Positions 1 through 64,000 of a DNA stretch of 64,000 bases are shown piece after piece. Source of the stretch: Escherichia phage EP75. The notes beneath the pieces are model-generated. The model ran no database searches. It was not told the origin of the DNA and worked only from the letters and a program-made list of their open reading frames with translations. The stretch's first letter is position 1. The number at the start of each line of letters is the position of its first letter. Both the position numbers and the translations under genes were made by a program. The stretch is from the sequence record MG748547; one strand, given 5' to 3'.

Positions 1-17
1 GGGGCACTGTGAGTTCT

Positions 18-440
18 ATGAAGAAATATGTCGTGCTCATCACAGGTTCCCGCTCAATAACCGAGCGGGATAAAATCTTCGCCAAACTGGATGAACTGTT
101 AGATCCCCACGAGATCGAAACTTTTATAGAAGGTGAAGCGGCTGGTGTGGACTTGATATCTCGTGATTGGTGTGAAATCAATTATGTCCATGTTACACCA
201 ATGGAGATCCCTAAGAATTATCACACGATATATGGGAAAGGCGCAGGAAACCAACGTAACAAAGATATGTTAGACAAAGCTACAACCCTGGCCAAACAAA
301 AAGGTCTTGAGGTCTTTGGAATTGCATTATGGGATGGTTCGTCTACTGGGACGCAAGACATGATTACCCGCATGAAAAAAGCAGGAGTCAATGTTAATAT
401 CACTCTCATGGGCAAACCCAAAACCAAACGATTGTTATAA
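18..440 (+). CDS. SLOG/DUF2493-like small protein, function unknown
   Basis: ORF 9..440 (GTG at 9, ATG at 18); VVLITGSRS and GEAAGVD motifs resemble SLOG/DprA-like Rossmann proteins; family assigned from memory only. Confidence 0.35.
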   Translation: MKKYVVLITGSRSITERDKIFAKLDELLDPHEIETFIEGEAAGVDLISRDWCEINYVHVTPMEIPKNYHTIYGKGAGNQRNKDMLDKATTLAKQKGLEVFGIALWDGSSTGTQDMITRMKKAGVNVNITLMGKPKTKRLL

Positions 441-646
441 ATATGTTTGCCTTCACACCCATATGGAGTTAGCTATGCTGCAATTAATTTTGATTCTTTG
501 CGTCGCTTTTACCATGTACTTTCTGGCGCGAATCAGTTATATCACACTAAATGATCTGAAAAATACACCACGCGAACCTAAATTTATATTTCTAAAGAAA
601 TACACCAAAAAGTTCTGCGAGAATTTTATCTATCATCTTCCATGAT

Positions 647-654
647 TATAAATA
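647..654 (+). promoter_or_regulatory. T4-type late promoter box TATAAATA
   Basis: Exact TATAAATA 22 nt upstream of ATG at 676, followed directly by hairpin ACCCCCAAAATTGGGGGT whose 3' arm carries the GGGGG Shine-Dalgarno. Confidence 0.5.
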
Positions 655-675
655 CCCCCAAAATTGGGGGTATTT

Positions 676-1404
676 ATGAACGCACAAATCTACGATGTCC
701 TTTCCTCTGGTAACGCATTTAGCAACCCGCTTCCGTCCCTCTCCGGTCCCTCACAGGATTTAATCACCAGTGGTAGTACCAATATACCATTGATAACTGC
801 CAACGCGACTCCGGAAATGCAGGTGGCTATGTCAGCAGGTGGATTAACACCAGATAAACTTACAGCAGCCACAAACATGTATAGCTCTGCCAACACGGGG
901 TTAACGACACTGAACACATATGGCGACCAGAGCATAAATGAAGCGTATTCAAGAATTGGGACTTCCGTTTCATATAAATCAGGTTTGAAAAGTATATCAC
1001 GGGAACCAAACAATTGTGACCTGATCAACAAAGCATTCGGTGTTGTTCAGGATCTAGGCCGCCAATGGTTAAACGCTATGGAAGGCGCTCTCCAGACTGT
1101 GACTAACAAGATATCGGAATTGTATGACATGATTATGGAAGGTGCCTCAGAAGGTATGGCAAAACTACAGCAATTGGCTGCTGAAGTAACAGGGTATATC
1201 AATGAGGCAATAACCGCCGTCAATGGAGTTATAAATGATATCACCGATGGGATAGCTGCAGAACTTGCTCATATTGAAAGTATGATCAAAGAATGTCTAA
1301 ACTTCTCTTTTGCGAATGTTCTTGGAGAATGGGCCAAAGATCTCTGTGCTGGAGGCGTTATTGATAAAATAGGGACTCCAGAATTAAAAGAGTCCCTGAA
1401 ATAA
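676..1404 (+). CDS. hypothetical late protein, possibly virion structural
   Basis: ORF 664..1404; ATG at 676 preceded by GGGGG SD and late box; Ser/Thr/Gly-rich N-terminus; no family recognised. Confidence 0.5.
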   Translation: MNAQIYDVLSSGNAFSNPLPSLSGPSQDLITSGSTNIPLITANATPEMQVAMSAGGLTPDKLTAATNMYSSANTGLTTLNTYGDQSINEAYSRIGTSVSYKSGLKSISREPNNCDLINKAFGVVQDLGRQWLNAMEGALQTVTNKISELYDMIMEGASEGMAKLQQLAAEVTGYINEAITAVNGVINDITDGIAAELAHIESMIKECLNFSFANVLGEWAKDLCAGGVIDKIGTPELKESLK

Positions 1405-2103
1405 TCAATGTCTAGCGGGGAGAACTCCCACTGGTTCGATACCTTCCATCACCAGGGAGTTCACCCCAACATCACTCATTCGAATCCATACTTTACCGCC
1501 TGGTCTTATTTCATAGATGTTCATTTCATTACCCACAGCAGATCCATTAACGAAAACACCCTGAGTGGCAATTCGGATCGGAGATTTGGTGTTATTAACT
1601 ATCTGAAATGATATTGCAACGTCTCTGGTGATTTCTACGCCCCTTGCTTGAGTATTCCTTCTGAGTTTGTCAAAGAAAGAAGGATTGAAAGTCGCTATGA
1701 TGCTATTATTCTGAGAGTAATAAATACTTGCGGATAGATATGGGATCTTTCCTTCGTCACCTTTCCTCAATAGGGGAATCGTGGTTTTCCAGTATGGTCT
1801 CAGTGAATGGTTGTTATCATCAAAACAACCAACAGCTTGAAGAGTCTGGAAGTTCTGAAAATCAGATACTACTTGATTCAGAATATTTTTATTGCATTTA
1901 TCAATGTCGGCTGAGATGTTAACAGGTATGGTTCTGATTTCAGGATCCCAGAGGTCGGTTACAGAAATGACGGACGTGACAAAGATACGGCAACTTGTGA
2001 GTGCAAGCACCATTATCATCGTCATGATCCATTTTCTGAATCCGCGTGTCAGGAACACTAAAACGTTCTCCACAGCAAAGGTGCTAACATGACAGGTGTA
2101 CAA
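1405..2103 (-). CDS. putative lipoprotein
   Basis: 232-aa ORF; N-terminal region has basic stretch RGFRKW, hydrophobic IMTMIMVLALT and lipobox-like LTSC; true start uncertain (2103 or 2025). Confidence 0.4.
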   Translation of the reverse strand: MYTCHVSTFAVENVLVFLTRGFRKWIMTMIMVLALTSCRIFVTSVISVTDLWDPEIRTIPVNISADIDKCNKNILNQVVSDFQNFQTLQAVGCFDDNNHSLRPYWKTTIPLLRKGDEGKIPYLSASIYYSQNNSIIATFNPSFFDKLRRNTQARGVEITRDVAISFQIVNNTKSPIRIATQGVFVNGSAVGNEMNIYEIRPGGKVWIRMSDVGVNSLVMEGIEPVGVLPARH

Positions 2104-2586
2104 TTCAAAAACGAAAATCCTAATTTCGCGGCTTCCGATAAATGGCGCTTAACTATCGGAGACCTGATATTGCTTACTCGTTCAATACATGACTTCAGTA
2201 TTCCTGGAGTGTATTCTGAAGGTATCGAGGGACCATCCCCTGGTGATGTGCTCAACTCCATACCTTCAGAACGTCTCACGTATGACCCCATCGTATTTAC
2301 GTTCGTTATCGATGAGAGTTGGTACAACTGGGAACAGATTTACAATTGGATTGCGTCTAATGCTGGATCTGATTTAGCTGTTAGCCGCGACATCACCATC
2401 GACCTTCTTGATAACATGAATCGACCTATTGGTCTACAATTGTTGTTGGAAGAAGCCCGTCCCACAGCTTTGGATAACGTATTGGTGGATGTGGATGCTG
2501 CGGTTCCCCAACTGGTCACGACTGTTACGTTCAAATATTTGAAACTGACTCCGACTCGCGTCACCCGCGAAATTGATAAACAATAA
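2089..2586 (+). CDS. hypothetical protein, possible tail-tube-family structural protein
   Basis: 165-aa ORF with AAAGGTG SD; loose resemblance to gp19/gp48/gp54-type tube proteins from memory; sits just upstream of uvsY where T4 has baseplate genes. Confidence 0.35.
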   Translation: MTGVQFKNENPNFAASDKWRLTIGDLILLTRSIHDFSIPGVYSEGIEGPSPGDVLNSIPSERLTYDPIVFTFVIDESWYNWEQIYNWIASNAGSDLAVSRDITIDLLDNMNRPIGLQLLLEEARPTALDNVLVDVDAAVPQLVTTVTFKYLKLTPTRVTREIDKQ

Positions 2587-2624
2587 GTTATAATACAGAG
2601 AGTTGAAACAGCAGGGAATAAATC

Positions 2625-3080
2625 ATGAGCGAAACAAAACTTGAAACGATGAAAACCGAAGATATAATGGCAGAATTGGAACCTCTTATTTCGGTAAATC
2701 CTGAAGACATGAACTTGGACCAAATGTCATTGAAAATTGGTCGTTCGTGGATGACTGTGCAACGCCATTATATTCGTGAAGGAAGATATCTGGAGTATCT
2801 AACTGGCAAATTCCGCCAAATAGATCTCTATTTACGCCGATTTTATGCAGGGGAATTGCCGCCCAACGTTTATGTTGAACGCCCATTAAAAGTTCGACCC
2901 CTGAAATCTGATATAGATGTATGGGTAAAAGCAGATGATGATTATATCGAATTGTCTAGCATGCTTCAAGAGCAGAAAGCCAAAGTCAAGTTCATCGAAA
3001 GTTGCTTAGATCGTTTGAACAAACTCGGATATGAAGTGAAGAATGCTATTGATTGGCGAAAATATTTGGATGGGATGTAA
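2625..3080 (+). CDS. uvsY: UvsY-like recombination mediator
   Basis: 151 aa; C-terminal half aligns by eye with T4 UvsY (DxYLRRFYAGE ... DYIELSSMLQ ... GYEVKNAIDWRKY); AGGGA SD; adjacent to uvsW as in T4. Confidence 0.65.
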   Translation: MSETKLETMKTEDIMAELEPLISVNPEDMNLDQMSLKIGRSWMTVQRHYIREGRYLEYLTGKFRQIDLYLRRFYAGELPPNVYVERPLKVRPLKSDIDVWVKADDDYIELSSMLQEQKAKVKFIESCLDRLNKLGYEVKNAIDWRKYLDGM

Positions 3081-3826
3081 TGGTTTCTCTACAGGCTTTG
3101 CGCAAACTTAATGACTTTGAAAATCGTCATCATACATTTCAGCAATATTCCTTGCCGTTTAAGGAACTGACTTGCGTAACTACTGAAAATGGTCGTCACT
3201 ATGTTTCTCCCACTGGAGTCAAACTGACTTCAGTGACGACCATGTTAGGGCGTACTGGTGACCACACATGGTTAGAAGCCTGGCGGGACAAGTTGGGGCA
3301 TGAAGCTGCTGATATAGAAACACATCGTTGCGCAGACCGTGGGGAAAAACTTCATTTGGCTTGTGAGTTGTATCTCAAAAACAGACCAATGAAAGAAGTT
3401 CTGGAAGCTGCAGGGGAATACGTGTTTATGTTCAAACAGGTTTTCCCCTACCTTAACAAAATGAGCAAGATATATGCACAAGAGATTCCATTATATAGCG
3501 AAGTCCTGGGTCTTGCTGGTCGTGTTGACCTCATCGGGGTTTACGAAGGAATTCCAAGCATAATCGATTTCAAAACATCCAACACCCTAAAAACTCGAAG
3601 CATGATAGAAGATTATAGTATTCAATTGTGTCTATACTCAGTCATGTTTCAACAAATGTTTAATGTCAAGATAGAGCGTTTAATCAATATTATATCCAAC
3701 GAAAATGCCCTTGTTCCCACCATAATCGAATTCGATCGCAAAGACGTTATTTCTAAAATGTTTGACCGTGTCCGTCTGTATCACAAAATGGACAAAGAAC
3801 AGAAAGGAATCTGGGCGGATCGCTAA
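3080..3826 (+). CDS. PD-(D/E)xK family nuclease (RecB/Cas4/YqaJ-like fold)
   Basis: ATG overlaps uvsY stop (TAATG); motifs GRVDLIG, IIDFKTS and QLCLYSV match D / (D/E)xK / QhxxY nuclease signature. Confidence 0.55.
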   Translation: MVSLQALRKLNDFENRHHTFQQYSLPFKELTCVTTENGRHYVSPTGVKLTSVTTMLGRTGDHTWLEAWRDKLGHEAADIETHRCADRGEKLHLACELYLKNRPMKEVLEAAGEYVFMFKQVFPYLNKMSKIYAQEIPLYSEVLGLAGRVDLIGVYEGIPSIIDFKTSNTLKTRSMIEDYSIQLCLYSVMFQQMFNVKIERLINIISNENALVPTIIEFDRKDVISKMFDRVRLYHKMDKEQKGIWADR

Positions 3827-3855
3827 ATACTCCATAATATTGGGGGAAATTAGTG

Positions 3856-5355
3856 ATGTCTGAGATCCAAATAGTCAAAGTGAACGAAGTTAGAATGCGG
3901 ATCCTTGCCGAGGATTATATCCGTGAAGAACTCAACGATTACTTCAAATTTGAAGATCCTAATTTCCAACCGAATCCGTTCAGTAAATGGGACGGCGTAG
4001 TGCGGTTGTTCACAAAGAGTTCTGGGCTTATCGACATCGGCCTGTTATTTGAGGTGTTCAAATTCTGTAAGATGAACGGTTACACCATCAAATTAGATCC
4101 GGCCTTAAAATATATTCAAGATATTCCGGATGAAGAAATTCATGCGTTCATCGATACATTGAATGCGGTGTACCGAGACGAAAACAAACAATATCAAAAA
4201 GCGATTGTCCGCGATTATCAATTTGATTCCGTTACCACAGCAATACGCCAAAGCAGATGTGTCCTCGAAGCTGCCACGAGTGCTGGCAAATCCTTTATTT
4301 TGTACATCATGGCGCGTTACTACAGGCAACGCAGAGATGCCCTCGAAAGTAATCTGAGGACGTTAATCGTTGTACCATCCATTCATTTGGTGACTCAGTT
4401 GTATGACAACTTCGAAGAATATAGCCACGGGACAGAATGGAAACCATTGATGAATGTCCAGACAATATACGAAGGGGCAACGAAAGAGATTTTCAAACCC
4501 ATAGTTATTTCAACTTGGCAAGGTATCCAGAACCAACCCAAAGAGTGGTTCCATCAATTTGGAGATATCGTCATCGACGAAGTACATACATCAAAATCAG
4601 ATAAATTGTCTTACATCTTGAACAACTGTATTAACGCTGATCAACGTTTGGGAGTAACCGGAACCCTGGCGAATACAAAGGTCGCGGGGTTACAAGTCGT
4701 TGCTCACTTTGGCGCATATCATAAAATTATTACAGCGCGCGATTTAATCGATCTAGGATATGCGGCAGACATCAATGTTAATATGATTGAAGTCATACAT
4801 CCTGTGGCAGACTGTATTGAAATGCACGGTGCTGAGTATCAAAAGGAAATAGAATTCCTCATTGCTAACGAACGCCGCAATGAATTGATAGCTCGAATGG
4901 CTCTGTCTTTGAAAGGGAACGTCGCAGTAATGTTCGAACGTATCGATGCACACATGATGTTGGTTTATGAAATGCTATCGGCAGTCAAGAAAAACGTATT
5001 CGTCATCAACGGGGAAGTCAAGACAGAAGTTCGTAAACAGATTCAGGCTGCTATGGAAGAAGGGGAAGATATAACACTGTTGGCATCATATGGTACTATG
5101 CAACAGGGCGTATCTATCAAAAAACTCCATCATCTGATATTGGCCCATCCCAGCAAATCTTATATCCGTGTTATACAGACATTGGGGCGTTTGATGCGCC
5201 AGCATTCCTCTAAGGATGTTGCGCGAATCTGGGACCTGGTAGACAACCTGCGTTACAACGGTTCCTACAACCATGCTCTCAGGCATTCTCATGAGAGATA
5301 TAAATTTTATCTTATGGAGCGCCACCCTGTTAAAATGAAAAAAGTGGCGCTCTAA
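3856..5355 (+). CDS. uvsW: UvsW-like SF2 DNA helicase
   Basis: 500 aa; Walker A AATSAGKS, DEVH box, TWQGIQNQPKEWF segment alignable to T4 UvsW; size matches T4 UvsW. Confidence 0.85.
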   Translation: MSEIQIVKVNEVRMRILAEDYIREELNDYFKFEDPNFQPNPFSKWDGVVRLFTKSSGLIDIGLLFEVFKFCKMNGYTIKLDPALKYIQDIPDEEIHAFIDTLNAVYRDENKQYQKAIVRDYQFDSVTTAIRQSRCVLEAATSAGKSFILYIMARYYRQRRDALESNLRTLIVVPSIHLVTQLYDNFEEYSHGTEWKPLMNVQTIYEGATKEIFKPIVISTWQGIQNQPKEWFHQFGDIVIDEVHTSKSDKLSYILNNCINADQRLGVTGTLANTKVAGLQVVAHFGAYHKIITARDLIDLGYAADINVNMIEVIHPVADCIEMHGAEYQKEIEFLIANERRNELIARMALSLKGNVAVMFERIDAHMMLVYEMLSAVKKNVFVINGEVKTEVRKQIQAAMEEGEDITLLASYGTMQQGVSIKKLHHLILAHPSKSYIRVIQTLGRLMRQHSSKDVARIWDLVDNLRYNGSYNHALRHSHERYKFYLMERHPVKMKKVAL

Positions 5356-5360
5356 CCATT

Positions 5361-5726
5361 TCAAATATCTTGATTCACATAGGCGGGGGTTGCCTCGCCT
5401 TCTTTGTTGGATCCAAATAAACAGTCGATCGTGCCAATACATTGTTGTAGCACTTTCGGCTCAAGAATCTGAGAAAACAATTCTTCATTAGATGCCAGCA
5501 GTGGAACAACTTTCACTTCCCGCGCCTGGCCTTGTTGAATAATGCCAACATACAGACCTTTGTTATTTGGGAGTAATGGTATCACCAACATCGGTGACAC
5601 AATAAACCCCGATGTACAGAAAAGGCTTTGTAAATAAACGCCTTTTAATGACGGACGTTGTTCTGCTATGGAAAGAATTACTTCTTGGTCTTTCCCTACT
5701 GCGTATAAACCAACAAATTGCTTCAT
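5361..5726 (-). CDS. hypothetical protein
   Basis: 121-aa ORF convergent with uvsW; GAGAAA SD-like sequence before ATG; no family recognised. Confidence 0.3.
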   Translation of the reverse strand: MKQFVGLYAVGKDQEVILSIAEQRPSLKGVYLQSLFCTSGFIVSPMLVIPLLPNNKGLYVGIIQQGQAREVKVVPLLASNEELFSQILEPKVLQQCIGTIDCLFGSNKEGEATPAYVNQDI

Positions 5727-5936
5727 ATATTATTTCTCACGTGTTAGCAAACTTGACTACATAATAATGTCATGCTCTGTTTAGACCAAATAAAATATTT
5801 TACTTGTTGAATAAAAATCGCTTTCTTGTTGAACAATCCGTGCGTAATATACGAGTTGTGAGCTTTGCGAGCAACGAGTATTATCACGAGCAAAGCGAGT
5901 AGACTGATAAAGAAAGGTTTTATTAAAACAGAATAT

Positions 5937-5944
5937 TATAAATG
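5937..5944 (+). promoter_or_regulatory. late-promoter-like box TATAAATG upstream of gene 45
   Basis: TATAAATG (1 mismatch to TATAAATA) followed by hairpin AAATGCC-GTCA-GGCATTT; about 120 nt upstream of gp45 ATG, so assignment is weak. Confidence 0.25.
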
Positions 5945-6065
5945 CCGTCAGGCATTTATTTATCGCGCGTAGGGCAATTTATCACTTGTTCTATAACTAC
6001 AAACACGCGATACTAATTTGCGTCAAATATGACTTGAACCCCACTATATTTTGAGGATACAACTA

Positions 6066-6734
6066 ATGCAAGAGATCACTCTTTCCGAACGCACTTTACA
6101 ACTGCTGGCTAACTTTGAAACCATCTGCCCCTCTATCGTTCTGGCACCTGGTAAAAAGTTGCGCACTGTTAACGATTCCAGTACAGTTATCGCTATTGCC
6201 GACATTGACGAAGACTTCCCGTTCGAATTCCCGATTCTGGATCTGACCAAATTGCTGGCAATCCAGCGTCTGCCGAGTTTTAAAGGTGGTAAAATTGAAA
6301 TGTCGGAAGACCACATTTTGCTGAAAGGTGAAAACTCCCAACTGCAATTCTGGCGTTCCGCTAAAGAACTGACTGTCGTTCCGGCAGACAGCATCGATCT
6401 TCCGTCTGTAGAATTTGAAGCAACAGTCACTCCTGAAAAAATGAAAGAGCTGACTCGCGCCTGTTCTACTCTGGGCCACAAAACTGTACGCCTGGTGGCC
6501 AGCGGCGGTAAAACTCGTCTGGTGGGCACGACCACTACTATCGACAATTCCAACGATTACACTGTTGAGTTGGGTGAAACAACTCTGGGTGATTTTGCTA
6601 TGCCTGTTGATGTGGTCAACCTGAAAATGATCGAAGGCAACTATGTGATCCGCGCCTGTGCCGAAATGCAACTGGTTAACTTCCAATCCGCAGATGGCAC
6701 CATCAACTATTACGTCGGCATGCAGCTGGATTAA
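6066..6734 (+). CDS. 45: sliding clamp (gp45-like)
   Basis: 222 aa; N-terminus LSERTLQLLANFETICPSIVL aligns with T4 gp45 N-terminus; size and position before clamp loader genes. Confidence 0.9.
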   Translation: MQEITLSERTLQLLANFETICPSIVLAPGKKLRTVNDSSTVIAIADIDEDFPFEFPILDLTKLLAIQRLPSFKGGKIEMSEDHILLKGENSQLQFWRSAKELTVVPADSIDLPSVEFEATVTPEKMKELTRACSTLGHKTVRLVASGGKTRLVGTTTTIDNSNDYTVELGETTLGDFAMPVDVVNLKMIEGNYVIRACAEMQLVNFQSADGTINYYVGMQLD

Positions 6735-6764
6735 TCAATAACGATTCGGCGCTTTATTATCGGT

Positions 6765-6796
6765 GGCGGGGTTTCCCCGCCCTTTGAAACGTTTTA
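6765..6796 (+). terminator. intrinsic terminator after gene 45
   Basis: GGCGGGG-TTT-CCCCGCC hairpin followed by T-rich tract. Confidence 0.5.
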
Positions 6797-6811
6797 TCTA
6801 AAGAGGCTGCA

Positions 6812-7801
6812 ATGTCTAACATCACTATCGTCACAGATCAATACGCGTGGGAAAACAAATATCGCCCTGACAATCTGGATGAGATCGTCCTCCCTTCAGA
6901 CGTCCGTGCAAAAATCCATGGCTATGTTACATCAGGCAATGGAAACATCCCCTCAATGCTGTTCTATTCCCCTCAGCCTGGTACGGGCAAGACTACTTCT
7001 GCTCTGGCTGTTTGCAACGAAATCGGTTGTATCAAACCGTTGATGATCAATGCGTCACTGGATAACAGCATTGATGTCATCCGTGACCGTGTTATTCAAT
7101 ACGCAACTGGCGTCAGTGTTTTCGGTGGCCGTAAAGTCGTTATCCTTGATGAAGTTGAGCGACTTTCTATGGCGGCACAGGAATCCCTGAAAGGCATCGT
7201 AGAGAAAGTCTCCAAAAACTGCTCCTTCATCCTGACGACTAATGCGAAACAGCGCGTTAACGAACCTCTGCGTTCCCGCTGTCGTGAAATTGATTTTATC
7301 TGGTCTGAAAAGGAAGCAGATGAAGTTAAACTTCAATTCATGCGTCGTTGCGCCACTATCCTGACGGAAGAAGGTATCCCATACGAAGCTGGTGTTATTG
7401 CATCGATTGTCAAATCTTATTTCCCTGACAACCGCAAGATTATGGGAACCCTTCAGGATAATGCCACCACGTTTGGTAAAATCGATGAACGTGCTTTGGC
7501 TCAGGTGAAAGCAGGTGAATTCCAGGCGCTGGTCGATTTCTTAAAGGCCAATGATTGGGCTGGCATGAAGCAATGGGTGACTGACAACCAAAACTATATT
7601 ACAGAGGACTTCTACTCTCGTTTCTTCCATTTCTGTGTCCCACAGAACAAAGAGAAGACTCCTTTGATTCAGAACGAATCTATCCCAGATTTGGTCTGCG
7701 TTTGTGGTCAGTCACAGATTGAACATCGTTCAGTTGGAGACGTCTGGTTACACGGCGTTTACTTCCTGACCAACGTCATGCTCAACATCAAGTGGAAGTG
7801 A
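6812..7801 (+). CDS. 44: clamp loader large subunit (gp44-like AAA+ ATPase)
   Basis: 329 aa; Walker A PQPGTGKTT, DEVE box, SRC motif; directly downstream of gene 45. Confidence 0.9.
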   Translation: MSNITIVTDQYAWENKYRPDNLDEIVLPSDVRAKIHGYVTSGNGNIPSMLFYSPQPGTGKTTSALAVCNEIGCIKPLMINASLDNSIDVIRDRVIQYATGVSVFGGRKVVILDEVERLSMAAQESLKGIVEKVSKNCSFILTTNAKQRVNEPLRSRCREIDFIWSEKEADEVKLQFMRRCATILTEEGIPYEAGVIASIVKSYFPDNRKIMGTLQDNATTFGKIDERALAQVKAGEFQALVDFLKANDWAGMKQWVTDNQNYITEDFYSRFFHFCVPQNKEKTPLIQNESIPDLVCVCGQSQIEHRSVGDVWLHGVYFLTNVMLNIKWK

Positions 7802-7805
7802 TATT

Positions 7806-8228
7806 ATGGCCGCTCCGTCACTGTTCGATTACCTGGGTGCTCTGAACAGCACCAAAGAGAATCTGTTGTTGACCGAAGACCCCGAAATCAGAAAGGCATT
7901 TGATCCTTTCATGACTCGGCGCGGCCTTGCCCAGAGTAAAGACACGTTGGTGGTTGCAGAACGAATGAACCACTTTCATGCCATTACTCCTTGGATGCAA
8001 TGGAACCTTGCGTTTCATAGCATTCCGGCGAAACGCCGTTATGATAAATGGTCTAAGAAAGGAGCCATGGACCCTGATGTAAAATTGATTTCCGAGTATT
8101 ACTACATCAGTCCTGAAAAGGCTTCTGAATATGTTCGATTCCTGCCGAAAGAAGTCCTGGCTGAAATCAAGGCGAAGGTCGAACGTTCTAACAGCAACGA
8201 AAAAGCTAAACCGCGCAAGGCTAAGTAA
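7806..8228 (+). CDS. 62: clamp loader small subunit (gp62-like)
   Basis: 140 aa, basic C-terminus; assigned by conserved position between 44 and regA; shorter than T4 gp62. Confidence 0.6.
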   Translation: MAAPSLFDYLGALNSTKENLLLTEDPEIRKAFDPFMTRRGLAQSKDTLVVAERMNHFHAITPWMQWNLAFHSIPAKRRYDKWSKKGAMDPDVKLISEYYYISPEKASEYVRFLPKEVLAEIKAKVERSNSNEKAKPRKAK

Positions 8229-8257
8229 TTCAAATTATTGTTAAAGGGGTACGAGTC

Positions 8258-8722
8258 ATGGCGCGTAATACGCTGGACATCTTGAAACTTTCAGCCGTTA
8301 ACGATGAGGCCAGCATCGTTGATTGTATGGTTGAAGTTCAATTAAACCAAGATAAACCAGGAATTTTTCTGGGTATCAAGGAAACTCTGAGCCGGATAGG
8401 GGTTAACACTCGTCAAGAGCCGAATACCCTGTATCAAACATGTCATATCCTGCATAAATTTGGCAGATATCACATCGTGCACTTCAAGCATCTTTTCATG
8501 CTGGATGGGCATTACAACGGCTTTACGCGTGAAGATGTCCTGCGTATGAATCGGATTATTCGGCTTTTGGAGCAGTGGAATATGGTTAAAATACTGCATC
8601 CGGAACAGATTACCGAAGTTGCTGATATGTCTCGAATCAAAGTTGTAAAACATGACCAAGTTTCTGATTGGAAACTGGTTCCAAAATATACCATCCGCCC
8701 GAGTCGGGCAAAAAGCGAATAA
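8258..8722 (+). CDS. regA: RegA translational repressor
   Basis: Segment LYQTCHILHKFGRYHIVHFKHLFMLDG ... WKLVPKYTI aligns with T4 RegA; N-terminal extension of about 30 aa relative to T4; strong SD AAAGGGG. Confidence 0.85.
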   Translation: MARNTLDILKLSAVNDEASIVDCMVEVQLNQDKPGIFLGIKETLSRIGVNTRQEPNTLYQTCHILHKFGRYHIVHFKHLFMLDGHYNGFTREDVLRMNRIIRLLEQWNMVKILHPEQITEVADMSRIKVVKHDQVSDWKLVPKYTIRPSRAKSE

Positions 8723-8738
8723 CTGGAGTCGCTATATT

Positions 8739-9602
8739 ATGACAACTACATTTAATAAAAACGTGAGACTGAATCTGGCTTTTGGTAATGCTGCAGGGGA
8801 CGTGACCGCCCCCGACTTTAGCAAAATTCGCAATCAGGCAAAACTCGTTCTGGAAGAAACTAAAGAACTTCTGGAAGCGGCGTTCTTTGATCATCAAGTG
8901 GTTCTAACATTAGAATTGAACCCTTGTGAAAGTGAGATCCCAACCACTATCGAAGACCGCATGAAAGCCATCATGGATGCCCAGGGTGATATCACTACTG
9001 TCAACGACGGCGTGGCGCATATCGCGGGTTTTAATGGTGATGAGTGCTTACAGCGCGTGTTTGCCTCCAACATGAGCAAGTTTATCCGCTCTGAAGATGA
9101 AGTCGGTCCGGCTCTGGACTATTACTATTCTCGCGGTTTCCCTGATGGGCAATTGCGCGTGGAAGGCGAATTCCCTCAGGCGTGCATCAAAGTTAATGAA
9201 ACTGTTGTTTGGAATGGCAAAGAATATCCTAAAGGAAAATTCCTTAAAAACATGGCCGTTTTCCAAGAGCCTGATTTTTCTGACATGCTGACTAAAACTC
9301 CTTCCCGTCAGATCAACGATATCGTTGCCAGCATGGCGATTGAAGAAGGCCAGGTGTTTATCGATGATCTCAATGGTGTGGCGTTGGTATCCCCGAACAC
9401 ATTGGGTGTAATTCTTTCCATGGCTGTTGAAAAAACTTCTCAACCTGTAGAGATCGACGGGCAAATTGAAAGCTATGTGCCCGCGTTCATCGTGGATGAT
9501 ACCAATATGCCTAAGCTGTGTGGGGTGTGGGGTTCTAATGTTCGTGTTTATGCGAGCACTCCAGTGCAGAACACGGTAACACACCTTTCCCGTATTGATT
9601 AA
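8739..9602 (+). CDS. hypothetical protein (287 aa)
   Basis: ATG at 8739 in frame with ORF 8652..9602; EETKELLEA motif weakly reminiscent of all-alpha NTP pyrophosphatases; occupies the slot where T4 carries gene 43. Confidence 0.45.
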   Translation: MTTTFNKNVRLNLAFGNAAGDVTAPDFSKIRNQAKLVLEETKELLEAAFFDHQVVLTLELNPCESEIPTTIEDRMKAIMDAQGDITTVNDGVAHIAGFNGDECLQRVFASNMSKFIRSEDEVGPALDYYYSRGFPDGQLRVEGEFPQACIKVNETVVWNGKEYPKGKFLKNMAVFQEPDFSDMLTKTPSRQINDIVASMAIEEGQVFIDDLNGVALVSPNTLGVILSMAVEKTSQPVEIDGQIESYVPAFIVDDTNMPKLCGVWGSNVRVYASTPVQNTVTHLSRID

Positions 9603-9626
9603 TATAAACCGTTATTCATTAAACAA

Positions 9627-9652
9627 CAGAGGCTATAATGGCCTCTGTTTTT
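9627..9652 (+). terminator. intrinsic terminator
   Basis: CAGAGGC-TATAATG-GCCTCTG hairpin followed by TTTTT. Confidence 0.6.
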
Positions 9653-9671
9653 GTATTCTAGAGAGGATACC

Positions 9672-10898
9672 ATGAAAGATAAACCGTGTGACATTCCTTA
9701 TTGCGGTGTTCGAGAAGCCAAAATTAAATCTGCACATCCCATGTTAAGTCCATTTCATAAACAACTCGCATACGAATGGATGAGTGAGCGCTATAAGATC
9801 CACGTGAGAAAGGACGTACAGCGTCTTCCTGCTCCTTGGACGGATAATCCCATACTACGGCAGGTCAAGTTCTGCAACGTCCGGAGAGAGCACGACAGGC
9901 AGTCTCTTAACCTGATCAACAATATCGTCAAGAACGACGCTCTGAGCATGGCTGACAAGATGTTCAATTGTGTTCTGTTTCGCATGTTCAATCTCTGGGA
10001 CCCGATCAAGGTGGCGCTCGAGGGTGCTATGACGATTTCAGACTTCGCTAAAATCAACCTCGACGAGACCCGCGCCCGTCTTCAGAAGTTTGAATCAGAA
10101 GGTGGTAAGATATTCACCAATGCATTCAACACAGGTGGTCTAAAACAATGCCTGGCGTTCCCTGAACTTGTTGTCAACCACAAGGAGCAGCGCTTTGGTG
10201 GTATGATGGTTAAGGTACACCGTGTTGGTCAGGGTATCGTTGATGAATTGGATTACAAGGTCGCCAAGAAGCTGGTTGAAGAGAATCCTGGGGAGTACAC
10301 GATCGAGGGCTGGGAGCCGTACATGCCGATGCGTGTTATCCGTTCCCTGAAGGCATTTGTCAACAAGTATCCTGATTACTTCAATGATCTTTTACGTCTT
10401 GACTCTCCGATGAAAGTCTACCAGCGCATGTATGAAGACATTGAAGGGCTTGGACCATTCCTGGCTTATCAGATCTGGGTAGACTTCACGTACATCCCTG
10501 AATATCCATTCAGCGAGAACCATTTCACTATCGCTGGCCCAGGTTGTCGCGCGGGTATTGACCTGATGTTCCTGGATAAGGACGGCATGACTCATGAAGA
10601 ATGCATCTTCTGGGTTCGAGATCACCAGTATCAATTGTTTGCCCAGTATGGTTATGTCCAAGAGCAGTTCTGGTCAGCCGAAGCACCGGAAGATCAGTGC
10701 ATGAATGTCATGCAGCTGGAGAATATGTTCTGTGAATTGAGCAAGTACACCCGCTGTGTGCAGGCTGTTGAGAGAGGGGAAAAGCCCCGTGGCAAGGTCG
10801 GTTACGATGGAGGCGGGGAATACAAAAAGCGGTGCGATGAAGTTGTCCTCAATCGCGGATCGGTCAATTTGTTAGATCGTTTGAAGAAACCTGAATAA
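9672..10898 (+). CDS. hypothetical protein (408 aa), no family recognised
   Basis: ATG at 9672 with GAGAGGA SD; conserved-looking stretches FCNVRREHDRQS and GPGCRAGID; C-terminal Cys cluster. Confidence 0.5.
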   Translation: MKDKPCDIPYCGVREAKIKSAHPMLSPFHKQLAYEWMSERYKIHVRKDVQRLPAPWTDNPILRQVKFCNVRREHDRQSLNLINNIVKNDALSMADKMFNCVLFRMFNLWDPIKVALEGAMTISDFAKINLDETRARLQKFESEGGKIFTNAFNTGGLKQCLAFPELVVNHKEQRFGGMMVKVHRVGQGIVDELDYKVAKKLVEENPGEYTIEGWEPYMPMRVIRSLKAFVNKYPDYFNDLLRLDSPMKVYQRMYEDIEGLGPFLAYQIWVDFTYIPEYPFSENHFTIAGPGCRAGIDLMFLDKDGMTHEECIFWVRDHQYQLFAQYGYVQEQFWSAEAPEDQCMNVMQLENMFCELSKYTRCVQAVERGEKPRGKVGYDGGGEYKKRCDEVVLNRGSVNLLDRLKKPE

Positions 10899-11010
10899 AG
10901 AATCGCTTTACTTCATTCTTCAATAACCCCCTTTCAACGTATATTGACCTCACTTTAACGACGCGCCCATTTAGGGCGCTCAATTTGAACTGAAACAGGA
11001 AGACTACACC

Positions 11011-13032
11011 ATGGCAGAATTTAAACCTTTCGCAACGGCTGTTAATGATAACGTGCTGGCGATGTCCGCAACTGGTCTGTTCATGACCAACGTTGATAAA
11101 GATGCTCTGTGGGATTTGTATTTGGCATCCTTCCCAGCTGGTACCAACCCGATGTACCGCGAACGCACTGAACACGACTGCACCTGCTGTAAACAATTCA
11201 TCCGTAATATCGGCGGCGTTGTGACTATCGATGCTGACCTGAACGTTATCTCGATTTGGGACAACATTGAGTTGGGTAACGAATACGACGTGGTCGCTGC
11301 GGCGCTGTCGACCTTCGTTAAACAACACGCAATCGTCGACGTGTATTTTAACGATTCTGCTAAAGTCGGCCTGTCTCATAACCACGAATCTGGTGTAGAC
11401 GGTAAAATCCGCACGTATAACCATTTCCATACCGAACTGCTCGGCAGCTATGTCCTGCGTTCTGATGCTATCGCATCTAAAAAAGGTGAAATCCGTCAGG
11501 CTATCGAATTATTTGAACGCGGTCTGCGTGAAATTACTCTGGAATCAGCAGAAATCGTTCTGGAATTGATTGATCAGAATTCTTTGTATCGCGGTGCTGA
11601 ACATAAAGCTGCGGTGATGGGCTTCGTAGTAGCCAAGACGGCATATGAAGAAATCCCAGAATCTAACCGTTCTCTGTGGGCATGGCGCACTGGTTATCGT
11701 TCAAACAATCATGTTCCACATGGCATTCGCAACACCGTTATCGGTACTCTGTTGACTGATATCAGTGAAGGCGTGGAACTGGAAAAGGCCGTTAAGTCGT
11801 TTGAAACCAAAGTTGCCCCAGCGAACTACAAACGCCCGACGGCTCTGGTCTCCAAGTCCATGATCGAAAACGCTCAGAAAGAAGTGATTGCTCTCGGTCT
11901 GGAAGATTCGCTGGCGCGTCGTTATGCAGTTTATGACGACCTGACGATCAATAACGTTCTGTTTGCAGACCTGGCTGCTCAAAAAGCGATGGATCCATTC
12001 GCTCAACTGGCCGCCGAAGTGAAAACGCCGACCAAGTCGCTGGATAAAGTTGAAGAGATCGGCATTGACGACTTCCTGAGCAATATCCTGCCGAAAGCGC
12101 ATTCAATGGAAGTGCTGGTTGAAAACTCGCATACAGGAAACCTGATGTCTCTGGTCGCTCCGGCTATCGCAGGTGCTCCTAACCTTTTCAAATGGGGCAA
12201 CGGTTTCTCATGGTCATACAACGGCGAAGTGACCGACTCCATCAAAGAGCGTGTGAAAGCGGCTGGTGGTAAAGTCGACGGGTTCCTCCGTGTGTCTTTG
12301 GCTTGGCACAACAACGATGACCTCGACCTGCATATGTTCTTTAACAATATGGAACATGTGTACTTCCGCGATCGTCGTTCAATGACTGGTGCTCATCTCG
12401 ATATCGACATGAACGGTATGGACGGCATCGACCCGAACCGCTCTCCGGTAGAAAACATCATCTTCACTGATGAAAGAAAGTTGCGTGACGGTGAATATCG
12501 TTTTGAGATTCACAACTACAACCAACGTGAAAAGATCGACGAAGGGTTTGAAATTGAAGTTGAATACAAAGGCACTACGCAACGTTTCAGCCACAATGGG
12601 TTAAAAGACCAGGGGCGCATCACTGCCGTCGTTCTGACTGTTAAAGACAAACAAGTCGTTAGCATCAAGTCCGAGCTGGCGAATGTTGATAAATCCAAAG
12701 AAATTTGGGGCATTAAGACAGCGACCTTCCAGAAGGTACAACTGGTCCTGAACTCACCGAACCATTGGGATGGTGAACAAACTGGCAACAAGCACGTCTT
12801 CTTCATCCTGGAAGGTTGTGCAAATCCTGAAGGTACTCGTGGTTTCTACAACGAATATCTGAAGCCGGAACTGGATAAACATCGTAAGGTTTTTGAAATG
12901 CTGGGTAGTAAAATGAAAGTACAGCCCAACGAAAACCAACTGTCTGGTCTGGGGTTCTCAACGACGCAACGCAATCATGTGTTCATCAAAGTGTCCGGTG
13001 CGTTTAACCGTACTGTAAAAGTCATTTTCTAA
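11011..13032 (+). CDS. large hypothetical protein (673 aa)
   Basis: AGGAAG SD; no Walker A and no polymerase motifs; AAGGKVDGF...NDDLDLH stretch loosely resembles G[GS]...DxD nucleotidyltransferase or KxDG ligase motifs. Confidence 0.55.
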   Translation: MAEFKPFATAVNDNVLAMSATGLFMTNVDKDALWDLYLASFPAGTNPMYRERTEHDCTCCKQFIRNIGGVVTIDADLNVISIWDNIELGNEYDVVAAALSTFVKQHAIVDVYFNDSAKVGLSHNHESGVDGKIRTYNHFHTELLGSYVLRSDAIASKKGEIRQAIELFERGLREITLESAEIVLELIDQNSLYRGAEHKAAVMGFVVAKTAYEEIPESNRSLWAWRTGYRSNNHVPHGIRNTVIGTLLTDISEGVELEKAVKSFETKVAPANYKRPTALVSKSMIENAQKEVIALGLEDSLARRYAVYDDLTINNVLFADLAAQKAMDPFAQLAAEVKTPTKSLDKVEEIGIDDFLSNILPKAHSMEVLVENSHTGNLMSLVAPAIAGAPNLFKWGNGFSWSYNGEVTDSIKERVKAAGGKVDGFLRVSLAWHNNDDLDLHMFFNNMEHVYFRDRRSMTGAHLDIDMNGMDGIDPNRSPVENIIFTDERKLRDGEYRFEIHNYNQREKIDEGFEIEVEYKGTTQRFSHNGLKDQGRITAVVLTVKDKQVVSIKSELANVDKSKEIWGIKTATFQKVQLVLNSPNHWDGEQTGNKHVFFILEGCANPEGTRGFYNEYLKPELDKHRKVFEMLGSKMKVQPNENQLSGLGFSTTQRNHVFIKVSGAFNRTVKVIF

Positions 13033-13069
13033 TTGATTTGACAACAACTTCGTAATAAGGAACAAAGAA

Positions 13070-13441
13070 ATGTTTGATCAAGCAACCCGTTTAAAACTGC
13101 GTTTTAACTCTAACAAAGGTCTGCTGTCTGTTGAGCAGGTTTGGGATCTGAATCTGAACGCATTGAATGAGATGGCGAAAGATCTCAGCCGTCAGGTGAA
13201 GGAAGCCGCCAGCGATGAAGAAGATTTCATCGGCGTGAAAAGCGCAGTCGACTCTCAGTTACAACTGCGTTTCGATATCGTGAAAGCGATCATCGGTGTT
13301 AAACTGAAAGAACGTGACGAAAGCGCAACCGCCGCCGAACGTAAAGCGAATAACCAGGCGATCATGGAACTGATCCAGCGTAAGAAACAGCAGGAACTGG
13401 AAGGTCTCTCTGTTGAAGAACTGGAAAAACTCCTGAAATAA
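13070..13441 (+). CDS. hypothetical coiled-coil protein
   Basis: 123 aa, charged helical composition, SD AAGGAA. Confidence 0.45.
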   Translation: MFDQATRLKLRFNSNKGLLSVEQVWDLNLNALNEMAKDLSRQVKEAASDEEDFIGVKSAVDSQLQLRFDIVKAIIGVKLKERDESATAAERKANNQAIMELIQRKKQQELEGLSVEELEKLLK

Positions 13442-13464
13442 TCTGTCGGCTCCGGCCTGAGCAA

Positions 13465-13489
13465 CCCCGCCGTGTGCGGGGTTTCTTTT
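13465..13489 (+). terminator. intrinsic terminator
   Basis: CCCCGC-CGTGT-GCGGGG hairpin followed by TTTCTTTT. Confidence 0.6.
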
Positions 13490-13500
13490 AGGTAAAGAAT

Positions 13501-13875
13501 ATGAAACCTGTCGTCTGTGATTACTGCGGTCAACCTGCTCAATACGTCGGGGGCGATGCTGTATACCCCCACCGCCCAGACCTCCGCAATCTGAAGTTCT
13601 GGGTATGCACTCCATGTGACGCTCGTGTGGGTTGCCATACCCATGGGGATGGAAAGACCCCTCTGGGAAGGATGGCGAATGCCGCTCTCCGTGCTGCTAA
13701 GCAGGAAGCTCATAGGTCGTTTGACCCTATCTGGAAAAGTGGGCAGAGGAGCAGGAGTGATGCTTACAGCTGGCTGGCTCATAATCTGGGGATCAAGAAG
13801 CGCGATTGCCATATCGGCTTGTTCGATATCGTCATGTGCCGTAAAGTAGTGGAGGTCTGTAAACAAATATCATAG
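13501..13875 (+). CDS. Cys-rich zinc-finger protein
   Basis: 124 aa; CDYCG ... CTPCD ... CH motifs typical of small phage zinc-ribbon proteins. Confidence 0.45.
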   Translation: MKPVVCDYCGQPAQYVGGDAVYPHRPDLRNLKFWVCTPCDARVGCHTHGDGKTPLGRMANAALRAAKQEAHRSFDPIWKSGQRSRSDAYSWLAHNLGIKKRDCHIGLFDIVMCRKVVEVCKQIS

Positions 13876-13883
13876 GATAACAC

Positions 13884-14756
13884 ATGACAACTCGTACTGG
13901 CATCAAACTCACTCCTGAAGTCCTGAAGTCACATATCGCTGAGGTGATTTACGAAGACCGCGAAGTCGGCGGTCACCGGGCTATCACTTGTCATTTCAAG
14001 ATGGATAACGGCTTCGTCGTTCACGGCACCAAGCCCAGCACATCCATAGACCCGGCCAACTTCGATGAAGCCCTGGGCAAAGAGATTTCCTACAATAACA
14101 CCTTCGACCAGCTGTGGCAGCTGGAGGCGTACCGGGCGCTTGTTGAACAAGATCTGTTGGCCAAAGCCACGGAAACGGCAGAGATCCGGATCGATCAATA
14201 CGCTGTTGAACGTAGCGCCCTCTGTCCGGCCTATCACCTCGGCTTCAATGTGATGATTCAGGACGTGATGTTCAGAGCGGAAAATGGCGAGCGCTTCTTG
14301 GCGTCTTTCGTTTGTGGGCCGGATGACATGGAACTTGTTGTTGACTCTCACAACGCCAAATCTCGTAAGGCTGTTAGTGATTTCCTGTGCGCCAACTCCA
14401 AACTCGATCTCACTTATTCGCCATTGGTTCTGCGCATCGCCAAGATTTGTCATGAAGCCAACCGCGCATACTGCAAGTCTGTTGGTGACGACTCTCAACT
14501 GCCTTGGGAACAATCTCCGGCCTGGCAGCGTGAGAGCGCTTGCAAAGGTGTTATCTTCCATCTCACTGGTGATCGTAAGCCCAGCGAATCGCATGAGAGC
14601 TGGATGGCGGAGAAGGAGGCTGAGGGATGGGTGTATGGCCCAGTCAAAGACCCTCAGACCAAGCAACACCCTTGCATGGTTCCGTATGGAGAACTCCCGG
14701 TACAACAACGCTCCAAAGATTATATTTTCAAATCCATTGTAGACTCCTTTAAATAA
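13884..14756 (+). CDS. Gp49-like N-terminal domain fused to RyR domain protein
   Basis: N-terminus ITCHFKMDNGFVVHG...NFDEALGKEI...WQLEAY matches phage Gp49/Sf6 gene-66 family pattern; C-terminus WMAEKEAEGWVYGPVKDPQTKQHPCMVPYGELP matches RyR domain signature. Confidence 0.55.
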   Translation: MTTRTGIKLTPEVLKSHIAEVIYEDREVGGHRAITCHFKMDNGFVVHGTKPSTSIDPANFDEALGKEISYNNTFDQLWQLEAYRALVEQDLLAKATETAEIRIDQYAVERSALCPAYHLGFNVMIQDVMFRAENGERFLASFVCGPDDMELVVDSHNAKSRKAVSDFLCANSKLDLTYSPLVLRIAKICHEANRAYCKSVGDDSQLPWEQSPAWQRESACKGVIFHLTGDRKPSESHESWMAEKEAEGWVYGPVKDPQTKQHPCMVPYGELPVQQRSKDYIFKSIVDSFK

Positions 14757-14789
14757 GCTCTGAATAATATTTCAACCTGTCAATAATAT

Positions 14790-14826
14790 AATGCCCGGTT
14801 ATATTCAATCGGGCATTTTATTATAT
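14790..14826 (+). terminator. intrinsic terminator
   Basis: AATGCCCG...CGGGCATT hairpin followed by TTTATTATATT. Confidence 0.5.
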
Positions 14827-14905
14827 TAATTGGCATCAATACCGCCTGTCGTAATATAATAGTCCCATGTTGAAATAGTTGGGAAATATAACTCACGAGA
14901 GCCTG

Positions 14906-15082
14906 ATGACCGACAACAAATTAAAACGCGCCGGACTTGATTGTCTTGACAATTCATTCCGTCCCAGTGATGTTCTGGTCGCCCAAATGGAAAACAACCG
15001 GGATTTCATTGAAACTATGCTGGAGAACGCCGACGCGAACTCCAAACACTCCAAAGCCCAAAAAGGTCAAAACGATGATTGA
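14906..15082 (+). CDS. small hypothetical protein (58 aa)
   Basis: ATG at 14906; stop overlaps the vWA gene start (ATGATTGA), suggesting translational coupling. Confidence 0.3.
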   Translation: MTDNKLKRAGLDCLDNSFRPSDVLVAQMENNRDFIETMLENADANSKHSKAQKGQNDD

Positions 15083-17291
15083 ATCATTAACATTTAAGAA
15101 TGCGGTTGCGACTGTCGCGCCGTCTAACCATGTAATCGTTGTGGATATCTCCGGTTCCATGTATCGTTCACTTCCAGAAGTTCGTAAGCATCTGAAGGAG
15201 AACCTGCCTTCCCTGGTGAAACCGGAAGATACTGTGAGCATCCTTTACTTTTCATCTCGCGGTGATTTCGGAACGGTATTTGCCGGACGTCAGATTAACA
15301 GTGCAACTGATCTCACTGAGATCAATAATCTAATTGACCGCTTCCTGCAACCGTCGGGATGTACGGGATTTGTAGAACCTCTGAAATTGGCTGCTGAAAC
15401 CGCGTTGAGTCTGAACAAACCTGGTTATGTCAATAACCTGGCGTTCATGACCGACGGTTATGACAACTGCTGGCGCTCTAATGAAATTCTGGCAGCAGCT
15501 GAAGTACTGCCCAAAGCGTTTGATAACATTACCTTCATCGAATACGGTTGGTATTGTAATCGCGAACTGCTGGCTCTGATGTCCGAGCGTTCTGGCGCGA
15601 CCCACGTGTTTGCCGAAGGTCAGACTGAATATCAGACCGAACTGGAAAACGTACTGAAATCATCTACGCCGAAAGTGGTTGTTGATGTTCCCCTGGTTTA
15701 CACTCATGCCATCTACGTTGAAAACGGCGTGGCAACTGTGCTAGCCATACAGCCAGATGAAGAACACCCGATTGGCCACGTGAGCATTCCTGAAAGCGTT
15801 TCTCAGCTGTGGGTTGTAAACCCCAACATGATCGACCAGCTGGACAATCTGGCCGACATCCAGGCGGCATACGTGCTGGCATTTTATGGCGTGTATACCA
15901 TGGATGCCGATCTGGTTTGGGCTGCGCTGAAGAAGACAGGCGACGTCCGCTTCATCAAACAATACAGCAACTGTTTCACCAAGCAGGACTATTCCAACAT
16001 CAAAGTCGACCTGACCCAGGCTATCGTGGATGAAACTCTGCGCGGCGTAGATGGTATCGATTACAACATGGTTCCAGCTGAAGATGCGACGACCATTGTT
16101 GATGTCTTGACCTATCTGGCCGAAGCCGACGTCTCTGTTGTCACTAAGCATCCGTTGTTCTCTTACAACAGCATCGGTCGCGGAACTGTGCAGAAAGTTG
16201 ATGACACAGAAGACAAGCTGGCTGAACAAATCGCCGAAGCCAAAACCAAAGCAGAGCGTAAAGCGCTGGCTCTTAAACTGGCCGAGCACGAAGATTGGAC
16301 GCCGGAATTTACTCCGGTTGACGACAAAGGGATTGTCCCAATTAGCAATCTGGTCTACAATTCAGAGCGCCCTAACATCAGCATTCAGACCGTTCAGCAC
16401 GGGACGGTTGTTGTGCCGGAGTTCGTACAGAAGAAATATGAACTTCCTGAAGAACTGGGAACCTGGCGTTATCGTAATTACACCATCGTCAAAGATGGCA
16501 TCATCAACCTGAAGACGATGCCGATTACTGCTGAATCTCCGATTGTCCGAGCTAAGGTTGTCCAAGATTTGACCGCCATGGGCGTTAATGTGTTTGGTGG
16601 TCCGGAAATCTTTATCGTTAATTTAGAAAGCGTTCCAATGGTCAACCGCGCCATGACCAAGAATATCAGTGCTGCCGAATTCTTCGCCGACAACGTTCGT
16701 CGCGAAGCGCTGAAGGCAAAACAGAAAGTTCTGAAATTCTATCGTGATGAACTGGTTGGCAAAGGTAATGCAACAGGCCTGGCGTCTAAATATGGTAAAG
16801 AAGCCGCCGATTTCTTGTCAGCAAATGGCATTCGTGACTACGGGTTCTCACCGAAAACTACTTCTGTGGAATCAACCGACGTCTACATGAGTCGTGAACT
16901 GAACGTGAAAATCAAAGGTGCTTCGTCGCTGCCGAGTATTGCGTCTGTTGTTAAAAAGCAAGCAGACGGTAAAAAACTGAATGTCGCTGATCAGTTGATT
17001 GCTAATGCTCTGGCCGAATACAACGCTTTTGTTAAATCTCCAATGATCACCAGCGTACCTGAAGAGACTCAGAAAAAGCTGATTGAAAGTTGGATTGGCG
17101 ACGCAGCAAAAGCAGCCATCAACGAAGTCCGCGCCCTGAACAAAACGCTGTCTAAAGTAGTTTACGGCATCGTCGCTGGTCATGGTTGGTTCACTGATTT
17201 GGATCTGGAAGAGTCTACGATGGATGTAGAAGTTGATGGGGTGAAATACACCGTCACTGCCGAACTGGCCGAAAAAGAAATCAAGATCTAA
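15075..17291 (+). CDS. von Willebrand factor type A (vWA) domain protein, 739 aa
   Basis: ATG at 15075 (MIESLTF); complete MIDAS motif VVDISGSM plus downstream MTDGYDN; long C-terminal region of unknown function. Confidence 0.7.
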   Translation: MIESLTFKNAVATVAPSNHVIVVDISGSMYRSLPEVRKHLKENLPSLVKPEDTVSILYFSSRGDFGTVFAGRQINSATDLTEINNLIDRFLQPSGCTGFVEPLKLAAETALSLNKPGYVNNLAFMTDGYDNCWRSNEILAAAEVLPKAFDNITFIEYGWYCNRELLALMSERSGATHVFAEGQTEYQTELENVLKSSTPKVVVDVPLVYTHAIYVENGVATVLAIQPDEEHPIGHVSIPESVSQLWVVNPNMIDQLDNLADIQAAYVLAFYGVYTMDADLVWAALKKTGDVRFIKQYSNCFTKQDYSNIKVDLTQAIVDETLRGVDGIDYNMVPAEDATTIVDVLTYLAEADVSVVTKHPLFSYNSIGRGTVQKVDDTEDKLAEQIAEAKTKAERKALALKLAEHEDWTPEFTPVDDKGIVPISNLVYNSERPNISIQTVQHGTVVVPEFVQKKYELPEELGTWRYRNYTIVKDGIINLKTMPITAESPIVRAKVVQDLTAMGVNVFGGPEIFIVNLESVPMVNRAMTKNISAAEFFADNVRREALKAKQKVLKFYRDELVGKGNATGLASKYGKEAADFLSANGIRDYGFSPKTTSVESTDVYMSRELNVKIKGASSLPSIASVVKKQADGKKLNVADQLIANALAEYNAFVKSPMITSVPEETQKKLIESWIGDAAKAAINEVRALNKTLSKVVYGIVAGHGWFTDLDLEESTMDVEVDGVKYTVTAELAEKEIKI

Positions 17292-17299
17292 ATCTAATT

Positions 17300-17323
17300 G
17301 GCGGGGCCAACCCGCCTTACTTT
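17300..17323 (+). terminator. intrinsic terminator
   Basis: GGCGGG-GCCAA-CCCGCC hairpin followed by TTACTTT. Confidence 0.5.
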
Positions 17324-17329
17324 CAGGAA

Positions 17330-17647
17330 ATGAATATGAGCAACAAACCGACTTATGTTGATGTAATGCGCGTTTTGGCCCAATACGCGTGTGACAATCT
17401 AAACATGGAAACTTGGCGCGACGGCGACCATAAAGAAAAGTTCGATAATATCGACGACAACATTGATGCGTTGGCTCCTCTTCGGGCCAAGAGCGATCTC
17501 GGTGGTGATGATCTTGACATGATTGAACTCATCATGGAAGTTGAAGAACAATATGATGTTGAAATCAGCGATGAATGGGTAGGCAAACATGGTGATGACC
17601 CCACGCTCGGCGCATTGGCTGAATTGGTAGTTGCCCTCAGCAAGTAA
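17330..17647 (+). CDS. acyl-carrier-protein-like protein with Asp in place of the phosphopantetheine serine
   Basis: DLGGDDLDMIELIMEVEEQYDVEISDE aligns with ACP core [27 protein letters not shown] but has DDL where ACP has DSL; alternative ATG at 17336. Confidence 0.55.
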   Translation: MNMSNKPTYVDVMRVLAQYACDNLNMETWRDGDHKEKFDNIDDNIDALAPLRAKSDLGGDDLDMIELIMEVEEQYDVEISDEWVGKHGDDPTLGALAELVVALSK

Positions 17648-17654
17648 CCAAAAG

Positions 17655-17690
17655 AATCCCCAATAAAATATTGGGGATTTTTACTTTTAG
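17655..17690 (+). terminator. intrinsic terminator
   Basis: AATCCCCAATA-AAA-TATTGGGGATT hairpin followed by TTTTACTTTT. Confidence 0.6.
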
Positions 17691-17692
17691 GG

Positions 17693-17722
17693 GTTTACTT
17701 CCTCTAAAGAATGTCCTATTAT
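17693..17722 (+). promoter_or_regulatory. T4-type early (sigma70-like) promoter
   Basis: -35 GTTTAC (17693..17698), 18-nt spacer, -10 TATTAT (17717..17722); directly downstream of a terminator. Confidence 0.5.
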
Positions 17723-17768
17723 TCAATAACTGGCTAACGTGGGGTTGGCTAGAAAAAGGAGATACAAA

Positions 17769-18008
17769 ATGAAACTACCAGGTCACATTGAAGTTTATAT
17801 GCGGTTATACAAAGAAGGTAACGCCGCTGCTAAAGAACTACACGAACTGATTTTGTCATACGGCGTTAAGTCTGTTACAGGAGTAAAGAACAAAAAAATA
17901 GACGGCGAATATGTGTCAATCAATGGGCGTGGTCTGAAAACCAACCCAACATATTTTGTGGGTGTCCATTTAGACACAGGGAAAGAAGTCGTGGAGATCG
18001 TGGCATAA
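17769..18008 (+). CDS. hypothetical small protein
   Basis: 79 aa, strong SD AAGGAG, downstream of early promoter. Confidence 0.45.
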   Translation: MKLPGHIEVYMRLYKEGNAAAKELHELILSYGVKSVTGVKNKKIDGEYVSINGRGLKTNPTYFVGVHLDTGKEVVEIVA

Positions 18009-18247
18009 TGTCTAATAAGAAAGTTGAAACGACAGTAGAAATTGATCGTAATTGGGGATTACTCCGCGCTAAAGGTTTTCGTCGCGTTTATATGACCAAG
18101 GAAGTTTATGTTCAGCGGCGCGACGTTATTATCAGCAAGAAAGGTAAAGAATGGGTTGCTGAAGAAGTTGACATTGAAACAGGTGTCGTGGGCAAAGTAA
18201 AAGCGAAGGCGGCTATTTTGTTTGCTCTTCTGAAGCATATCAATTAA
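18008..18247 (+). CDS. hypothetical small protein
   Basis: 79 aa, start overlaps previous stop (TAATG). Confidence 0.4.
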   Translation: MSNKKVETTVEIDRNWGLLRAKGFRRVYMTKEVYVQRRDVIISKKGKEWVAEEVDIETGVVGKVKAKAAILFALLKHIN

Positions 18248-18260
18248 TTCTATAATTTAC

Positions 18261-18290
18261 GGCGGGGTATGATTACCCCGCCTATTTGAA
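18261..18290 (+). terminator. intrinsic terminator
   Basis: GGCGGGGTA-TGAT-TACCCCGCC hairpin followed by T-rich tract. Confidence 0.55.
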
Positions 18291-18293
18291 ATT

Positions 18294-18311
18294 GCAGGAA
18301 CTATATCATGA
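18294..18311 (+). repeat. conserved translation-initiation repeat GCAGGAACTATATCATGA (copy 1 of 3)
   Basis: Near-identical 18-mers at 18294, 33953 and 46646, each containing the start codon of a small early gene and preceded by TTGAA. Confidence 0.6.
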
Positions 18312-18586
18312 CAGATCAAAGAAGTATTGCTCGTTCGGAAATCAAAGATATTATACAGAGCAAGACCAACGAAACTCATGCTCAATCCAGAATGCTATCT
18401 CGATTTGTTGAAATTAAGTTCGACATTGAAGAGAATAACAATCGGAGAGCGCTGGAGGGAATGTTGGCGATTATCTTGGGCCATGTCACCAATTCAGCAT
18501 ATGACATGGATGATTTAACTCGTTTGTTGAACGCCCAGAATAACGTTGGGAATTCTGTTCGTGAATTGCTGTTTAAGTCCGAATGA
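18308..18586 (+). CDS. hypothetical small protein
   Basis: 92 aa; start lies in conserved initiation repeat GCAGGAACTATATCATGA. Confidence 0.4.
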   Translation: MTDQRSIARSEIKDIIQSKTNETHAQSRMLSRFVEIKFDIEENNNRRALEGMLAIILGHVTNSAYDMDDLTRLLNAQNNVGNSVRELLFKSE

Positions 18587-18623
18587 ACTAACTAAGGGAT
18601 AACCCTATATCCCGAGGTGTGAC

Positions 18624-19073
18624 ATGTTCCTTACATCCTTTATTGACTGGATGAATATCATAAATGGCCTGAGGATCCCTGTTGGGAACCTCGGGCTTTC
18701 TCGTTCTTCTATGCCGCAAATAGATGCCGACAAACAAGAAGATTTTCACAAATATCTTGAAGACAACGGTGTGTCCATAGATGCTGCGCAAGTGCCCATC
18801 AAAATGCTTCGTCTTACCCAGAACGAAATCAATAAAATGAAGGTCTGGAAGATCATGAAGCAAATCAGAAATAAGAAACCTATGGGTCGAGTTTGGGTGT
18901 CTTCTGACAATTACGTTGTTGACGGTTCTCACCGATTTGTCGCTGCGTTGAACATGGATGGTAAACAGCGAATGAAGGTCTACAAAGTTGATTTACCCGC
19001 GATGGAATTCGTAAAACTCGCCAAACAATTTCAGGGTGTGCGGTACAGAACGGTCAGTGATACCCGTTTCTGA
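18624..19073 (+). CDS. ParB/Srx-like nuclease domain protein
   Basis: 149 aa; NYVVDGSHRFVAA resembles the ParB-like nuclease VVDGHHR motif. Confidence 0.45.
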   Translation: MFLTSFIDWMNIINGLRIPVGNLGLSRSSMPQIDADKQEDFHKYLEDNGVSIDAAQVPIKMLRLTQNEINKMKVWKIMKQIRNKKPMGRVWVSSDNYVVDGSHRFVAALNMDGKQRMKVYKVDLPAMEFVKLAKQFQGVRYRTVSDTRF

Positions 19074-19152
19074 ATACGATAGTTTATTGAAACCCTTTAC
19101 TCAACATGGTGAGCCGACTATCATTTTATCCAATGAAATAAGGAGAATCACC

Positions 19153-19842
19153 ATGAAACATTTAATCCTCGGGGTTGTGCTGGCAGGTCTGGCATTACCC
19201 GCCGCCGCCAAGCTGAACTCCACAGGTGAGAAACTGTGGTCTGATCTTTCCTACTGTGCTGGGTTCTCCCAGGCGGTCGCTATCGACAAGTCCGGTTCCA
19301 TAGAGAATTTTGCTGAACTTTGGAACACGGGTAACGTCTCCACTGCTGTTGTTAATGCTGGGATTGAGTTCAACCGTTACAAACAGGGAGCCTACAACTT
19401 GAAAGGCTACCTGAATGACGATGAATTTAACCGAGGAGGCATGGAGGCTGGCGATCTCATCATGACTGGCCGTATGGGCACACAAGGCCGTATGACTGTA
19501 AGGCAATGCCGTTCTCTCCCCTCTCCGGCATTACAGAAGGGTGTGCAAATCGGGCGTCGACATCTGGATCTGATCAATGATGGCAACCAATGCATCAAGG
19601 TGTTTGAATATAGTGCCGACCAAGAATCAGATCGACGTTTGAAAAAGGAATGGCGGACACGCGCCCTTGGATTGAGAGCATGGCTCGTAGAAAACGATTA
19701 TTACTACGAGGATCGTGTTCAGAACGGATTGAAAGATCTTTCTACTAATTTGTCTGTCAATCTAGACGACCCAAGGCTTTCGCGTGAACTCAAGCAAACA
19801 CGGATTGACTGCGACAATATGATGAAGGAGAACGAAAGATGA
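19153..19842 (+). CDS. secreted/periplasmic protein, function unknown
   Basis: AAGGAG SD; N-terminal signal peptide MKHLILGVVLAGLALPAAAK; several Cys. Confidence 0.5.
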   Translation: MKHLILGVVLAGLALPAAAKLNSTGEKLWSDLSYCAGFSQAVAIDKSGSIENFAELWNTGNVSTAVVNAGIEFNRYKQGAYNLKGYLNDDEFNRGGMEAGDLIMTGRMGTQGRMTVRQCRSLPSPALQKGVQIGRRHLDLINDGNQCIKVFEYSADQESDRRLKKEWRTRALGLRAWLVENDYYYEDRVQNGLKDLSTNLSVNLDDPRLSRELKQTRIDCDNMMKENER

Positions 19843-20159
19843 GAAACATAATATTCTTGTTATTCTTTTCTATGTTAGCATCATTCCAAGTTATGGCAAC
19901 TCCGGCCAGCAAATTGAATATATGTGCGGCCTGGTTGTCTACTTATCAACAATTTCACCCTGATGATAAAGATACATCCATCCTTTTATCAGATTATGAA
20001 GGTGAGTTGAAACGCCTTGATCTCTACAGCGTGGATCAAATAGAGAATGCTTTAGATTTGCCAATGATGGAGTCCGCTGCCGATAATAGCAAACAGACGA
20101 TCAAAGATCTGACTATGTGTCGGGAAATAGCGACTAATTTCGTTGGAAATCAAAGATAA
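19839..20159 (+). CDS. small secreted/periplasmic protein, function unknown
   Basis: 106 aa; hydrophobic N-terminus MRNIIFLLFFSMLASFQVMA; ATGA overlap with upstream gene. Confidence 0.45.
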   Translation: MRNIIFLLFFSMLASFQVMATPASKLNICAAWLSTYQQFHPDDKDTSILLSDYEGELKRLDLYSVDQIENALDLPMMESAADNSKQTIKDLTMCREIATNFVGNQR

Positions 20160-20206
20160 TTTTCAGGTTAAAATTTAACTTCCATTGAACTGAAAGGAAA
20201 TACTTC

Positions 20207-21016
20207 GTGATGATTATTACTAAAAAGATCGCCGAATCGATCGTTGAAAAGAATAAGATGTTCGCGCCCAACAAAGCAAAGGTCATTCTGATTCACGAAG
20301 ACGGGCGCGTCATCTTCGCTGAGAAGTTTGAGCAGGGTTGTGCTTTCTGGTTCGCAGATACTATGCGCGAAAGCAAGCTGCAGGGCATCATCTATAAATT
20401 AACCCTGGTTGCCAAGCGCAATGATCAGGGTGATTGGGTTACGGTCTGCGATTTCAGCTCTAAGGTAGAAGCTAAACCCAAAACTCGCCAAGAAAGGATT
20501 TTAGAGGCTCAGGAAAAACTTCGGGTTGCTCGCACATCATCCGCGGAGAAGCCGGAAATAAAACCAGCCGTTATTCCTGTCACCAATAATCCGCTCCCAC
20601 CTGTGGGTCAAAAGGCTTTCGAACAATATGTTGAAAAGAGAAAAGAAGAATCTATGAAGACTCCGGTAGAAAATAATGATGAGTCTGAATTTATTTCAAT
20701 ACGACAGTTGTGCCCGCAAGAACAACGTTATTCTTCTCCAAATGATTTATTTGTGTCATTCCGATGCAACGGAAAGATCATATTGTGTAAAACTCTGCGT
20801 GAACAACTACCATGGCCTAACATCAATATGATGGTGAGTCGCAATTTTAAACGATTTGCTATTAGTGAAGGGAACGATTATCCCGTAAACAAGAGCGGAA
20901 CGTATGCCAACAAACATATGTGTGGTAAGTTGTCTTTCCCTAACGATTCCGGAACCATCCGCGTTCGTTTAGAATGGGATGAAACCCTGAACATGTATGT
21001 TGGTGATATAAAATAA
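20207..21016 (+). CDS. hypothetical protein
   Basis: 269-aa ORF, no family recognised. Confidence 0.45.
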   Translation: MMIITKKIAESIVEKNKMFAPNKAKVILIHEDGRVIFAEKFEQGCAFWFADTMRESKLQGIIYKLTLVAKRNDQGDWVTVCDFSSKVEAKPKTRQERILEAQEKLRVARTSSAEKPEIKPAVIPVTNNPLPPVGQKAFEQYVEKRKEESMKTPVENNDESEFISIRQLCPQEQRYSSPNDLFVSFRCNGKIILCKTLREQLPWPNINMMVSRNFKRFAISEGNDYPVNKSGTYANKHMCGKLSFPNDSGTIRVRLEWDETLNMYVGDIK

Positions 21017-21030
21017 TTCAATAACATTAG

Positions 21031-21059
21031 GGCGGTTATTATTAAACCGCCTTTTATTT
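21031..21059 (+). terminator. intrinsic terminator
   Basis: GGCGGTT-ATTATTA-AACCGCC hairpin followed by TTTTATTT. Confidence 0.55.
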
Positions 21060-21073
21060 GAGAGATCTATATT

Positions 21074-21742
21074 ATGAATAAGAAGAGTCGTATCATCATC
21101 GGCGCGGATCAGGGAAATCTGTATTTTGATACAACTGGTGCTATTGCCCACGCCATCCTTCCAACAGGTATTTCTGTTTATTGTGTCGAACATCCAGATC
21201 CAGCGATCAAACGACTTTGTTACATCCATCGTGAAAAGGGATTGATTGTATTACCGGAAGGCGCAATTATGCGCGCTCGTTCTTGGCCGATCGATTTTAA
21301 TTCCATGACCGCCAGAGAGATTGACGCCCGTTTCTTCGCATACAATATGAATCGAACTTTAAGGAACGAAACTCAAAGAGTTGCCCATTTCGATAATGAA
21401 ACATATACCGTGACATTAGAATTTCGCGTTCTTGGTGAAGCTCTTCAGGTAAAGAAAACGAGTTGGGCAACCGAAGGGACGTTTACCAATGATTATGCTC
21501 TTATCGATAGATTGTGTAATCGGTTCCGAATTAGCCTGACTGCGAATGAAGATTTGGGAGAATATGTATCATGGACAGCTCGTTCTCCACATATGAATGG
21601 GATCATGATGGAGAGCGGGACTCGTAATCGTGCTGTTCTTCAGCTGCTGTTGTTAGATGCGTATTCTCGCAATCCTCTGGAATATTTGTCTCGAGAGCAA
21701 ATCGACAACGCTCTTTCCCATTGCAATCGTCTGGAGGTGTAA
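21074..21742 (+). CDS. hypothetical protein
   Basis: 222-aa ORF, no family recognised. Confidence 0.45.
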   Translation: MNKKSRIIIGADQGNLYFDTTGAIAHAILPTGISVYCVEHPDPAIKRLCYIHREKGLIVLPEGAIMRARSWPIDFNSMTAREIDARFFAYNMNRTLRNETQRVAHFDNETYTVTLEFRVLGEALQVKKTSWATEGTFTNDYALIDRLCNRFRISLTANEDLGEYVSWTARSPHMNGIMMESGTRNRAVLQLLLLDAYSRNPLEYLSREQIDNALSHCNRLEV

Positions 21743-21743
21743 T

Positions 21744-22031
21744 ATGTCCGGCGTATGGTGTGATGTATTATTAGTGAGATTTTCAAACGGGATGGATAAC
21801 CAGATTATTTCATTCTTTTATCCTGTTCCCTTTTCTTCTATGGGTCTGACTGTCAAGCGCGTTCTTGACATAGAAGAAAAACTCAACGCCATGCCGTATA
21901 TGGCGCGACCACACGTGCTGGGTTGTGAACTGTTAAACGAAATGATGATCGATGAGAATCTTGTTGAAACAATTATCACGCGTGAACAGATGAAAACCAT
22001 ACTGGCTCAGGGAGAACCCCATGTCGAATAA
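21744..22031 (+). CDS. hypothetical small protein
   Basis: ATG at 21744 with GGAGGTG SD, in frame with ORF 21657..22031. Confidence 0.35.
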   Translation: MSGVWCDVLLVRFSNGMDNQIISFFYPVPFSSMGLTVKRVLDIEEKLNAMPYMARPHVLGCELLNEMMIDENLVETIITREQMKTILAQGEPHVE

Positions 22032-22341
22032 ACCGTTTGAACTTAAATTTCGCGTTTGGCATATTCCCCAGGTTCCTGGGATCGCTTTTCATGTTGAGGT
22101 TCCAACATTTGAAGAAGCGCAGCGCCTGAAGAATGCTCTGGGTGATTATGATTTGTTCCAGTTCAACAACAATATCAAGCCGGATTATTGCAATGCTTCG
22201 GGCATTCAGATTTATCAACATGATCTGACCGATGATGATCTTAATGATATGGGTCTGGATGATCGTTGGGTTGATATGGAAGATGTTGACGAACTCAACG
22301 ATTATTTCGAGCATCTGCGCAGTACAGGGTGGGAAATATGA
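22021..22341 (+). CDS. small acidic protein, function unknown
   Basis: 106 aa; C-terminal half very rich in Asp/Glu. Confidence 0.4.
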   Translation: MSNKPFELKFRVWHIPQVPGIAFHVEVPTFEEAQRLKNALGDYDLFQFNNNIKPDYCNASGIQIYQHDLTDDDLNDMGLDDRWVDMEDVDELNDYFEHLRSTGWEI

Positions 22342-22646
22342 TTTCAAAATATATTGTAAAGCCTGGGGATACTCTGTCCAGCATCGCTCTAAAATTATAT
22401 GGTGATGCCCAACAGTATATCAAATTAGCCAGATTCAACAATATCCAAAACCCAGGCCATATCGCGGTTGGTCAGGTTATTTGTTTACCCACACCTGTCG
22501 AAGACAAAGAACACATTATGATTCCGGTTCAACCGACTCAGAAGTGTTTGGATGCGATAGCTGGTTTATTTCGGCCAGGTTTTTGTGATGGAACTATTGA
22601 ACGTCACATTTATCAAGCAATTGTGGAAAACGCAGGTGTAAAATGA
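22338..22646 (+). CDS. LysM domain protein
   Basis: YIVKPGDTLSSIALKLYGDAQQYIKLARFNNI matches LysM peptidoglycan-binding motif; ATGA overlap upstream. Confidence 0.55.
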   Translation: MISKYIVKPGDTLSSIALKLYGDAQQYIKLARFNNIQNPGHIAVGQVICLPTPVEDKEHIMIPVQPTQKCLDAIAGLFRPGFCDGTIERHIYQAIVENAGVK

Positions 22647-22852
22647 TCGGATTAATTCGTTACCTGTTCATATTCGTAATTTCAACATTCATTTTATTTT
22701 TCTTTTTCAAATACTTGAAAGAGACTAAAATCTACCGAAGTAAACGTTGGCGCAAACGGGTGAGGGCAACTTTCCTGCTGCTGATTTCTTCGGTTACAAT
22801 AACCGCACTCACATTGGGTGCTTATATCTACATTTTTGAAGGGGTACATTGA
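22643..22852 (+). CDS. small integral membrane protein (two predicted TM helices)
   Basis: 69 aa with two hydrophobic segments separated by a basic loop; ATGA overlaps on both sides. Confidence 0.45.
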   Translation: MIGLIRYLFIFVISTFILFFFFKYLKETKIYRSKRWRKRVRATFLLLISSVTITALTLGAYIYIFEGVH

Positions 22853-23643
22853 TGTTCAAGAAACTGGTGTTCGGTGCAATTATGGTTCTGGCTGCAAGTC
22901 TACTTTCTGGTTGTGGTGGCGTTATCGATGAAGGTAACGTCGGCGTTCGTACCCAATGGGGTGAAGTAGACATGAACCCTGTAACGGCGGGGATCTACAC
23001 CAGCTTTGTTTCAAGCGTGGATGTTTACACGACCAAAGAAGCCGTTGTGAGTCTTACTAAAATGACTCCAAAGGCGAAAGACAACCTGACTCTGGAAGAC
23101 TTGGATGTAGATGTTTATTACACACCCAACGTCGCAAAGGTTCCGTGGTTCCATACCAAATTTGCTGGCCAGAGCGCTGAACTCGATGATGGCACGATAG
23201 CGGTGGGTTTCAATCTGGTTAAAACTGCTGCATCATCTTCTTCAATGGACGCCGTTTCTTCTCTTGATTCTATGACAATTCACACCCAACGTGCTGAATT
23301 GGAGAAGATGATTAAAGATCGCACTCAGCAACAATTAGAAACTGCTGCGCCTGGTATGTTCACAATTACACGCGTGTTAGTGAAAAAGGCGCTGACAGAT
23401 CCTTCTATTGAGCAGTCTATCCGTGATAATGTTATGGCGGACAAACGATTGGATACGGCAAGAAAGAACGTTGAAATTCGCGAGCAAGAAGCCCAAGCGA
23501 ACCAAAAACTGACCACCTCGCTGACGCCTGAATATCTACAACATGAATATAACATGGTGTTACAATCATGCGCCAACAGTGGAAAATGTACTCTGATCGT
23601 TGACGGATCCGGCTCAGGTAAAATGCTGAACGTCGGCAAATAA
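22852..23643 (+). CDS. lipoprotein with SPFH (band-7/HflC-like) domain
   Basis: Signal peptide plus lipobox LLSGC; EGNVGVRTQWGEV resembles the SPFH N-terminal motif of HflK/C; coiled-coil C-terminus. Confidence 0.5.
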   Translation: MFKKLVFGAIMVLAASLLSGCGGVIDEGNVGVRTQWGEVDMNPVTAGIYTSFVSSVDVYTTKEAVVSLTKMTPKAKDNLTLEDLDVDVYYTPNVAKVPWFHTKFAGQSAELDDGTIAVGFNLVKTAASSSSMDAVSSLDSMTIHTQRAELEKMIKDRTQQQLETAAPGMFTITRVLVKKALTDPSIEQSIRDNVMADKRLDTARKNVEIREQEAQANQKLTTSLTPEYLQHEYNMVLQSCANSGKCTLIVDGSGSGKMLNVGK

Positions 23644-23726
23644 ACGCTTTATTCAATAATATTTGTTAGGTAAGCTGTAGTCCTCTTGTAGTGAAACATT
23701 GTAAACAACTAACTGGAGTAATCCGA

Positions 23727-24005
23727 ATGAACCGTACTGATTTTATCGCTCACATCGCCCAGACTCAGGGTATGACCAAAGGCGAAGCAGAGAAGATCGT
23801 GGCATCTTTTATCAACGGCGTAAAAACTGCAGTCGCAGCTGGCCAATCTGTCCAATTCGTCGGCTTCGGCGCGTTTGAAGTTAAACATCAGGAAGCGCGC
23901 ACTGGCCGCAACCCGCTGAACGGGCAAGCGATTCAGATCGAAGCGAAAAATGTTGTTAAATTCAAAGTCGGCGAAGGTCTGAAAGCTGCTGCCAACGGCC
24001 AGTAA
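23727..24005 (+). CDS. HU/IHF-family DNA-binding protein
   Basis: 93 aa; VGFGAFEVKHQEARTGRNPLNGQAIQIEAKNVVKFKVGEGLK aligns with bacterial HU; GGAG SD; strong terminator downstream. Confidence 0.8.
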   Translation: MNRTDFIAHIAQTQGMTKGEAEKIVASFINGVKTAVAAGQSVQFVGFGAFEVKHQEARTGRNPLNGQAIQIEAKNVVKFKVGEGLKAAANGQ

Positions 24006-24056
24006 TCACATCCAGAGCGGGCGTGCCTAGCACAGCGTGTTAGGCTAAAAGAGAAA

Positions 24057-24082
24057 GCCGAGGCATTAACCTCGGCTTTTTC
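24057..24082 (+). terminator. intrinsic terminator
   Basis: GCCGAGG-CATTAAC-CTCGGC hairpin followed by TTTTT. Confidence 0.65.
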
Positions 24083-24130
24083 GTTGCTGGAATTCGGGTA
24101 AACTATAACAGAACCCAAAGGAGGAACAAC

Positions 24131-25852
24131 GTGACAGCATTTAATCAATACCGAAAGGCGATTGACGCCATAGGCCGTAAGGTTCCTATAGAAGAAATAG
24201 AAAGCCTTGCCAAAAACGAATTTCCATATGACAAGGCGAACCCAGGCCAGATGGAATGTATCGTTGAAGCTGTTGATGCACTGGTCAACAAAAAGGTCAA
24301 ACATGTGATCATCGAAGCCCCAACTGGCGTGGGGAAATCTTTGATCGGAACAACGATTCATAAAGTTATTCGCCATTTGGTTTTACATGCCGATCCTTAT
24401 GGGCAATTCCGCACGTCTATCAGTACACCCACCAAAGGTCTACAAGACCAATATGCTGCTGAAAAGGCGGTGGCGATAGACATCCTGAAAGGCAAGAAGA
24501 ACTATCGTTGCCACGTACACCCAGATGTGTATTATAACGCTGTGCAATGCCGTATAGCATGCCGAGACGGGCATTGTAGTAAACGCCGTTGTCCATATGT
24601 ACAAGCACGTAATTTGTGGACGGACATTTCATCATTGCGTTGCACTAATGCAGCTATGATGATTGAGATGTGCACCACCATATGTATGAAGCCTGAAAAC
24701 CGCTCCGACATGCTGATCTTAGACGAGTGCCATAAGATGCCCTCCACGCTCCTAGAGCACACGATAATGGAATACAATACAAAGGCTGTGGATGGGCTGC
24801 GAACTATCCCCGAAGGGAAGGAGATAGTCTCCATCATTGCCGATATTGTAGACCGCACTAAAGACTATGTCTTGGGCAAATTGTATTCTTTGTCTGGTGA
24901 AATGCATTCGATGTTCGAAGACCTCCATCTTAAAGTGGAGTCTTTGTTGGAAGTTCTTGAAGAATTGGTTGAAGATGACCGCCTGAGTGAAAGCCAGGTG
25001 ATGAAACTCGCTGACATTATAGATGTGCTACACAATCTGAGTGATTATTGTGGTATTATGTCTCAGACAAAGGCCAGCACCTTTATCGTACAGGAAAAGG
25101 GAGATGACTTTATCCGGTTCAAACCCGTCATGCCTTCTGATGTAAGTGAATTTGGTTTGTTCAGGAAAGCCGATTACCATGTTCATATGTCGGCAACAAT
25201 CTGTGGGATCGATTCATATGCCCGTTCCTTGGGTATCCGCCAGGGGGATTATCATTCAATACAGATTGGAAATCCAATCCCAATTGAAAATCGTAAAGTC
25301 AACTATATGCCCATTGTTAAGATGACCAACAACATGGGCGATTATGAAATGAAAAGGCTGACGGAATACATCGATGAAATAATCGCGTTTCATCCAGGGC
25401 AATCTGGTATTATACACACGGTGAGTTATGATCGTGCATTGGCGATACAAAAATTCAGCAAATACCAGAATTTTATCCATGTGCCCCGCACTCGAAAGGC
25501 GTTGATGGATATTATGGAAAATGCATTCAGGACAAAGACGCCTTGTGTCATTGCCAGTCCGGCTATGGAAGAAGGATATGACTTCAAAGGTGATTACAGC
25601 CGATTCCAGATACTGATCAAAGTTCCTTACGATTATCTGGGTGATCCTCTAATTGCACATATCAACTCAGTAGATCCGTCAGCGTACTTCCGCAATGCGG
25701 TACTGAGGATTGTACAAATGTGCGGACGCTCGGTCAGGGGTGTCGATGACTGGGCTGCAACATACATAATTGATTCTTCCTTTGAATCTCTTATGATGCG
25801 CAACCCAGAGTTCTTCCCAACCTGGTTCACCGATGCAGTATTTGAAGTTTAA
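24131..25852 (+). CDS. DinG/XPD-like Fe-S helicase
   Basis: GTG start with AGGAGG SD; Walker A APTGVGKS, DECH box, four-Cys cluster CRIACRDGHCSKRRCPYV typical of an Fe-S domain. Confidence 0.65.
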   Translation: MTAFNQYRKAIDAIGRKVPIEEIESLAKNEFPYDKANPGQMECIVEAVDALVNKKVKHVIIEAPTGVGKSLIGTTIHKVIRHLVLHADPYGQFRTSISTPTKGLQDQYAAEKAVAIDILKGKKNYRCHVHPDVYYNAVQCRIACRDGHCSKRRCPYVQARNLWTDISSLRCTNAAMMIEMCTTICMKPENRSDMLILDECHKMPSTLLEHTIMEYNTKAVDGLRTIPEGKEIVSIIADIVDRTKDYVLGKLYSLSGEMHSMFEDLHLKVESLLEVLEELVEDDRLSESQVMKLADIIDVLHNLSDYCGIMSQTKASTFIVQEKGDDFIRFKPVMPSDVSEFGLFRKADYHVHMSATICGIDSYARSLGIRQGDYHSIQIGNPIPIENRKVNYMPIVKMTNNMGDYEMKRLTEYIDEIIAFHPGQSGIIHTVSYDRALAIQKFSKYQNFIHVPRTRKALMDIMENAFRTKTPCVIASPAMEEGYDFKGDYSRFQILIKVPYDYLGDPLIAHINSVDPSAYFRNAVLRIVQMCGRSVRGVDDWAATYIIDSSFESLMMRNPEFFPTWFTDAVFEV

Positions 25853-26616
25853 TAACCTGCAATAAACGATAAATGGCACTTGATATTTGGTTCAAGTGTC
25901 GTTATCGTGATGATCATATTATCCACATCTTGGCTGAAAGATATATTTGCAATCGGTTTGGTTTGCACATGATTATACAGACTGTAAATCAAATCTTCAC
26001 CGCGATAACCTACTTTGCCATCAGTGTCTTGCCAATGGCCTAACGTGGATTCATGAGCATGTACTCGGAATTCTATCATATGGAACAATGCTTTTGGGAT
26101 TGTTTTCAGTATGCTGGTTCCGACAACAGGGATATCAATAGCAGAGTCGTTGGAATTGCCCTCATATACTGACGCCCAACCAAAAGTTGGATCTCCTCCC
26201 GCTACTGGAGTTCTCTTCCAATATTGGAATTCCGGATTTCCAGCAGCATTCTTTTGAAGAAGGATTACTTCACCGCCTTCAAAATTGGATGTGTCTATGT
26301 CATCACGTGCTAATAAATCAGCTGGAGAACCAATAAATTTCCAGGTTTCGCGATCTAAAATAGACTTATAATAATCGGTGAATACGTTGCTGTCGTTAGC
26401 TGCATTGATTGCGTCTTTAAGACCTTCACCTGTGACCATCTCATTGAGTTTTAGCCACATGTTTTTGACAGCTGACGCAGCTGCGACCTGACCTTCAGTC
26501 CCACCCGCCGTGTAGTCATATACGATGTCCAGCTTTTGGATGGAGTCGTTTATGGACAAGAGCAAACGCTCAATTTCTGGGGCGGTCAGACTGAAACGAT
26601 ATGCGCGTTCTGACAT
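25849..26616 (-). CDS. hypothetical protein, possibly late/structural
   Basis: 255 aa on - strand with GAGGAA SD; late-like box TATAAGTA upstream on - strand; no family recognised. Confidence 0.45.
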   Translation of the reverse strand: MSERAYRFSLTAPEIERLLLSINDSIQKLDIVYDYTAGGTEGQVAAASAVKNMWLKLNEMVTGEGLKDAINAANDSNVFTDYYKSILDRETWKFIGSPADLLARDDIDTSNFEGGEVILLQKNAAGNPEFQYWKRTPVAGGDPTFGWASVYEGNSNDSAIDIPVVGTSILKTIPKALFHMIEFRVHAHESTLGHWQDTDGKVGYRGEDLIYSLYNHVQTKPIANISFSQDVDNMIITITTLEPNIKCHLSFIAGY

Positions 26617-26658
26617 GATTCGTTCCTCATCGATAAAACCAGTTTGGGATACTTATAC

Positions 26659-27186
26659 ATGATTGAAATATACACTGACGGGGCATCATCCCCTCAGAAG
26701 ACAAGAGCTGCTGGTTGGGCATTTGCCATCAGTCCAATCACTGGAGAGCAATGGAAAGTGTTTTATGGGTATTTACCCCCGCCGTCAACGAACAATATAG
26801 CTGAGTTACTCGGGGTTATAAACGCGATGAAGATCCTATGGAAATTCTCTAATTGTGGTGAACGCTGCATTCCCCCAGCCCGCATTATATCCGACAGCCA
26901 ATATGTTATCAATAGTGTTTTGGAGTGGCGTAGAAAATGGGAATATGAAGGGATGCCGCCTAAGAACACAGAACTTCTGCTCGAGTTGTTCGATTATTAT
27001 GACAAAGTTTGTTCAATTTGTGAACTTGAATTAAAATGGGTGAAAGGTCATGCAGGAACGATGGGCAACGAAATTGCGGATCAGTGGAGCGTTAGAGCCA
27101 AAGAAGATAGTTCAATGGTTCTTGAAAATAACCGTTTCTCGGTCAAGAAAGTCGTTGGTTCTTTCAATGAATTCATTGGTATTTGA
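26659..27186 (+). CDS. RNase HI (cellular type)
   Basis: IYTDGAS ... NNIAELLGVINAMK ... ISDSQYVIN ... WVKGHAGTMGNEIADQ match RNase H catalytic motifs. Confidence 0.8.
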   Translation: MIEIYTDGASSPQKTRAAGWAFAISPITGEQWKVFYGYLPPPSTNNIAELLGVINAMKILWKFSNCGERCIPPARIISDSQYVINSVLEWRRKWEYEGMPPKNTELLLELFDYYDKVCSICELELKWVKGHAGTMGNEIADQWSVRAKEDSSMVLENNRFSVKKVVGSFNEFIGI

Positions 27187-27197
27187 GGATTATCACG

Positions 27198-27968
27198 ATG
27201 GGTATGAATTTTATAGACAGGGGTGATAACGTCACCAAATATTTCACAGACGAAGATAATGACCGTGTTGTTGGAATATTGAGAGATTGGATTCCGGCTC
27301 GCAAAAAGGCTTTGGCCGAAGGAACACCCCTACCAAGAATCCCCAATTATGTGGCCATGAATGTTCAGATGATTATTAAGAACATGAGTATGCGCTACAA
27401 CTATCGTGATTATCCATACCGCGAAGACATGGTCAGTGAGGCCGTTGTCAACATCCTTCGTTACCTCCATACATTTGATGTCAGTCATATCGGCAAGAAA
27501 GGAAAAATCAATTTTTTCTCTTGGGTAACGATGTGCGCCGACCGTTCATTCGCCAAGAAACTCACCAGTGAAGAAGAACACAATTATATCAAGTTGCGTT
27601 CATTTGAAGAAGCAGGTGGGTTCGCTGCATTATCGGATGACCCAGACTTCCAACAACAAACCTTCGTTGATAGCACTGGGATAACGATGGACTTCCGTGA
27701 GCGTATCGGAAATTTTGAAACTAAGAAAGAAGCCCAGCGCGAAAAGGAACGCCAAAAGCAAATCGCCATCAAAGAAGAGGAAAAGAATAAGAAAATTCCT
27801 CGCGGTATACTTCAATGTCTTACGAAGAGTGAAAATACCATTACCGCTGACGCCGAAGATAATTCAGATAATGACTTCGGCTCTACTCAATTTAGTCTTG
27901 AAGATATAATGGACAGCCCCACATTGTTAGCCGAATCAGTTGGAGAAAAGAATAATGGCGATTGCTAA
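27198..27968 (+). CDS. 55: late sigma factor (gp55-like)
   Basis: Region RYNYRDYPYREDMVSEAVVNILRYLHTFD aligns with T4 gp55; followed by 47 and 46 as in T4; acidic C-terminal extension; alternative ATG at 27183. Confidence 0.7.
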   Translation: MGMNFIDRGDNVTKYFTDEDNDRVVGILRDWIPARKKALAEGTPLPRIPNYVAMNVQMIIKNMSMRYNYRDYPYREDMVSEAVVNILRYLHTFDVSHIGKKGKINFFSWVTMCADRSFAKKLTSEEEHNYIKLRSFEEAGGFAALSDDPDFQQQTFVDSTGITMDFRERIGNFETKKEAQREKERQKQIAIKEEEKNKKIPRGILQCLTKSENTITADAEDNSDNDFGSTQFSLEDIMDSPTLLAESVGEKNNGDC

Positions 27969-29070
27969 AATTGGCGATTTACACATCGGGAGCCGCAATG
28001 GTTCCCGTTACGTTCGTGAATTCATAAAGAATTATCTCATCAACTATTTTATTCCCGAATTGGTAGATGCAGACATTAAAGAAGTTTGGCAATTTGGTGA
28101 TACGTTTGATGTTCGCAAATTCATGTATGGGCGCGATAAAGATTGGTTGAAAGATGAATTAACGCCAGCCCTGAGAAAGGCGGGTATCAAATGGAATGGC
28201 ATCGTTGGAAACCATGATATCACCTTAGAAGAATCTAACCGTATCAACTGGCCATCCTATCTGAATGAATTAGCGCCAGACGTCTATCATTATTACAGTG
28301 AACCCACTGAAGTATTGATTGAAGGTGTCAAGACTCTCCTACTGCCGTGGATCAATAAAGAGAATTATGATGCATCTGTTAAAGCGATACAAGATACAGA
28401 CGCCAAGTACTGTTTTGCGCATCTGGAGTTGGCAGGGTTCAAAATGTACCAGTCCTCTGTATGTGATAAAGGTCAGATCGACGTGGCGCTCCTTTCCAAG
28501 TTCGAGCGCGTGGATACCGGACATTTCCATACCCGTTCGATGGAAGGTAACATTCAGTATATTGGGACTCCTTATCACCTTACCTGGGAAGACCATAAAG
28601 ACGGGACGAACCGAGGATTCTATGTAGACGACATGAATGGCGGGGAATTGTTTATCCCCAACAACGAACAACAAACGTTGTTCCGATTCATAGAATACGA
28701 CTACACCCAAATGTCTTCCGACATCGAAGGAAACTGGATTGACCCAGATTGGCTAAACAATGGTTTGGGTATTGAAGGGCAAATCGTTAAGGTGATTGTA
28801 CAGAACCGCGATAATGCCAAGCATTATGAAAAGTTCTGCGACGCATTGAAGCGCTGTAAATGCATCGATTACAACTTCATCGATCGGACGATTACTGTTG
28901 CTTCCGAGAAGGTAGAAGTCACTGAAGAGATGGTGGCTACTGATGCGGTGGAAGTCTTGAAGAAAGATATCCGCGCCGCCAATAATATCCAGCGCCCTGA
29001 AAATGTTTGCAAATTAGCAGAACAATTCTATAATGCTGCCCAACAACGCCTGAACACATTGGATGCATAA
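27955..29070 (+). CDS. 47: Mre11/SbcD-like recombination nuclease (gp47-like)
   Basis: Metallophosphatase motifs GDLH, GDTFD, GNHD; GGAG SD; start MAIAKIGDLH. Confidence 0.85.
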   Translation: MAIAKIGDLHIGSRNGSRYVREFIKNYLINYFIPELVDADIKEVWQFGDTFDVRKFMYGRDKDWLKDELTPALRKAGIKWNGIVGNHDITLEESNRINWPSYLNELAPDVYHYYSEPTEVLIEGVKTLLLPWINKENYDASVKAIQDTDAKYCFAHLELAGFKMYQSSVCDKGQIDVALLSKFERVDTGHFHTRSMEGNIQYIGTPYHLTWEDHKDGTNRGFYVDDMNGGELFIPNNEQQTLFRFIEYDYTQMSSDIEGNWIDPDWLNNGLGIEGQIVKVIVQNRDNAKHYEKFCDALKRCKCIDYNFIDRTITVASEKVEVTEEMVATDAVEVLKKDIRAANNIQRPENVCKLAEQFYNAAQQRLNTLDA

Positions 29071-29072
29071 TA

Positions 29073-31406
29073 ATGAGCAATGTAGACCTATTATCAAAAT
29101 TTGGTTCGCTGTTGAAAGAAGCGGACACTCCTGTTTCTGTTGAAGTACCATTTGAAATTCGTGGGGAAATTACCCACAAACTGACTTTCCATCGCGGTCG
29201 CGCTAAAAACTTCCGTTCTATCGGTAATGAATTCATGGAAATTGATTACCAACGCAATTCGGCAACCTTGGTTACATCCGATGACAATGGCGCTGGTAAA
29301 TCCACCATGCTTGTCTGGCTGCTGTTCTTCGTTCTGTACAACGACACGTACAGCAAGAAAGAGAAGAAAGCCGGATTGGTTAACTCTCAAAACAAAAAAG
29401 AATGCGTGGGTGAAGTTGAGTTCTCAACTCGCGGTAGTGAATGGAAAGTCCGTCGCGGTATCAAACCAGATTTTGTAGAAGTTTATCAGATGGTGGAAGG
29501 AGAGTGGAAGCAAGTCGTGAACGATGCGGCCAAAGCTGATATGAACAAGTACATCGTGAATCTCATCGGCGTGGACCAGAAGATGTTTGAGAACTCCCTG
29601 GTTCTAGGCAAAGAGAAGTTCATCCCATTCACGGAAATGTACACTGCCGACCGTCGCGCTATGGTAGAGACAATCTGGGATTTGGGGTTCTTCAGTCTGA
29701 TGAATGAAGATGTAAAAGCATCTATCAAGACAGTAACAAATGAACTCACGACGGTCACCAATGATTACGCCTTTCATGATGTAAATTTAAAAGGCCAGCA
29801 AGCGCAGTTGGAACAGATCAATAATTCCAATGCGATGATCCAGCAACAATCTGCTGATATCCTTGTCCAAGAGAAGGAACGTCTGAATAGTTTGAATTCA
29901 GATATCGGCGCAGTGCAGGAACAACTGACAGAGTCCCGTGCTCAAGACTCTAAATTGGAATCAGAATTATCAGAAGTCCGTAATCGCCTGAATGCCGAAA
30001 TGAAAGGGGATATCGATGCCATCAATGAAGAGTATGCGGCCAAAATCCAAGCAGTTCAGGATGAAGCCGATACCAAGGCTGAAGATTATGAACGCATAGA
30101 AGTATCCGACGGCGAAAGGTCGTTACAAGAAATCCGCGAAAGAATGGCGGTGGTCGCAGAACGCAAAAACGATCTGGTCAGCCAACGGAATGCTAATCTC
30201 GACGAACTGAATAAAGCGTTGGCGCGGCGTCAACAGGGAGAGAACTTCCGTTTCAAATTCGTCACAGAAATGGAAGGCCATGAATCTGCCATCAAACGTT
30301 TCCACGATATGGGCACTTGCCCTACGTGTACGCAATTAGTGTCGGACGATACCAAATCACGCATTGAAAGTCAATATTATCCACAAATCAGTGAACTGAC
30401 TGACAAGATTCTTCAGGTTGATACAGCCCTAGAAGAAGTGAATTCCCTGATTGAGAATTACAATGTCAGAGATTCAGAATTATCTTCTCAGATTTCGGTT
30501 ATTGACAAAGAACTGGATGCTTTGCGCAATGAAATCCGAGAAGCGGAATCAGCGATCGCGGCTTTAAAGCGCGATATCCAGGGGTTCTACGAGGTTGCGG
30601 CGGTTGAGAAAGCATCTTTACAGCGAGAACAACAATCTAAAGTTAATGATATCCTCAGAGCAGTAGATGTCCGTTATGAAGATATCACAACTTCTATTCG
30701 CCAAGCCCGTGATCAGCTCTCTAAGAGCATCAATGACACTGCTGATAAACTCACGAGCATGAAATCGCGTCGTGCTCCTCTGGAGGCATCTATTGCCGAT
30801 TTAGAACGTAAATTGGCTGTTAAGCCGACGCCTACCGATGCTCTCGAAGAAGAGATCACCCGCATCACGGAGTTAATGGATGGCTTGAACACAAGACGTG
30901 TGGAATTGGATGAAAAATTGCAAGATCTGAACCATCTGTTGTTCTTCCTGAAAGATGACCAGACCAAAGCGCGCATTATCAGTCTGTACTTGCCTTTCCT
31001 CAATAGCAAGATAAACGAGTATCTTGAAGCACTCAATATGTTCTTGGATATTGCGGTTGATGATACATTTGAAATCACTATGAGCGCTGCTGGTCGTAAA
31101 GGGCAAAGCATATTCTCCCTGTCTACAGGACAACGCAGCCGACTCAATCTGGCGGTGACATTAGCCCTGCGGGACGTCGCTAACCTGAAGGCGTCTGTAC
31201 AATGTAACCTCTTCGTGTTAGATGAGATACTCGAAAACATGAGTGAGCGTGGGGTTCAAGAATCCGTCGAGATGTTGAAACATAAATTTGGTGGGAACAA
31301 TCTGTTTGTCATCAGTCAGCGTGAACAGGAGTTCCAAGAATATTTCCAACATAACATTCGTTATGGTCTGCGTAATGGCATGACCGAAGTGATTAAGAAG
31401 GATTGA
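29073..31406 (+). CDS. 46: Rad50/SbcC-like recombination ATPase (gp46-like)
   Basis: 777 aa; Walker A DDNGAGKST, long central coiled coil with CPTC zinc hook, C-terminal signature and D-loop (FVLDE). Confidence 0.85.
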   Translation: MSNVDLLSKFGSLLKEADTPVSVEVPFEIRGEITHKLTFHRGRAKNFRSIGNEFMEIDYQRNSATLVTSDDNGAGKSTMLVWLLFFVLYNDTYSKKEKKAGLVNSQNKKECVGEVEFSTRGSEWKVRRGIKPDFVEVYQMVEGEWKQVVNDAAKADMNKYIVNLIGVDQKMFENSLVLGKEKFIPFTEMYTADRRAMVETIWDLGFFSLMNEDVKASIKTVTNELTTVTNDYAFHDVNLKGQQAQLEQINNSNAMIQQQSADILVQEKERLNSLNSDIGAVQEQLTESRAQDSKLESELSEVRNRLNAEMKGDIDAINEEYAAKIQAVQDEADTKAEDYERIEVSDGERSLQEIRERMAVVAERKNDLVSQRNANLDELNKALARRQQGENFRFKFVTEMEGHESAIKRFHDMGTCPTCTQLVSDDTKSRIESQYYPQISELTDKILQVDTALEEVNSLIENYNVRDSELSSQISVIDKELDALRNEIREAESAIAALKRDIQGFYEVAAVEKASLQREQQSKVNDILRAVDVRYEDITTSIRQARDQLSKSINDTADKLTSMKSRRAPLEASIADLERKLAVKPTPTDALEEEITRITELMDGLNTRRVELDEKLQDLNHLLFFLKDDQTKARIISLYLPFLNSKINEYLEALNMFLDIAVDDTFEITMSAAGRKGQSIFSLSTGQRSRLNLAVTLALRDVANLKASVQCNLFVLDEILENMSERGVQESVEMLKHKFGGNNLFVISQREQEFQEYFQHNIRYGLRNGMTEVIKKD

Positions 31407-31408
31407 TC

Positions 31409-31570
31409 ATGACTAATGTTCTGATTGCCACCGTTTTTCTAATTGCTTCTATAACCACGTTCATCTTAGGTTACAGGCGTGTATTTCAGGCTGATATTAT
31501 CACTGGCCTGATGTATATCGCGCTGGGTTCATTTCTGGCGTTCGGCTTCTCTGGGTTTACGTTAGAATGA
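31409..31570 (+). CDS. small hydrophobic membrane protein
   Basis: 53-aa ORF not in supplied track; MTNVLIATVFLIASITTFILG; ATGA coupling on both sides. Confidence 0.3.
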   Translation: MTNVLIATVFLIASITTFILGYRRVFQADIITGLMYIALGSFLAFGFSGFTLE

Positions 31571-31902
31571 AAGTTGTCCACTTCAAGAAGGAGCCATACG
31601 ACGTCTACATTGGTCGCCCTGGTAAATGGGGAAACCCGTTCGAGGTCAAAGACCACGGGCGGGGAAACTGTATTGAGTTGTTTGAAGACGACTTGTATGT
31701 GCGCCTGATTGAAGGGGATATCGCCGAAGATGAACTCCTTGAATTAGATGGAAAGACCTTGGGATGCTGGTGTAAGCCGCGCCCATGTCATGGAGATGTT
31801 TATGTCAAAGTGATCGGTCGTATTAAACTATTCCGTAAGTTGGGTAAATCTTTTACTGAATATTTGAGACAAACATATGCGAAAAGTTCTTGTAAAACTT
31901 GA
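31567..31902 (+). CDS. DUF4326-like protein
   Basis: YIGRPGKWGNPF ... GCWCKPRPCHGDV matches the conserved pattern of the phage DUF4326 family. Confidence 0.5.
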   Translation: MKVVHFKKEPYDVYIGRPGKWGNPFEVKDHGRGNCIELFEDDLYVRLIEGDIAEDELLELDGKTLGCWCKPRPCHGDVYVKVIGRIKLFRKLGKSFTEYLRQTYAKSSCKT

Positions 31903-32245
31903 TTGCCATCCATATTTCCCAGACATTTGGTTCACTAACAGTCGCATACTCTTTTTACAACAATTATCTAAAATAAGGGATGAAGGTATCATACATGATT
32001 TAGAAGATACTATCGGTATGGTTAGTTCCGATGAAAGTCGTGGAAAGATGGTGGTCGGAGTATTCATTTCAGATTCAGGTGTGTTGGTACATGAACTGAG
32101 CCATGCGGTAATAAACATATTTGAAGCCGTCAATATGGTAGCTAACACTCACACCACGGAAGCATTTGCCTACCTGTTAGAGAGTCTGTATAACCAATGT
32201 AATCACCATCTGAACTTATGGAGTTCTTTTGATGAGCCGAGATGA
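31877..32245 (+). CDS. hypothetical protein with HExxH motif
   Basis: VLVHELSHAV zinc-metallopeptidase-like motif; start overlaps previous gene by 26 nt, start uncertain. Confidence 0.3.
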   Translation: MRKVLVKLDCHPYFPDIWFTNSRILFLQQLSKIRDEGIIHDLEDTIGMVSSDESRGKMVVGVFISDSGVLVHELSHAVINIFEAVNMVANTHTTEAFAYLLESLYNQCNHHLNLWSSFDEPR

Positions 32246-32510
32246 AATTCAGATTGCTTGCGATATCGCTGTCGAGTTATGGAATCAGCGAAACAAACAT
32301 TATCAGGTGACGTTGACACCAAAACGTTACCTAGAGCAAGGTGGGTTGATCGTTGTTGACGCCGTCTTGGGTTTCAACAAGTACACAGATATGCAAATCC
32401 TCCAAGGGGATTTCATAGTGGCATCAAAATCAGCTTGGGATGATCCTATGGAATTTGTCTACGGTTGGTTGGAATGCATCGAGGAATCATACCATCTGAT
32501 CTACGAATAA
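32229..32510 (+). CDS. hypothetical small protein
   Basis: 93-aa ORF. Confidence 0.35.
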   Translation: MMSRDEIQIACDIAVELWNQRNKHYQVTLTPKRYLEQGGLIVVDAVLGFNKYTDMQILQGDFIVASKSAWDDPMEFVYGWLECIEESYHLIYE

Positions 32511-32514
32511 GGTG

Positions 32515-32548
32515 AAGGGCACTAAATATCACGTGCCCTTTATCTTTT
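32515..32548 (+). terminator. intrinsic terminator
   Basis: AAGGGCAC...GTGCCCTT hairpin followed by TATCTTTT. Confidence 0.55.
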
Positions 32549-32606
32549 AACCCTGTCAGGAGGCTCCAGCGAGCTGCAAGTCGACAAACACATAAGGAAC
32601 GCCATC

Positions 32607-33224
32607 ATGACGATGACAACGTTGAAGGCCATGGCCTTGTCCGTGACCTTTACCATTGCCAGCGGGAGTGTGCACGCTTCCCAAAGTACCACCCAATGTG
32701 ATTATGAGTTTTCTGATCAACAACTTTCAACCATGGCCACAGCCTATCACGTGGGCAAACAACAAGACCTTGGTTTCACCCTCGCCGCAATATCATGGAG
32801 GGAAAGCCGCGCCGGAGAAGATGTTGTATCCATGCGGAATAACCTGAAATCGGCTAATATGGGGGCATTTCAAAATCGCGTCCAAACCGTCGGGAAACGG
32901 GAGGGATGCAAAACACAGAAGTGTTACGCCAATGTTGCGATCAAATTACTGGTCAATCAAGAATATGCTGCCAATGCTGCCCTTGATGAAATGAATTTCT
33001 GGCTAGAATATCATAACCAAAACATCCGCAAATCCCTTTCCTCTTACAATGCTGGGTTCAATCGTAACCAGAAATCCAATTCTTATGCAGCCGACGTCGT
33101 GAAGAAGGCTAAATATCTTCAACGATGTGTGTCTTTCAAAGGCATGGCAATAAACCCAAAGGTCGACCCAGGAGTGATCGCCATGAATAAGCGCACGATT
33201 GAGAAACTCAAGAGGACCAGATAA
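32607..33224 (+). CDS. secreted lytic-transglycosylase-like (SLT) protein
   Basis: Signal peptide; ISWRESRAGEDV (catalytic Glu-Ser), GAFQ and SYNAG resemble SLT-domain ES / GLMQ / AYNAG motifs. Confidence 0.45.
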   Translation: MTMTTLKAMALSVTFTIASGSVHASQSTTQCDYEFSDQQLSTMATAYHVGKQQDLGFTLAAISWRESRAGEDVVSMRNNLKSANMGAFQNRVQTVGKREGCKTQKCYANVAIKLLVNQEYAANAALDEMNFWLEYHNQNIRKSLSSYNAGFNRNQKSNSYAADVVKKAKYLQRCVSFKGMAINPKVDPGVIAMNKRTIEKLKRTR

Positions 33225-33862
33225 TGAATATCACTCCATCTCAGACCGGATATGAACACATAATGGTATTTCTGGCTATTCAGGGCGCGAAGGAAGGGAT
33301 CATTACTTCAGAATATTCCGGTACAATGCGCCTTGCGGATTATGTCGCGCCTGAAGCATTCATCAAGAAATGCATTGACGCTTGGTGCCTTTATGCGCTC
33401 GGCACGTATCCATCACCTCCTGCTGGTGAGTTATTGTTTGCCATACCGACTCCGGCAACTGGTGACACAGACGCGATATTCGCTGATATGCTGTCAAAGG
33501 GTTATCTGACATATGACAGTGCTCACGGCGTGTATGATTTTTCTGCGCTGAATCGTATCTTCGGATTCACCATAACTTCTGAAGCCAATATTCCTGATTA
33601 TGGAATACTAGCATGGGGCGTCGACGGTTTGGGGGCAACATATGCATCTTCGGATGTCGGTCCTGTGTTGATAGACCCAGGGGTGACGATGGAGCAATAC
33701 ATGTCACAATTCCCTCAACATAATGTAACCGGAAGCGATATCATTATTGTCTATCCTGGTTCTAACGCGTTGTCCCGCCTGGTGGACGGCTGGAAGCCTC
33801 AGCTGAAGGACATTGTCTCTGGAATCAGGTTCCATATTCCCGTTGTCAATCCAACACCTTAA
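33224..33862 (+). CDS. hypothetical protein
   Basis: 212-aa ORF, TAATG overlap with upstream gene. Confidence 0.45.
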   Translation: MNITPSQTGYEHIMVFLAIQGAKEGIITSEYSGTMRLADYVAPEAFIKKCIDAWCLYALGTYPSPPAGELLFAIPTPATGDTDAIFADMLSKGYLTYDSAHGVYDFSALNRIFGFTITSEANIPDYGILAWGVDGLGATYASSDVGPVLIDPGVTMEQYMSQFPQHNVTGSDIIIVYPGSNALSRLVDGWKPQLKDIVSGIRFHIPVVNPTP

Positions 33863-33874
33863 AATATTCAATAA

Positions 33875-33897
33875 AAGGGGCAAAAGCCCCTTTACTT
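33875..33897 (+). terminator. intrinsic terminator
   Basis: GGGGC-AAAA-GCCCC hairpin followed by TTTACTTCTT. Confidence 0.55.
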
Positions 33898-33918
33898 CTT
33901 CAATAACCCACGTATAAT
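33891..33918 (+). promoter_or_regulatory. T4-type early (sigma70-like) promoter
   Basis: -35 TTTACT (33891..33896), 16-nt spacer, -10 TATAAT (33913..33918); -35 overlaps the terminator U-tract. Confidence 0.6.
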
Positions 33919-33952
33919 TCTAAACATAAGCAGTACGACACCAACTTGAAAA

Positions 33953-33970
33953 GCAGGAACTACATTATGA
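33953..33970 (+). repeat. conserved translation-initiation repeat (copy 2 of 3)
   Basis: GCAGGAACTACATTATGA, 2 mismatches to copies 1 and 3. Confidence 0.6.
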
Positions 33971-34242
33971 AAATCATCCTCGACGCATATATCCGTTACG
34001 GCAGCAAATGGTTGATGGCCAAAGTTTACGACGGTGAAGAATTAGTCCACGCCCAAACCGCCCCTTCTGAACAATTGCGTGAAATTATGAAACGCGATTT
34101 TCCTACTGTTGAAATGATTGAACCTGCCAACCAAACCGAAGTTGACAAAGAATGGGAACGCGAATGGAGTCCGGCGGCGTTGGCACAATTTGATAAGAAT
34201 TACAACAATCGCCAAAACGCGTCTCGCCCGTTCCGTCGTTAA
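33967..34242 (+). CDS. hypothetical small early protein
   Basis: 91 aa; start within conserved initiation repeat GCAGGAACTACATTATGA. Confidence 0.4.
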   Translation: MKIILDAYIRYGSKWLMAKVYDGEELVHAQTAPSEQLREIMKRDFPTVEMIEPANQTEVDKEWEREWSPAALAQFDKNYNNRQNASRPFRR

Positions 34243-34320
34243 GAATAAAGGGGTGTTAGCATCCCTTTCTTTTCGCTAATTAAGGGAAACCGCACCGATT
34301 TTATAATCAGGAGAATTACA

Positions 34321-36708
34321 ATGGCCATCCCATCTTTCTTGAACTTTCTTGAAGAGTCTAAACAATTAGACGAAGCGTTTAACTCATCCCCGTATGAATT
34401 GACATTCGGTAAGAAGAACGCTGGTGACATTTTCTTCACATTTGTTGATGAAGACGAAAAAGAATTCCGCATCCAATTTTATACCCCGCAGGGGCTGGGC
34501 AAGAACGTTCGTCAGGTCTTCATAGGCCAGAAACGTGGTTCGACCTATCCAGACGCAATCGGTCGTTTCAAAAACCCAATGCGTGTCATCGCATCCATGA
34601 TCGAAGCAACAAAGCAATTCATGGCGACGCCTTTGGGGAAAACCATTGACGGCTTTGCAATTAACTTCTCCAAGAAAGCATTGGAACGTGGTGTTACCCT
34701 CCTGCCGAAGATCATCCGTCAGTCCGGCCTGAAGCAGAAGCTCAATGTCATGGACCTGACGTATACCCCTATCCCTGATCGTGCATTCGTATGGGTTGTG
34801 CGTAAAGGTAAGGATCCTGCTCAGGTATTCGATGGTCCGAAAATGAAAGGCGTGACTTGGGACGACCCAGACAAAGTCGGCGACGTTCCTGACCAGGCTG
34901 CTCGTGACGCCGCACTACAAGGTGACATAGATGATTTGAGCCAAGCCATAAATGCCGATTCTCGCTGGATTCTGACCAAGGCTGATCATACTCAGCCTAT
35001 GCTGGTCTGGTCTGGTAAAGAACGTGGGCGGACTATTACCGCCAATATCGCACCTCACGCGAATGAACCTGGTGTGTATGCTGGTAGTATCATGAACGAG
35101 AAACGGATCCGCGCTCAATCCCCAGACGCTATTGTACGCCAACTGGGATTACCGCAGATCCCTGTGAATATTCTGAATGATTTCACCAAGCAGTCGTCCA
35201 TCTTCTGGAAAGAGATGACGGGAGATTCTGGAAAAATAGACATGCAGACTTTGCCAAAAACAGGATCTGTGGATGACTTACGAAATCAGGGTTATATTGC
35301 TCGCCTTCTGGGGATTGTAGACACATATGCTCCACAACAGGTCGGTATGTATGCAGGTGAAAAACTAACACGAATCGGCGCGGGCAAATATCGTACTTCG
35401 GGTGGTCTGGACATTCAGGTTTATTTCTGGGGAATTGTCAACGGAAAACTTTCTGTAGAAGTAGTATCAGATTTGTCTGGTCATTACCAACTTATGCTGG
35501 AAGGAGACGTGAAAAACGCCGCTTATGAAATAGTGGGCGCAATCTCCCGTGCAGCCGATTCTCAATTTGCGGGAGAAGTAGAATGCCGTGTGGTTCCTAT
35601 CAATGGTGCCCCATATCCGATTCAAAAAATTTCCCGTTCTCAGGGATATTCTTACGTTGATTGTGGTTCTTTCACATTGAAGATCGCTGACGCTCTGCTG
35701 AATCGGTTTACCTTGGGCAAGGCGGTCAAACTTGATCTGATGAAAGAGTTTCCTCGTACAACATTCAAAGTCCGCTATGATTGGCGTGGAAAAGATACTC
35801 TGTTGGTTCAATCTTCCGACGAGCGTACTATCTTTGGTGAAATCAACACCAATTCCAGTGAAAATGCAGTGATCACTGCAAACATCAAAGTACCAAGCAA
35901 CGCTAAATTTTTTGGTGAAACCGTTCATGGCTTCTCTGTAGCGTGGGATTTCCAGTTCCCTGCTGGTAGCAAGTTGCAAGCCGCAAGATTCGTTACCAAC
36001 GTAACTTACGATTTTGATCGAAATAAAGCCAACATCACCACCATGTTGACTGAAAATGGTCGAAATGTGGTAGACAGCAATGGATATGATATTTCGTTGT
36101 CTGTCAAATCAGTGCAAGATGCATTGGATGAGATTTCTCGACGCCTGAAAGACGCGGCTTCGCAACTGAGCCATCTCAGTTCATCAAACTATAACCCTAA
36201 CAATCTGTTCCTGAATGACATCACTGTCAGTAAATTTGGCGCGATTATGTTCCAAGACAAAGATTTGGCACAGTCCAGGAACCGCACGGCAGTCATTGAT
36301 GCTTTGGCTCGGGCTAAAGATCAGGCTGCTGGAGGTAAGAATGCAGGTGATCTGGCCACCTATGCCGAATCCATTCGTGACAGCGCTCCTAATGGACGAG
36401 ATCTGGATTGGCAGGTATACACAGCCAGTAATGGTACAGTTCTGAATGTTGCTTGGGATATCACTTTCCGTCGCAATACGACCGAAGGAGCATATCGTGA
36501 ATTCAAGGATCAGATCAACCGTGCCAACCAATACCTGCAAACGGTATACAACGACGCGAAATCTAAAGGCTATAATCCTACCGAGCCAAATCTCATGACT
36601 CTTGAACGCGCTCGCCAATCCGACGAATGGGCTATGAGTAATGGTGATAGTGCATACAGTGAATATGAACAATCGCTGGGTGGTAATCTTCAGATTAGTC
36701 TGAAATAA
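34321..36708 (+). CDS. large internal-head-protein-like protein (795 aa)
   Basis: N-terminus MAIPSFLNFLEESKQLDEA resembles a T4 capsid-targeting sequence with LxE cleavage motif; first of three consecutive genes with such N-termini. Confidence 0.45.
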   Translation: MAIPSFLNFLEESKQLDEAFNSSPYELTFGKKNAGDIFFTFVDEDEKEFRIQFYTPQGLGKNVRQVFIGQKRGSTYPDAIGRFKNPMRVIASMIEATKQFMATPLGKTIDGFAINFSKKALERGVTLLPKIIRQSGLKQKLNVMDLTYTPIPDRAFVWVVRKGKDPAQVFDGPKMKGVTWDDPDKVGDVPDQAARDAALQGDIDDLSQAINADSRWILTKADHTQPMLVWSGKERGRTITANIAPHANEPGVYAGSIMNEKRIRAQSPDAIVRQLGLPQIPVNILNDFTKQSSIFWKEMTGDSGKIDMQTLPKTGSVDDLRNQGYIARLLGIVDTYAPQQVGMYAGEKLTRIGAGKYRTSGGLDIQVYFWGIVNGKLSVEVVSDLSGHYQLMLEGDVKNAAYEIVGAISRAADSQFAGEVECRVVPINGAPYPIQKISRSQGYSYVDCGSFTLKIADALLNRFTLGKAVKLDLMKEFPRTTFKVRYDWRGKDTLLVQSSDERTIFGEINTNSSENAVITANIKVPSNAKFFGETVHGFSVAWDFQFPAGSKLQAARFVTNVTYDFDRNKANITTMLTENGRNVVDSNGYDISLSVKSVQDALDEISRRLKDAASQLSHLSSSNYNPNNLFLNDITVSKFGAIMFQDKDLAQSRNRTAVIDALARAKDQAAGGKNAGDLATYAESIRDSAPNGRDLDWQVYTASNGTVLNVAWDITFRRNTTEGAYREFKDQINRANQYLQTVYNDAKSKGYNPTEPNLMTLERARQSDEWAMSNGDSAYSEYEQSLGGNLQISLK

Positions 36709-36759
36709 GTCATAGCCCCTTCGGGGGCTAAATACATCAAAATCCTTAGGAGATCCACG

Positions 36760-37329
36760 ATGAAACCGTTTATAGAATATTTTAAAGAACAAGCTCAACA
36801 ACCGCAAACTCATGGCGGCATACAAGGCAAAAGTGTAACCATCACCAAACAGGCCGACGGAACCCAATGGTGTACTGGTGCCACCGTGACCCAGATCACT
36901 CCAGATAATCAGGCCGACATCTATAATCTGGAATTGACTAACGGCAACACCACCAAAGTAAAACTCACACCGGACCAGGTTCATGCAGTTTCTGTCGGTA
37001 AAGATGTGGTTGCCGTTCATGACGGTTTTGAGTTCTTCTTTGGGAAAGATGCCAGCAAAGGTCAGGTCACAGAATCCTATGCCCAAGAATTGGCGAACAT
37101 GGATAAGATGATCGGTAAAGCGCTGGGCGTTGGCAAATCTCGTAAAAGCGGTCGTACAGAGTTTGAATATTCCGGTATTCCTGGTATTGGAAAACCTGTC
37201 GCAATCGACTTCGGCGGAGAAGACGATCCATATGTAATTGTCACAGTCGCTGGCAAACAGCATGACATCAGTAAGGGAAAAACCCTAGCTGCGGACATTG
37301 CCAAATATATCGGCGTTAAACCTGTCTAA
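36760..37329 (+). CDS. internal-protein-like protein
   Basis: N-terminus MKPFIEYFKEQAQQ resembles the T4 IP capsid-targeting sequence (MKTYQEFIAEA). Confidence 0.45.
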   Translation: MKPFIEYFKEQAQQPQTHGGIQGKSVTITKQADGTQWCTGATVTQITPDNQADIYNLELTNGNTTKVKLTPDQVHAVSVGKDVVAVHDGFEFFFGKDASKGQVTESYAQELANMDKMIGKALGVGKSRKSGRTEFEYSGIPGIGKPVAIDFGGEDDPYVIVTVAGKQHDISKGKTLAADIAKYIGVKPV

Positions 37330-37338
37330 GGAGGTTGT

Positions 37339-37581
37339 ATGAAAGGATTCCAGGACTTCCTCTTGAAGGAAGCAAAGGTTGACCATCGCCGTCTTGGACA
37401 GCAGGGCATGTATGACATCACCGACGTTGGCCGCCCTAACAAAGGCGATCTGATTGATTACTATGATCGCAACGGGGATAAACATCAGGGGAAAGTGAAG
37501 TCTGTGAACGCACAGAACATTATGACCCTGACGAACACCAGCACGGGTGAAACCGTCAAGCTGACTTTGATCAAGCCTTGA
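37339..37581 (+). CDS. internal-protein-like small protein
   Basis: N-terminus MKGFQDFLLKEAK resembles the T4 IP capsid-targeting sequence; basic 80-aa protein. Confidence 0.45.
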   Translation: MKGFQDFLLKEAKVDHRRLGQQGMYDITDVGRPNKGDLIDYYDRNGDKHQGKVKSVNAQNIMTLTNTSTGETVKLTLIKP

Positions 37582-37585
37582 TGAC

Positions 37586-37617
37586 AATCCCCCTAAATAC
37601 AGGGGGATTTCTTTTTC
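37586..37617 (+). terminator. intrinsic terminator
   Basis: ATCCCCC-TAAATAC-AGGGGGAT hairpin followed by TTCTTTTTCT. Confidence 0.6.
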
Positions 37618-37630
37618 TGAGGAAACAATC

Positions 37631-37984
37631 ATGGTTAACGCGAGTATATTCATCAACCGTGGACTGCTTGCTATAGCCCACTCTCATGCCCTCCACTTCG
37701 TTACAACGTCCTATGCCAAGCACAAGGCACTCGGGGAGTTCTACGGGAAACTGGAGGACTTGCTGGACACCTTTACGGAAGCGTATATTGGTGCGGGTGG
37801 TATATACATTCCAGGATTCGAGAACATCAAATTATACAATCCTGAACCGATATCGTATATCAACAGCGTGGTCATCGACGTTAATGGGATCTACAATCAG
37901 TGTGATAGCCATTTACAAAACACGCTTGACGAAATCAAAACTTTGTGCTATCAAACGATTTACAAACTGAAGCAATTGTCCTAA
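37631..37984 (+). CDS. hypothetical protein
   Basis: 117-aa ORF. Confidence 0.4.
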   Translation: MVNASIFINRGLLAIAHSHALHFVTTSYAKHKALGEFYGKLEDLLDTFTEAYIGAGGIYIPGFENIKLYNPEPISYINSVVIDVNGIYNQCDSHLQNTLDEIKTLCYQTIYKLKQLS

Positions 37985-38047
37985 CTCAATAGGATCATCA
38001 TCAGGTTATAATTTTGCCCATTCGTCATCAATAGGATACAGATAACA

Positions 38048-38665
38048 ATGGGCAAAATCTTTATACCTTCTCACTCAGAAGGTTGTCAAATCGCTGCAAA
38101 ATTTCTACACAAACAAATGAATTGTGGTGCTGTGTTCGTAGAACCAAATTCATTCGATAATCGTGAATCCCCTGACGCCATCGGGTTCAGACCTGGAGGT
38201 TGTTCTATATTAATGGAAGTTAAAGTCTCCCGCGCCGACTTCCTGACAGACAAAAAGAAACCTCATCGCATGAATCCTTCCATAGGCATGGGAGCATATC
38301 GTTTCTATGTTTGCCCAGCAGATGTTATTAAAATTGAAGACCTCCCTCCCAAGTGGGGTTTGTTGTACTTCACCCCTAGAAAATCTTTGAAGCCCGTTCA
38401 CGTTCCAAATATGCAATATTCCTCTTTGTCTTCACCGGAACATTATGCATCATATTTGTCTAAATCTTTGGACAAAAGAAGACCTACAGATATCCCTCCT
38501 TATCTATTAGGGTACAAACAGATGCTGGAAGAATTCGCCCACTTTGAACGCAATCAGGTTGCGGAACAAAATATTCTGTATGGGGCTTGGCGACAGCTTT
38601 GCATAGCTCAAAGTCGCGGGGTGGATTATAATGTGACAGAAGTGTTCCAGAGGCCAAATATCTAA
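38048..38665 (+). CDS. hypothetical protein, possible PD-(D/E)xK-like nuclease
   Basis: 205 aa; ESPDAIGF ... ILMEVKVS suggests D / ExK nuclease motifs; weak. Confidence 0.35.
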   Translation: MGKIFIPSHSEGCQIAAKFLHKQMNCGAVFVEPNSFDNRESPDAIGFRPGGCSILMEVKVSRADFLTDKKKPHRMNPSIGMGAYRFYVCPADVIKIEDLPPKWGLLYFTPRKSLKPVHVPNMQYSSLSSPEHYASYLSKSLDKRRPTDIPPYLLGYKQMLEEFAHFERNQVAEQNILYGAWRQLCIAQSRGVDYNVTEVFQRPNI

Positions 38666-39729
38666 TGAAATTCTTGGACGAACAATACATCAATTTTCTC
38701 GCCCCCCGACTTGATAAATTCAGTTGGGAACGTGTTGGCGCTGTCGCCAAATTTCGTTGCCCATTATGTGGGGATTCTAAGAAGAGTGCCAACAAGCGTC
38801 GTGGTCACTTCTTTTATGATCGTGATGACGATGTGTTTCGTTTCAAGTGCCACAACTGTAATGAAATGAGCGGTTGGGCGTTTGAATTCTGGTTGAAGAA
38901 GTTTGACGAGCGTCTGTATAATGAATACAACCTTGAAAAATTCAGGATCATGGGGGATACCAGTTCCCGCCCGTTACAAAAACTCAAACCATTACAGCGC
39001 CTGACCCAGACAGCACGTATCGGTTCTCAGGTCGCCAAACGGGATGAAGAGCACCTTGGGAATATGATACGCCTTGATCTTCTTGACCGTGATCATATCG
39101 CCCGTCGTTACGTTGAAGGCAGGGGAATGCCGGAGAGCGCGTTATCTCTTTTGTATTACAGCAAGAACTTCCGCGAGGATCTTTTGAATTTTGAAACAGA
39201 CGTTGAAAAACAGAAGAAGATCCCTGAAGATGAACGGTTGGTTATCCCATTCTGGACTCAAGACGGTCGCATGAAGATCGTTCAGGGGCGCGCATTCGGT
39301 GATAACCTTCCTGATAATGTGTTGCGGTACGCCACTGTCAAACCCAAAAACGAGGATACTAAAATCTATGGGGAAGAGCGCATCATATGGAATAAGACCA
39401 AATTGGTCGTTGAAGGTCCAATTGATAGCCTGTTCCTCCCGAATTGTTTAGCAACTGCGGATGCCGACCTTCTGAGCGCCAAGGGGGATATCTATATCCC
39501 TGACAACCAATATCGAAACAAACAAGTTTGTGATGGTATACAGAAAATGATAGACAGCGGAGTCAAAGTCGTTCTGTTCCCACCAGAAATTCCATGGAAG
39601 GATATCAACGATATGGTCCATCCGGATAAGGGGAACATCCCTATTCGTGATTTGCTTCAGATCATAGCCAAGAACGTGTATCAGGGGTTGGCAGCGTCCC
39701 TGAGGTTTTCAGATTTGAGGAAGATATAA
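38665..39729 (+). CDS. 61: DNA primase (gp61-like)
   Basis: N-terminal zinc ribbon CPLCGDS ... CHNCN and TOPRIM-like region LVVEGPIDSLFLP align with T4 gp61. Confidence 0.85.
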   Translation: MKFLDEQYINFLAPRLDKFSWERVGAVAKFRCPLCGDSKKSANKRRGHFFYDRDDDVFRFKCHNCNEMSGWAFEFWLKKFDERLYNEYNLEKFRIMGDTSSRPLQKLKPLQRLTQTARIGSQVAKRDEEHLGNMIRLDLLDRDHIARRYVEGRGMPESALSLLYYSKNFREDLLNFETDVEKQKKIPEDERLVIPFWTQDGRMKIVQGRAFGDNLPDNVLRYATVKPKNEDTKIYGEERIIWNKTKLVVEGPIDSLFLPNCLATADADLLSAKGDIYIPDNQYRNKQVCDGIQKMIDSGVKVVLFPPEIPWKDINDMVHPDKGNIPIRDLLQIIAKNVYQGLAASLRFSDLRKI

Positions 39730-39769
39730 GAACTGACCTAAAACTTTTTAACTCAAAATATTTCCCTCC

Positions 39770-39795
39770 AGGCCTCGTTCTATGAGGCCTCTTAA
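39770..39795 (+). terminator. hairpin, weak terminator candidate
   Basis: AGGCCTC-GTTCTAT-GAGGCCT followed by CTTAAAATA; weak U-tract. Confidence 0.35.
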
Positions 39796-39834
39796 AATAC
39801 TTCAAAAATATTTTAAAAATTTATTGAAAAAGAC

Positions 39835-39863
39835 TTTACTCTTCAATAATGACGCACTATTAT
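39835..39863 (+). promoter_or_regulatory. T4-type early (sigma70-like) promoter
   Basis: -35 TTTACT (39835..39840), 17-nt spacer, -10 TATTAT (39858..39863). Confidence 0.55.
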
Positions 39864-39940
39864 AGTTCACATAGGGCGGTACACAACACCCCGCCGAATG
39901 AAAAGTGAAACGAACCAACTACATTATGAGGAATTACATC

Positions 39941-40429
39941 ATGGCTACTACCAAAACTCTGATCACCAACGGCACCATCTCTTTTGAACTGAACACTGAA
40001 GTTGCAAAAGTTGAAATGTTCCGCATCGCTCAGGCAGCTGGCTTCACTGGTGGCAAAACTTCCTTCATGAACCTGCTGAACGGCAAAGTCAAAGCGACCA
40101 ACGGCTTCACCCTGGTTGAGCAGGTTGTGGTTGACAAAGCAGTCGTCGCAAAAACCGCTGACAAAGTTGGCATGCTGAAAGGCCTGGGGCACGACATCCA
40201 CGTTGTTGAAGCTACGACCGAAACTTACGGCACCATCACTGTCGGAAAGGGGCGCATCCAGCTGAACCCGCTGAATAACGGAACCTTCTCTGTGATGGTA
40301 TTCCCGAAAAAAGGTTACGACAACAGCGATATCGTGAAAGCCGCTGGCGGTGAAGCAAAATCCCAATATGTCAAAATGGGTAAACTGAGCGCCGACGCCG
40401 TTGAAACTCTGGTAAGCAAACTGGCATAA
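39941..40429 (+). CDS. hypothetical protein, probably abundant early protein
   Basis: ATG at 39941 with GAGGA SD; strongly biased codon usage; flanked by early promoter and strong terminator. Confidence 0.5.
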   Translation: MATTKTLITNGTISFELNTEVAKVEMFRIAQAAGFTGGKTSFMNLLNGKVKATNGFTLVEQVVVDKAVVAKTADKVGMLKGLGHDIHVVEATTETYGTITVGKGRIQLNPLNNGTFSVMVFPKKGYDNSDIVKAAGGEAKSQYVKMGKLSADAVETLVSKLA

Positions 40430-40436
40430 GTCACAA

Positions 40437-40460
40437 GGGGAGGCAACTCCCCTCCTTATT
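40437..40460 (+). terminator. intrinsic terminator
   Basis: GGGGAGG-CAACT-CCCCTCC hairpin followed by TTATTC. Confidence 0.5.
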
Positions 40461-40483
40461 CAGAATTTTGGTAGGAGATTATC

Positions 40484-40672
40484 ATGGGACGTCCGATTAT
40501 CCACGTTTCAGAAGGCGCGATTTGGGTTATGACCCGCATCCCTAATGTTCATTTTCCTCAGTTCCAAGAGGAAATCGAGCAAGCAATGCTAACGATCCTG
40601 GAAAAATACGGGTACGACACTGAAGTCCGTGAATCCTTCAACGAAATTATGCCTGTGGTGGTTGCGCGATGA
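40484..40672 (+). CDS. hypothetical small protein
   Basis: 62-aa ORF with AGGAG SD. Confidence 0.35.
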   Translation: MGRPIIHVSEGAIWVMTRIPNVHFPQFQEEIEQAMLTILEKYGYDTEVRESFNEIMPVVVAR

Positions 40673-40974
40673 CCCTGACCCTCGAACAAATCGGCGAAGC
40701 AACCTGTCACCTCCTGAAGGAAAAGACAGGCAAGCAGTGGAAGCATCAGTTGTACAAAGATCACCCTGATGGCGTAGGGGCGATCATGATTGATAGCGAA
40801 GAGTCAACAGCCGTCCTCTTCTATTGGCAAGACACTGGCCGCTGGTCGGCTCAGACTTATGGTGGGAATAAGCAATCTAACTCCGTGCCTTCACCAGTGG
40901 AGGCATATGAAAGTCTGAAGAGAGGCATTCAAATGCAGATCGCTAATCTAAACACTCTCTTGTCAACTATCTAA
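40669..40974 (+). CDS. hypothetical small protein
   Basis: 101-aa ORF, ATGA overlap. Confidence 0.35.
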   Translation: MTLTLEQIGEATCHLLKEKTGKQWKHQLYKDHPDGVGAIMIDSEESTAVLFYWQDTGRWSAQTYGGNKQSNSVPSPVEAYESLKRGIQMQIANLNTLLSTI

Positions 40975-41006
40975 CATAGCAGTTCCTCAAGTCAGTTCAC
41001 TTTCAC

Positions 41007-41036
41007 TTTAAATACCTCTGCAATCACTGCGGAGGT
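41007..41036 (+). promoter_or_regulatory. late-like box TTTAAATA abutting an SD-sequestering hairpin upstream of the endolysin gene
   Basis: TTTAAATA (41007..41014) immediately followed by hairpin ACCTCTGC-AATCACT-GCGGAGGT whose 3' arm contains the GGAGG SD; ATG at 41045. Confidence 0.4.
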
Positions 41037-41044
41037 ATTTTCTT

Positions 41045-41839
41045 ATGGCCATTCTAAAACTTGGCAACCGAGGTTCTGAAGTCAAATCACTTCAGCAAAG
41101 CCTCAATAAAATCGGGTTCTCTCTTATAGCTGATGGCATATTTGGTAAGGCGACCGAGAATGCTGTCAAATCCGTTCAGGCAGGTGCCGGACTGGTGATT
41201 GATGGTATTGCAGGTCCAAAAACCTTCTATGCTATCCGTAATGCCGGAGACGCTCATCAGGAACATCTTACCGAAGCCGACTTAGTTGACGCAGCGCGTG
41301 AACTTGGTGTCGAACTGGCCAGCATGAAAGCTGTTAACCAGGTCGAATCTCGGGGTACTGGTTTCACCAAAACAGGTAAGATCAAAACTCTGTTCGAGCG
41401 CCACATCATGTATAAGAAAGTGGCGGCTAAATTCGGACAAGCAAGAGCCAATGCTCTGTACCAACTTTACCCAACATTGGTTAACCCCAATTCTGGTGGC
41501 TATATCGGCGGAGACGCGGAGTTGGAACGCCTTCAGGGTGCAATCGCCCTTGATGAGGACTGCGCGTACGAGAGTGCGTCCTACGGCTTATTCCAGATCA
41601 TGGGGTTCAATTGCCAGATATGTGGTTATCCGAACGCCAAAGAAATGTTCACAGATTTTCTGACTGGTGAACGTGCACATCTTCTGGCATTTGTGAAATT
41701 CATCAAAGCTGACGCCAATATGTGGAAAGCATTGAAGAACAAAAATTGGGCTGAGTTCGCCCGTCGGTACAATGGTCCAGCATATGCCAAGAACCAGTAT
41801 GACACCAAACTAGCGGCGGCATACAAGAGTTTCTGTTAA
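41045..41839 (+). CDS. endolysin: peptidoglycan-binding domain plus N-acetylmuramidase-like catalytic domain
   Basis: N-terminal PG_binding-like repeat (LKLGNRGSEVKSLQQSLNKIGF ... IDGIAGPKTF); C-terminal domain with FQIMGFN and YNGPAYAKNQYD resembling phage muramidases. Confidence 0.75.
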   Translation: MAILKLGNRGSEVKSLQQSLNKIGFSLIADGIFGKATENAVKSVQAGAGLVIDGIAGPKTFYAIRNAGDAHQEHLTEADLVDAARELGVELASMKAVNQVESRGTGFTKTGKIKTLFERHIMYKKVAAKFGQARANALYQLYPTLVNPNSGGYIGGDAELERLQGAIALDEDCAYESASYGLFQIMGFNCQICGYPNAKEMFTDFLTGERAHLLAFVKFIKADANMWKALKNKNWAEFARRYNGPAYAKNQYDTKLAAAYKSFC

Positions 41840-41842
41840 CAA

Positions 41843-41868
41843 AAGGCCGGAAACGGCCTTTTTCTTTA
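41843..41868 (+). terminator. intrinsic terminator
   Basis: AAGGCCG-GAAA-CGGCCTT hairpin followed by TTTCTTT. Confidence 0.65.
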
Positions 41869-41944
41869 TCTAACATACAGGTATGCTGGGCACGTCGCTT
41901 AATTAAAGGTGTCGACAACCCCTGTAGATATAGGAAGGTTCAAC

Positions 41945-42784
41945 ATGCAATCTGCGTCTAAAGTTGTATCCATGAAGCCAGCGAAGACAAAATCTGCTCG
42001 TAAGAAAGACACCATCCAGAAGGAAGAAGACTGGATGAAGTTTTCCAAAGGCGATTTCAAAATTGCTCCGTTCAATGGCCTCTCAGAAAATCAGAACCTC
42101 GCATATCAATCCGCACTCAATGAACATCTCACTATCGCTATCGGTCCGGCAGGTACAGGCAAATCCTATTGTGGTGCGTCCGCTGCTGCCAAGCATCTGA
42201 TTGACAAAACCATCAACAAGATTATCATCACGCGTTCTCCTTTACCGACTGGAACCACAGCGGGGTTCCGGCCTGGTGACACATATGAAAAGCTGATGCC
42301 TTATTTGATGCCGCTCATACAGACATTCAAAAAGGTTCTCAAAACAGATACGGGTTCCGACGGTTTCTTCAACTATCTGTGGGAGAAACGCATCATAGAA
42401 ATTCAAGACCTTGAAACTGTGAAGGGGATGACTTTCGATGATTGTTTCCTGATTATCGAAGAGGCGCAGGAATGCGATATGGAGCAACTGAAAAACTTAT
42501 TGACTCGTGCTTCAGATTCTTCGTACATCTTCGTGAATGGAGATATCAAACAGTCTAACAAGCGACTGCGTGATAGTGCGTTACAGACGTATGTGGATTC
42601 CTTTAAAGACTTCAACAACAAGCTGGAAACAGGTTCTTTGCAAATTGACGGTGTAGAAATCGGAGATGAATATCCTGAGTGGGTTCAGCCATTCAGCATC
42701 ATCGAATTCGATAAGTCTGATCGTAATGGTCGCGGTAACTTCACCCGCCTGATGTTAGAAATTAACGACCTGTACAACATTTAA
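41945..42784 (+). CDS. phoH: PhoH-like ATPase
   Basis: Walker A GPAGTGKSY and downstream PhoH-type motifs (ITRSP, FLIIEEAQ); GGAAGG SD; alternative GTG at 41909. Confidence 0.8.
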   Translation: MQSASKVVSMKPAKTKSARKKDTIQKEEDWMKFSKGDFKIAPFNGLSENQNLAYQSALNEHLTIAIGPAGTGKSYCGASAAAKHLIDKTINKIIITRSPLPTGTTAGFRPGDTYEKLMPYLMPLIQTFKKVLKTDTGSDGFFNYLWEKRIIEIQDLETVKGMTFDDCFLIIEEAQECDMEQLKNLLTRASDSSYIFVNGDIKQSNKRLRDSALQTYVDSFKDFNNKLETGSLQIDGVEIGDEYPEWVQPFSIIEFDKSDRNGRGNFTRLMLEINDLYNI

Positions 42785-42868
42785 ATACCACACGAACTTC
42801 CCCGTCGCCTTCAATCCATGGAGGCGACGTATAATAACAGCCTGCATTAACACAAACCGAGGATCGCT

Positions 42869-45145
42869 ATGATTAACATCATAAAGCGGGACGGATCTTC
42901 TGTCCCCTTTGACATTGAAAAACTCCACACTGTTCTTGAACGTGCCTGTGAAGGATTAGAAGGAGTTTCGGTGTCTGAGGTGGAAGCAGCATCGAAGATT
43001 CAGTTCACAGACAATATGAAAACCGAACGCATTCAGGATATTATCATCCAAGCGGCGGCTACATTGATTTCTGTAGAAAAACCCAACTACCAATATGTTG
43101 CTGCCCGCCTGAAATCGTATGACCTGCGCAAAGTCGTCTATGGGCGATACAAGCCACCTCACTTGCTTGATATATTCGCTAAAAACATCAAGCAGGGCGT
43201 TTATGATCGTGAATTCCTCGAACTCTATACGAAAGAAGAATTTGAAGAACTGAACACGGTCATCAATCACAAACGCGACAAGAATTTTACTTGGGCGGCT
43301 ATGGGCCAGCTCACGCAAAAATATCTTTTGCGCGATCGCTCAGCAGACAGCAAAGTATATTACGAAACGCCTCAAGTCATGTATATGGCGATCGCGATGG
43401 CTCTGTTCTCTGCATGGGATAAAGAAACTCGCCTGACGATGGTGAAGAAATTTTATGAATACGCCAGTACAGGTAAATTCAGTCTTCCAACACCCATCAT
43501 GTCCGGCGTTCGTACCCCAACCCGCCAATTCAGTTCTTGTGTTCTTATCAAAACCGGTGACACTTTGGACTCAATCAATGCTACAGCCAAAAGTATTGTT
43601 GATTATGTATCCAAACGCGCTGGGATCGGATTTGATGTCGGAGCAATTCGTGGCATCGGTAGCCCTATCCGAAAAGGTGAAATGGTGCACACAGGTCTGG
43701 TTCCTTTCATAAAATATCTGACTGGGGCATTAAAGTCTTGCTCTCAAGGCGGTATTCGTGGCGGATCAGCAACTTGCTATATCCCTATCTGGCATTATCA
43801 ATTTGATGATGTTGTGGTCCTGAAGAACAACCGTGGTCTTGAAGAGAACCGTGAACGCCGTATCGACTATGGTATTCAGATCAACCGCGTCATGTTCGAA
43901 CGTCTGGTGAACAAACAACCCCTGTATTTGTTCGATCCGAAAGACAACCGCGATATGTACGAAGCGTTTTTCGCAGATGTCGATAAGTTCCGTACCCTGT
44001 ACGACAACATGGTCAAAGCTGCTGATGCTGGTTTGGTTCGTGCCAAGAAGATGAATGCGGAAGAAGTATTCCAGATGTTGTTGGATCAGCGTTCAGATAC
44101 AGGCCGCATCTACATCGCGTTTGTCGACCACATGAACCAGTACAGTCCATTCAATCTAGACACAATCTATAGTTCTAATCTGTGTCTGGAGATTGCGCTT
44201 CCTACTCGTGAGTTCCAACAGTATGATGATGAAGATGGTCGCATTGCCCTGTGTACACTCGCATCATTTAACCTGACGGCGTTTGAAGATCCAACAGAAA
44301 TGGAAGATGTTGCTTTCGTTCTGGTTTCAGCTTTGGATATGTTGTTGGAATATCAGGACTACCCAGCTCGCCAAGCCCGTTTGGCTGTAGAAGAATATCG
44401 TCCTCTGGGTATCGGTATCGTCAACGTCGCGCATTTCCTGGCCAAGAACTTCACGGGTTATGGATCGCCTGTCGGATTAGAACTTCTAGACAAGTGGATG
44501 GCACATCTTCATTTCTACTTGGTCAAAGCGTCCAACCGTCTGGCCATGCGTTTCGGATCTTGTAAGAAGTCAACTATCCATGATTCTGGATTTGTGACAG
44601 CAGACCTTCAGCCTCTCCCGCTAGACATCCTACCCAATGGCAAAAAGCCTGTTGGGCAAGCCTATGGTCTTGACTGGGAAGGTCTGAAGCAGAACCTATC
44701 CGAGTATGGGATCCGTAACGCCACGTTGTTAGCCGTAGCACCAACTGAAAGCTCCTCTCAGGTGCTGAACGCAACGAACGGTATAGAACCACCAAAAGGT
44801 CTCATCAGCATCAAAGGCAGCAAGGACGGCGTCTATAAACAGATCGTTCCGGATGTAGAAACCCTTGGTCCTCTATATGACCTGAAATGGAATTTGGATT
44901 GTATTGAATACCTGAAGACGGCTGCGGTCATACAACGTTGGGTAGATCAATCTATCAGCACCAACACATGGTATGACCCAGAGAAATATCCAGAAGGCAA
45001 GATCCCGCGCTCTCTTATGATGCAGGATATTCTGTCTTTCTACATGTGGGGTGGTAAAACTCTGTATTACAACACCAACAAAGACTCCAAGGAAGACGAG
45101 GAGTTGTCTCAGGCTGTTGTTGAATGTGACACCTGTGTTGTTTGA
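42869..45145 (+). CDS. nrdA: ribonucleotide reductase large subunit, class Ia (NrdA)
   Basis: 758 aa; ATP-cone N-terminus (IIKRDGSSVPFDIEKL), catalytic NLCLEI, C-terminal CDTC redox pair. Confidence 0.9.
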   Translation: MINIIKRDGSSVPFDIEKLHTVLERACEGLEGVSVSEVEAASKIQFTDNMKTERIQDIIIQAAATLISVEKPNYQYVAARLKSYDLRKVVYGRYKPPHLLDIFAKNIKQGVYDREFLELYTKEEFEELNTVINHKRDKNFTWAAMGQLTQKYLLRDRSADSKVYYETPQVMYMAIAMALFSAWDKETRLTMVKKFYEYASTGKFSLPTPIMSGVRTPTRQFSSCVLIKTGDTLDSINATAKSIVDYVSKRAGIGFDVGAIRGIGSPIRKGEMVHTGLVPFIKYLTGALKSCSQGGIRGGSATCYIPIWHYQFDDVVVLKNNRGLEENRERRIDYGIQINRVMFERLVNKQPLYLFDPKDNRDMYEAFFADVDKFRTLYDNMVKAADAGLVRAKKMNAEEVFQMLLDQRSDTGRIYIAFVDHMNQYSPFNLDTIYSSNLCLEIALPTREFQQYDDEDGRIALCTLASFNLTAFEDPTEMEDVAFVLVSALDMLLEYQDYPARQARLAVEEYRPLGIGIVNVAHFLAKNFTGYGSPVGLELLDKWMAHLHFYLVKASNRLAMRFGSCKKSTIHDSGFVTADLQPLPLDILPNGKKPVGQAYGLDWEGLKQNLSEYGIRNATLLAVAPTESSSQVLNATNGIEPPKGLISIKGSKDGVYKQIVPDVETLGPLYDLKWNLDCIEYLKTAAVIQRWVDQSISTNTWYDPEKYPEGKIPRSLMMQDILSFYMWGGKTLYYNTNKDSKEDEELSQAVVECDTCVV

Positions 45146-45215
45146 TTAGGTCTATACAACACAAACGTTTAATATCAGGGGTGATTCGTCACCCCTTATT
45201 CATCAGGAAAGAAAT

Positions 45216-46319
45216 ATGAACGAACAAAAGCAATTTTCAGTATTTGACCCATCTTCAGATAATACAGGTTTACCGTTCTTTGGCGACCCTGTGAGCATCC
45301 AACGTTATGACAAAGTCGCATGGCCTTTTGTGCAGAAATGGTATGAAAAAGGTCTTAGTCAATTCTGGCGTCCGGAAGAAGTAGACGTGACTAAAGACAA
45401 AGCCGACTTTGCCACACTCTCCGCAGCAGAACAACACATTTACTTCAGCAATCTGAAACGGCAGACCATGCTGGATTCTATTCAGGGTGCCGCCCCTGAC
45501 GAGGCGTTCAAGGTGTGGACTTCAACGCCTGAAATGCAGTTCGCTGTACAGGAATGGTGTCGTCAGGAATCTATTCACTCCCTGTCGTACACGCACATCC
45601 TGCGCAATACGGTGAACGACCCTGGCATCGTGTTTGACCACCTCCTGGACGATGCCGAAATCGTAGACTGTGCCAAGCAGATCAGCACCTACTACGACGA
45701 TATGGTGCGTTATAGCGGAATGCGCATGGCGGGACGTTTGTTTACCCGTGATGATATCATGAACGCCAAGCGTGCATTCTGGCGTGCTCTATTTGCCGCC
45801 AACTCCCTCGAAGGCGTCCGTTTCTATGTTTCATTTGCGTGTTCTTGGGCTTTCATGCAATTCCTCAACAAAATGGAAGGCAACGCTAAAATCATCCGTC
45901 AGATTGCTCGTGATGAGCAAGACCATTTGATCCTCACCCAAACACTGCTGAACCGTCTACCACTGATGGACCCTGATTTTGCCATTATCAGAGAAGAACT
46001 GCGTGGCGAAATGACCCAGATGTATGTGGATGTGGTCAACCAAGAGAAAGAGTGGGCGAACTATCTGTTCAAAGACGGATCCATGCTGGGTCTGAACGCA
46101 AATATCTTACACCAAATGGTTGATTGGCTAGCAACACATCGTATGGGCGCGATTGGCCACCCGTACCCTGGGCAAGCCCGTAAAGACAATCCGGTTCCAT
46201 GGATAAATGAGTGGCTAGATAATAAAACAATGCAATACGCATTACAGGAAGCGGAAGCCCCTGATTATCTGACTGGTGTCCTTACTGGATCAGTCTCCGA
46301 CGGTCTGAAATTTGTTTAA
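45216..46319 (+). CDS. nrdB: ribonucleotide reductase small subunit (NrdB)
   Basis: 367 aa; di-iron ligand motifs (ESIHS, EGVRFY, DEQDHL) and radical tyrosine region. Confidence 0.9.
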   Translation: MNEQKQFSVFDPSSDNTGLPFFGDPVSIQRYDKVAWPFVQKWYEKGLSQFWRPEEVDVTKDKADFATLSAAEQHIYFSNLKRQTMLDSIQGAAPDEAFKVWTSTPEMQFAVQEWCRQESIHSLSYTHILRNTVNDPGIVFDHLLDDAEIVDCAKQISTYYDDMVRYSGMRMAGRLFTRDDIMNAKRAFWRALFAANSLEGVRFYVSFACSWAFMQFLNKMEGNAKIIRQIARDEQDHLILTQTLLNRLPLMDPDFAIIREELRGEMTQMYVDVVNQEKEWANYLFKDGSMLGLNANILHQMVDWLATHRMGAIGHPYPGQARKDNPVPWINEWLDNKTMQYALQEAEAPDYLTGVLTGSVSDGLKFV

Positions 46320-46328
46320 AGGTGAGAA

Positions 46329-46553
46329 ATGATTACGATCTATTCCAAACAAGGTTGTGCGCAGTGTTTACAAGCCGAAAACATCTGCCGCATTCGCGGT
46401 ATTGAACACAAGATTCTGAAACTTGATAAAGATTACAAGCTGGAAGAATTACAGAAAATCACTGGTAAACAGCGCATGTCTATGCCCGTGATTGTCCTGG
46501 CTGATCAAACCGTGACCGATGTTACTGGACTCGCCGCAAGTTTAAAACGTTGA
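46329..46553 (+). CDS. nrdC: glutaredoxin/thioredoxin-like protein (NrdC-type)
   Basis: 74 aa with CAQC active-site motif directly downstream of nrdAB. Confidence 0.7.
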   Translation: MITIYSKQGCAQCLQAENICRIRGIEHKILKLDKDYKLEELQKITGKQRMSMPVIVLADQTVTDVTGLAASLKR

Positions 46554-46560
46554 TATTTCA

Positions 46561-46590
46561 AAGCCCCTGATCCAGGGGCTTTACTTTTGA
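46561..46590 (+). terminator. intrinsic terminator
   Basis: AAGCCCCTG-ATC-CAGGGGCTT hairpin followed by TACTTTTG. Confidence 0.65.
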
Positions 46591-46608
46591 AACCTTCCCG
46601 CCTATACT
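46580..46608 (+). promoter_or_regulatory. T4-type early (sigma70-like) promoter
   Basis: -35 TTTACT (46580..46585) overlapping the terminator 3' end, 17-nt spacer, -10 TATACT (46603..46608). Confidence 0.5.
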
Positions 46609-46645
46609 TCCCAGTAATTCATTGGCAAACGCCACAAATTGAACA

Positions 46646-46663
46646 GCAGGAACTATATCATGA
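46646..46663 (+). repeat. conserved translation-initiation repeat (copy 3 of 3)
   Basis: GCAGGAACTATATCATGA, identical to copy 1. Confidence 0.6.
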
Positions 46664-46893
46664 CCAATTCTGAAATATATCATGCTTCTATGCATTATCA
46701 TGACCTACGCGCCCGTCCAGGACACGCCAAACAAAAAGCATTCTGGGTAGCAGAACTCAGATTACGCCGTGCTGTCGTTAACCACCAAATAATCATGAAT
46801 CGGAAAAACGACAAATCACCGTTGTTGGCAGATTCTTATCTTGAACTCCGCACAGCCTATGAACAAGCCAAACAGCACGTAATAGGAGCATAA
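46660..46893 (+). CDS. hypothetical small early protein
   Basis: 78 aa; start within conserved initiation repeat GCAGGAACTATATCATGA. Confidence 0.4.
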   Translation: MTNSEIYHASMHYHDLRARPGHAKQKAFWVAELRLRRAVVNHQIIMNRKNDKSPLLADSYLELRTAYEQAKQHVIGA

Positions 46894-46894
46894 T

Positions 46895-47356
46895 ATGTCC
46901 AACAAATTACTCACCAACCCCCGCCACAACTTTGGTTATATCCAATTACCAGAAGTGATAGACACGTTGTTTGCTGAAGACAAGGAAGAAGTTTGTTGGG
47001 CACCAACGACTCTTATTGAACGTGAAATTTTCAAATCTGAAGTGGATGTGATGTTCCGCATCGGTTCATTCGGAGACCTTCATTATTTGGGAAAAGTGAC
47101 TGAGTTAAAGACCTGTCACGCTCAAAGATTTTTGCGCATTGACACCACTCAATGTGAAGACATTTCATTCAGCATTCTGCGTGAATATGTTCAGGTCAAT
47201 CGCCCTGTGTACCAGCACCGCCCTTACCTGACGTCTATGCATATAGACAATTATATTTCTGACATTCATTTACGTGCATCAACTATCCATGAAGAAGATT
47301 CTGGTATCGCGGTTGATACAGTACTCAATATGATCGTCATTACTTTGGTGCCGTGA
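46895..47356 (+). CDS. hypothetical protein
   Basis: 153-aa ORF, tightly packed after previous gene. Confidence 0.4.
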   Translation: MSNKLLTNPRHNFGYIQLPEVIDTLFAEDKEEVCWAPTTLIEREIFKSEVDVMFRIGSFGDLHYLGKVTELKTCHAQRFLRIDTTQCEDISFSILREYVQVNRPVYQHRPYLTSMHIDNYISDIHLRASTIHEEDSGIAVDTVLNMIVITLVP

Positions 47357-47357
47357 T

Positions 47358-47696
47358 ATGTACAAATTCCCGATATTAGAAACGGTGTACTCTGTTCACA
47401 AAAAGGAAGGTCCATTATTTGAAAATTTGGATATTCTGTTAAAGGAAAATGTCCGTATCCCTCTGGTTCTAAAGGGAAAGCAAATAGGATATAGCCATGA
47501 CTGCCAAATAATGCGTTCTGAAGGCATCGACGTCTTACGCATCCGTCTAACATTTGTGTTGACAGGTGATCTGGACGGTATGGTGGTTAATCTGAAACCA
47601 ACCACCATAGTCCACAGAACGGGTGGGAAAATATTATATCGTTTATTAACTCATTTTGAGATAGTGACAAAATGTTCTGCCACCGACGTTCTTTGA
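47358..47696 (+). CDS. hypothetical protein
   Basis: 112-aa ORF. Confidence 0.4.
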   Translation: MYKFPILETVYSVHKKEGPLFENLDILLKENVRIPLVLKGKQIGYSHDCQIMRSEGIDVLRIRLTFVLTGDLDGMVVNLKPTTIVHRTGGKILYRLLTHFEIVTKCSATDVL

Positions 47697-48077
47697 TCAA
47701 TTTGTCCGTTTCAACCATATGGTATCTGTTATCGGCTCTGGGTTGTTAACCACATAAAAAGTTATGGTTACGCCCAGAGAATGATAATCGTCAGACAATG
47801 ACACATCAACTGATTGTATCTCCGCTCTCGGTTCAAATAAAGCAATCGCGTCTTCAACTTTGTTTTTAACGTCAACCTGAATTGTGGGGTTTGTATTTTC
47901 CCCCAGCATGGTATACAGCCCAGCTCCGATACTTGGGTATGTCGGCCAATCCCCAACAGTCGACATCACGATATTCCGCACGGATTGCAACACGGCATAA
48001 ACACCTGTTTTCTTAGTGACATCTTTGGTGACCGGATGCATGCCAAACTTCAGGTCAATGTCCTTGTACTCTTTCAT
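47697..48077 (-). CDS. 25: baseplate wedge protein (gp25/GPW family)
   Basis: Start at 48077 (MKEYKDIDL) with AAAGGGG SD; YKDIDLKF ... FEPRAEIQSVDVS ... LGVTITFYVVNNPEPI align with T4 gp25. Confidence 0.75.
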   Translation of the reverse strand: MKEYKDIDLKFGMHPVTKDVTKKTGVYAVLQSVRNIVMSTVGDWPTYPSIGAGLYTMLGENTNPTIQVDVKNKVEDAIALFEPRAEIQSVDVSLSDDYHSLGVTITFYVVNNPEPITDTIWLKRTN

Positions 48078-48091
48078 GTTAAACCCCTTTG

Positions 48092-48124
48092 GATATTGCC
48101 TCTCCGGCACGAGAGGGCAATATC
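48092..48124 (-). promoter_or_regulatory. near-perfect inverted repeat (13-14 bp stem) between the gp5-like and gp25-like genes
   Basis: GATATTGCCTCTC-CGGCAC-GAGAGGGCAATATC; no U-tract after it on the coding (-) strand, so more likely an mRNA structural or processing element than a terminator. Confidence 0.4.
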
Positions 48125-48141
48125 TGCCCTCGCCAGTGTAA

Positions 48142-49767
48142 TCATGCGTCTTTACCACCAAAGTTGCCGCCATTATCCTCTAGTTCCGGTTTTATATCAA
48201 TTGGACCAGGACCAGAAGTAGATACTGGAGTTGCCCCAGCGCGTGATGCAGCACGACCAGCACCTTCAGCATATTTGATGTTGCCTTCAATAGTCTGCGC
48301 CACCGACAACTTATCACAAACTATTTCACTAGCCAGTATTTTAGGCACTTTCAAAGTATTGGAAACTTCCAACATCTCGCAGATGATACGCATCACGTTT
48401 TGCGCTTGAATTTCGGCCAGCTGTGAAAATTTCAACAGCGCCGTGCCAGCAACCACATTGGAATAGTTCGATGAATGTAGATGATAGACCTCACCTGTCT
48501 TGCGCTGAACTTCAGTCCCACCAATGGTCAGGTTGTGATCACGACCAACATAGTAACGTTTGTCAAACATCGTCAGATCATAGTGATCTTTAACTGATTT
48601 ATTGACCACGTCCCCGTCAGGAAGCATCTGCTTATAAGACCCCGAGGAGTGCATCCAATGGAGACGTTCCCCGCCTGGTGTGTCATCAACCTCCATAATA
48701 TGTCCCGAACGAGATGCCATGACATTGTTGTAAGGATAACGAGACCCGCCAGCAGAAGGAACCGACACCTCTCCTGTGTTATCAATATCTTGAACACGCC
48801 CAGAAGGAGGCGGAGTTTCCTGAACTTTTGGTGTACGATCAGGGATTGGCTCAGACCATTTACCATTTTGTTGTGTAGGAGCCGCCGATGCTGTCGTAGC
48901 AGGACCAGGCCAACGATAACCCAACACAGATGAGCGGCTGAAGCGACTCACCTTCACAGAATCTGATTGGTTGCCTCCAATACACCAAACATAATTGGCA
49001 TCGAATTTCTGCACGAACGCAACGTGTCCGAATGTTGGGTTGTTGCCACGCCGGAATACAACAACAGCGCCGTAGCGGGGTTCCGACAAAGGGGAACCCC
49101 ATTGCAAATATGAACGAGCCAAAGCCGAGCGCGTTGAAGTGTATCCTGCTTGGATCAACACCCATCCCACAAATGATGCACACCAGCTGACTTCATCTTC
49201 CGAAGCGCCCAAAGATGTTGTCTTGTGATATTCCAAAATCCTTGGGTTATTATTGAATTTACCAGAATATTCTTTGACACCTAATTCACCACGAGCCACT
49301 GTCATCCATTTCTCAGGATCATAACCGTCCACAGGAGGTTGAGGTTCTGGTTGAGGTTCGTCTTCAATCTTGACAGGAACATTTTCAACGGCGTTATATT
49401 TCTGCCTTTCTATAGATTGAACGACCTGGCCCAGCGCCAACGGGTTTGTGTCTGAACCATCTGTTGGTGTCGCCGCTGGCCAAACCCAGGCGATACGAAT
49501 ATTTTGGTATGCTTCATCCAAAGCAAAACCCATAACATCCGACCCGACTGTAATACCCGTTGGAGACCAGCCTAAACCTGCCGAGGAGGCGTTAGATGCT
49601 GGCATGAGCATTTTACCCCAAGGCAATAATTCGGTAGGTAAGAGAGTGGTATCTTCCGTGTGTACACCATAGATGCGCACAGCGACGCGCCCGTTCTGGT
49701 CGGGATCATTCACGTCTTCAACGCGCCCGTAAAACCAACGCAAGTTGTCTAACATATTGAAACCCAT
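48142..49767 (-). CDS. 5: baseplate central spike (gp5-like) with CHAP/NlpC-P60-like hydrolase domain
   Basis: N-terminus LRWFYGRVEDVNDPDQNGRVAVRIYGVHT aligns with T4 gp5 OB domain; central WCASFVGWV ... GHVAFV resembles a Cys-His peptidase rather than T4 lysozyme; Gly/Ser-rich C-terminus. Confidence 0.75.
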   Translation of the reverse strand: MGFNMLDNLRWFYGRVEDVNDPDQNGRVAVRIYGVHTEDTTLLPTELLPWGKMLMPASNASSAGLGWSPTGITVGSDVMGFALDEAYQNIRIAWVWPAATPTDGSDTNPLALGQVVQSIERQKYNAVENVPVKIEDEPQPEPQPPVDGYDPEKWMTVARGELGVKEYSGKFNNNPRILEYHKTTSLGASEDEVSWCASFVGWVLIQAGYTSTRSALARSYLQWGSPLSEPRYGAVVVFRRGNNPTFGHVAFVQKFDANYVWCIGGNQSDSVKVSRFSRSSVLGYRWPGPATTASAAPTQQNGKWSEPIPDRTPKVQETPPPSGRVQDIDNTGEVSVPSAGGSRYPYNNVMASRSGHIMEVDDTPGGERLHWMHSSGSYKQMLPDGDVVNKSVKDHYDLTMFDKRYYVGRDHNLTIGGTEVQRKTGEVYHLHSSNYSNVVAGTALLKFSQLAEIQAQNVMRIICEMLEVSNTLKVPKILASEIVCDKLSVAQTIEGNIKYAEGAGRAASRAGATPVSTSGPGPIDIKPELEDNGGNFGGKDA

Positions 49768-49788
49768 TAGTCAATTAGAATCATGGGT

Positions 49789-49796
49789 TATTTATG
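49789..49796 (-). promoter_or_regulatory. late-like promoter box (CATAAATA on - strand)
   Basis: Plus-strand TATTTATG; 22 nt upstream of the gp5-like start codon on the - strand. Confidence 0.35.
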
Positions 49797-50090
49797 GCGG
49801 GGATTTGAAATCTGTCGAATAGTAATATTATAGGAAGCTCTGCTTCCGTTCAACTTTATTCTTTTCATTTCTACTCGCTGAAGCTCGTAACACCGCCTTG
49901 ACAGGCAGTCCCATTCCAATGCCATGGAGGCATAAAGGCGAGGAAAATACTGTACACCTCAGAACATGCGTAGAAAAGGATTATTTTTGCTTCAAAACAA
50001 ATTCAAACCCCAATTTACACAACACTTACTTCAGCAACAACGGTTTTATAGCAATTTAAGGTTAAACGTTCCTGTCTTAACCTATAAAAC

Positions 50091-50125
50091 AGTTAAGCAA
50101 AGAAAACCCCACATTACGTGGGGTT
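50091..50125 (-). terminator. intrinsic terminator (- strand)
   Basis: AACCCCAC...GTGGGGTT hairpin; on the - strand it is followed by TTTTCTTTGCTT; downstream of the - strand gene 50275..51078. Confidence 0.55.
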
Positions 50126-50274
50126 GGAAGATTTCTTAGACAATCGGATCTTCAGTGTCTCTGTTAGCAAATCAAGATGCCAAGGCATCGACTCGCTTAT
50201 TTCAAATATGCTATAGCCATGTGCCTTTAATTCGTCACACATCACAAAGTAGGAGAGTAAATCAATTTCAAAAA

Positions 50275-51078
50275 TTAAATGAAAATTTCAGTGACACTGT
50301 TAAATTTGACTTCGTGTTCTTTCCCACACGAAGGACATTTAATTTTCGTCGCGTAACGGATACGAGGAATCTTTTTAAAGAAATCGTCGGATATATCTTG
50401 AACAATCTCAGATTCAATATTTTCCCCCACCCATTTAATGAATTCATCCTTGACACGTTGACGTTCTTTAGCAACATCGGGAGATATGCCAGGCTCTGCT
50501 GGATTCTCTACTTTCCAAACCTGACCATCATCGTCATACAAACAATCAATAAAGGTCGCGATCATTTGCTCCACAGATGATGCTTCGTTGAGCACTGAGG
50601 CGTCCGAGAAGGACGGTTGACGCATCTTGATGTGATAGCCACCAGGGAGGTCAAATGTTTCCCTGAAGCCTTCTGGGGACACGCATTTCACTTGGTTGAG
50701 GGGGATCGGTAAAACAAGTTCTTGACCGCATTCTTTAAGGCCAGAAACTGGTTCTTCGCCTTCATCTGTGGCAGCTGGAACTTTGTTGTTGCATTTGTAA
50801 CGTATCTTCATGATCTCACCGATAGATATACAGCGCATCTTTAAAAATACTTCTTCAGTAACACCGATCGGCAGTTTACTAAAGGGAACCCCAGCGTCAA
50901 CACAACTATCAAATAGTTGCTCCAGCGTCGCCACACGTTCACTCATAGGAGTGTTCGGATCAGCAACCTGAAGTAACATGGTCTGTTGCCCTGCTGTGAA
51001 GGCGCGGTATTTGATCACAGTCGGCCAGAAATCACTTTTATGTGTTCTCTCAGTTTTGGGCAATGATGGTAAATTCAT
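50275..51078 (-). CDS. hypothetical late protein, probably virion/baseplate-associated
   Basis: 267 aa on - strand immediately upstream of gp5-like gene; C-terminal CPSCG zinc-ribbon-like motif; exact late box upstream. Confidence 0.5.
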   Translation of the reverse strand: MNLPSLPKTERTHKSDFWPTVIKYRAFTAGQQTMLLQVADPNTPMSERVATLEQLFDSCVDAGVPFSKLPIGVTEEVFLKMRCISIGEIMKIRYKCNNKVPAATDEGEEPVSGLKECGQELVLPIPLNQVKCVSPEGFRETFDLPGGYHIKMRQPSFSDASVLNEASSVEQMIATFIDCLYDDDGQVWKVENPAEPGISPDVAKERQRVKDEFIKWVGENIESEIVQDISDDFFKKIPRIRYATKIKCPSCGKEHEVKFNSVTEIFI

Positions 51079-51106
51079 AATGTATCTCCACGGTATATTG
51101 TAATTG

Positions 51107-51114
51107 TATTTATA
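51107..51114 (-). promoter_or_regulatory. T4-type late promoter box TATAAATA (- strand)
   Basis: Plus-strand TATTTATA; 29 nt upstream of the start of gene 50275..51078 on the - strand; divergent from + gene starting at 51128. Confidence 0.5.
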
Positions 51115-51127
51115 ACGAGGACTGAAA

Positions 51128-51652
51128 ATGCACGCGTTCTGTTTCAGTAAAGTGGGGGAGCAACTCGCAATTAATTATCCGGATGCAAACACGGACTTTT
51201 TTGTATTACTCACAGATTTTGCAAATAAATTGGGGATAAAGAATGTCGCCATGACCGTGTCCGATATGAAATTCGGGTGGCTGGGAGTTAAAGATTTATT
51301 GAATTATGGTTTCAATGTGATTATCGTTGATCCAACGTACAGCCCAATTGAAGAGGATGATGTTATTCCGGTTTGGGTGCAACGAGATATTAACACCCTG
51401 GACAAACACTATCCGGATTGTATCATCATCGGTGAATTAATACCGTATTTTCATAAACGTCGTCGGCTTGAATCAATTAAAAGTTATTTTCAAGATAGCG
51501 ATGACGGATATAAAATGGATGTCCTTACGAGCGGTTGGGTTGTGAAGAATACCACAGGCAACGCCGACCGAATTACTTCTCGTCTTTATGAATATGTTAA
51601 AGAACGGGATTATGAACTGGAGAACAATAATGCCAAACGTAGAACGCGCTGA
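51128..51652 (+). CDS. hypothetical protein
   Basis: 174-aa ORF with GAGGA SD. Confidence 0.45.
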   Translation: MHAFCFSKVGEQLAINYPDANTDFFVLLTDFANKLGIKNVAMTVSDMKFGWLGVKDLLNYGFNVIIVDPTYSPIEEDDVIPVWVQRDINTLDKHYPDCIIIGELIPYFHKRRRLESIKSYFQDSDDGYKMDVLTSGWVVKNTTGNADRITSRLYEYVKERDYELENNNAKRRTR

Positions 51653-52115
51653 TATCCAGCAAGTACAAAAAGTTATCCTTCAACGCCTCCGTGCTGTTAT
51701 CACAAATGAAAAGGGAGAAATTGCGCCAGGGTTTGAAGGCGCATTCGACGGTTTCGTTGCCGATGATCAGGGGAACCCCGTTGTACAAACGATCGCTGGC
51801 ATGATTATGCTGAATAGCGAATTTATGGCTGATGGTAAAATCCATTATTCTCCCAATCTCAGTGTTGACGGAGAATCTTTGGCTTCCGAAGTGGTTGATT
51901 TAACGGTTGCCGTTGGTGAGTTGGGTTATGTTTTGATGGTTTGCACCGCGCATTATGTGGACGCCAACGGCCATGTGTCGTATGGTGATGAGGCGCGAGG
52001 GATCAAACGTCATGTGGACACTTCTGCATTACTGCAACAGATACGTCAGATGCAAGAAGAAATGGACTCCAAACCTCGCCTGATTTTACCGGAAAGCAAA
52101 ATCGTCACCAGATAA
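51630..52115 (+). CDS. hypothetical protein
   Basis: ATG at 51630 with GGAG SD; overlaps previous gene by 23 nt. Confidence 0.4.
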   Translation: MPNVERADIQQVQKVILQRLRAVITNEKGEIAPGFEGAFDGFVADDQGNPVVQTIAGMIMLNSEFMADGKIHYSPNLSVDGESLASEVVDLTVAVGELGYVLMVCTAHYVDANGHVSYGDEARGIKRHVDTSALLQQIRQMQEEMDSKPRLILPESKIVTR

Positions 52116-52127
52116 TCCGGTCTAAAT

Positions 52128-52164
52128 ACCCATAACACAATGAAACTTCGTTATGGGTATTTTT
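52128..52164 (+). terminator. intrinsic terminator
   Basis: ACCCATAAC...GTTATGGGT hairpin followed by ATTTTT, ending immediately before the ATG at 52165. Confidence 0.5.
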
Positions 52165-52764
52165 ATGAAATTTTGCGGAATCGACTATTCTTACGGCTGT
52201 CCAGCCATGTGCTTCTGGGACGACAAAGATCCTCTGGATTTTGATCATCTTCATTTCTATGCACATCATACCGTTGAGAAGCACTGTCGTCAAGTGCGAC
52301 ACAATATTCTTATTTTACGTCAACCCAAATATGAATCCCCCGAAGAACGGTTTTATAACATTTCCAAATGGGCTGAAGCCGTACTTCTTACAGAGAAGCC
52401 GGATTTCATCACCCTAGAAGGCTATGCTATGGGGAATTCAAAAAACTCCAACAACATATGCCAAACCGCCGAGAACACATCTCTATTGAAACAAGCGATG
52501 CGCCGTAACAATATGGAATTTCAGATTGTTACCCCGTCTTTTGTTAAGAAACATTTTTGTGGTAAAGGAAATGCCGACAAATTGGTCATGATAGATCACT
52601 TTGAGAAGCTGTTCAACGTTAAGATGCGTGGTATAATGGACATGTTGGACGTGAAGGATCCAAAGCCTATCGATGATCTTGTAGACTCATTCGCAAACAT
52701 GGTGTCTGGACCTTACTTCATAGAAAATTATCCCGATTTCAATAGAGGTGTAAGAAATGATTAA
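52165..52764 (+). CDS. hypothetical protein, possible RuvC-like/RNase H-fold nuclease
   Basis: 200 aa; FCGIDYSYG ... ITLEGYAMG pattern weakly resembles the RuvC/A22 resolvase fold; low confidence. Confidence 0.35.
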   Translation: MKFCGIDYSYGCPAMCFWDDKDPLDFDHLHFYAHHTVEKHCRQVRHNILILRQPKYESPEERFYNISKWAEAVLLTEKPDFITLEGYAMGNSKNSNNICQTAENTSLLKQAMRRNNMEFQIVTPSFVKKHFCGKGNADKLVMIDHFEKLFNVKMRGIMDMLDVKDPKPIDDLVDSFANMVSGPYFIENYPDFNRGVRND

Positions 52765-53053
52765 TTACTGGCTGTTGGCAGACATACTGCTTTTCGCCTT
52801 GCTGTTGATAACGGCATTTATTTGGGTTAAGGGATTCTTGACATTCCTTCATTCATTAAGTGCCATGGTATCTTTCTATGCGGTTTCGCCACATAGTGAC
52901 GTCAATGTAAGAGCTGCAAATCAATCTGATATGTTGGCCGAATATGTTTTGCTGCGTGACAAAGCAATCAGGATTGTCCTGTTTTCTACGCTGGTGGGAG
53001 CAGTTATTATATTTCTGCGACACGTATTGGAGGCGATTCATGCCGTTTTATGA
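52757..53053 (+). CDS. small integral membrane protein
   Basis: 98 aa with three hydrophobic segments. Confidence 0.4.
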   Translation: MINYWLLADILLFALLLITAFIWVKGFLTFLHSLSAMVSFYAVSPHSDVNVRAANQSDMLAEYVLLRDKAIRIVLFSTLVGAVIIFLRHVLEAIHAVL

Positions 53054-53285
53054 TTATGCCTGTACAGGTTGTGGAAATTCGTTTAGTGCTCGAAAATCTT
53101 GTGCTGAACGTCATACACCTGAATTAGAGCCATGTTCTGAATGTGGCGGTGAAATAAAAATGATTATTGGAGCACCAAAGATCGTATCTGGTGTTCGTGG
53201 TCCTCAGTCCGCGCCTGATGGCTTCAAAGACGTTTTGCGTCATATTAAGAAGCAATCAGGGAAGGGGAATACAATCGATGTCTGA
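53040..53285 (+). CDS. FmdB-like zinc-ribbon protein
   Basis: MPFYDYACTGCG ... CSECGG two CxxC pairs typical of the FmdB zinc-ribbon family. Confidence 0.4.
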   Translation: MPFYDYACTGCGNSFSARKSCAERHTPELEPCSECGGEIKMIIGAPKIVSGVRGPQSAPDGFKDVLRHIKKQSGKGNTIDV

Positions 53286-53520
53286 TCAACAAATAGCACA
53301 AGTGCTCACACCAGATTCTTTTTCCGAATTGGTGTTGATGAGAGCAAGCCAACGCAAGGAATCAATCCTTGAAACGATGGCCAGTGTTTGTGAAGAGTAT
53401 GACATCGAAGAAGCAAAGGTCAAAAAATTGATCACGCCTCCTCTTCTGTCAAGGCTAACAGCTGAATGTTCTGATGCTCGGTTGTTGAAGGGTGAATTGA
53501 AATCTAAAAAACTCATTTAA
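53278..53520 (+). CDS. hypothetical small protein
   Basis: 80 aa; ATG at 53278 overlapping previous stop. Confidence 0.35.
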   Translation: MSDQQIAQVLTPDSFSELVLMRASQRKESILETMASVCEEYDIEEAKVKKLITPPLLSRLTAECSDARLLKGELKSKKLI

Positions 53521-53529
53521 GGTTGTAAC

Positions 53530-53769
53530 ATGAGCAAAGAGCAAATCTATAAAATGTTGAAGGCGCAAGAGTATCTGCCAGGTTCTATCCGCTGGCGGCA
53601 CGGTAGCCTCAATGAACATGCTGATGATATGGATCGTGTACGTTACACGACGCCGGAAGGTAAATCCTATGTCATCGAATACCATACATTCTTGGAAGGG
53701 CACAAAACCTTCTCAGATGTGTACGATATTATTGAAATAGACCCAGCAAAACAAATGATTGCGGGTTAA
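53530..53769 (+). CDS. hypothetical small protein
   Basis: 79-aa ORF. Confidence 0.35.
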   Translation: MSKEQIYKMLKAQEYLPGSIRWRHGSLNEHADDMDRVRYTTPEGKSYVIEYHTFLEGHKTFSDVYDIIEIDPAKQMIAG

Positions 53770-53793
53770 CTCAATAGCAAAACGCAGTATAAT
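53766..53793 (+). promoter_or_regulatory. sigma70-like promoter upstream of gene 32
   Basis: -35 TTAACT, 16-nt spacer, -10 TATAAT; followed by GCCC-GAAG-GGGC hairpin in the leader. Confidence 0.35.
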
Positions 53794-53865
53794 TACACCG
53801 TCGGAATAATTGACAAATACATTTACAGAATAGCCCGAAGGGGCGGATTATAGAGGAATATTAAA

Positions 53866-54897
53866 ATGGGTAATTTATTTGATCGTCTTAAACAATCTCG
53901 TGGCCAACAAGCCGAAGCTATGCAACAGCGACTCGCTCAGCAAGGCCAGCGTGTTGGTGGCGGTCGTGACCCACGCATCTGGAAGTGGACCTGGAATGAC
54001 AAGGGTACTTCTGAAAACATCATTCGTTTCCTGCCGATCCCTTTGGTGGACATGAAGGCTCAAGAAGAAGGCACCATCCCTGAAGATGCTGTGTTAACTC
54101 CGTGTGCCATGATCATGAAACACGCATTCCAGGGCGCTGGTGGTTGGTATATCGAAAACTCTCCACAGACTTTCGGTAACGATGATCCTGTTCGTGACCA
54201 TGACCGTCCTCTGTGGGCACAACAGAAAGAAACGAATGATGAAAAGCTGAAAACAGTTCTCAAAAAACGTCTGCCGGACACCAAATACTACGCCAACATC
54301 CTGGTGATCAAAGATGGCAACAATCCGGAAAACAACGGCAAGGTCTTCTTGCTTGAGTTCGGTAATGCCGTCAAGAAAATCCTGGATTCGGCTCAGAATC
54401 CTAAGTTCTCAACTGACCCTAAATTCGACCCGTTCGATATGTGGGAAGGCGCGAACCTGATTCTGAACCTCTTTGGCGAAGAGAAAGAGTTCGGCAACTG
54501 GAAAGGTCTGGTGGCCAACTTCACCAATGTGAAGTGGGATACTCCGGCACCTTTGGGGACAGACGAATACATTGAAGAGATCTGGGAAAAAGAGCACAGC
54601 TTGTTTGAGTTCTTTAATCCGGCCAACTTCAAATCGTACGAAGATCTGGAAAAACGTTTGCGCAAAGTTCTGGCCATCCCTGATAATCAGCCTCTGGTTG
54701 AAGGTGGTGCTTCTACTATGGCGCATGCGCCTACCCAGTCTCAGGAACCCCAGCGCCCAACAGCGCAGGAAAGTCTGAACCAACAACAATCTCAGCCTTC
54801 TAATGCACAGCAATCTGTTCCAGCCAATAATGGTGGTGCCGATGCGAAACAGACGGCTTCCATTGATGAGTTCGAGCAGTTCCTGAAGCAAGACTAA
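53866..54897 (+). CDS. 32: single-stranded DNA-binding protein (gp32-like)
   Basis: NIIRFLPIP, YYANILVIKDGNNPENNGKVFLLEFG and MWEGANLILNL align with T4 gp32; acidic Gln-rich C-terminal tail. Confidence 0.9.
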   Translation: MGNLFDRLKQSRGQQAEAMQQRLAQQGQRVGGGRDPRIWKWTWNDKGTSENIIRFLPIPLVDMKAQEEGTIPEDAVLTPCAMIMKHAFQGAGGWYIENSPQTFGNDDPVRDHDRPLWAQQKETNDEKLKTVLKKRLPDTKYYANILVIKDGNNPENNGKVFLLEFGNAVKKILDSAQNPKFSTDPKFDPFDMWEGANLILNLFGEEKEFGNWKGLVANFTNVKWDTPAPLGTDEYIEEIWEKEHSLFEFFNPANFKSYEDLEKRLRKVLAIPDNQPLVEGGASTMAHAPTQSQEPQRPTAQESLNQQQSQPSNAQQSVPANNGGADAKQTASIDEFEQFLKQD

Positions 54898-54904
54898 TTT
54901 CGCT

Positions 54905-54933
54905 AAAGCCCCTTCGGGGGCTTTTTAGTTTTT
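54905..54933. terminator. bidirectional intrinsic terminator between convergent genes
   Basis: AAAGCCCC-TTCG-GGGGCTTT with T-tract on + strand and A-tract upstream, serving both gene 32 and the - strand gene. Confidence 0.65.
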
Positions 54934-55869
54934 GACAACATCCTGCAACAATCCGAGTAAACTACTCTTCTCAGACGCCGTCAGGTTATCATTGCCTAAT
55001 ATATCCCTCTGGATGCCGATAGAGATCCTTTCGAAATCAGCCAGGCTGATACCAGCCAGATTGTTTACAAGCTGATCGAGTTGCTTATAAGCCAGCAGGG
55101 CTTCACCTGTGAAGTTTCCTTCTTTGATCTTTTTATACAGCTGTCCGGCTTTTGACGCAGCGGTTTCCCAGTCTCCGGAAGCAAGAGCATCAGTAATACC
55201 CAAAGGAAGAAAATCGCTGGCGAGGCTGCGCGTTTCATATTCAGTCTCCGATAATACTTTGTTATAAGAAAAGGAAATGTTGTACTGATTAAATTGATCG
55301 GCGGCGCTTTTATCCAGGTCTATAGAACTGAAGTTGATGGGGTGAGCCTCAGTCACATAAACGCGATGAACAACCTGATCTTCTGTATCCATTTGTTCTA
55401 TACAAATATCGGTCACGAAATCTTCATAATAACCCATCTTGGTTGTGTATGGGTCGAATATCAGATTCTTCCATTTGTCCATGACCGACTTTTCATAATA
55501 ATCGTTGGCGAGGAGGAACGACAACTCCAGATCAATGTTCGTCTTGTTGTTCGGCATTTTAATGTGGTTGCCGTTGTTGGTCATGGGAGTAGTGTCAATC
55601 CCTGTACCAGGTAAAGATGCGACCATACACATCATTTGCAGGGAACGAGATGTTTGGTTTGTCCCTCCAAAGAATGCGTTTACAATACGGGCGCTTTGTT
55701 TGAACAGATCCCCAAATGATGAAGATGAAGGATACGCGTTCCCATCATTTGCTAGTGTTGCATTGGAATCAAATATCCCAGGCGGCAACGGAATTGTAAC
55801 ACGAAATCTGTTCTTGCGGGAAATACCCCGTTGAAGCAGTTGCGTTAGAAAATTGCGATAGTCTTCCAC
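54925..55869 (-). CDS. hypothetical late protein
   Basis: Long - strand ORF; proposed GTG start at 55869 preceded by GGAG SD and exact late box; upstream in-frame part of ORF overlaps the promoter and the divergent + gene. Confidence 0.4.
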   Translation of the reverse strand: MEDYRNFLTQLLQRGISRKNRFRVTIPLPPGIFDSNATLANDGNAYPSSSSFGDLFKQSARIVNAFFGGTNQTSRSLQMMCMVASLPGTGIDTTPMTNNGNHIKMPNNKTNIDLELSFLLANDYYEKSVMDKWKNLIFDPYTTKMGYYEDFVTDICIEQMDTEDQVVHRVYVTEAHPINFSSIDLDKSAADQFNQYNISFSYNKVLSETEYETRSLASDFLPLGITDALASGDWETAASKAGQLYKKIKEGNFTGEALLAYKQLDQLVNNLAGISLADFERISIGIQRDILGNDNLTASEKSSLLGLLQDVVKN

Positions 55870-55893
55870 GATGAGGACTCCATTTAAATAATA

Positions 55894-55901
55894 TATCTGT
55901 T
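55894..55901 (-). promoter_or_regulatory. T4-type late promoter box TATAAATA (- strand)
   Basis: Plus-strand TATTTATA; 25 nt upstream of proposed GTG start at 55869. Confidence 0.45.
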
Positions 55902-55923
55902 GATATTTATAAGGAGTTGACAA

Positions 55924-56628
55924 ATGGCTAAGAACGCTATGGGTGAAGAAGACCCGTTGTTGCTTCCCGCCGAGATGGACGCCCCAGAACTGGTCAAGCG
56001 TTACATCCGCAAATATCGTCAACATTTTGGGCCGGAAGCGAAGCGTAATATCCGTCGTTCTCATGTGTGGTTTATGGAGCGCGTGTCGAAAGATGCTAAC
56101 TTATCTCCGAATCACATGATGAAAGCATTCGCTGAAAATAAACGTCCTGTTCAGGGTGTGCGTTATATTGTTGGTCGCATGTATTATTTCAAATATGATG
56201 CGCTGACTAAAGATGAACTCCCGTATTGGGATATGTATCCTCTGGTGTTCTTCTTCAATTTTGTGAAGGGGGATGGAGTGAAATTCGGTGAACGTGGTGT
56301 AACCTATCTTTATGGCCTAAACCTCCATTATTTACCGCCTAAACTCAGATTGTTGGTATTTGAAGATCTCATTAAATTGAGAAATGAACGGGCATATCGT
56401 TCTAAAACACGTTTGAGACTTACCTGGGATGCGCTAAAGCGGTTTGCGAATCACCCTTTGTACAATCATTGTGTCAAATTATACCGCGCAGATCAATTTC
56501 GTTCACAACTTTATGAAATTGAACCGCAATATTGGGAGGTCGTTTTGTTTATGCGTACTGCTCGATTCCAGAAACAGAGTCAGATGTCTGTTTGGAAGGA
56601 CGCACGTCGTAAACACAAAAATGGTTAG
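55924..56628 (+). CDS. hypothetical protein
   Basis: 234 aa, strong SD AAGGAG, basic C-terminus; no family recognised. Confidence 0.5.
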   Translation: MAKNAMGEEDPLLLPAEMDAPELVKRYIRKYRQHFGPEAKRNIRRSHVWFMERVSKDANLSPNHMMKAFAENKRPVQGVRYIVGRMYYFKYDALTKDELPYWDMYPLVFFFNFVKGDGVKFGERGVTYLYGLNLHYLPPKLRLLVFEDLIKLRNERAYRSKTRLRLTWDALKRFANHPLYNHCVKLYRADQFRSQLYEIEPQYWEVVLFMRTARFQKQSQMSVWKDARRKHKNG

Positions 56629-56633
56629 TTCTA

Positions 56634-56670
56634 AAAGCCGTTCTACGTGATAATTCGCGAACGGCTTTCT
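56634..56670 (+). terminator. hairpin, terminator candidate
   Basis: AAAGCCGTTC...GAACGGCTTT 10-bp stem with 15-nt loop, followed by a short T-tract. Confidence 0.4.
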
Positions 56671-56689
56671 ATAAACATGAGGTTATGAT

Positions 56690-57436
56690 ATGTCACAGCT
56701 ACATCGTATTTTTGGTATTGAATTCAGTTCTAATTGCGTTCGATATGATCGCACCCATAAAGATTCGGGTGGTAAAACCGGATATGAACTCGGTAGCCAG
56801 TTGGGATATTCCAAGGAACAATTGTTTAATCAGCACAGGCTGAATGAAACGGATCTTCTTAAGGTTATGGGTATTGAACTTGATTCCGAAGCCAGCTTGG
56901 ATCTGGGCGACGAAATTCGTTTTGGCAAACCAGAAGCATTGGAATTCATTGAAGACTTCGTTTCTGGTTATACCCAAGCCGCTACGAACCGCCGCGCTGC
57001 TAATGATGCAGTGGGTAAATTCTACTTTGCGGCGAAATATCTTGCCGACAAACGTATACAGATGGAAGCGGAATTCAGTAAAGAAAATCTGAAAGCGGTT
57101 TTCGGCGAAGAAGGCGATTTCCGTTTAATGCCAGAATCTGGCACTGATTCAGCTCGTGATTTCTTTGAAAAACCATTTGTGGTCAAAGGCTGTAAAATTC
57201 TTACCGACGAAGACCACGCTTTCGCAATCCATACTGAAGTCGTTTACAATGAAGAGAATTGCCTTGTTATTTCCAGATTGTTCAACAGTCTGTCATATAC
57301 AGCGTATTCTTTGATTGAACGTTGTATGGAAGAAGAGCATCGTCAGGTAGTGGTGAATAAAATTCGCTTACACGTTGAGCAGAATTTTAACGGGTTTGGT
57401 TGTGAATCCGGCGAAATCCCTAATTTCTATCTGTAG
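56690..57436 (+). CDS. hypothetical protein
   Basis: 248-aa ORF with GAGG SD. Confidence 0.45.
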   Translation: MSQLHRIFGIEFSSNCVRYDRTHKDSGGKTGYELGSQLGYSKEQLFNQHRLNETDLLKVMGIELDSEASLDLGDEIRFGKPEALEFIEDFVSGYTQAATNRRAANDAVGKFYFAAKYLADKRIQMEAEFSKENLKAVFGEEGDFRLMPESGTDSARDFFEKPFVVKGCKILTDEDHAFAIHTEVVYNEENCLVISRLFNSLSYTAYSLIERCMEEEHRQVVVNKIRLHVEQNFNGFGCESGEIPNFYL

Positions 57437-57453
57437 CACAAGCAGGGGGCTGT

Positions 57454-57741
57454 ATGAAGAAATATGTTCGCCTGAACACGGTACTGGAATCTGTAATCGA
57501 ATATTTCATAATGCAGCACCTGAGAGCAGAAAATGAACACGTGAGCGACGCTCTGACTTATGATCACCGGATAGTGGTTCATTCCGTCGAAATAGTGGAT
57601 GACGAAATGTTGATTGCCAATGTTGAGCATGCCCTCTGGGATGAAGTGTTGGATCAGTATGTTCAACCGAAGTTCACACAGATCGAGTTATCTGCCATGT
57701 GGCCACCTGAAACAGTTTTCAATATTGATATACAAAGTTAA
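57454..57741 (+). CDS. hypothetical small protein
   Basis: 95-aa ORF. Confidence 0.4.
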   Translation: MKKYVRLNTVLESVIEYFIMQHLRAENEHVSDALTYDHRIVVHSVEIVDDEMLIANVEHALWDEVLDQYVQPKFTQIELSAMWPPETVFNIDIQS

Positions 57742-57818
57742 TATTCACGTCAGTCCGCGCTATTCCAGCGTTCCGTTGTCTAACACAGAAGTGTTAACCA
57801 ACTTTTCAATAAAAAGTG

Positions 57819-57847
57819 GTTTACATCTTCTAAAAAGGCAGTATATT
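57819..57847 (+). promoter_or_regulatory. T4-type early (sigma70-like) promoter
   Basis: -35 GTTTAC (57819..57824), 17-nt spacer, -10 TATATT (57842..57847). Confidence 0.55.
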
Positions 57848-57916
57848 AATGTTCCAGACGCACAGTTGAACATTAAAAACTGCCAAAGAAGGTTACTACA
57901 CAAAAGGGTTTTTATT

Positions 57917-58876
57917 ATGTCCTATATTCTTCATATCGAGTCCGGCCTGAAATTTGAAATTGATGGTAAAACCGCTGCTGATCTTCAAGCAGAAATCAAA
58001 GGTGCAGACCTTATCATCGGCAACGTCACGTTGCGTCGCATGATGGAAGGCGTCCTCCAGTCAGCCAACGGCTTTGAACTCATTGAAGGTCTGAGCCAGG
58101 AAGAGAAAGAAGAGACTCTCGAAGCTCTTGACCGCGCTGAAGCCGAAAAAGTTAAACCGACCGAAGATGCGGGGGTTAAACAGGGCGACGGTGAATCAAA
58201 TCCGGTGATTGACGCCGAAGAAACGGTTGAGCAACCTGTCGGTGATCAAAATTCCCAGACCGTTGAAGACGGTTCTCTTGAAGTCAACAAAGACGGCTCC
58301 ATTTCCCTGGTAGTTGAAGGCGAAGAAGTTCTTGACGAAGAAGCGCAAGCCCGTGCTGAAGAAGTTCGCCGTCGTATGCTGGGCACAACCGTTGCTGAAG
58401 CAATCGCCGACGTTGAAAATCCGAAGGATGATCAGGCTTTAGCGAACGCGAAGGCGGTTCTGGCCAAGAAATCTTCTGAAATGCGTCCTGCGTCTTCTAC
58501 TGAAGAACGCAAGCGTCGTCATAACAAACGTGAAGAAATGGTTGACGCTGCTCGTGCTTCTAACTATGGTCCAATCCTGGCGGCGGTTGAAGCAGGGGTT
58601 ACTCCTGGAGTATATTTGAGTTATGTGAACCCTGATATGCGCTGGTTCCAGTTCCCTGTTACAGAACTGGCGGATGAAGCCAATCCGCATGCCCGCACCA
58701 ATACGTATGTTGATCTGGCACCTATCGTTTCCGGCGGCTGGGGATTCAGCCTGTATGTGAACGGTAAGTCATTCACCAAGCGTCAGAAAATCAAAGAAAC
58801 TGACGCTGAGTCTCTGGTGAAGGCAATCAACGAATGGTTGCCTCAGGCGTTGGCTGAAGCGAAAGATGCTGCGTAA
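57917..58876 (+). CDS. hypothetical acidic protein
   Basis: ATG at 57917 with AAAGGG SD (ORF track 57614 start lies in intergenic promoter region); 319 aa, acidic middle region. Confidence 0.5.
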   Translation: MSYILHIESGLKFEIDGKTAADLQAEIKGADLIIGNVTLRRMMEGVLQSANGFELIEGLSQEEKEETLEALDRAEAEKVKPTEDAGVKQGDGESNPVIDAEETVEQPVGDQNSQTVEDGSLEVNKDGSISLVVEGEEVLDEEAQARAEEVRRRMLGTTVAEAIADVENPKDDQALANAKAVLAKKSSEMRPASSTEERKRRHNKREEMVDAARASNYGPILAAVEAGVTPGVYLSYVNPDMRWFQFPVTELADEANPHARTNTYVDLAPIVSGGWGFSLYVNGKSFTKRQKIKETDAESLVKAINEWLPQALAEAKDAA

Positions 58877-58896
58877 TTTAACTCAGAAGCATTCAA

Positions 58897-58928
58897 TAGA
58901 TGAAGGGGCTGCTATAATAGCAGCTCCT
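58897..58928 (+). terminator. hairpin, terminator candidate
   Basis: GCTGCTA-TAA-TAGCAGC hairpin followed by TCCTTTTGTTTATT. Confidence 0.4.
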
Positions 58929-58948
58929 TTTGTTTATTGGAGCACACC

Positions 58949-59620
58949 ATGTCGTATTCGCTCAAAGGGTTGTTGAAGCGCCCTGTTCATCTGTTTGTAA
59001 AACCACCCGCTGTTGAAGGGGAATATCCGGCACGAGGAGAGTTGTATTACGTTAAAGGCTCCAACGGTAGCGGCAAGTCCACTGTCCCTTCCTATCTGGC
59101 GGAGAATGATCCTCAGGCATATGTCGTGGCCCGCGATAGCAAGATCATGCTCACGGTTTGCCCTTCTTATAACATTATCTGTATCGGTAAATATGACAAG
59201 TCTAAGTCTAAAGGTGTTGATTCCCTGAAAGACACCGAGCAGATGTTGTTCGCCTTGTCCATTGCGGACCAACCAGAATATCTGAAATACGACGTGATAT
59301 TTGAAGGCATCATCCCTTCAACTCTTCTCAGTTCATGGATTCCCCGCCTGACGCGCCCACCACGAGAATTGGTCGTCCTCTTCATGGATACCCCTCTTGA
59401 AACATGTATTGCCCGTGTGAAATCACGCAATGGCGGCGCAGAGTTCAATGAAAGCCTGGTGGTCGAAAAGTGGGAGAGAGTTCATGACCACCGCCAACGG
59501 CATAAAGGCTTGTTCCCTACCGTTCCCGCAGGTATGATGAAGTCTCACGGTCTAACAGTAGACCAAGCTGTAATGGCATTCCTCTGTCGTGATTTTGGGA
59601 GTATTGATTGTGGAAATTAA
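58949..59620 (+). CDS. P-loop kinase, polynucleotide-kinase-like
   Basis: YVKGSNGSGKSTVPSYLAENDPQAYVVARD parallels T4 Pnk kinase N-terminus (GCPGSGKST ... NP..Y ... RD); no phosphatase domain; second P-loop kinase next to a gene-1-type dNMP kinase. Confidence 0.55.
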   Translation: MSYSLKGLLKRPVHLFVKPPAVEGEYPARGELYYVKGSNGSGKSTVPSYLAENDPQAYVVARDSKIMLTVCPSYNIICIGKYDKSKSKGVDSLKDTEQMLFALSIADQPEYLKYDVIFEGIIPSTLLSSWIPRLTRPPRELVVLFMDTPLETCIARVKSRNGGAEFNESLVVEKWERVHDHRQRHKGLFPTVPAGMMKSHGLTVDQAVMAFLCRDFGSIDCGN

Positions 59621-60656
59621 AGCAATAAACAACAACGACATGCTGAAACAGGCTGTCTTGGCTATCCGTGAGCACGGGATTGAATCTGATCCAGGTAACG
59701 CGGAGATCAACACCGACGGCACCCGCTTCCTCGATGGTGTGACTATTACCGTCAGTGATATTCGCGACCGCTGGCTTTCCGTTGAAGGTCGCAACTCATC
59801 AGCAATAGCAGCCATCGGCGAAACCTTCTGGGTGCTGTCGGGGCGCGATGATGTTCGCTTCCTTTCTCGTGTGTTACCCCGCGCCGCTAACTTCTCCGAT
59901 AATGGCCACACGTGGCGAGCCGCCTATGGACCACGCCTGTATGCCCATGGCCAGCTGGATAGCGTCATCAACCGCCTGCGCAAGAATCCTAACACGCGCC
60001 AGGCATACCTCACCATCTATGATCCGGCTCTAGACTCAGATTTTGGTCTGGCGAAGTTCAGCCTGAGTGGTGAAGCGAAGACCAAAGACATGGTATGCAA
60101 CCTGGCCCTGCTATTCGCTATCGTTGAAGGTCGCTTGAACCTGACAGTCATCAACCGATCGCAGGATGTTCTCTGGGGTATGAGTTCAATCAACTTCATT
60201 GAGTTCTCTATCCTTCAGGAAGTGATTGCTCAGGTGCTGGATGTTGACGTCGGCCAGTACAAGCTCTTCTCTAACAATCTTCATTACTACAACAATGAAA
60301 TGAGCCAGAAGCAGCTCGGTAAGATCACGAAGGAAACCAAAGTGGAAGCCGGGTTCATCAACTCGTTGATCTACTTCAAGAACGTGACCAACCAGAACCA
60401 TATCCGTGATCTATTCACTGGTGTTCTTCATCACTGTGATATTGGTAGCCCGTGGGAAACTGTCGTCGCCCATCTTAAGAAATACGACGCTGATCGCGGC
60501 CTGATACCACAGATGGCATACTGCTTGTACTGCAAACTGAACGACTACAAGATCAACATGGACATGATCCAAGACCACGGGTTGAACGCAGCACTGCAAC
60601 ATTCACCTGTTGACCGCAAGATCATTGACCCCAAGTTCCTGGAAGGTGTGGTATGA
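59610..60656 (+). CDS. 42: thymidylate-synthase-family pyrimidine hydroxymethylase (gene-42-like)
   Basis: NTRQAYLTIYDP, DMVCNLA (candidate catalytic Cys) and INRSQDVLWGMSSINFIEF align with T4 dCMP hydroxymethylase/TS core; about 100-aa C-terminal extension; GTG 59610 (GGGAG SD) or ATG 59640. Confidence 0.75.
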   Translation: MEIKAINNNDMLKQAVLAIREHGIESDPGNAEINTDGTRFLDGVTITVSDIRDRWLSVEGRNSSAIAAIGETFWVLSGRDDVRFLSRVLPRAANFSDNGHTWRAAYGPRLYAHGQLDSVINRLRKNPNTRQAYLTIYDPALDSDFGLAKFSLSGEAKTKDMVCNLALLFAIVEGRLNLTVINRSQDVLWGMSSINFIEFSILQEVIAQVLDVDVGQYKLFSNNLHYYNNEMSQKQLGKITKETKVEAGFINSLIYFKNVTNQNHIRDLFTGVLHHCDIGSPWETVVAHLKKYDADRGLIPQMAYCLYCKLNDYKINMDMIQDHGLNAALQHSPVDRKIIDPKFLEGVV

Positions 60657-61222
60657 TGTACCCGAACCTTGAATTCTTCACGGGGCGCAAGCGCTCCGGT
60701 AAGGACTTCTGTTTGGAGTCCCTGATCAGTTTTCATCATATTCAGGGTGATATGGATATTCGTCGTCTGTCTTTCTCGGATGAACTACGACGTGTCGCTA
60801 ATTTCATCTATCCATGGCTACCAGCGGAGGTGGAGGATGCTGTGAAGGACGTTCCCTTCGTACACCCTGATAACCCCAAGGGCTTATCCCCGCGCCAAAT
60901 CTGGCTTCATCTGGGCAGCGATACGGGCTTGCGTTATGTACAGCCAGACCTGTTCCTGTCATTCTTTAAACGATATCAACTTCCTTTGGTTGAACAGAAC
61001 CCCAATGTTCATTATATCGTGAGTGATTTGCGTACTCCTCAGGAATATGAATGGGCGCTGAGCACTAAATGTCCTATCACCCGCATTTCAAAGGCGGATC
61101 GTGGTGGTATCATAGAGGATGACATAGAGGCTTTCATTGATAAGATGGAAGTTGATTATGAATTTGTCAATCCGTTTGAAGGTTGGCAACCGTTCGTCAA
61201 ATTTTATAGGGATCGGAAATGA
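60653..61222 (+). CDS. 1: dNMP kinase (gene-1-like)
   Basis: FFTGRKRSGKDF parallels T4 gp1 FLSGVKRSGKDT; ATGA overlap with hydroxymethylase. Confidence 0.7.
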   Translation: MMYPNLEFFTGRKRSGKDFCLESLISFHHIQGDMDIRRLSFSDELRRVANFIYPWLPAEVEDAVKDVPFVHPDNPKGLSPRQIWLHLGSDTGLRYVQPDLFLSFFKRYQLPLVEQNPNVHYIVSDLRTPQEYEWALSTKCPITRISKADRGGIIEDDIEAFIDKMEVDYEFVNPFEGWQPFVKFYRDRK

Positions 61223-61773
61223 TCACAGCAGAGCATATTAAAAGTCTGCTCGAACTTCAAAAGGCCACCAACGTGGCCTACTTTGGGGAAGAGTGGAAGA
61301 ATGTATGGAGTCATAACGCCGTCGTCAACTCCATATATCGTGAGTGGGCAGAGTTTCTTGATGAAACGACTGCTGACTGGAAGGTTTATGGAAACGACAT
61401 CGGGTTTAACCATGCGAACGCAGTCTATGAACTGGTGGACGTGGTTCACTTCATGCTGTGCTTCGTCCTGTTGGACCGTACCAAAGGCGAGATCGAAGAA
61501 GAATTCGAAATCCTCAGTGGTCGCGAATTCACCTTATTTGCTTCGATTGCTGTCGGACATCGAGGTGTGACGTATCGCCTTGGGCAATTCATGAACGATC
61601 CTTGCGTCGAGACTCTCATGTTCTTCCTGTCGGATGCTTGCTTTTACATGGAGATTGACATTGAGACCTACATGCTGGCACACAAACGCAAAAATGATCG
61701 CAATCGGCTGCGTGCTGCTGGTGGCGCGAACTACGATAAGTCCGCAGAAACCCCTCTGACCCTGGAGTTCTAA
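61219..61773 (+). CDS. all-alpha NTP pyrophosphatase (gene-56 dCTPase/MazG-like)
   Basis: AVYELVDVVHFMLCF resembles the T4 gp56/MazG helix; ATGA overlap; substrate cannot be inferred. Confidence 0.55.
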   Translation: MITAEHIKSLLELQKATNVAYFGEEWKNVWSHNAVVNSIYREWAEFLDETTADWKVYGNDIGFNHANAVYELVDVVHFMLCFVLLDRTKGEIEEEFEILSGREFTLFASIAVGHRGVTYRLGQFMNDPCVETLMFFLSDACFYMEIDIETYMLAHKRKNDRNRLRAAGGANYDKSAETPLTLEF

Positions 61774-62303
61774 TGTTTACAGTTGTCGTATCATATTATG
61801 CGGAACATGCCCCGCACATGGCAGAGAACTTCGCTGAGTTTATTAAACCAGGCGGTCATGTCGTTATTGCGACCAATTTCAAGAAAGAGCCAGATGGTGC
61901 GGCTACTGTAACACAACACATTACAACCAAAGAGCCGGAAACACTTTTTAAACGCATTGAGGATTTTGCTTTTGGCGGGGAAGAAATTCCAGAGTCATTA
62001 CAGCATATCTATTTTGAAGATGCGATATATTATATTCATGCTATACCAAAGGATGTTACGACCGAACAACTAATGTATGTTTTGAATATTGCGTTAAATT
62101 TATCGTGCGTCAACAGGGCACAGCATAATCGTTTGCGCAATATGTATTTAACAGAACGCGGGGGTTCCGAAATTAACGATGAAAAACTCCCGTCAATAAT
62201 GGCGATTCACGAAGCAATCAATATATTGTCCAAGAAAGTCTTGGGCACCGATTTATTAATTACGATCAACAAGCAAGAGGAAACGAAATGGCCGATTCAT
62301 TGA
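61773..62303 (+). CDS. hypothetical protein
   Basis: 176 aa, in the position where T4 carries the beta-glucosyltransferase gene; no glycosyltransferase motifs recognised. Confidence 0.45.
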   Translation: MFTVVVSYYAEHAPHMAENFAEFIKPGGHVVIATNFKKEPDGAATVTQHITTKEPETLFKRIEDFAFGGEEIPESLQHIYFEDAIYYIHAIPKDVTTEQLMYVLNIALNLSCVNRAQHNRLRNMYLTERGGSEINDEKLPSIMAIHEAINILSKKVLGTDLLITINKQEETKWPIH

Positions 62304-63373
62304 TGGCTCGCATGCTCAAGACAGCAAAGAAACTGGACCCGAATGCCGAAGTGCTGTCAAAGACCGATGCGCTGAAGCCTGACATTATTTGCAGTACGGG
62401 TATTCCTATTCTGAATTTGGCCTGGTCCGGTCGTATTGATGGTGGTCTGATATCAGGCATCAAACAGTTGGTGGGGGATTCTCGTACATTCAAAACCATG
62501 TTTGGGCTGGTGGATGTTAAGGCTTACATGGATAAGTTTCCTGATGCAATTTGTATCTTCGCGGATTCAGAAGGCGGTGCGAATGAAAACTACTGGACAT
62601 CTATGGGTATTGACATGGACCGTGTCTTGTATCTGCCGATTGAAAACGTTGAAAAGACGAAGATCAAGCTGACACAGCTTCTGAACGATGCACAGAAAGG
62701 TGACAAGATCATCGTATTCATTGACTCAATCAGCCAGTTGCCGTCTACCAAAGAAGTTGATGATGCCATCGCGGGCAAAGACACACAAGATATGACCCGC
62801 GCTCGCGCTCTCAATAGTTTTTGGCGTGTTATCACCCCGTTGGTCACTGAAAAGAAATTCGTTTTGGTATGGATCAACTCGTACTATGATGAAATCGGGA
62901 ACCAATACGCCGAGCCGAACATCAAAGGCGGTAAACAGGGGTTCCTGTCTTCTAACCAATTGTGGTTCATCACGCGTGCTCAAGTTAAAGAAGACAAAGA
63001 CCTTTTGGGATGGCAGTTTACAGTCAACATTATGAAAGGCCGCTTTGTCCGTGAAAAAGCCAAGTTCCCTGTCACTGTGTTGTATGAAGGCGGTATTGAC
63101 CGTTGGTCCGGTATGTTAGAAATTGCGCGCATGCTGGGGTATGTGGATTTGGTGAGTGGTTCTTGGTATCAACGCACTGCCAAAGGCGGGTTTGATCCAG
63201 AAAAAGAAAAGAAATATCGTAAGGCAGAGCTGGGGGATGACTTCTGGTATCCGCTGCTGGAAAACCCAGACTTTGTTGACGATGTGAACAACATGTTCGG
63301 TATCTCTCAGAGTTCGGTTATGCCTGCAGATATGCTGGAGCGCCTCGATAATGTCATCAAAACAACCGAGTAA
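62288..63373 (+). CDS. uvsX: UvsX RecA-like recombinase
   Basis: PILNLAWSGRIDGG, DAICIFADSEG, KIIVFIDSI and DMTRARALNSFWRVITP align with T4 UvsX. Confidence 0.9.
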   Translation: MADSLMARMLKTAKKLDPNAEVLSKTDALKPDIICSTGIPILNLAWSGRIDGGLISGIKQLVGDSRTFKTMFGLVDVKAYMDKFPDAICIFADSEGGANENYWTSMGIDMDRVLYLPIENVEKTKIKLTQLLNDAQKGDKIIVFIDSISQLPSTKEVDDAIAGKDTQDMTRARALNSFWRVITPLVTEKKFVLVWINSYYDEIGNQYAEPNIKGGKQGFLSSNQLWFITRAQVKEDKDLLGWQFTVNIMKGRFVREKAKFPVTVLYEGGIDRWSGMLEIARMLGYVDLVSGSWYQRTAKGGFDPEKEKKYRKAELGDDFWYPLLENPDFVDDVNNMFGISQSSVMPADMLERLDNVIKTTE

Positions 63374-63680
63374 TATTGCAGGGGGAGGAGACTCCCCCGT
63401 TAATTACAAAATCATCGACCCTGGTTCTGATCAGTTAGCAATAATCGAAATAACGGAAGGCAAATTCCGTGGCGTTCAATTTCGTATAGGGAAAGTGGGT
63501 GTCCATTTAGATAATGGAGAGCCTCGGTTATCCTTTACAACAGATATATTGAAGAAACCATGGCGTTTGTTATTTGTTAATTTGAAAGAAAATGACTTGT
63601 TCACTGTGGTGTCTGGGGATATCTTAGTTGATCTGATACAGCAAAATGCTCAGGATTACAACAAAATTTTGGTGGGGTAG
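63351..63680 (+). CDS. hypothetical protein in gene-40 position
   Basis: 109 aa between uvsX and 41 as T4 gene 40; overlaps uvsX 3' end by 23 nt; no sequence-level support. Confidence 0.4.
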   Translation: MSSKQPSNIAGGGDSPVNYKIIDPGSDQLAIIEITEGKFRGVQFRIGKVGVHLDNGEPRLSFTTDILKKPWRLLFVNLKENDLFTVVSGDILVDLIQQNAQDYNKILVG

Positions 63681-63686
63681 TTGCCA

Positions 63687-64000
63687 ATGTTACTCGAATC
63701 TGTCGTGCTTTCCCAATTAATCTATAACGAAGAATATCAAAGAAAGATCCAGCCGTATTTGAAAGCCGATTATTTCGATAACGAAGGCGAGAAAATTATA
63801 TTCGGTCTCATTGACCATTACACTTGCGAATATAATGCTCGTCCTTCGGTTGAAGCGTTGTCTATTATGCTGGAAAAGACTTCGCTCAACGAACACGTAT
63901 TTGAACAAGCTATTTCTGCTCTTGAGAATATCAATGACAACACATTCCATCAGGAATGGCTTGTAAAAGAAACAGAAAGTTGGGCGCGGCAGAAAGCTGT
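63687..64000 (+). CDS. 41: replicative DNA helicase (gp41-like), 5' partial, continues beyond window
   Basis: MLLESVVLSQLIYNEEYQRKIQPYLKADYF ... HQEWLVKETESWARQKA aligns with T4 gp41 N-terminus; ORF open to end of window. Confidence 0.85.
   Translation, partial: MLLESVVLSQLIYNEEYQRKIQPYLKADYFDNEGEKIIFGLIDHYTCEYNARPSVEALSIMLEKTSLNEHVFEQAISALENINDNTFHQEWLVKETESWARQKA

Follow-up and report, generated by a model that had tools for sequence, protein, structure and literature searches.

The ribosome binding site (RBS) of the gene at 676-1404 in the window (the 64,000-nucleotide stretch of Escherichia phage EP75, record MG748547, analysed here) lies in the 3′ arm of a 15-bp hairpin, the 5′ arm of which contains a T4-like late-promoter box. 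The hairpin is exceptionally stable and is lost from RNA truncated just downstream of the box; hairpins of the same design recur at late-box genes and are conserved across genera. We consider it likely that this is a translational gate of the T4 gene e type, that is, a gp55-type late promoter embedded in the 5′ arm with the RBS in the 3′ arm.

The phage and its late transcription machinery

The first 3.2 kb of the window match 223 phage records, the best being Salmonella phage Se_EM4 (99.5% identity) followed by Det7 and other members of Kuttervirus, Ackermannviridae. The phage is therefore a ViI/Det7-like Kuttervirus, and the complete genome of Se_EM4 (157,810 bp; EM4 in coordinates below) was used as a stand-in for its whole genome. 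The window encodes, on the + strand, homologs of a gp55-like late sigma factor (27198..27968; PHROG 234, E=3e-53), a gp33-like late transcription co-activator (53278..53520; PHROG 254, E=4e-23), and a gp45-like sliding clamp (6066..6734; PHROG 223, E=2e-65), all three being annotated as such in Se_EM4. In T4, the gp45 clamp is the activator of late transcription. Since these three proteins and an endolysin are encoded in the window, T4-type late transcription is to be expected, and the gp55-like protein is presumed to be the factor which reads the box described below.

The gene 676..1404 (+ strand) specifies a DUF7217 protein of 242 amino acid residues, homologous to Det7 gp24; a search of IMG/VR with this protein recovered close Kuttervirus relatives only. 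The ortholog in LIMEstone1 (ORF129) carries a structural-protein annotation and has been confirmed in the virion by mass spectrometry, which places the gene in the late class. Immediately upstream lies a small ORF (475..645, + strand; PHROG 4845) encoding 56 residues with a hydrophobic N-terminus, the stop codon of which (TGA, 643-645) ends 1 nt before the hairpin. This ORF has an exact late box of its own, TATAAATA at 436..443 (+ strand), 31 nt before its start and 211 bp upstream of the box in the hairpin. In Agtrevirus, Limestonevirus, and a Yersinia phage this box is retained in the form CATAAATA, and in LIMEstone1 it carries the annotation “putative late promoter”; RNA begun here would run into the hairpin. 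Early-like promoters (TTCAAT-N13-GGTATTAT) are found at EM4 99590 and 99852, on the same strand and 2.6-2.9 kb upstream of gene 676-1404, and a terminator scan found no terminator-like sites in the 2.5 kb preceding the gene. Judged from these motifs, both box 436 and the early-like promoters are plausible sources of RNA reading through the hairpin.

Hairpin at the start of gene 676-1404

The first-pass annotation described an exact TATAAATA followed by the palindrome ACCCCCAAAATTGGGGGT, and regarded the GGGGG of its 3′ arm as the only Shine-Dalgarno (SD)-like sequence before the ATG. Both descriptions hold: the box lies at 647-654, the palindrome at 654-671, and the ATG at 676-678, while GGGGG (666-670), 5 nt 5′ of the ATG, is the sole SD-like run within the 21 nt separating box and start codon. 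The palindrome proves to be larger than described, for the full inverted repeat pairs 646-660 with 665-679, giving 15 bp (one of them G-U) closed by a 4-nt loop. The 5′ arm, UUAUAAAUACCCCCA (646..660, + strand), contains the whole box, and the loop, AAAU (661..664, + strand), is the only part to vary between genera; in the predicted fold, the 3′ arm, UGGGGGUAUUUAUGA (665..679, + strand), holds both the SD GGGGG and the AUG in paired form.

The isolated hairpin (646-679) folds at -20.8 kcal/mol (z = -3.8), with none of 200 shuffled sequences equally stable, and within a 71-nt context the value is -21.7 kcal/mol (z = -4.5; again no shuffle as stable). To express RBS burial on a common scale, an opening cost, the free energy needed to render positions -14 to +3 single-stranded, was calculated for every called gene in an 82-nt RNA which included 70 nt of upstream sequence; gene starts came from a crude in-house caller, which adds noise. 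In read-through RNA, opening the RBS of gene 676-1404 costs 21.1 kcal/mol, the highest value among the 95 genes of the window and among the 219 genes of Se_EM4. When the RNA begins 4-8 nt past the box, the cost is 2.4 kcal/mol, and RNA 660-700 is predicted to fold at only -2.2 kcal/mol (z +1.4). A search of the site against Rfam gave no match at the gathering score, the sole match being a chance-level Phe_leader (23.5 bits vs 55; E=0.75).

Late promoter box and predicted start site

The box in the hairpin (647..654, + strand) lies wholly within the 5′ arm, and its core TAAATA (649-654) is invariant. The T4 late box occupies positions -13 to -6 (PMC1524935), a rule which puts the predicted 5′ end of the late transcript at A660 (+ strand), the first purine after CCCCC and 6 nt past the box.

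Exact TATAAATA occurs four times in the window against 1.9 expected, and 20 of 100 shuffles reach four, so that the raw count is not above chance; position-aware and structure-aware tests were therefore used. All four copies sit 5-60 nt 5′ of a same-strand start, a location shared by 4.2% of strand-positions (probability approximately 3e-6). Restricted to the window, de novo k-mer enrichment gave a weak signal because the window consists mostly of replication genes, and the whole Se_EM4 genome was needed. There, exact TATAAATA is a minority variant, with only six copies in 158 kb, and it is CTAAATA which recurs upstream of recognisable late genes: 16 of its 22 copies (both strands) lie 5-60 nt 5′ of a same-strand start, as against 4/20 for ATAAATA, 2/15 for TTAAATA, and 1/16 for GTAAATA, and the genes behind the start-proximal copies are almost all virion or lysis genes. 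By motif distribution, the general late box of this phage thus appears to be CTAAATA-like and not strictly TATAAATA. A CTAAATA variant box has been described for Aeromonas phage Aeh1 (PMC1524935). [quoted passage not shown]

Genome-wide distribution of the design

The first-pass annotation held that the same architecture is present at the endolysin gene, and this is the case. The endolysin leader (41007..41047, + strand) carries the box TTTAAATA (41007-41014) in the 5′ arm of a 13-bp hairpin (41010-41022 paired with 41028-41040), the SD GGAGG (41031-41035) in its 3′ arm, and the ATG at 41045. The opening cost for this gene (41045-41839) is 14.6 kcal/mol, second among the 95 window genes; the two most sequestered RBSs of the window are thus those of gene 676-1404 and the endolysin, each with a late box in the 5′ arm. 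Starting the RNA 4-8 nt past the box reduces the cost to approximately 3.5 kcal/mol at the endolysin and to 4-5.5 kcal/mol at the tailspikes (Se_EM4).

Across Se_EM4, costs of at least 10 kcal/mol are found at 13/24 late-box genes versus 24/195 others (Fisher p=8e-6), and costs of at least 12 kcal/mol at 11/24 versus 8/195 (p=1e-7). The window alone, at the latter threshold, gives 3/9 versus 1/86 (p=0.002), and LIMEstone1, which belongs to a different subfamily (Aglimvirinae), gives 12/26 versus 26/183 at 10 kcal/mol (p=4e-4). RBS hairpins are therefore enriched at late-box genes, and this genome-wide scan, the check proposed in the first-pass annotation, speaks for its reading, though the raw number of TATAAATA copies is not above chance. 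Seven of the ten costliest RBSs of Se_EM4 have a late box within the hairpin. Moreover, the 16 promoter-proximal nucleotides, beginning in the box, show a mean duplex energy of -9.3 kcal/mol with their own RBS (cis) versus -5.5 kcal/mol with other RBSs (trans), and none of 20000 permutations reaches the cis value. T4 served as a control: 10/36 late-box genes versus 21/234 others cost at least 10 kcal/mol (p=0.003), and among its 270 genes segB ranks 4, 49 ranks 6, e ranks 9, I-TevI ranks 10, and I-TevII ranks 15, the exceptions being soc (rank 42) and the defective I-TevIII (rank 188). Since the documented T4 cases are recovered, the scan finds what it should.

Clear instances of the design are gene 676-1404, the endolysin, tailspikes 1-3, neck gp14, baseplate gp6, and the genes starting at EM4 57602, 47052, and 61713. 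Pairing is preserved at these sites by sequences which differ from one to the next: CCCCCA/UGGGGG, CCUCUGCA/UGCGGAGG, CCCCUA/UAGGGG, CCCCAU/AUGGGG, CCUUCA/UGAGGG, and UCCUCGC/GUGAGGA. Two of the tailspike genes share 41 identical nucleotides upstream. Several instances (the tailspikes, gp14, and gene 676-1404 with box 436) stand downstream of late genes or of a late box.

Conservation across genera

The leader of the orthologous gene contains the box together with an 11-bp stem core (AAATACCCCCA/TGGGGGTATTT) in Kuttervirus, Taipeivirus, Agtrevirus, Limestonevirus, and a Yersinia phage; LIMEstone1 also retains the orthologous sites. The core TAAATA is kept in five Ackermannviridae lineages while the base preceding it varies (A, T, or C), and the loops differ between genera (AAAT, TCAAT, CATCC). 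In the window phage the AUG is paired, whereas in the other genera the SD alone is. In all genera examined, a TGA precedes the box by 2-5 nt. An alignment of ten distinct ortholog sequences gave a covariation score of 0, with 11/11 core pairs invariant; as box and SD are each constrained separately, zero covariation is expected, so that the orthologs are neither proof of selection for pairing nor an argument against the structure. An A-U/U-A swap beside the loop was considered as covariation and rejected, since in Kuttervirus this pair would close a loop of 2 nt.

A scan of IMG/VR with the pattern TAAATACCCC-N3-20-GGGGTATT returned at least 118 loci. Among the matches listed, 61/136 have an ORF of 50 or more codons 0-12 nt behind them versus 11% of random positions (p=3e-23), and for 28%, versus 1.2% of random positions, an ATG-initiated ORF lies at 3-5 nt. 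The ORFs behind the matches listed represent at least 20 distinct N-termini, one of them that of a T-even lysozyme (MNIFEM..., 164 aa). The proximity of these ORFs indicates that the module is a common leader design in T4-like viruses.

Comparison with known systems

In T4, genes e, soc, 49, and I-TevI have a late promoter within a hairpin, and lysozyme synthesis is approximately 100-fold lower from the long RNA (PMC3014915); I-TevI-III, segB, and Aeh1 mobE employ the same logic of an RBS-sequestering hairpin (PMC2988022). The e leader (McPheeters et al. 1986, via PMC3014915) resembles the present site in having the late promoter in the DNA for the 5′ strand of the hairpin and the SD and AUG in the 3′ strand, the long early RNA being untranslated and the late RNA lacking the 5′ strand, as has been shown for T4 e and is predicted for the window phage. 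The order of elements is likewise the same: TAAATACC...GGAGGTATT-ATG and also TAAATACC...GGTATT in the e leader, the layout of gene e being TATAAATACCTTC...AGGAGGTATTATG. T4 gates a lysis gene in this way, and the window phage has the design at its own endolysin (41007-41047) as well. T4 soc is, like gene 676-1404, a structural gene, and Aeh1 shares the CTAAATA variant box which is dominant here.

The differences are several. The window phage belongs to the Ackermannviridae and T4 to the Straboviridae, and gene 676-1404 encodes a virion protein and not a lysis enzyme. Its stem, at 15 bp, is longer and more stable, with an opening cost of 21 kcal/mol compared with 15.1 kcal/mol for e in the same scan; the exact figure of 21.1 exceeds every documented T4 case (maximum 16.1 kcal/mol). 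One box is embedded in the stem, compared with two in e, and a further late box is present just upstream. The gate at gene 676-1404 is, moreover, predicted from sequence. In T4 the device serves a handful of mostly non-structural genes in early/middle units (10/36 late-box genes at 10 kcal/mol or more), whereas here approximately half of the late-box genes have it (13/24 in Se_EM4, 12/26 in LIMEstone1), which is about twice the T4 prevalence and includes tailspike and neck genes that follow late genes. The defining features of the T4 class which can be read from sequence are all present here, namely gp55, gp33, and gp45 homologs, a box in the arm, a paired SD and AUG, and the absence of the hairpin from the predicted late RNA. 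In the searchable literature, to which the genus paper (Viunalikevirus) did not belong, the device is not described for ViI-like phages.

Proposed mechanism

RNA derived from upstream, either from the early-like promoters approximately 2.6-2.9 kb away or from box 436, would carry both arms and fold into the 15-bp hairpin (646-679), hiding the sole SD and the AUG; gene 676-1404 would therefore not be translated from read-through RNA. Part of the upstream transcripts would probably also stop at this structure with its U-rich tail. When directed by the phage late sigma factor, RNA polymerase would initiate approximately 6 nt past the box, at A660; this position is 3′ of the CCCCC run within the 5′ arm, and the resulting late RNA (AAAAUUGGGGGUAUUUAUG...) would be unable to form the hairpin, leaving the RBS open.

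The first-pass annotation saw in the repeated architecture a general device for restricting translation to late transcripts. The recurrence at late-box genes bears out the first half of this idea; the second requires amendment. A distinction between early and late RNA does not fully account for the arrangement, since RNA from late box 436 would have its hairpin closed too; and because several instances follow late genes and box 436 is only 211 bp upstream, we surmise that the device limits translation to RNA from the gene's own promoter and not to late RNA as such.

Alternative explanations

The first alternative is that the hairpin does no more than end transcription of the upstream unit (ORFs 18-440 and 475-645) as an intrinsic terminator, which may be bidirectional, with an A-rich flank upstream and a U-rich flank downstream; late box and SD would fall in its A-rich and G-rich parts by accident, and burial of the RBS would have no regulatory meaning. 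The hairpin starts 1 nt past the upstream stop codon and, as in intrinsic terminators, has a GC-rich stem, a short loop, and a U-rich 3′ flank complementary to the A-rich 5′ flank. A consensus terminator scan did not call it; since that scan draws the A/U flanks into the stem and is thus unable to assess the U tail, a scored scan was substituted. With a d'Aubenton-Carafa-type score, the core TACCCCCAAAATTGGGGGTA plus tail TTTATG reaches -6.8, slightly short of the threshold (0) and much higher than the 99th percentile of the background (-29). Other terminator-looking hairpins of the genome score 32, 8, -6.6, and -11.6, the last two resembling the value obtained here; that of the endolysin reaches +4.1. 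The U tail is better in the orthologs of other genera (TATTTTCTT), many of the listed IMG/VR instances of the module end in T5-7, and in the LIMEstone1 record both genes (the ortholog of gene 676-1404 and the endolysin) are provided with 28-nt “factor-independent terminators.” The coordinates of these annotations are probably shifted, because the annotated spans do not fold while 28-nt hairpins lie immediately upstream.

A partial terminator role at this hairpin is accordingly plausible, and termination and gating are compatible; the weak part of the alternative is the word “solely.” Here the U tract is broken (UAUUUAU), and the 3′ arm also serves as the RBS of the downstream gene; it contains the only SD, with pairing that reaches across the AUG. 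Elsewhere in the genome, box/SD hairpins lacking a U tail are found at gp14, EM4 47052, EM4 57602, and tailspike 1, and such hairpins with loops of 14-17 nt at the tailspikes; such sites score from -22 to -41 or not at all, yet the SD remains sequestered at the four which lack the U-rich tail. For the class as a whole, then, the proposition that the hairpin is solely a terminator, against which the first-pass annotation had set its own reading, is not borne out. The fixed spacing of 3-5 nt between module and ATG among the listed IMG/VR matches, and T4 homologues of the same layout which are proven translational gates (PMC3014915), point the same way. We regard termination without regulatory meaning as unlikely.

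Still less probable is that the hairpin serves mainly to couple gene 676-1404 to the small upstream ORF, ribosomes at TGA 643-645 melting the outer stem and being handed over to the downstream RBS, or that it stabilises or processes the 3′ end of the upstream mRNA. The position of the stop codon, 1 nt before the stem here and consistently close to the box in the orthologs, is what such coupling would call for, and ribosomes terminating at this point could partly open the hairpin, giving coupling in place of a block. Given the size of the ribosome footprint, however, a terminating ribosome would presumably not disrupt the GC core CCCCCA/UGGGGG which covers the SD. At the endolysin and the tailspikes, a distance of approximately 30 nt or more separates the upstream stop from the hairpin, or else the preceding gene lies on the opposite strand, so that coupling is not the general logic; the adjacent stop allows some translational coupling at gene 676-1404 but not at the other sites. 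Nor does coupling explain the late box embedded in the stem.

Lastly, an accidental palindrome beside an accidental TATAAATA, or a DNA-level element unrelated to RNA (a protein operator or cruciform), can claim the chance-level count of the box, the lack of covariation in the stem, and the precedent of T4 I-TevI, which uses an operator overlapping its late promoter (PMC2988022), but is very improbable in view of the shuffled folds, the placement of all four window boxes upstream of genes, the enrichment in Se_EM4 and LIMEstone1, the cis/trans permutations, and the persistence of stems between genera whose loops differ. The operator or cruciform reading in particular was rejected because stem sequences and loop lengths (4-17 nt) vary between paralogous sites, which is a misfit with a single DNA-binding protein. 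This leaves the T4 gene e-type gate, possibly with some termination and coupling at the same hairpin, as our preferred reading of the site.

Implications

The mechanism is of the known T4 gene e type, ordinary for T4-like phages, and involves no new principle; what the present analysis does is to extend a textbook T4 mechanism to another phage family and to structural genes. The results point to approximately half of the late promoters being fused to RBS-hiding hairpins. For annotation the consequence is that promoter, terminator, and RBS overlap, and hairpins labelled as terminators in database records are probably dual-purpose. For engineering, the prediction is that a tailspike gene swapped without its leader, or driven from an upstream promoter, would yield untranslated RNA. 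Phages of the ViI/Det7/CBA120 type are widely used in the biocontrol of Salmonella and E. coli O157.

More tentatively, the module, in T4 an occasional safeguard between early and late expression, may amount to a genome-wide rule in the Ackermannviridae, under which about half of the late cistrons, including tailspike, neck, and baseplate genes lying behind other late genes, would be translated from their own promoter only. Each would then possess a self-contained terminator/promoter/RBS cassette insulating structural-gene dosage from read-through, and perhaps acting, with the 41 nucleotides shared upstream of two tailspike genes, as a portable linker in the exchange of tailspike cassettes. 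For phages of the ViI/Det7/CBA120 type, the finding provides a concrete model of late gene control.

Annotation of the DUF7217 gene and of the LIMEstone1 hairpins

PHROG 289, a profile of 500 columns labeled "GTP-binding domain," matches three neighboring ORFs of the window (18-440, 475-645 and 676-1404, the last being the DUF7217 virion protein gene), and the segments matched are consecutive across them (20-146, 161-207 and 259-500). This pattern suggests that the family is a chimera derived from fused gene calls, an origin which would account for the label "GTP-binding domain" on the DUF7217 structural gene in some GenBank records. The GenBank record of the Aglimvirinae phage LIMEstone1 (HE600015.1) carries "terminator" features at the start of ORF129, the ortholog of this gene (L015 700-727), and at the start of the endolysin gene (L026 4223-4250; L015 and L026 being stretches of this genome). 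Neither annotated stretch folds (-0.1 and -4.9 kcal/mol, respectively). Since 28-nt hairpins sit immediately 5′ of both, the coordinates of the two features appear to be shifted.

At the endolysin hairpin, comparison of window positions 41015-41027 with 145072-145084 of the Salmonella phage Se_EM4, our stand-in for the whole genome, shows a 5′ arm that reads CCTCTGCA in the window and CCTTCGCA in Se_EM4 and LIMEstone1; the loops are also different. The 3′ arm, TGCGGAGG, is unchanged, and each version of the 5′ arm is fully complementary to it once the position of the G-U wobble is swapped.

Other late boxes and sequestered ribosome-binding sites

Within 55884-55911 of the window lie two late boxes (T4-type late-promoter motifs): the plus-strand box, TTTAAATA, belongs to the gp2-like gene at 55924, and the minus-strand box, TATAAATA, to the tail-tube-like gene, whose start is at 55869. 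The boxes of these divergent genes form an inverted repeat with 12 nt between them. At 37589-37630, ahead of the gene at 37631, a CCCCC/GGGGG hairpin with a T-run behind it carries a CTAAATA box in its loop; this is a predicted promoter within a terminator-like hairpin, not an RBS hairpin. In the stretch 3823-3858, a further CTAAATA box is found 26 nt upstream of the UvsW-type helicase gene, the GGGGG SD of which is engaged in a weaker hairpin; the computed cost of opening its RBS region is 13.0 kcal/mol, the third-ranking value among 95 genes of the window. A late promoter is likewise marked for the uvsW ortholog in the LIMEstone1 database record.

Very strong RBS-sequestering hairpins are also present at two homing-endonuclease genes, Se_EM4 112721 (17.1 kcal/mol; a gene not present in the window) and LIMEstone1 F-LimX 132351 (19.3 kcal/mol), and no recognizable late box is found at either hairpin. 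An early-like promoter family, TTCAAT-N13-GGTAT(T/A)AT, occurs in Se_EM4 at 99590, 99852, 11936 and 157258 on the plus strand and at 46865 and 44124 on the minus strand, often with a sequence complementary to the spacer downstream of it.

Repeated leader of the tailspike genes

Beyond the window, the leaders of tailspike genes 2 and 3 of Se_EM4 (72686-72760 and 74898-74972; 22686-22760 and 24898-24972 in its stretch L003) share 41 identical nucleotides, ttcataaattttattagttcagaCTAAATAccccatattgg, although the two genes themselves differ. The identical portion takes in the late box together with the hairpin's 5′ arm, and may be a linker for swapping tailspike cassettes.

Follow-up and report, generated by a model that had tools for sequence, protein, structure and literature searches.

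The 408-residue protein encoded at positions 9,672 to 10,898 of the Escherichia phage EP75 DNA is, by identity and family, almost certainly the Kuttervirus orthologue of ViI gp160, a clade-1 aGPT-Pplase. The gene is already known as a catalogued member of the ViI-like thymidine-hypermodification toolkit. As to its role, we lean modestly towards a catalytic protein that acts downstream of the 5-hmdU DNA kinase.

Identification of the gene and its family

Kuttervirus genomes share about 96% identity with the window (the whole stretch of DNA that was analysed, 64 kb). The features at the locus are the following.

8739 to 9602, + strand: conserved upstream neighbour, annotated in RefSeq (Vi01_131c) as "MazG-like pyrophosphatase"
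9625 to 9649, + strand: terminator-like hairpin between the MazG-like gene and the 408-residue gene, an 11-bp stem followed by a T-run (consensus scan and sequence reading)
9663 to 9666, + strand: Shine-Dalgarno-like GAGG, 5 nt 5' of the ATG (direct sequence reading)
9672 to 10898, + strand: coding sequence, 408 amino acids, ViI gp160 orthologue and PF18723 member (ORF list, Pfam, orthology, AlphaFold)

In the ORF list the coding sequence begins with ATG at 9672 and its stop codon ends at 10898, and a previous reading of the letters without database searches (the sequence-only reading) had correctly given it as a protein of 408 residues; it lies on the + strand. Given hundreds of homologues, with identities of 44-98%, the frame is clearly a genuine gene. 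A TTG at 9651 is an unlikely alternative start because it sits in the T-tail of the hairpin (9625-9649) and because GAGG at 9663-9666 precedes ATG 9672. Equivalent terminators are annotated at the same place in phages Matapan and Mooltan. The MazG-like neighbour (8739-9602) gave no Pfam or NCBIfam match; it adjoins the family gene in 20 Ackermannviridae loci, and at 42 further loci MazG-like genes are found close to a family member.

The sequence-only reading recognised no family for the protein, which was wrong. Pfam PF18723 is matched with an E value of 1.9e-83 (280.5 bits, gathering cutoff 25) over residues 31-366, corresponding to profile positions 5-279 of 281, and PHROG 2396 with an E value of 1.2e-156. 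PF18723 is HMUDK_hel ("5-hmdU DNA kinase, helical domain"), formerly aGPT-Pplase clade 1, and the comparison with the aGPT-Pplase family that had been suggested as a check thus returned a match to clade 1. The glycosyltransferase alternative found neither a GT-family profile match nor a GT fold match. The NCBIfam search gave no match, and the PDB sequence search gave no real match, its sole match (E 1.1) looking like chance.

ViI gp160 (Vi01_130c, YP_004327501) is 94% identical to the protein over the full length, with allelic differences only, concentrated in residues 113-146. Its locus has the same order of neighbours as the one described here: clamp loader, regA, MazG-like gene, gp160, and a 673-aa ORF. 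Lee et al. 2018 list ViI gp160 as aG/PT-PPlase1. When 5-NeOmdU was first reconstituted from lysates, it was one of the five proteins or lysates used (PMC5889632), and a clade-1 protein is encoded by all four phages of that study (PMC5889632, Table 3). Another study gives reactions for gp67, gp243, gp247, and gp226 but no function for gp160 (PMC8989533, Table 1). At E up to 0.001 the family comprises 4,454 cluster representatives, and the searched literature reports no activity for any PF18723 member.

Fold, domain layout, and conserved residues

In the AlphaFold model (pLDDT 84.7), the protein has a predicted helix-hairpin-helix DNA-glycosylase fold, and over its full length it comes closest in structure to PaMx11 gp46, a glycine:DNA transferase. 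The following regions were distinguished.

9672 to 10151, + strand: N-terminal helical half, residues 1-160, family-specific (conservation; no clade-2 profile alignment)
10152 to 10316, + strand: insertion, residues ~161-215, a beta-hairpin and a helix (match pattern; secondary structure from the AlphaFold model)
10407 to 10562, + strand: helix-hairpin-helix core, then the Gly/Pro loop G289-P-G-C292
10719 to 10748, + strand: candidate catalytic motif E350-N351-M-F-C354-E355-L-S-K358-Y359, on one helix (conservation; clade-2 alignment)
10815 to 10895, + strand: C-terminal tail, residues 382-408, including C388, poorly conserved (pLDDT <50)

The N-terminal half carries conserved R40, P55-W-T57, K-F-x-N-x-R-R-E-x-D-R (66-76), and F-R-M-x-N (103-107), together with a conserved T-N-A-F-N-x-G-G-x-K loop (149-158). 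Most of the best 150 representatives match in two stretches, ~1-160 and ~215-375; the insertion between them is absent from most family members outside Ackermannviridae and bears a weak resemblance to ClpS. The core consists of helix 246-256, hairpin G259-L-G261, and helix 262-272 with F263, Y266, Q267, and D271. The tail (382-408) is variable or missing in orthologues.

Family-wide conservation was counted over 177 PF18723 representatives below 60% identity. The motifs that had looked conserved from the letters, FCNVRREHDRQS (residues 67-78), GLGPFLAYQIWVDF (259-272), and GPGCRAGID (289-297), are truly so, many of their residues being invariant in 24 orthologues. Across the 177 representatives, R72, D75, F263, Y266, Q267, D271, G289, G291, and G295 are 92-96% conserved, as are R40, R104, C354, E355, and K358, all present here. 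The last three reach 94% each and are kept in all ungapped representatives but one or two; E350 is conserved in 81% (a further 12% have Q) and N351 in 86%.

The C-terminal cysteines 343, 354, 362, and 388 had been read as a cluster forming a metal site. No such cluster is conserved, since Cys354 alone is kept family-wide (~94%, the exceptions being two ungapped representatives). C362 is conserved in 9% of the 177 representatives, C343 varies even in close orthologues, and C388 lies in the tail, which only the nearest relatives have. The spacing of the four (X10, X7, X25) differs from that of the EndoIII/MutY Fe-S loop (C-X6-C-X2-C-X5-C), and an Fe-S loop is ruled out by cysteine spacing and conservation together. 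A universal dithiol reductase mechanism pairing C292 with C354 is likewise disfavoured, C292 being conserved in only 75%.

Comparison with clade-2 transferases and DNA glycosylases

Clade-2 aGPT-Pplases are the amino-acid:DNA transferases (AADT, PF18724) and include ViI gp247, M6 gp51, PaMx11 gp46/PUGT (PDB 8Z2M, 8Z2N), and SH-Ab 15599 Pplase2. The 408-residue protein has no PF18724 match at E up to 1, and BLASTP against ViI gp247 gave no significant similarity (E 2.1). Global hhalign of clade 1 against clade 2 was unsuccessful, and the N-terminal halves of the two clades gave no profile alignment. A local profile-profile alignment was obtained for the C-terminal half only, and is weak (hhalign probability 5-12%, pairwise E 0.002-0.008). 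It pairs F263, E350, N351, and C354 with W146, E243, T244, and C247 of PaMx11 gp46. In gp46, W146 clamps the base, E243 and T244 bind the metal, and C247 is the catalytic cysteine (PMC11472151); such clade-2 active-site residues have been studied by mutagenesis (PMC8989533, PMC13458397). With the alignment statistically weak, we infer that E350-N351-x-x-C354 may be equivalent to the clade-2 active site E243-T244-x-x-C247. The two clades differ in the residues around the cysteine, C-E-x-x-K in clade 1 and C-K-W-K in clade 2.

Amino-acid transfer has been demonstrated for clade 2 only, namely for ViI gp247, M6 gp51, and PaMx11 gp46. Purified gp247 places serine onto kinase-treated 5-hmdU DNA, and gp247 proved essential in lysate drop-outs (PMC8989533). 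The proposal that the 408-residue protein is a DNA-modification enzyme stands at the level of the family; its more specific form, a base-modifying transferase, is established for the paralogous clade 2 only.

Another reading of the fold is base removal by a genuine DNA glycosylase or lyase, for example to clear away unprocessed 5-hmdU or uracil, or else a Cys-cluster metalloprotein. The helix-hairpin-helix and the G-P-G loop of the HhH-GPD glycosylases are present, and the HhH, the loop, and the following D297 may correspond to glycosylase residues one by one. However, D297, at the position of the catalytic Asp, is only 40% conserved (177 representatives), and PF00730 (HhH-GPD) is not matched even at E up to 1. 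The protein has no sequence-profile match to the HhH glycosylases (MutY/MUTYH, EndoIII/NTHL1, AlkA, OGG) or to QNG1/DUF2419 (queuosine salvage hydrolase); in place of the catalytic Asp and the Fe-S Cys loop it has a Cys-Glu-Lys motif with a single conserved cysteine. Removing ~60% of T positions would, moreover, destroy the genome. We consider a glycosylase or metalloprotein very improbable.

Association with the 5-hmdU DNA kinase

The sequence-only reading had pointed to hydroxymethyl-pyrimidine genes elsewhere in the window, and a kinase, a TS-like hydroxymethylase, and a dUTPase_2-type enzyme were indeed found there.

[quoted passage not shown]
59589 to 60656, + strand: thymidylate-synthase-like enzyme, start codon uncertain (Pfam PF00303, E 3.8e-16; Vi01_060c)
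61219 to 61773, + strand: dUTPase_2-type nucleotide pyrophosphatase (Pfam PF08761, E 1e-7)

From start codon context, the kinase probably starts at ATG 58949; its ViI counterpart Vi01_061c is gp67 (PMC8989533). The gp67-type kinase is the predicted upstream pathway partner of the 408-residue protein, and the TS-like enzyme is presumed to be the dUMP hydroxymethylase that supplies 5-hmdU. The dUTPase_2-type enzyme is a pool-side support for 5-hmdUTP replacing dTTP, and phage SH-Ab 15599 has an analogous dTTPase/dUTPase (PMC13458397).

Beyond Kuttervirus, where the two genes lie ~49 kb apart, clade 1 is closely linked to the kinase in many phages. Of 66 viral loci anchored on an AADT gene, 64 have the kinase gene immediately 5' of the clade-1 gene on the same strand (median gap 12 nt), and these AADT-anchored loci are all of the TS-like type. 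Stop and start codons overlap in the unrelated phages PaMx11, Bordetella FP1, and Microbacterium Kauala, and kinase-clade-1 fusions exist in both domain orders (SP10 gp186, P0123, L012). In SP10 gp186, the C-terminal domain (residues 313-598) is also PF18723 (E 2.4e-44) and is fused to a PF18748 kinase, whereas the EP75 protein stands alone and has the extra insertion of ~55 residues. All complete or near-complete clade-1 genomes examined contain the trio of clade 1, kinase, and dUMP-hydroxymethylase-like gene, and none of them is without a kinase.

Clade 1 is not always beside the kinase, since 66 of 80 clade-1-anchored loci have no kinase within 10 kb; in one such contig that was walked, a kinase and a TS-like gene lie ~10 kb from the clade-1 gene. 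The locus survey was queried with a narrower clade-1 alignment; the broad family alignment is without a conserved stretch. The two clades occur independently in genomes: the complete Kauala genome and one 39-kb IMG/VR contig have kinase and clade 1 without PF18724, and the complete genome MW202655 as well as loci L167 and L168 have kinase, AADT, and TS-like gene without clade 1.

Such tight adjacency and fusion fit a catalytic role and, just as well, a kinase accessory, an HhH protein that would bind DNA and make 5-hmdU accessible to the small P-loop kinase, with no chemistry of its own, raising kinase efficiency or setting which T positions receive the phosphate. The current Pfam name is in keeping with an accessory, as are the phosphorylation of only ~23% of 5-hmdU by the kinase alone in vitro and the fact that downstream chemistry proceeds in vitro without gp160 (PMC8989533). 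However, the SP10 gp186 kinase domain alone and free-standing kinases are active without clade 1 (PMC8989533), and MW202655, L167, and L168 have the kinase but lack the supposed accessory. The distance between the two genes in Kuttervirus also argues against it, and the near-invariant Cys-Glu...Lys motif, aligned with the clade-2 catalytic Cys, would be hard to explain in a pure binding module. An accessory without chemistry is, in our view, rather unlikely. The best explanation appears to be a Cys-dependent enzyme with kinase-activated 5-hmdU in DNA as its substrate, working in parallel to the transferase, a reading which we hold tentatively and at a little under an even chance.

Proposed reaction

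In ViI, 5-hmdU is converted to thymidine at ~60% of T positions. We know of no enzyme for this polymer-level conversion of 5-hmdU to thymine since its description around 1980. The conversion was called "still unknown" by others (PMC5889632).

For a Cys-dependent enzyme, the reaction could run as follows. The HhH of the 408-residue protein would bind duplex DNA, and 5-phosphomethyl-dU (5-PmdU, the product of the gp67-type kinase) would be flipped into a pocket. The walls of this pocket would be F263 as aromatic clamp, D271, a probable divalent-metal site (E350/N351), and Cys354. Attack of the Cys354 thiolate on C6 and departure of the phosphate would leave a C5 exocyclic methylene intermediate, as in the amino-acid:DNA transferases. 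The kinase product would then have two users, this protein and, in parallel, the serine transferase gp247. Reduction of the exocyclic methylene intermediate to a methyl group might then give canonical thymidine.

That the PF18723 enzyme thus turns kinase-activated 5-hmdU of replicated phage DNA into canonical thymidine is a doubtful proposal in our judgement. Borohydride converts the intermediate of a clade-2 enzyme into thymidine in vitro (PMC8989533). Published reconstitutions yield the ViI base 5-NeOmdU without gp160 (PMC8989533). Lysate mixtures with gp160 were analysed by LC-MS, with no report of thymidine being formed (PMC5889632, PMC8989533). That result speaks against a thymine product, provided that no cofactor was absent and that the recombinant protein was active. 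A reductase-type cofactor domain was not detectable in the 408-residue protein. A phage with kinase and clade 1 only would reach T by a roundabout route of doubtful benefit, which would count against a thymine product.

Phages of this last kind, the Kauala type and the 39-kb contig, would instead suit a second group-transfer enzyme, similar to the AADTs, in which the 5-PmdU phosphate is displaced by a nucleophile other than serine. The donor could be glutamate in SP10 and another in the Microbacterium phages, and in ViI the product would be a minor or transient base that went unnoticed. The fold and the Cys motif are common to clade 2, SP10 makes alpha-glutamyl-thymidine (PMC5889632, Table 3), and the PF18723 domain of gp186 is the only HhH-type domain found in the 100-144 kb part of the 144-kb SP10 genome, although gp185 (896 aa, no Pfam match) could hide the true transferase. 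However, ViI, M6, PhiW-14, and PaMx11 carry both paralogues (PMC5889632, PMC8989533), and each of the four is reported to have a single hypermodified base, alongside thymine where stated; clade 2 explains that base. Lysates with gp160 also gave no report of an extra product. We consider a second transferase distinctly unlikely.

If PF18723 does make thymidine, the kinase and clade 1 would by themselves form a complete module for restoring T from 5-hmdU, with the clade-2 transferases as optional side branches drawing off some of the flux into hypermodified bases. A DNA-level reaction from 5-hmdU to T would, in addition, be of practical use for handling 5-hmU in DNA. The family is large, and its link to the 5-hmdU DNA kinase is as close as that of any gene of the pathway. 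As found, the result is an annotation correction for a gene that deposited genomes mostly label "hypothetical protein" and at times, wrongly, "terminase small subunit".

Family assignment and gene boundaries

The open reading frame runs from ATG 9672 to a stop ending at 10898 on the plus strand and encodes 408 amino acids, as first read, with the three motifs then quoted located at residues 67-78, 259-272, and 289-297. The window is a Kuttervirus segment (ViI-like, Ackermannviridae), and positions 9000-12000 are ~96% identical to SJ2, Vi01 (the record of phage ViI), Matapan, and other phages. The gene has the following surroundings:

8739-9602, plus strand: upstream neighbor, named "MazG-like pyrophosphatase" by RefSeq and "PAS domain" protein by one other record
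9625-9649, plus strand: strong terminator-like hairpin between the two genes (11-bp stem, TATAAT in the loop, then a T-run)
11011-13032, plus strand: 673-aa open reading frame, undivided here and in phage sal1

An alternative start given by the ORF finder, TTG 9651, would lengthen the protein; it was rejected because the codon sits within the T-tail of the hairpin, and ATG 9672, the start used in annotated relatives, has GAGG five bases upstream. The hairpin suggests either a separate transcription unit for the gene or read-through from the upstream side.

The sequence-only reading had found no recognizable family. In fact, Pfam PF18723 (HMUDK_hel, "5-hmdU DNA kinase, helical domain", formerly aGPT-Pplase clade 1; here, clade 1) matched residues 31-366 (E = 1.9e-83), and PHROG 2396 (function unknown) matched the protein with E = 1.2e-156. 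One deposited relative carries the earlier name of PF18723 as its gene label. Vi01_130c (orf00160, YP_004327501), 94% identical and with identical neighbors, corresponds to the gp160 that Lee et al. 2018 call aG/PT-PPlase1 in their Table 3 (PMC5889632). The earlier proposal of a role in DNA modification was substantially right, the protein being a member of the aGPT-Pplase family (PF18723) in a DNA-modification pathway; the gene is already known, and the observation is already explained at the family level. The point of interest is which reaction the family carries out and whether it may be connected with the so far unexplained step from 5-hmdU to thymine, a link that is directly testable.

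Using a profile of 24 orthologues and counting representatives of 50%-identity clusters, the family comprised 4,454 representatives with an E cutoff of 0.001 and 2,627 with a cutoff of 1e-10. Most members have 300-350 residues and no counterpart of residues ~161-215, an insertion largely restricted to Ackermannviridae-type members. The bulk of the amino acid differences from Vi01 gp160 fall in a surface helical segment, residues 113-146 (10008-10109), whose variant is common to the window and other phages (e.g., homologues P0013 and P0027), a distribution that suggests mosaic allele exchange. The label "terminase small subunit" has been given in deposited records to 5-hmdU DNA kinases and to part of the PF18723 genes (Vi01_061c, locus L003 8204-8866; SP10 gp186, locus L090 12382-14295; hits H53 and H106), and a weak match of the 408-aa protein to PHROG 800 (E = 2e-5) illustrates the spread of this label.

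Conserved residues and comparison with clade 2

Among 177 family representatives with <60% identity, R40, R72, D75, R104, F263, Y266, Q267, D271, Y274, G289, G291, G295, C354, E355, and K358 were present in essentially all ungapped sequences, followed by N351 (86%), E350 (81%, plus 12% Q), and C292 (75%, 15% Ala). The C-terminal cysteine cluster noted at first did not withstand this comparison: only C354 is conserved, C362 occurs in 9%, C343 varies even in close orthologues, and C388 lies within a disordered tail present only in the nearest relatives. Because C354 is the sole conserved cysteine of the cluster, the protein lacks both a conserved metal site built from cysteines and an Fe-S loop of the EndoIII type. 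Structural matches of the predicted model include AlkA, with others; a glycosylase or another activity is very improbable.

Structures of clade-2 enzymes (PF18724 amino acid:DNA transferases, AADT) show a catalytic Cys that attacks C6 (C247 in PaMx11 gp46), a divalent metal bound by E243 and T244, and an aromatic clamp, W146 (PMC11472151, PMC13458397). Profile-profile comparison of the two clades was weak (probability 5-12%, pairwise E 0.002-0.008), with consistent alignment of the C-terminal halves.

Residue pairs in the weak alignment of clade 1 with PaMx11 gp46
G-L-G-P-F263: F-G-P-W146 (aromatic base clamp in gp46)
E350, N351: E243, T244 (metal ligands in gp46)
C354: C247 (catalytic Cys in gp46)

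The active site and metal site proposed initially may therefore hold in substance, not as a cysteine cluster, of which only C354 is conserved, but as a candidate carboxylate/amide divalent-cation site beside a single catalytic cysteine, if the equivalence to gp46 is correct.

Pathway genes and published biochemistry

ViI DNA carries 5-(2-aminoethoxy)methyl-dU (5-NeOmdU) at ~40% of T positions, and a mixture of five lysates (gp67, gp160, gp226, gp243, gp247) formed it from 5-hmdU DNA in 2018 (PMC5889632). In 2021, the steps were assigned by lysate drop-outs and purified enzymes: gp67 or gp243 is the kinase making 5-phosphomethyl-dU (5-PmdU), serine is transferred by the clade-2 protein gp247, and decarboxylation is carried out by the PLP enzyme gp226. 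Table 1 of that study gives no function for gp160, and the analogous M6 gp55 was omissible (PMC8989533). Our literature search found no reaction assigned to clade 1. Term searches of the 2026 paper on phage SH-Ab 15599 returned no mention of the clade-1 gene of that phage, whose position is immediately upstream of the gene for the dUMP hydroxymethylase. The window encodes the following further genes:

58937-59620: gp67-type 5-hmdU DNA kinase (PF18748, E = 9e-114)
59589-60656: thymidylate-synthase-like (TS-like) gene, adjoining the kinase gene
61219-61773: dUTPase_2-type enzyme
61773-62303, plus strand: full-length match to PF24021 ("Phage ACT-like domain", E = 1e-88)

By Vi01 coordinates, the window does not extend to the genes for the PLP enzyme, the second kinase, and gp247. 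The PF24021 gene directly follows the nucleotide-metabolism genes, ahead of a UvsX-like recombinase gene.

Association with the kinase

A clade-1 gene was present in 66 of 80 viral contigs that had been anchored on a gp46-type transferase; those without one were mostly truncated. The kinase gene was directly upstream on the same strand in 64 of these 66 loci (median domain-to-domain gap, 12 nt), and a TS-like gene usually came next after the pair. The same order with start/stop overlap was found in PaMx11, Bordetella FP1, and Microbacterium phage Kauala, and with an intervening 297-nt ORF in Rhizobium RHph_I72. The two domains are fused, kinase first, in SP10 gp186 (kinase 35-193, PF18723 313-598) and in the opposite order in homologue P0123 and in locus L012. 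An accessory role to the kinase, the reading behind the Pfam name of PF18723, fits the adjacency and fusion data about as well as thymine formation by clade 1 does; we regard it as possible, with some doubt.

Adjacency is not universal: no kinase was found within 10 kb in 66 of 80 clade-1-anchored loci, whose usual neighbors are an HD phosphohydrolase, dCMP deaminase, MazG-like enzyme, and primase-helicase. One such contig (39.2 of 41.2 kb covered) has a kinase and a TS-like gene ~10 kb from clade 1, and no clade-2 gene was found in the covered part.

Co-occurrence in complete or near-complete genomes
Kinase, clade 1, and clade 2: ViI, PaMx11, FP1, RHph_I72, SH-Ab 15599
Kinase and clade 1, no clade 2: Kauala, 39-kb contig, SP10 (locally)
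Kinase and clade 2, no clade 1: MW202655; also loci L167/L168

Clade 1 without the kinase was not seen among the complete or near-complete genomes examined.

Proposed reaction

Clade 1 is dependent on the kinase and independent of clade 2, and it shares the fold of clade 2 and, apparently, its catalytic core. The simplest reading, toward which we lean, makes clade 1 a second enzyme consuming the kinase product 5-PmdU.

All 5-hmdU ends up as the hypermodified base or as thymine (PMC8989533). All four phages compared encode a clade-1 protein, the hypermodification branch of ViI is fully accounted for without gp160, and thymine is the one product common to the four. Thymine-forming chemistry is feasible, since borohydride turns the clade-2 enzyme intermediate into thymidine in vitro (PMC8989533). 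Taken together, these points favor thymine formation as the clade-1 reaction, which we put forward tentatively: Cys354-dependent elimination of phosphate from 5-PmdU would be followed by reduction to thymine. Reduction is the weakest link. No reductant-binding feature is visible in the 408-aa protein, and no dT formation was reported for the published lysate mixtures containing gp160 (PMC5889632, PMC8989533), both of which count against this step; it is further weakened by the unclear benefit for phages with the kinase and clade 1 alone, and by the adjacency and fusion data, which suit a kinase accessory role about equally well. Another transfer reaction on 5-PmdU is rather unlikely.

Variant layouts and neighboring genes

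In locus L097 (18308-19909, minus strand; IMG/VR contig 3300045988_082369), a 534-aa protein has the PF18748 kinase as its C-terminal third, and its 330-aa N-terminal part, which matches nothing, could be an unrecognized DNA-modifying module; the 39 kb recovered carry clade 1 and a TS-like gene and no PF18724. Loci L100 (MW202655, a complete 38.5-kb circular genome), L167, and L168 combine an AADT with a kinase and a TS-like enzyme and lack a PF18723 gene; MW202655 adds a ParB-like protein, and in L167 and L168 the AADT gene is flanked by two kinase genes.

MazG-like genes adjoin PF18723 genes in ~42 unrelated viral loci, and one lies ~4.4 kb from the PF18723 gene in Kauala, which points to a recurring association. 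Pfam and NCBIfam searches gave no match for the 8739-9602 product or the 673-aa ORF. The counterpart of the latter in the Vi01 record is two CDS (Vi01_129c and Vi01_128c), probably a frameshift or annotation difference in Vi01.

In the Ackermannviridae-like loci L016 (8010-15241) and L087 (4532-10978), an HMUD2-type kinase, AADT, and clade 1 form one contiguous block, 2 kb from which L016 has a PF18748-type kinase and a TS-like gene. This layout suggests two kinase/HhH modules rather than a single linear pathway.

Follow-up and report, generated by a model that had tools for sequence, protein, structure and literature searches.

An essentially phage-restricted vWA protein with an invariant metal-ion-dependent adhesion site and a family-specific C-terminal module in Escherichia phage EP75

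[quoted passage not shown] We propose, with a probability of roughly 0.5, that it is a soluble, non-virion, AAA+-independent protein-binding adaptor that uses the MIDAS metal and is probably made before late expression. The window (64,000 nucleotides of sequence record MG748547) is DNA of a Kuttervirus (Ackermannviridae) phage.

Read from the sequence, the gene runs on the plus strand from an ATG at 15075 to a stop ending at 17291 and encodes 738 aa; the first-pass annotation had described a 739-aa vWA protein, of which the ORF stands and the length does not. All vWA homologues begin M-I-E at the ATG equivalent to 15075. The program-made ORF list carries a 784-aa version of the same ORF from an upstream TTG (14937). 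The gene has 96% nucleotide identity to the annotated gene bering_58 (phage bering, a near-identical complete genome), and the GenBank label "putative vWa containing protein" is already present on the gene in Kuttervirus relatives. The protein matches phrog_2426 over its full length (1256 bits; residues 1-738 against profile positions 2-736 of 736) and is a member of the same family (PHROG 2426 / pVOG VOG3102; 'putative vWa containing protein' in Dickeya phage LIMEstone1 and other Ackermannviridae), to which the PHROGs entry assigns no function. A hydropathy scan gave no transmembrane segment; the N-terminal 19-residue windows stay below the protein maximum of 1.29, and a signal peptide was not noted.

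vWA domain, structural relatives and C-terminal module

The N-terminal part of the protein matches Pfam VWA (PF00092) over residues 20-183 (E 7e-7; 30.0 bits against a gathering cut-off of 23.8). In the AlphaFold2 model (mean pLDDT 87.7; a second high-confidence model has a pLDDT of 88.9), this part is predicted to take a Rossmann-like alpha/beta fold with helices around a central beta-sheet. The gene and its parts are as follows:

15075..17291, plus strand: vWA-family protein, 738 aa, 81.5 kDa, pI 5.0, without a transmembrane segment
15123..15659, plus strand: vWA (Rossmann-like) domain, residues 17-195, holding the MIDAS residues
15144-15158 (D24, S26, S28), 15363-15365 (T97) and 15453-15455 (D127), plus strand: MIDAS
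15660..16034, plus strand: predicted beta-sandwich (residues ~196-250, plus N-terminal strand 3-6), then predicted helical bundle (~251-320)
16035..17288, plus strand: family-specific C-terminal module, residues ~321-738, modelled as mixed alpha/beta with a long helical hairpin

The MIDAS is complete (D24-x-S26-x-S28, T97 and D127), with DISGSM at residues 24-29 (nt 15144-15161) and TDG at residues 126-128. All five residues are invariant in 41 of 41 homologues, in 6 of 6 distant homologues and in the representatives of all 31 vWA clusters (clusters at <=60% identity), and the site is kept even at 22-26% identity, in the homologues from Rhizobium phages and from Bacillus phage PBS1. Judged from these alignments, the MIDAS is under strict selection. 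The genuine vWA domain with a complete MIDAS that had been read from the letters alone is confirmed by the Pfam score above the gathering cut-off and by the presence of all five residues, and the loss of MIDAS residues in homologues, named beforehand as counter-evidence, was seen in none of the 31 clusters.

Strands of the modelled beta-sandwich flank the vWA domain (strand 3-6 ahead, strands 200-248 behind), and the predicted helical bundle lies directly behind them. Structural alignments to ArnB, 4fx5 and Sec24 extend over 264-300 residues, compared to about 180 for the vWA domain alone, and the best structural matches are of the ArnB/4fx5/ITIH/Sec23-24 class, not of the NorD, BchD or ViaA class. 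In the model, vWA domain, beta-sandwich and helical bundle together constitute an ArnB/4fx5/Sec23-24-type core, the bacterial examples of which are proteins of the 4fx5/YfbK type. The 'ArnB architecture' of ArnB/ArnE (Sulfolobus) and 4fx5 (a bacterial structural-genomics protein from Catenulispora) is common to the front ~320 residues of the phage protein, at a sequence identity of 13-16% to ArnB and 4fx5. ArnB, at about 380 aa, ends with the helical bundle; the phage protein continues into a ~420-residue module that has no counterpart there. The partners also differ: ArnB works with the FHA/Zn-finger protein ArnA, kinases and phosphatases, whereas the phage gene has no linked FHA protein or conserved kinase. 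Neither an ArnA-like partnership nor phospho-regulation (ArnA, ArnC, PP2A) was found, and a search near the phage gene gave no FHA protein. Because ArnA-type partners are absent, the phage protein is ArnB-like in architecture and not an ArnB orthologue.

Other relatives share less. The trunk and beta-barrel core of Sec23/Sec24 (COPII coat) resembles the front part of the phage protein, which, in contrast to them, is not a coat protein; Sec23/24 are not known to have a functional MIDAS, a site strictly maintained in the phage family. Several intracellular vWA proteins likewise have no perfect MIDAS, unlike the phage protein. ITI heavy chains, calcium-channel alpha2-delta and marine sortase-target proteins are secreted or membrane-anchored with VIT or Cache domains, whereas the phage protein differs from these extracellular VIT/vWA proteins in having neither a VIT domain nor a transmembrane segment, and a signal peptide was not noted. 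The MoxR-associated proteins ViaA, NorD, CbbO and BchD/CobT differ from it in the domains outside vWA, and Pfam and NCBIfam reported no ViaA, CbbO, NorD or CoxE family match. A Ro60/TROVE-type protein was rejected (wrong domain order and no match). ArnB, Sec23/24, ITIH, TFIIH p44 and Rpn10 function without a dedicated MoxR (PMC12852372). The earlier statement that vWA proteins normally need a partner such as an AAA+ ATPase was too strong, given that the closest structural relatives need no dedicated MoxR. The examples of ArnB architecture in the ArnB paper are archaeal, bacterial and eukaryotic, with no viral ones.

One annotation table labels phrog_2426 'magnesium chelatase' (PMC9409062), which would make the protein a BchD/CobT-like metal chelatase subunit. 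The likeness, however, stops at the generic vWA fold; dozens of other vWA structures score higher, and the protein is without the N-terminal AAA-like domain and the acidic linker of BchD. No MoxR/BchI/CobS-type AAA+ was found in the phage bering genome by annotation or by Pfam on large hypothetical proteins, and annotation and Pfam revealed no BchH/CobN subunit there either. The absence of the other chelatase subunits already contradicts this reading, which we regard as scarcely credible.

The C-terminal module (residues ~321-738) has no Pfam, PDB or viral-structure match outside the vWA family, and when this part and the neighbour genes were searched with Pfam, NCBIfam and PADLOC, nothing beyond the vWA domain came up. 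The module is always present in the family and confined to it. Sec23/24-type helical and gelsolin domains were considered for this part and rejected, Sec23/24 being absent among the best 60 matches listed; a Zn-finger or gelsolin domain was likewise not detected in the C-terminal model (best 60 structural matches listed). The first-pass annotation had left about 500 aa unassigned: a large part indeed has no match, but it shrinks to about 420 aa because residues 196-320 are, by structure, the beta-sandwich and helical bundle. Invariant or near-invariant positions of the module include the polar residues N434, S436, R467, D474, R525, K551, D602 and S617, together with W705. Given such strong conservation of polar residues, the module could be an enzyme, an activity that the term 'adaptor' misses.

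The 58-aa ORF and the two-gene unit

The vWA gene overlaps the end of a small ORF on the same strand, and promoter-like and terminator-like sites bracket the pair:

14790..14817, plus strand: terminator-like hairpin (11-bp stem, then a T-run) that closes the upstream Gp49/RyR gene, from a consensus scan
14830..14857, plus strand: sigma-70-type promoter-like site (TTGGCA-16 nt-TAATAT) ahead of the 58-aa ORF, a consensus match
14906..15082, plus strand: acidic 58-aa ORF, pI 4.9, phrog_11447 (ATG at 14906, stop at 15080-15082)
15075..15082, plus strand: 8-nt overlap ATGATTGA, in which the vWA start codon falls within the 3' end of the 58-aa ORF (final codons and stop)
17300..17316, plus strand: GC-rich hairpin (GGCGGG-GCCAA-CCCGCC) with a weak T-tract, just past the vWA stop

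Sequence evidence marks the 58-aa ORF as a real gene: its match to phrog_11447 spans the whole length (1-58 of 58; E 4e-45), and its conserved motif (RAG-D-LD--F-P-DVL--Q-E-NR-FIE-ML) is kept across Kuttervirus, Limestonevirus and Taipeivirus. Its counterparts are a 47-aa protein in Taipeivirus and the C-terminal part of a 180-aa protein in Limestonevirus, with which the 58-aa protein shares 42-56% identity. A profile search upstream of the vWA gene gave no significant match in the other 30 clusters; the profile held two wrong-frame sequences, and trivial self-hits occurred inside the Ackermannviridae cluster only. The small protein thus appears restricted to Ackermannviridae, and linked to the vWA gene only there.

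Within this cluster, the upstream ORF terminates in ATGATTGAA (an 8-nt overlap) in 19 of 23 loci, and none of the 19 distinct Ackermannviridae upstream sequences deviates from ATGATTGAA. An element resembling a ribosome-binding site (GAAGG/AAAGG) is found a short way upstream. From the conserved overlap, we reasonably infer that the 58-aa ORF and the vWA gene are translationally coupled. The hairpin at 14790..14817 is identical in the closest Kuttervirus relatives, and that at 17300..17316 is a possible terminator of the two-gene unit; promoter and terminator consensus matches in the region are only about 1.6 times as many as expected by chance.

Distribution, neighbouring genes and partners

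The vWA family comprises 1370 representatives at 50% identity, all with one constant architecture. It was found in 502 of 50,697 phage records, compared to 5 of 185,579 species genomes. In three of the latter five loci, the neighbour genes match loci from the viral-contig or metagenome searches; in the other two, nothing matched beyond the vWA gene. These counts indicate that the family occurs essentially only in phage-derived sequence. Carriers include Ackermannviridae, some Straboviridae, Rhizobium phages, Bacillus PBS1 and jumbo-phage contigs, with Slopekvirus and Pseudotevenvirus loci also carrying the protein, and the hosts of the carrier phages range over enterobacteria, Aeromonas, Shewanella, Rhizobium, Bacillus and many uncultured bacteria.

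When 2085 ORFs from about 90 loci were clustered all against all, an analysis that would see a conserved partner only within 8 kb of the vWA gene, no gene family turned up in more than 4 of the 31 vWA clusters (all ORFs within 8 kb, 89 loci). The check for co-occurrence thus gave no neighbour conserved with the vWA family, and tblastn of six neighbours against distant vWA loci gave no conserved partner either. The neighbouring genes have histories of their own. Among phages that were not seen in the vWA search (organism counts and a spread sample of records), the 673-aa family is present in N4-like podoviruses, phiCbK-like Caulobacter phages and Bacillus phages; a 673-aa homologue is absent from the Slopekvirus and Pseudotevenvirus vWA loci, and none lies near the vWA gene in Slopekvirus, Pseudotevenvirus, PBS1 or Rhizobium phages. 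Both the Gp49/RyR and the DUF3268 family have scattered members, for example in small actinophages and Pseudomonas phages; the distribution of the DUF3268 Zn-finger neighbour is unrelated to that of the vWA family, and it is not a conserved neighbour. The phage distribution of the ACP-like neighbour also differs from that of the vWA family. A link to thymidine hypermodification genes was considered as well and rejected: a 5-hmdU DNA kinase gene lies 4 kb upstream, but it is a neighbour in only 3 of 31 clusters.

These data bear on the earlier suggestion that the 673-aa or the Gp49/RyR protein is the dedicated partner. In its favour, both genes lie within 4 kb upstream on the same strand in Kuttervirus genomes. 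Each is nevertheless found in only 3 of 31 clusters, with a distribution among phages that differs from that of the vWA family; Gp49/RyR is swapped for a 40-45%-identical variant in many Kuttervirus genomes in which the vWA protein is still 95-99% identical, and the terminator-like and promoter-like sites separate these neighbours from the vWA unit. The co-occurrence data largely refute the suggestion, and we consider it highly improbable.

That no AAA+ partner is adjacent, as had been noted at first, was extended to 89 loci, none of which has one within 8 kb. The absence of a phage-encoded AAA+ is compatible with the use of a host AAA+, and a host factor is a possible partner of the vWA protein. 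The protein might recruit substrates for a MoxR-family AAA+ of the host (e.g., RavA in enterobacteria) or be its adaptor subunit, replacing or competing with ViaA and redirecting or blocking the host chaperone/remodelling machine. Judged from annotation and Pfam scans of the bering genome, the phage itself encodes no such ATPase; MoxR ATPases are widespread in bacteria, which would fit the broad host range of the family. The structural class of the best matches (ArnB/4fx5/ITIH/Sec23-24) and the lack of ViaA, CbbO, NorD or CoxE similarity in Pfam and NCBIfam argue against this idea, which we judge unlikely.

Virion status, expression and proposed role

The vWA protein is absent from the protein table of CsCl-purified Sajous1 virions (PMC10892097), so that its detection as a known virion protein, the other finding that would have spoken against the first reading, was not seen there, and annotation that goes back to the LIMEstone1 proteome does not flag it as structural. 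The 58-aa/vWA unit has no T4-type late promoter (TATAAATA) ahead of it; TATAAATA occurs only four times in the window, two of these ahead of minus-strand baseplate genes. The vWA gene is on the plus strand with early or middle replication genes, and its neighbours in other phages are small early genes, outside the structural modules. A literature search found no transcriptome of an Ackermannviridae phage.

A role as a virion-assembly chaperone or low-copy virion protein, comparable to the MoxR-vWA system of tail development in Acidianus two-tailed virus or to vWA pilus/tail adhesins, has some points in its favour. Some automated annotations of homologues read 'minor tail protein', jumbo phages have been proposed to use vWA chaperone systems when they assemble virions (PMC7824862), and an assembly chaperone would be missing from virion proteomes anyway. 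The few virion studies, the missing late promoter and the early or middle gene context (including that in other phages) nevertheless speak against it, as do the lack of a MoxR partner, of a noted signal peptide and of fibre-type repeats or a beta-helix. We think this role very unlikely.

Anti-defence genes are usually small, fast-evolving and patchy. As a counter-defence or host-takeover factor, the vWA protein would use its MIDAS to sequester an immune or stress protein, possibly mimicking components of vWA-MoxR-VMAP or Ter vWA systems. The phage-exclusive family is widespread in large lytic phages, all contexts examined place the gene with early or non-structural accessory genes, and vWA domains are known components of bacterial conflict systems (PMC7824862; PMC7159879). 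Against this stand the lack of any PADLOC model that matches the vWA protein and the properties of the family itself (700-800 aa, with an architecture and motifs that stay the same in very distant phages, whether their hosts are Gram-negative or Gram-positive). This pattern suggests that the target is a conserved housekeeping protein and not a variable immune system, and a counter-defence role seems improbable to us.

The protein-binding adaptor that we favour would be soluble and cytoplasmic, would stay outside the virion and would probably be expressed before the late genes. It would probably act alone, with no phage-encoded AAA+ ATPase taking part. By the classical vWA mechanism, D24, S26, S28, T97 and D127 would hold Mg2+ (or a similar ion), and an Asp or Glu carboxylate of the target protein would complete the metal coordination. 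The effector activity proper, scaffolding or oligomerisation would be the part of the 420-residue C-terminal module. The small acidic protein of Ackermannviridae, 58 aa long in this phage, would be made from the same short transcript via the 8-nt overlap, probably as a lineage-specific accessory or regulatory subunit. Because the family is common to phages of many distant hosts, the target is likely to be a universally conserved bacterial protein or a T4-like core protein.

More tentatively, and doubtful in our view, the family may represent a phage-exclusive, AAA+-independent class of MIDAS 'clamp' in which a Sec23/24-ArnB platform and a new ~420-residue fold seize one universally conserved bacterial or T4-core protein in early infection. 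If so, 'clamp' proteins would be a common host-takeover or replication-accessory factor in >1000 lineages of large and jumbo phages, and the co-translated 58-aa acidic peptide of Ackermannviridae would be a regulator or a MIDAS pseudo-ligand.

The vWA domain itself is ordinary and its label already stands in GenBank; what makes the protein interesting is that several features come together, namely an essentially phage-only family of >1000 diverged representatives (in phages of Gram-negative and Gram-positive hosts and in jumbo phages) with one architecture, a perfectly conserved metal-dependent binding site, many invariant residues in a 420-residue module without a match to known folds, and no conserved gene partner. 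Such conservation suggests an important and probably common target. The phage vWA family would extend the ArnB/Sec23-24 core architecture to viruses. Once known, the target would account for a 'dark matter' gene that is widespread in therapeutic phages (Kuttervirus, Slopekvirus and Limestonevirus) and could reveal a new mode of vWA action without AAA+ ATPases.

The vWA gene and its MIDAS

The DNA at 14906–17291 shows 96% identity to Salmonella phage bering (Ackermannviridae, Kuttervirus), and megablast matched it to 218 phage records, chiefly Salmonella, Escherichia, Dickeya, and Klebsiella phages of ~157 kb. It contains two ORFs:

15075–17291 (+), vWA ORF, from ATG at 15075 to stop at 17289–17291, 738 aa
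14906–15082 (+), 58-aa ORF, from ATG at 14906, its reading frame sharing 8 bases (ATGATTGA) with the vWA ORF

The first-pass annotation had counted 739 aa for the vWA protein, which is corrected here to 738 aa. A 784-aa ORF from TTG 14937 is mechanical only; M-I-E at the ATG opens all homologues. Residues 24–29 (DISGSM) and 126–128 (TDG) are in place, and the Pfam VWA match (PF00092, residues 20–183) exceeds the gathering score; together with the ORF coordinates and the 8-base overlap, this confirms the original observation and its vWA domain call. With a pI of 5.0 the protein is acidic; it lacks transmembrane segments, and no strongly positive region hinting at nucleic-acid binding was found along it.

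[quoted passage not shown] All five were also kept in each of six far-diverged members, with gp259 of Bacillus phage PBS1 (26% identity) and the homologue in Rhizobium phage RHph_TM30 (22%) among them, and in 31 of 31 representatives, one from each cluster of ≤60% identity drawn from 89 loci. The MIDAS had been described as intact, and no homologue examined loses its residues, a pattern pointing to strict selection on this site.

Architecture and distribution of the vWA family

An AlphaFold2 model built from the 41-sequence alignment had a mean pLDDT of 87.7 and no disordered segment. In the ArnB class, which shares its core with 4fx5, E. coli YfbK, and Sec23/24, a vWA domain is inserted into a beta-sandwich followed by a helical bundle (PMC12852372). 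The matching elements in the phage model are a strand (residues 3–6), the vWA domain (17–195), strands (200–248), and helices (252–318). Residues 251–738, modelled separately (pLDDT 88.9), retrieved only same-family members from a viral structure library, and Pfam gave no match to the C-terminal part of 24 family members. Based on these results, an ArnB/Sec23-24-type platform accounts for ~320 residues of the predicted structure, leaving ~420 as a family-specific module. Conservation of the latter is high, many of its polar residues being invariant or nearly so (e.g., N434, S436, R467, D474, R525, K551, D602, and S617), so that it might serve as a binding surface or be an enzyme not yet recognised.

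A word-indexed protein search recovered 245 full-length homologues, and when 1.84 billion representative proteins were searched with a profile restricted to the C-terminal module, 1370 matched at E ≤1e-3 (879 at ≤1e-30). Among the 150 matches listed, most are 700–820 aa with the module beginning at residue 250–300, implying a fixed architecture, and ~15 shorter proteins (375–611 aa) are probably fragments. The family is carried by 502 of 50,697 deposited phage genome records, spanning all Ackermannviridae genera sampled, Slopekvirus and Pseudotevenvirus (Straboviridae), Rhizobium Kleczkowskaviridae, and Bacillus phage PBS1; among the IMG/VR loci are contigs of 300–512 kb, sizes that indicate jumbo phages. 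In contrast, it occurs at only five loci among 185,579 bacterial and archaeal species (one genome each). Neighbour genes at three of these match viral-contig or metagenome-search loci; at the other two, both in ruminal metagenome-assembled genomes, nothing matched except the vWA gene. The family is thus essentially restricted to phage-derived sequence.

Two public records look like mislabelling or contamination: OR844942.1 ('Enterococcus phage Efm 3-10') contains the Kuttervirus ACP-like gene at 99% identity, and NZ_JBHSCL010000010.1, from a Flagellimonas marina assembly, is a 178-kb contig of a Pseudotevenvirus/Slopekvirus-like enterobacterial phage.

Neighbouring genes and a possible two-gene unit

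On the premise that vWA proteins usually work with a partner such as an AAA+ MoxR protein, the first-pass annotation had proposed the 673-aa protein, the Gp49/RyR protein, or a host factor. ORF calling at ~90 loci gave 2085 ORFs lying no more than 8 kb from the vWA gene; when these were clustered all-against-all, any one neighbour family was shared by at most 4 of the 31 vWA clusters, the figure being 3 for each of the 673-aa, Gp49/RyR, and ACP-like families. At distant vWA loci, tblastn detected neither these three nor the 123-aa, DUF3268, and 58-aa neighbours. The phage distributions of the vWA and neighbour families also differ: the 673-aa family occurs in N4-like podoviruses, phiCbK-like Caulobacter phages, Bacillus TsarBomba, and SP-15; Gp49/RyR in actinophages and Pseudomonas phages; DUF3268 in Pseudomonas, Vibrio, and Enterococcus phages; and the ACP-like gene only in enterobacterial Ackermannviridae. 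Neither the 673-aa nor the Gp49/RyR protein is therefore supported as partner, and no proposed neighbour is conserved with the vWA gene. MoxR-, BchI-, or CobS-type AAA+ proteins were absent from the whole-genome annotation of bering, where the clamp loader is the sole AAA+ protein, and none turned up when the large hypothetical proteins of this phage were scanned with Pfam. This leaves the phage vWA protein an orphan; alternatively, it may hijack a host MoxR ATPase.

The 673-aa gene (11011–13032, +), without Pfam, NCBIfam, or PADLOC match, encodes a family of no assigned function that is widespread in its own right: it is conserved over its full length in 556 records of widely differing phages, which besides those named above include Ackermannviridae and a Microcystis phage. 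The ACP-like gene (17330–17647, +; PP-binding, E 1e-6) lies directly 3' of the vWA gene, with neither an acyl-ACP synthase nor a phosphopantetheinyl transferase noticed in its vicinity. A 5-hmdU DNA kinase gene (PF18723, E 2e-83; 9651–10898, +) lies 4 kb upstream, and bering carries amino acid:DNA transferase (PF18724) and 5-hmdU DNA kinase 2 (PF18747) genes (22476–23714, − and 24474–25376, −); 5-hmdU kinases and the transferase together form the thymidine hypermodification pathway of ViI-like phages. In a distant soil metagenome phage (12713–14372 and 15989–18009), the vWA gene adjoins queuosine-salvage (PF10343), DUF3841, HD-domain, and CCA-adding/polyA-polymerase-like genes, the HD-domain neighbour recurring next to the vWA gene in Novimethylophilus and Achromobacter contigs. 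Just upstream of the vWA unit, 13884–14756 (+) and 14757–14905 are mosaic within Kuttervirus, the Gp49/RyR protein being 99–100% identical in ~50 records and 40–45% in others that keep the vWA protein 95–99% identical.

The 58-aa ORF is the sole gene linked to the vWA gene, within Ackermannviridae only. Its motif (RAG-D-LD--F-P-DVL--Q-E-NR-FIE-ML) is kept in Kuttervirus, and corresponds to the C-terminal part of a 180-aa protein in Limestonevirus and to a 47-aa protein in Taipeivirus. ATGATTGAA is invariant in 19 of 19 distinct Ackermannviridae upstream sequences, and of the 23 loci in this cluster, 19 have an upstream ORF that terminates in the 8-nt overlap; for the other 30 clusters, a profile of the small protein had no significant match in the sequence preceding the vWA gene. 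The conserved C-terminal Asp-Asp of the small protein is not interpretable alone, since these codons are fixed by the vWA M-I-E start. The domain is free-standing in the window and fused in Limestonevirus to a ~120-aa N-terminal domain that recurs alone in Erwinia phage Bue1. Consensus matches bracket the pair, which is consistent with a two-gene transcription unit:

14790–14817, terminator-like hairpin, 5' of the 58-aa ORF
14830–14857, sigma-70-like site, 5' of the 58-aa ORF
17300–17316, GC-rich hairpin, 3' of the vWA stop codon

Expression, virion status, and proposed function

In bering, where the ORFs are annotated as 'hypothetical protein' (58-aa) and 'putative vWa containing protein', both are surrounded by replication genes and early-middle genes, encoding a clamp loader, a RegA-like repressor, an NTP pyrophosphohydrolase, a helicase, RNase H, and the late sigma factor. 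The vWA protein is probably expressed early or middle. The T4-type late promoter TATAAATA has four exact occurrences in the 64-kb window, a number not above chance (at least four in 20 of 100 shuffles), and none lies near the vWA gene:

436–443 and 647–654 (+), late-promoter motif, exact match
51107–51114 and 55904–55911 (−), late-promoter motif, exact match, immediately upstream of baseplate genes

The view that this is no known virion protein also stands: it is not among the proteins listed for the CsCl-purified Sajous1 virion (PMC10892097), and LIMEstone1 virion-proteome-derived annotations apply 'unknown structural protein' to several neighbours, the vWA protein not being one of them. Two more structural-proteome papers, on Limestonevirus-group Dickeya/Pectobacterium phages, leave it unmentioned in the text, which carries little weight because the proteins there are named in a figure. 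All of this evidence is negative and is consistent with non-virion status; a less likely alternative is a role as assembly chaperone.

In the simplest reading, the gene product is a soluble, non-virion protein using a classical MIDAS on an ArnB/Sec23-24-type platform. From this interaction platform the MIDAS would bind an acidic residue belonging to a protein ligand, and the conserved, so far unique C-terminal module would supply the rest of the function, with no phage AAA+ partner taking part. Because the family spans phages with very different hosts and still keeps invariant residues, its target is more likely to be a conserved protein of bacteria or of the T4 core than a variable immune system. 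Alternatively, the protein may act in counter-defence. The chelatase label from one paper (PMC9409062) is unsupported.

The finding is real, and the vWA label was already in public records. What is new is the negative outcome for every proposed neighbouring partner, the model-based structural assignment of residues 196–320, the remaining 420 residues without known relative, the apparent coupling to the small ORF in Ackermannviridae only, the strictly conserved MIDAS, and the size, uniformity, and phage-exclusivity of the vWA family.
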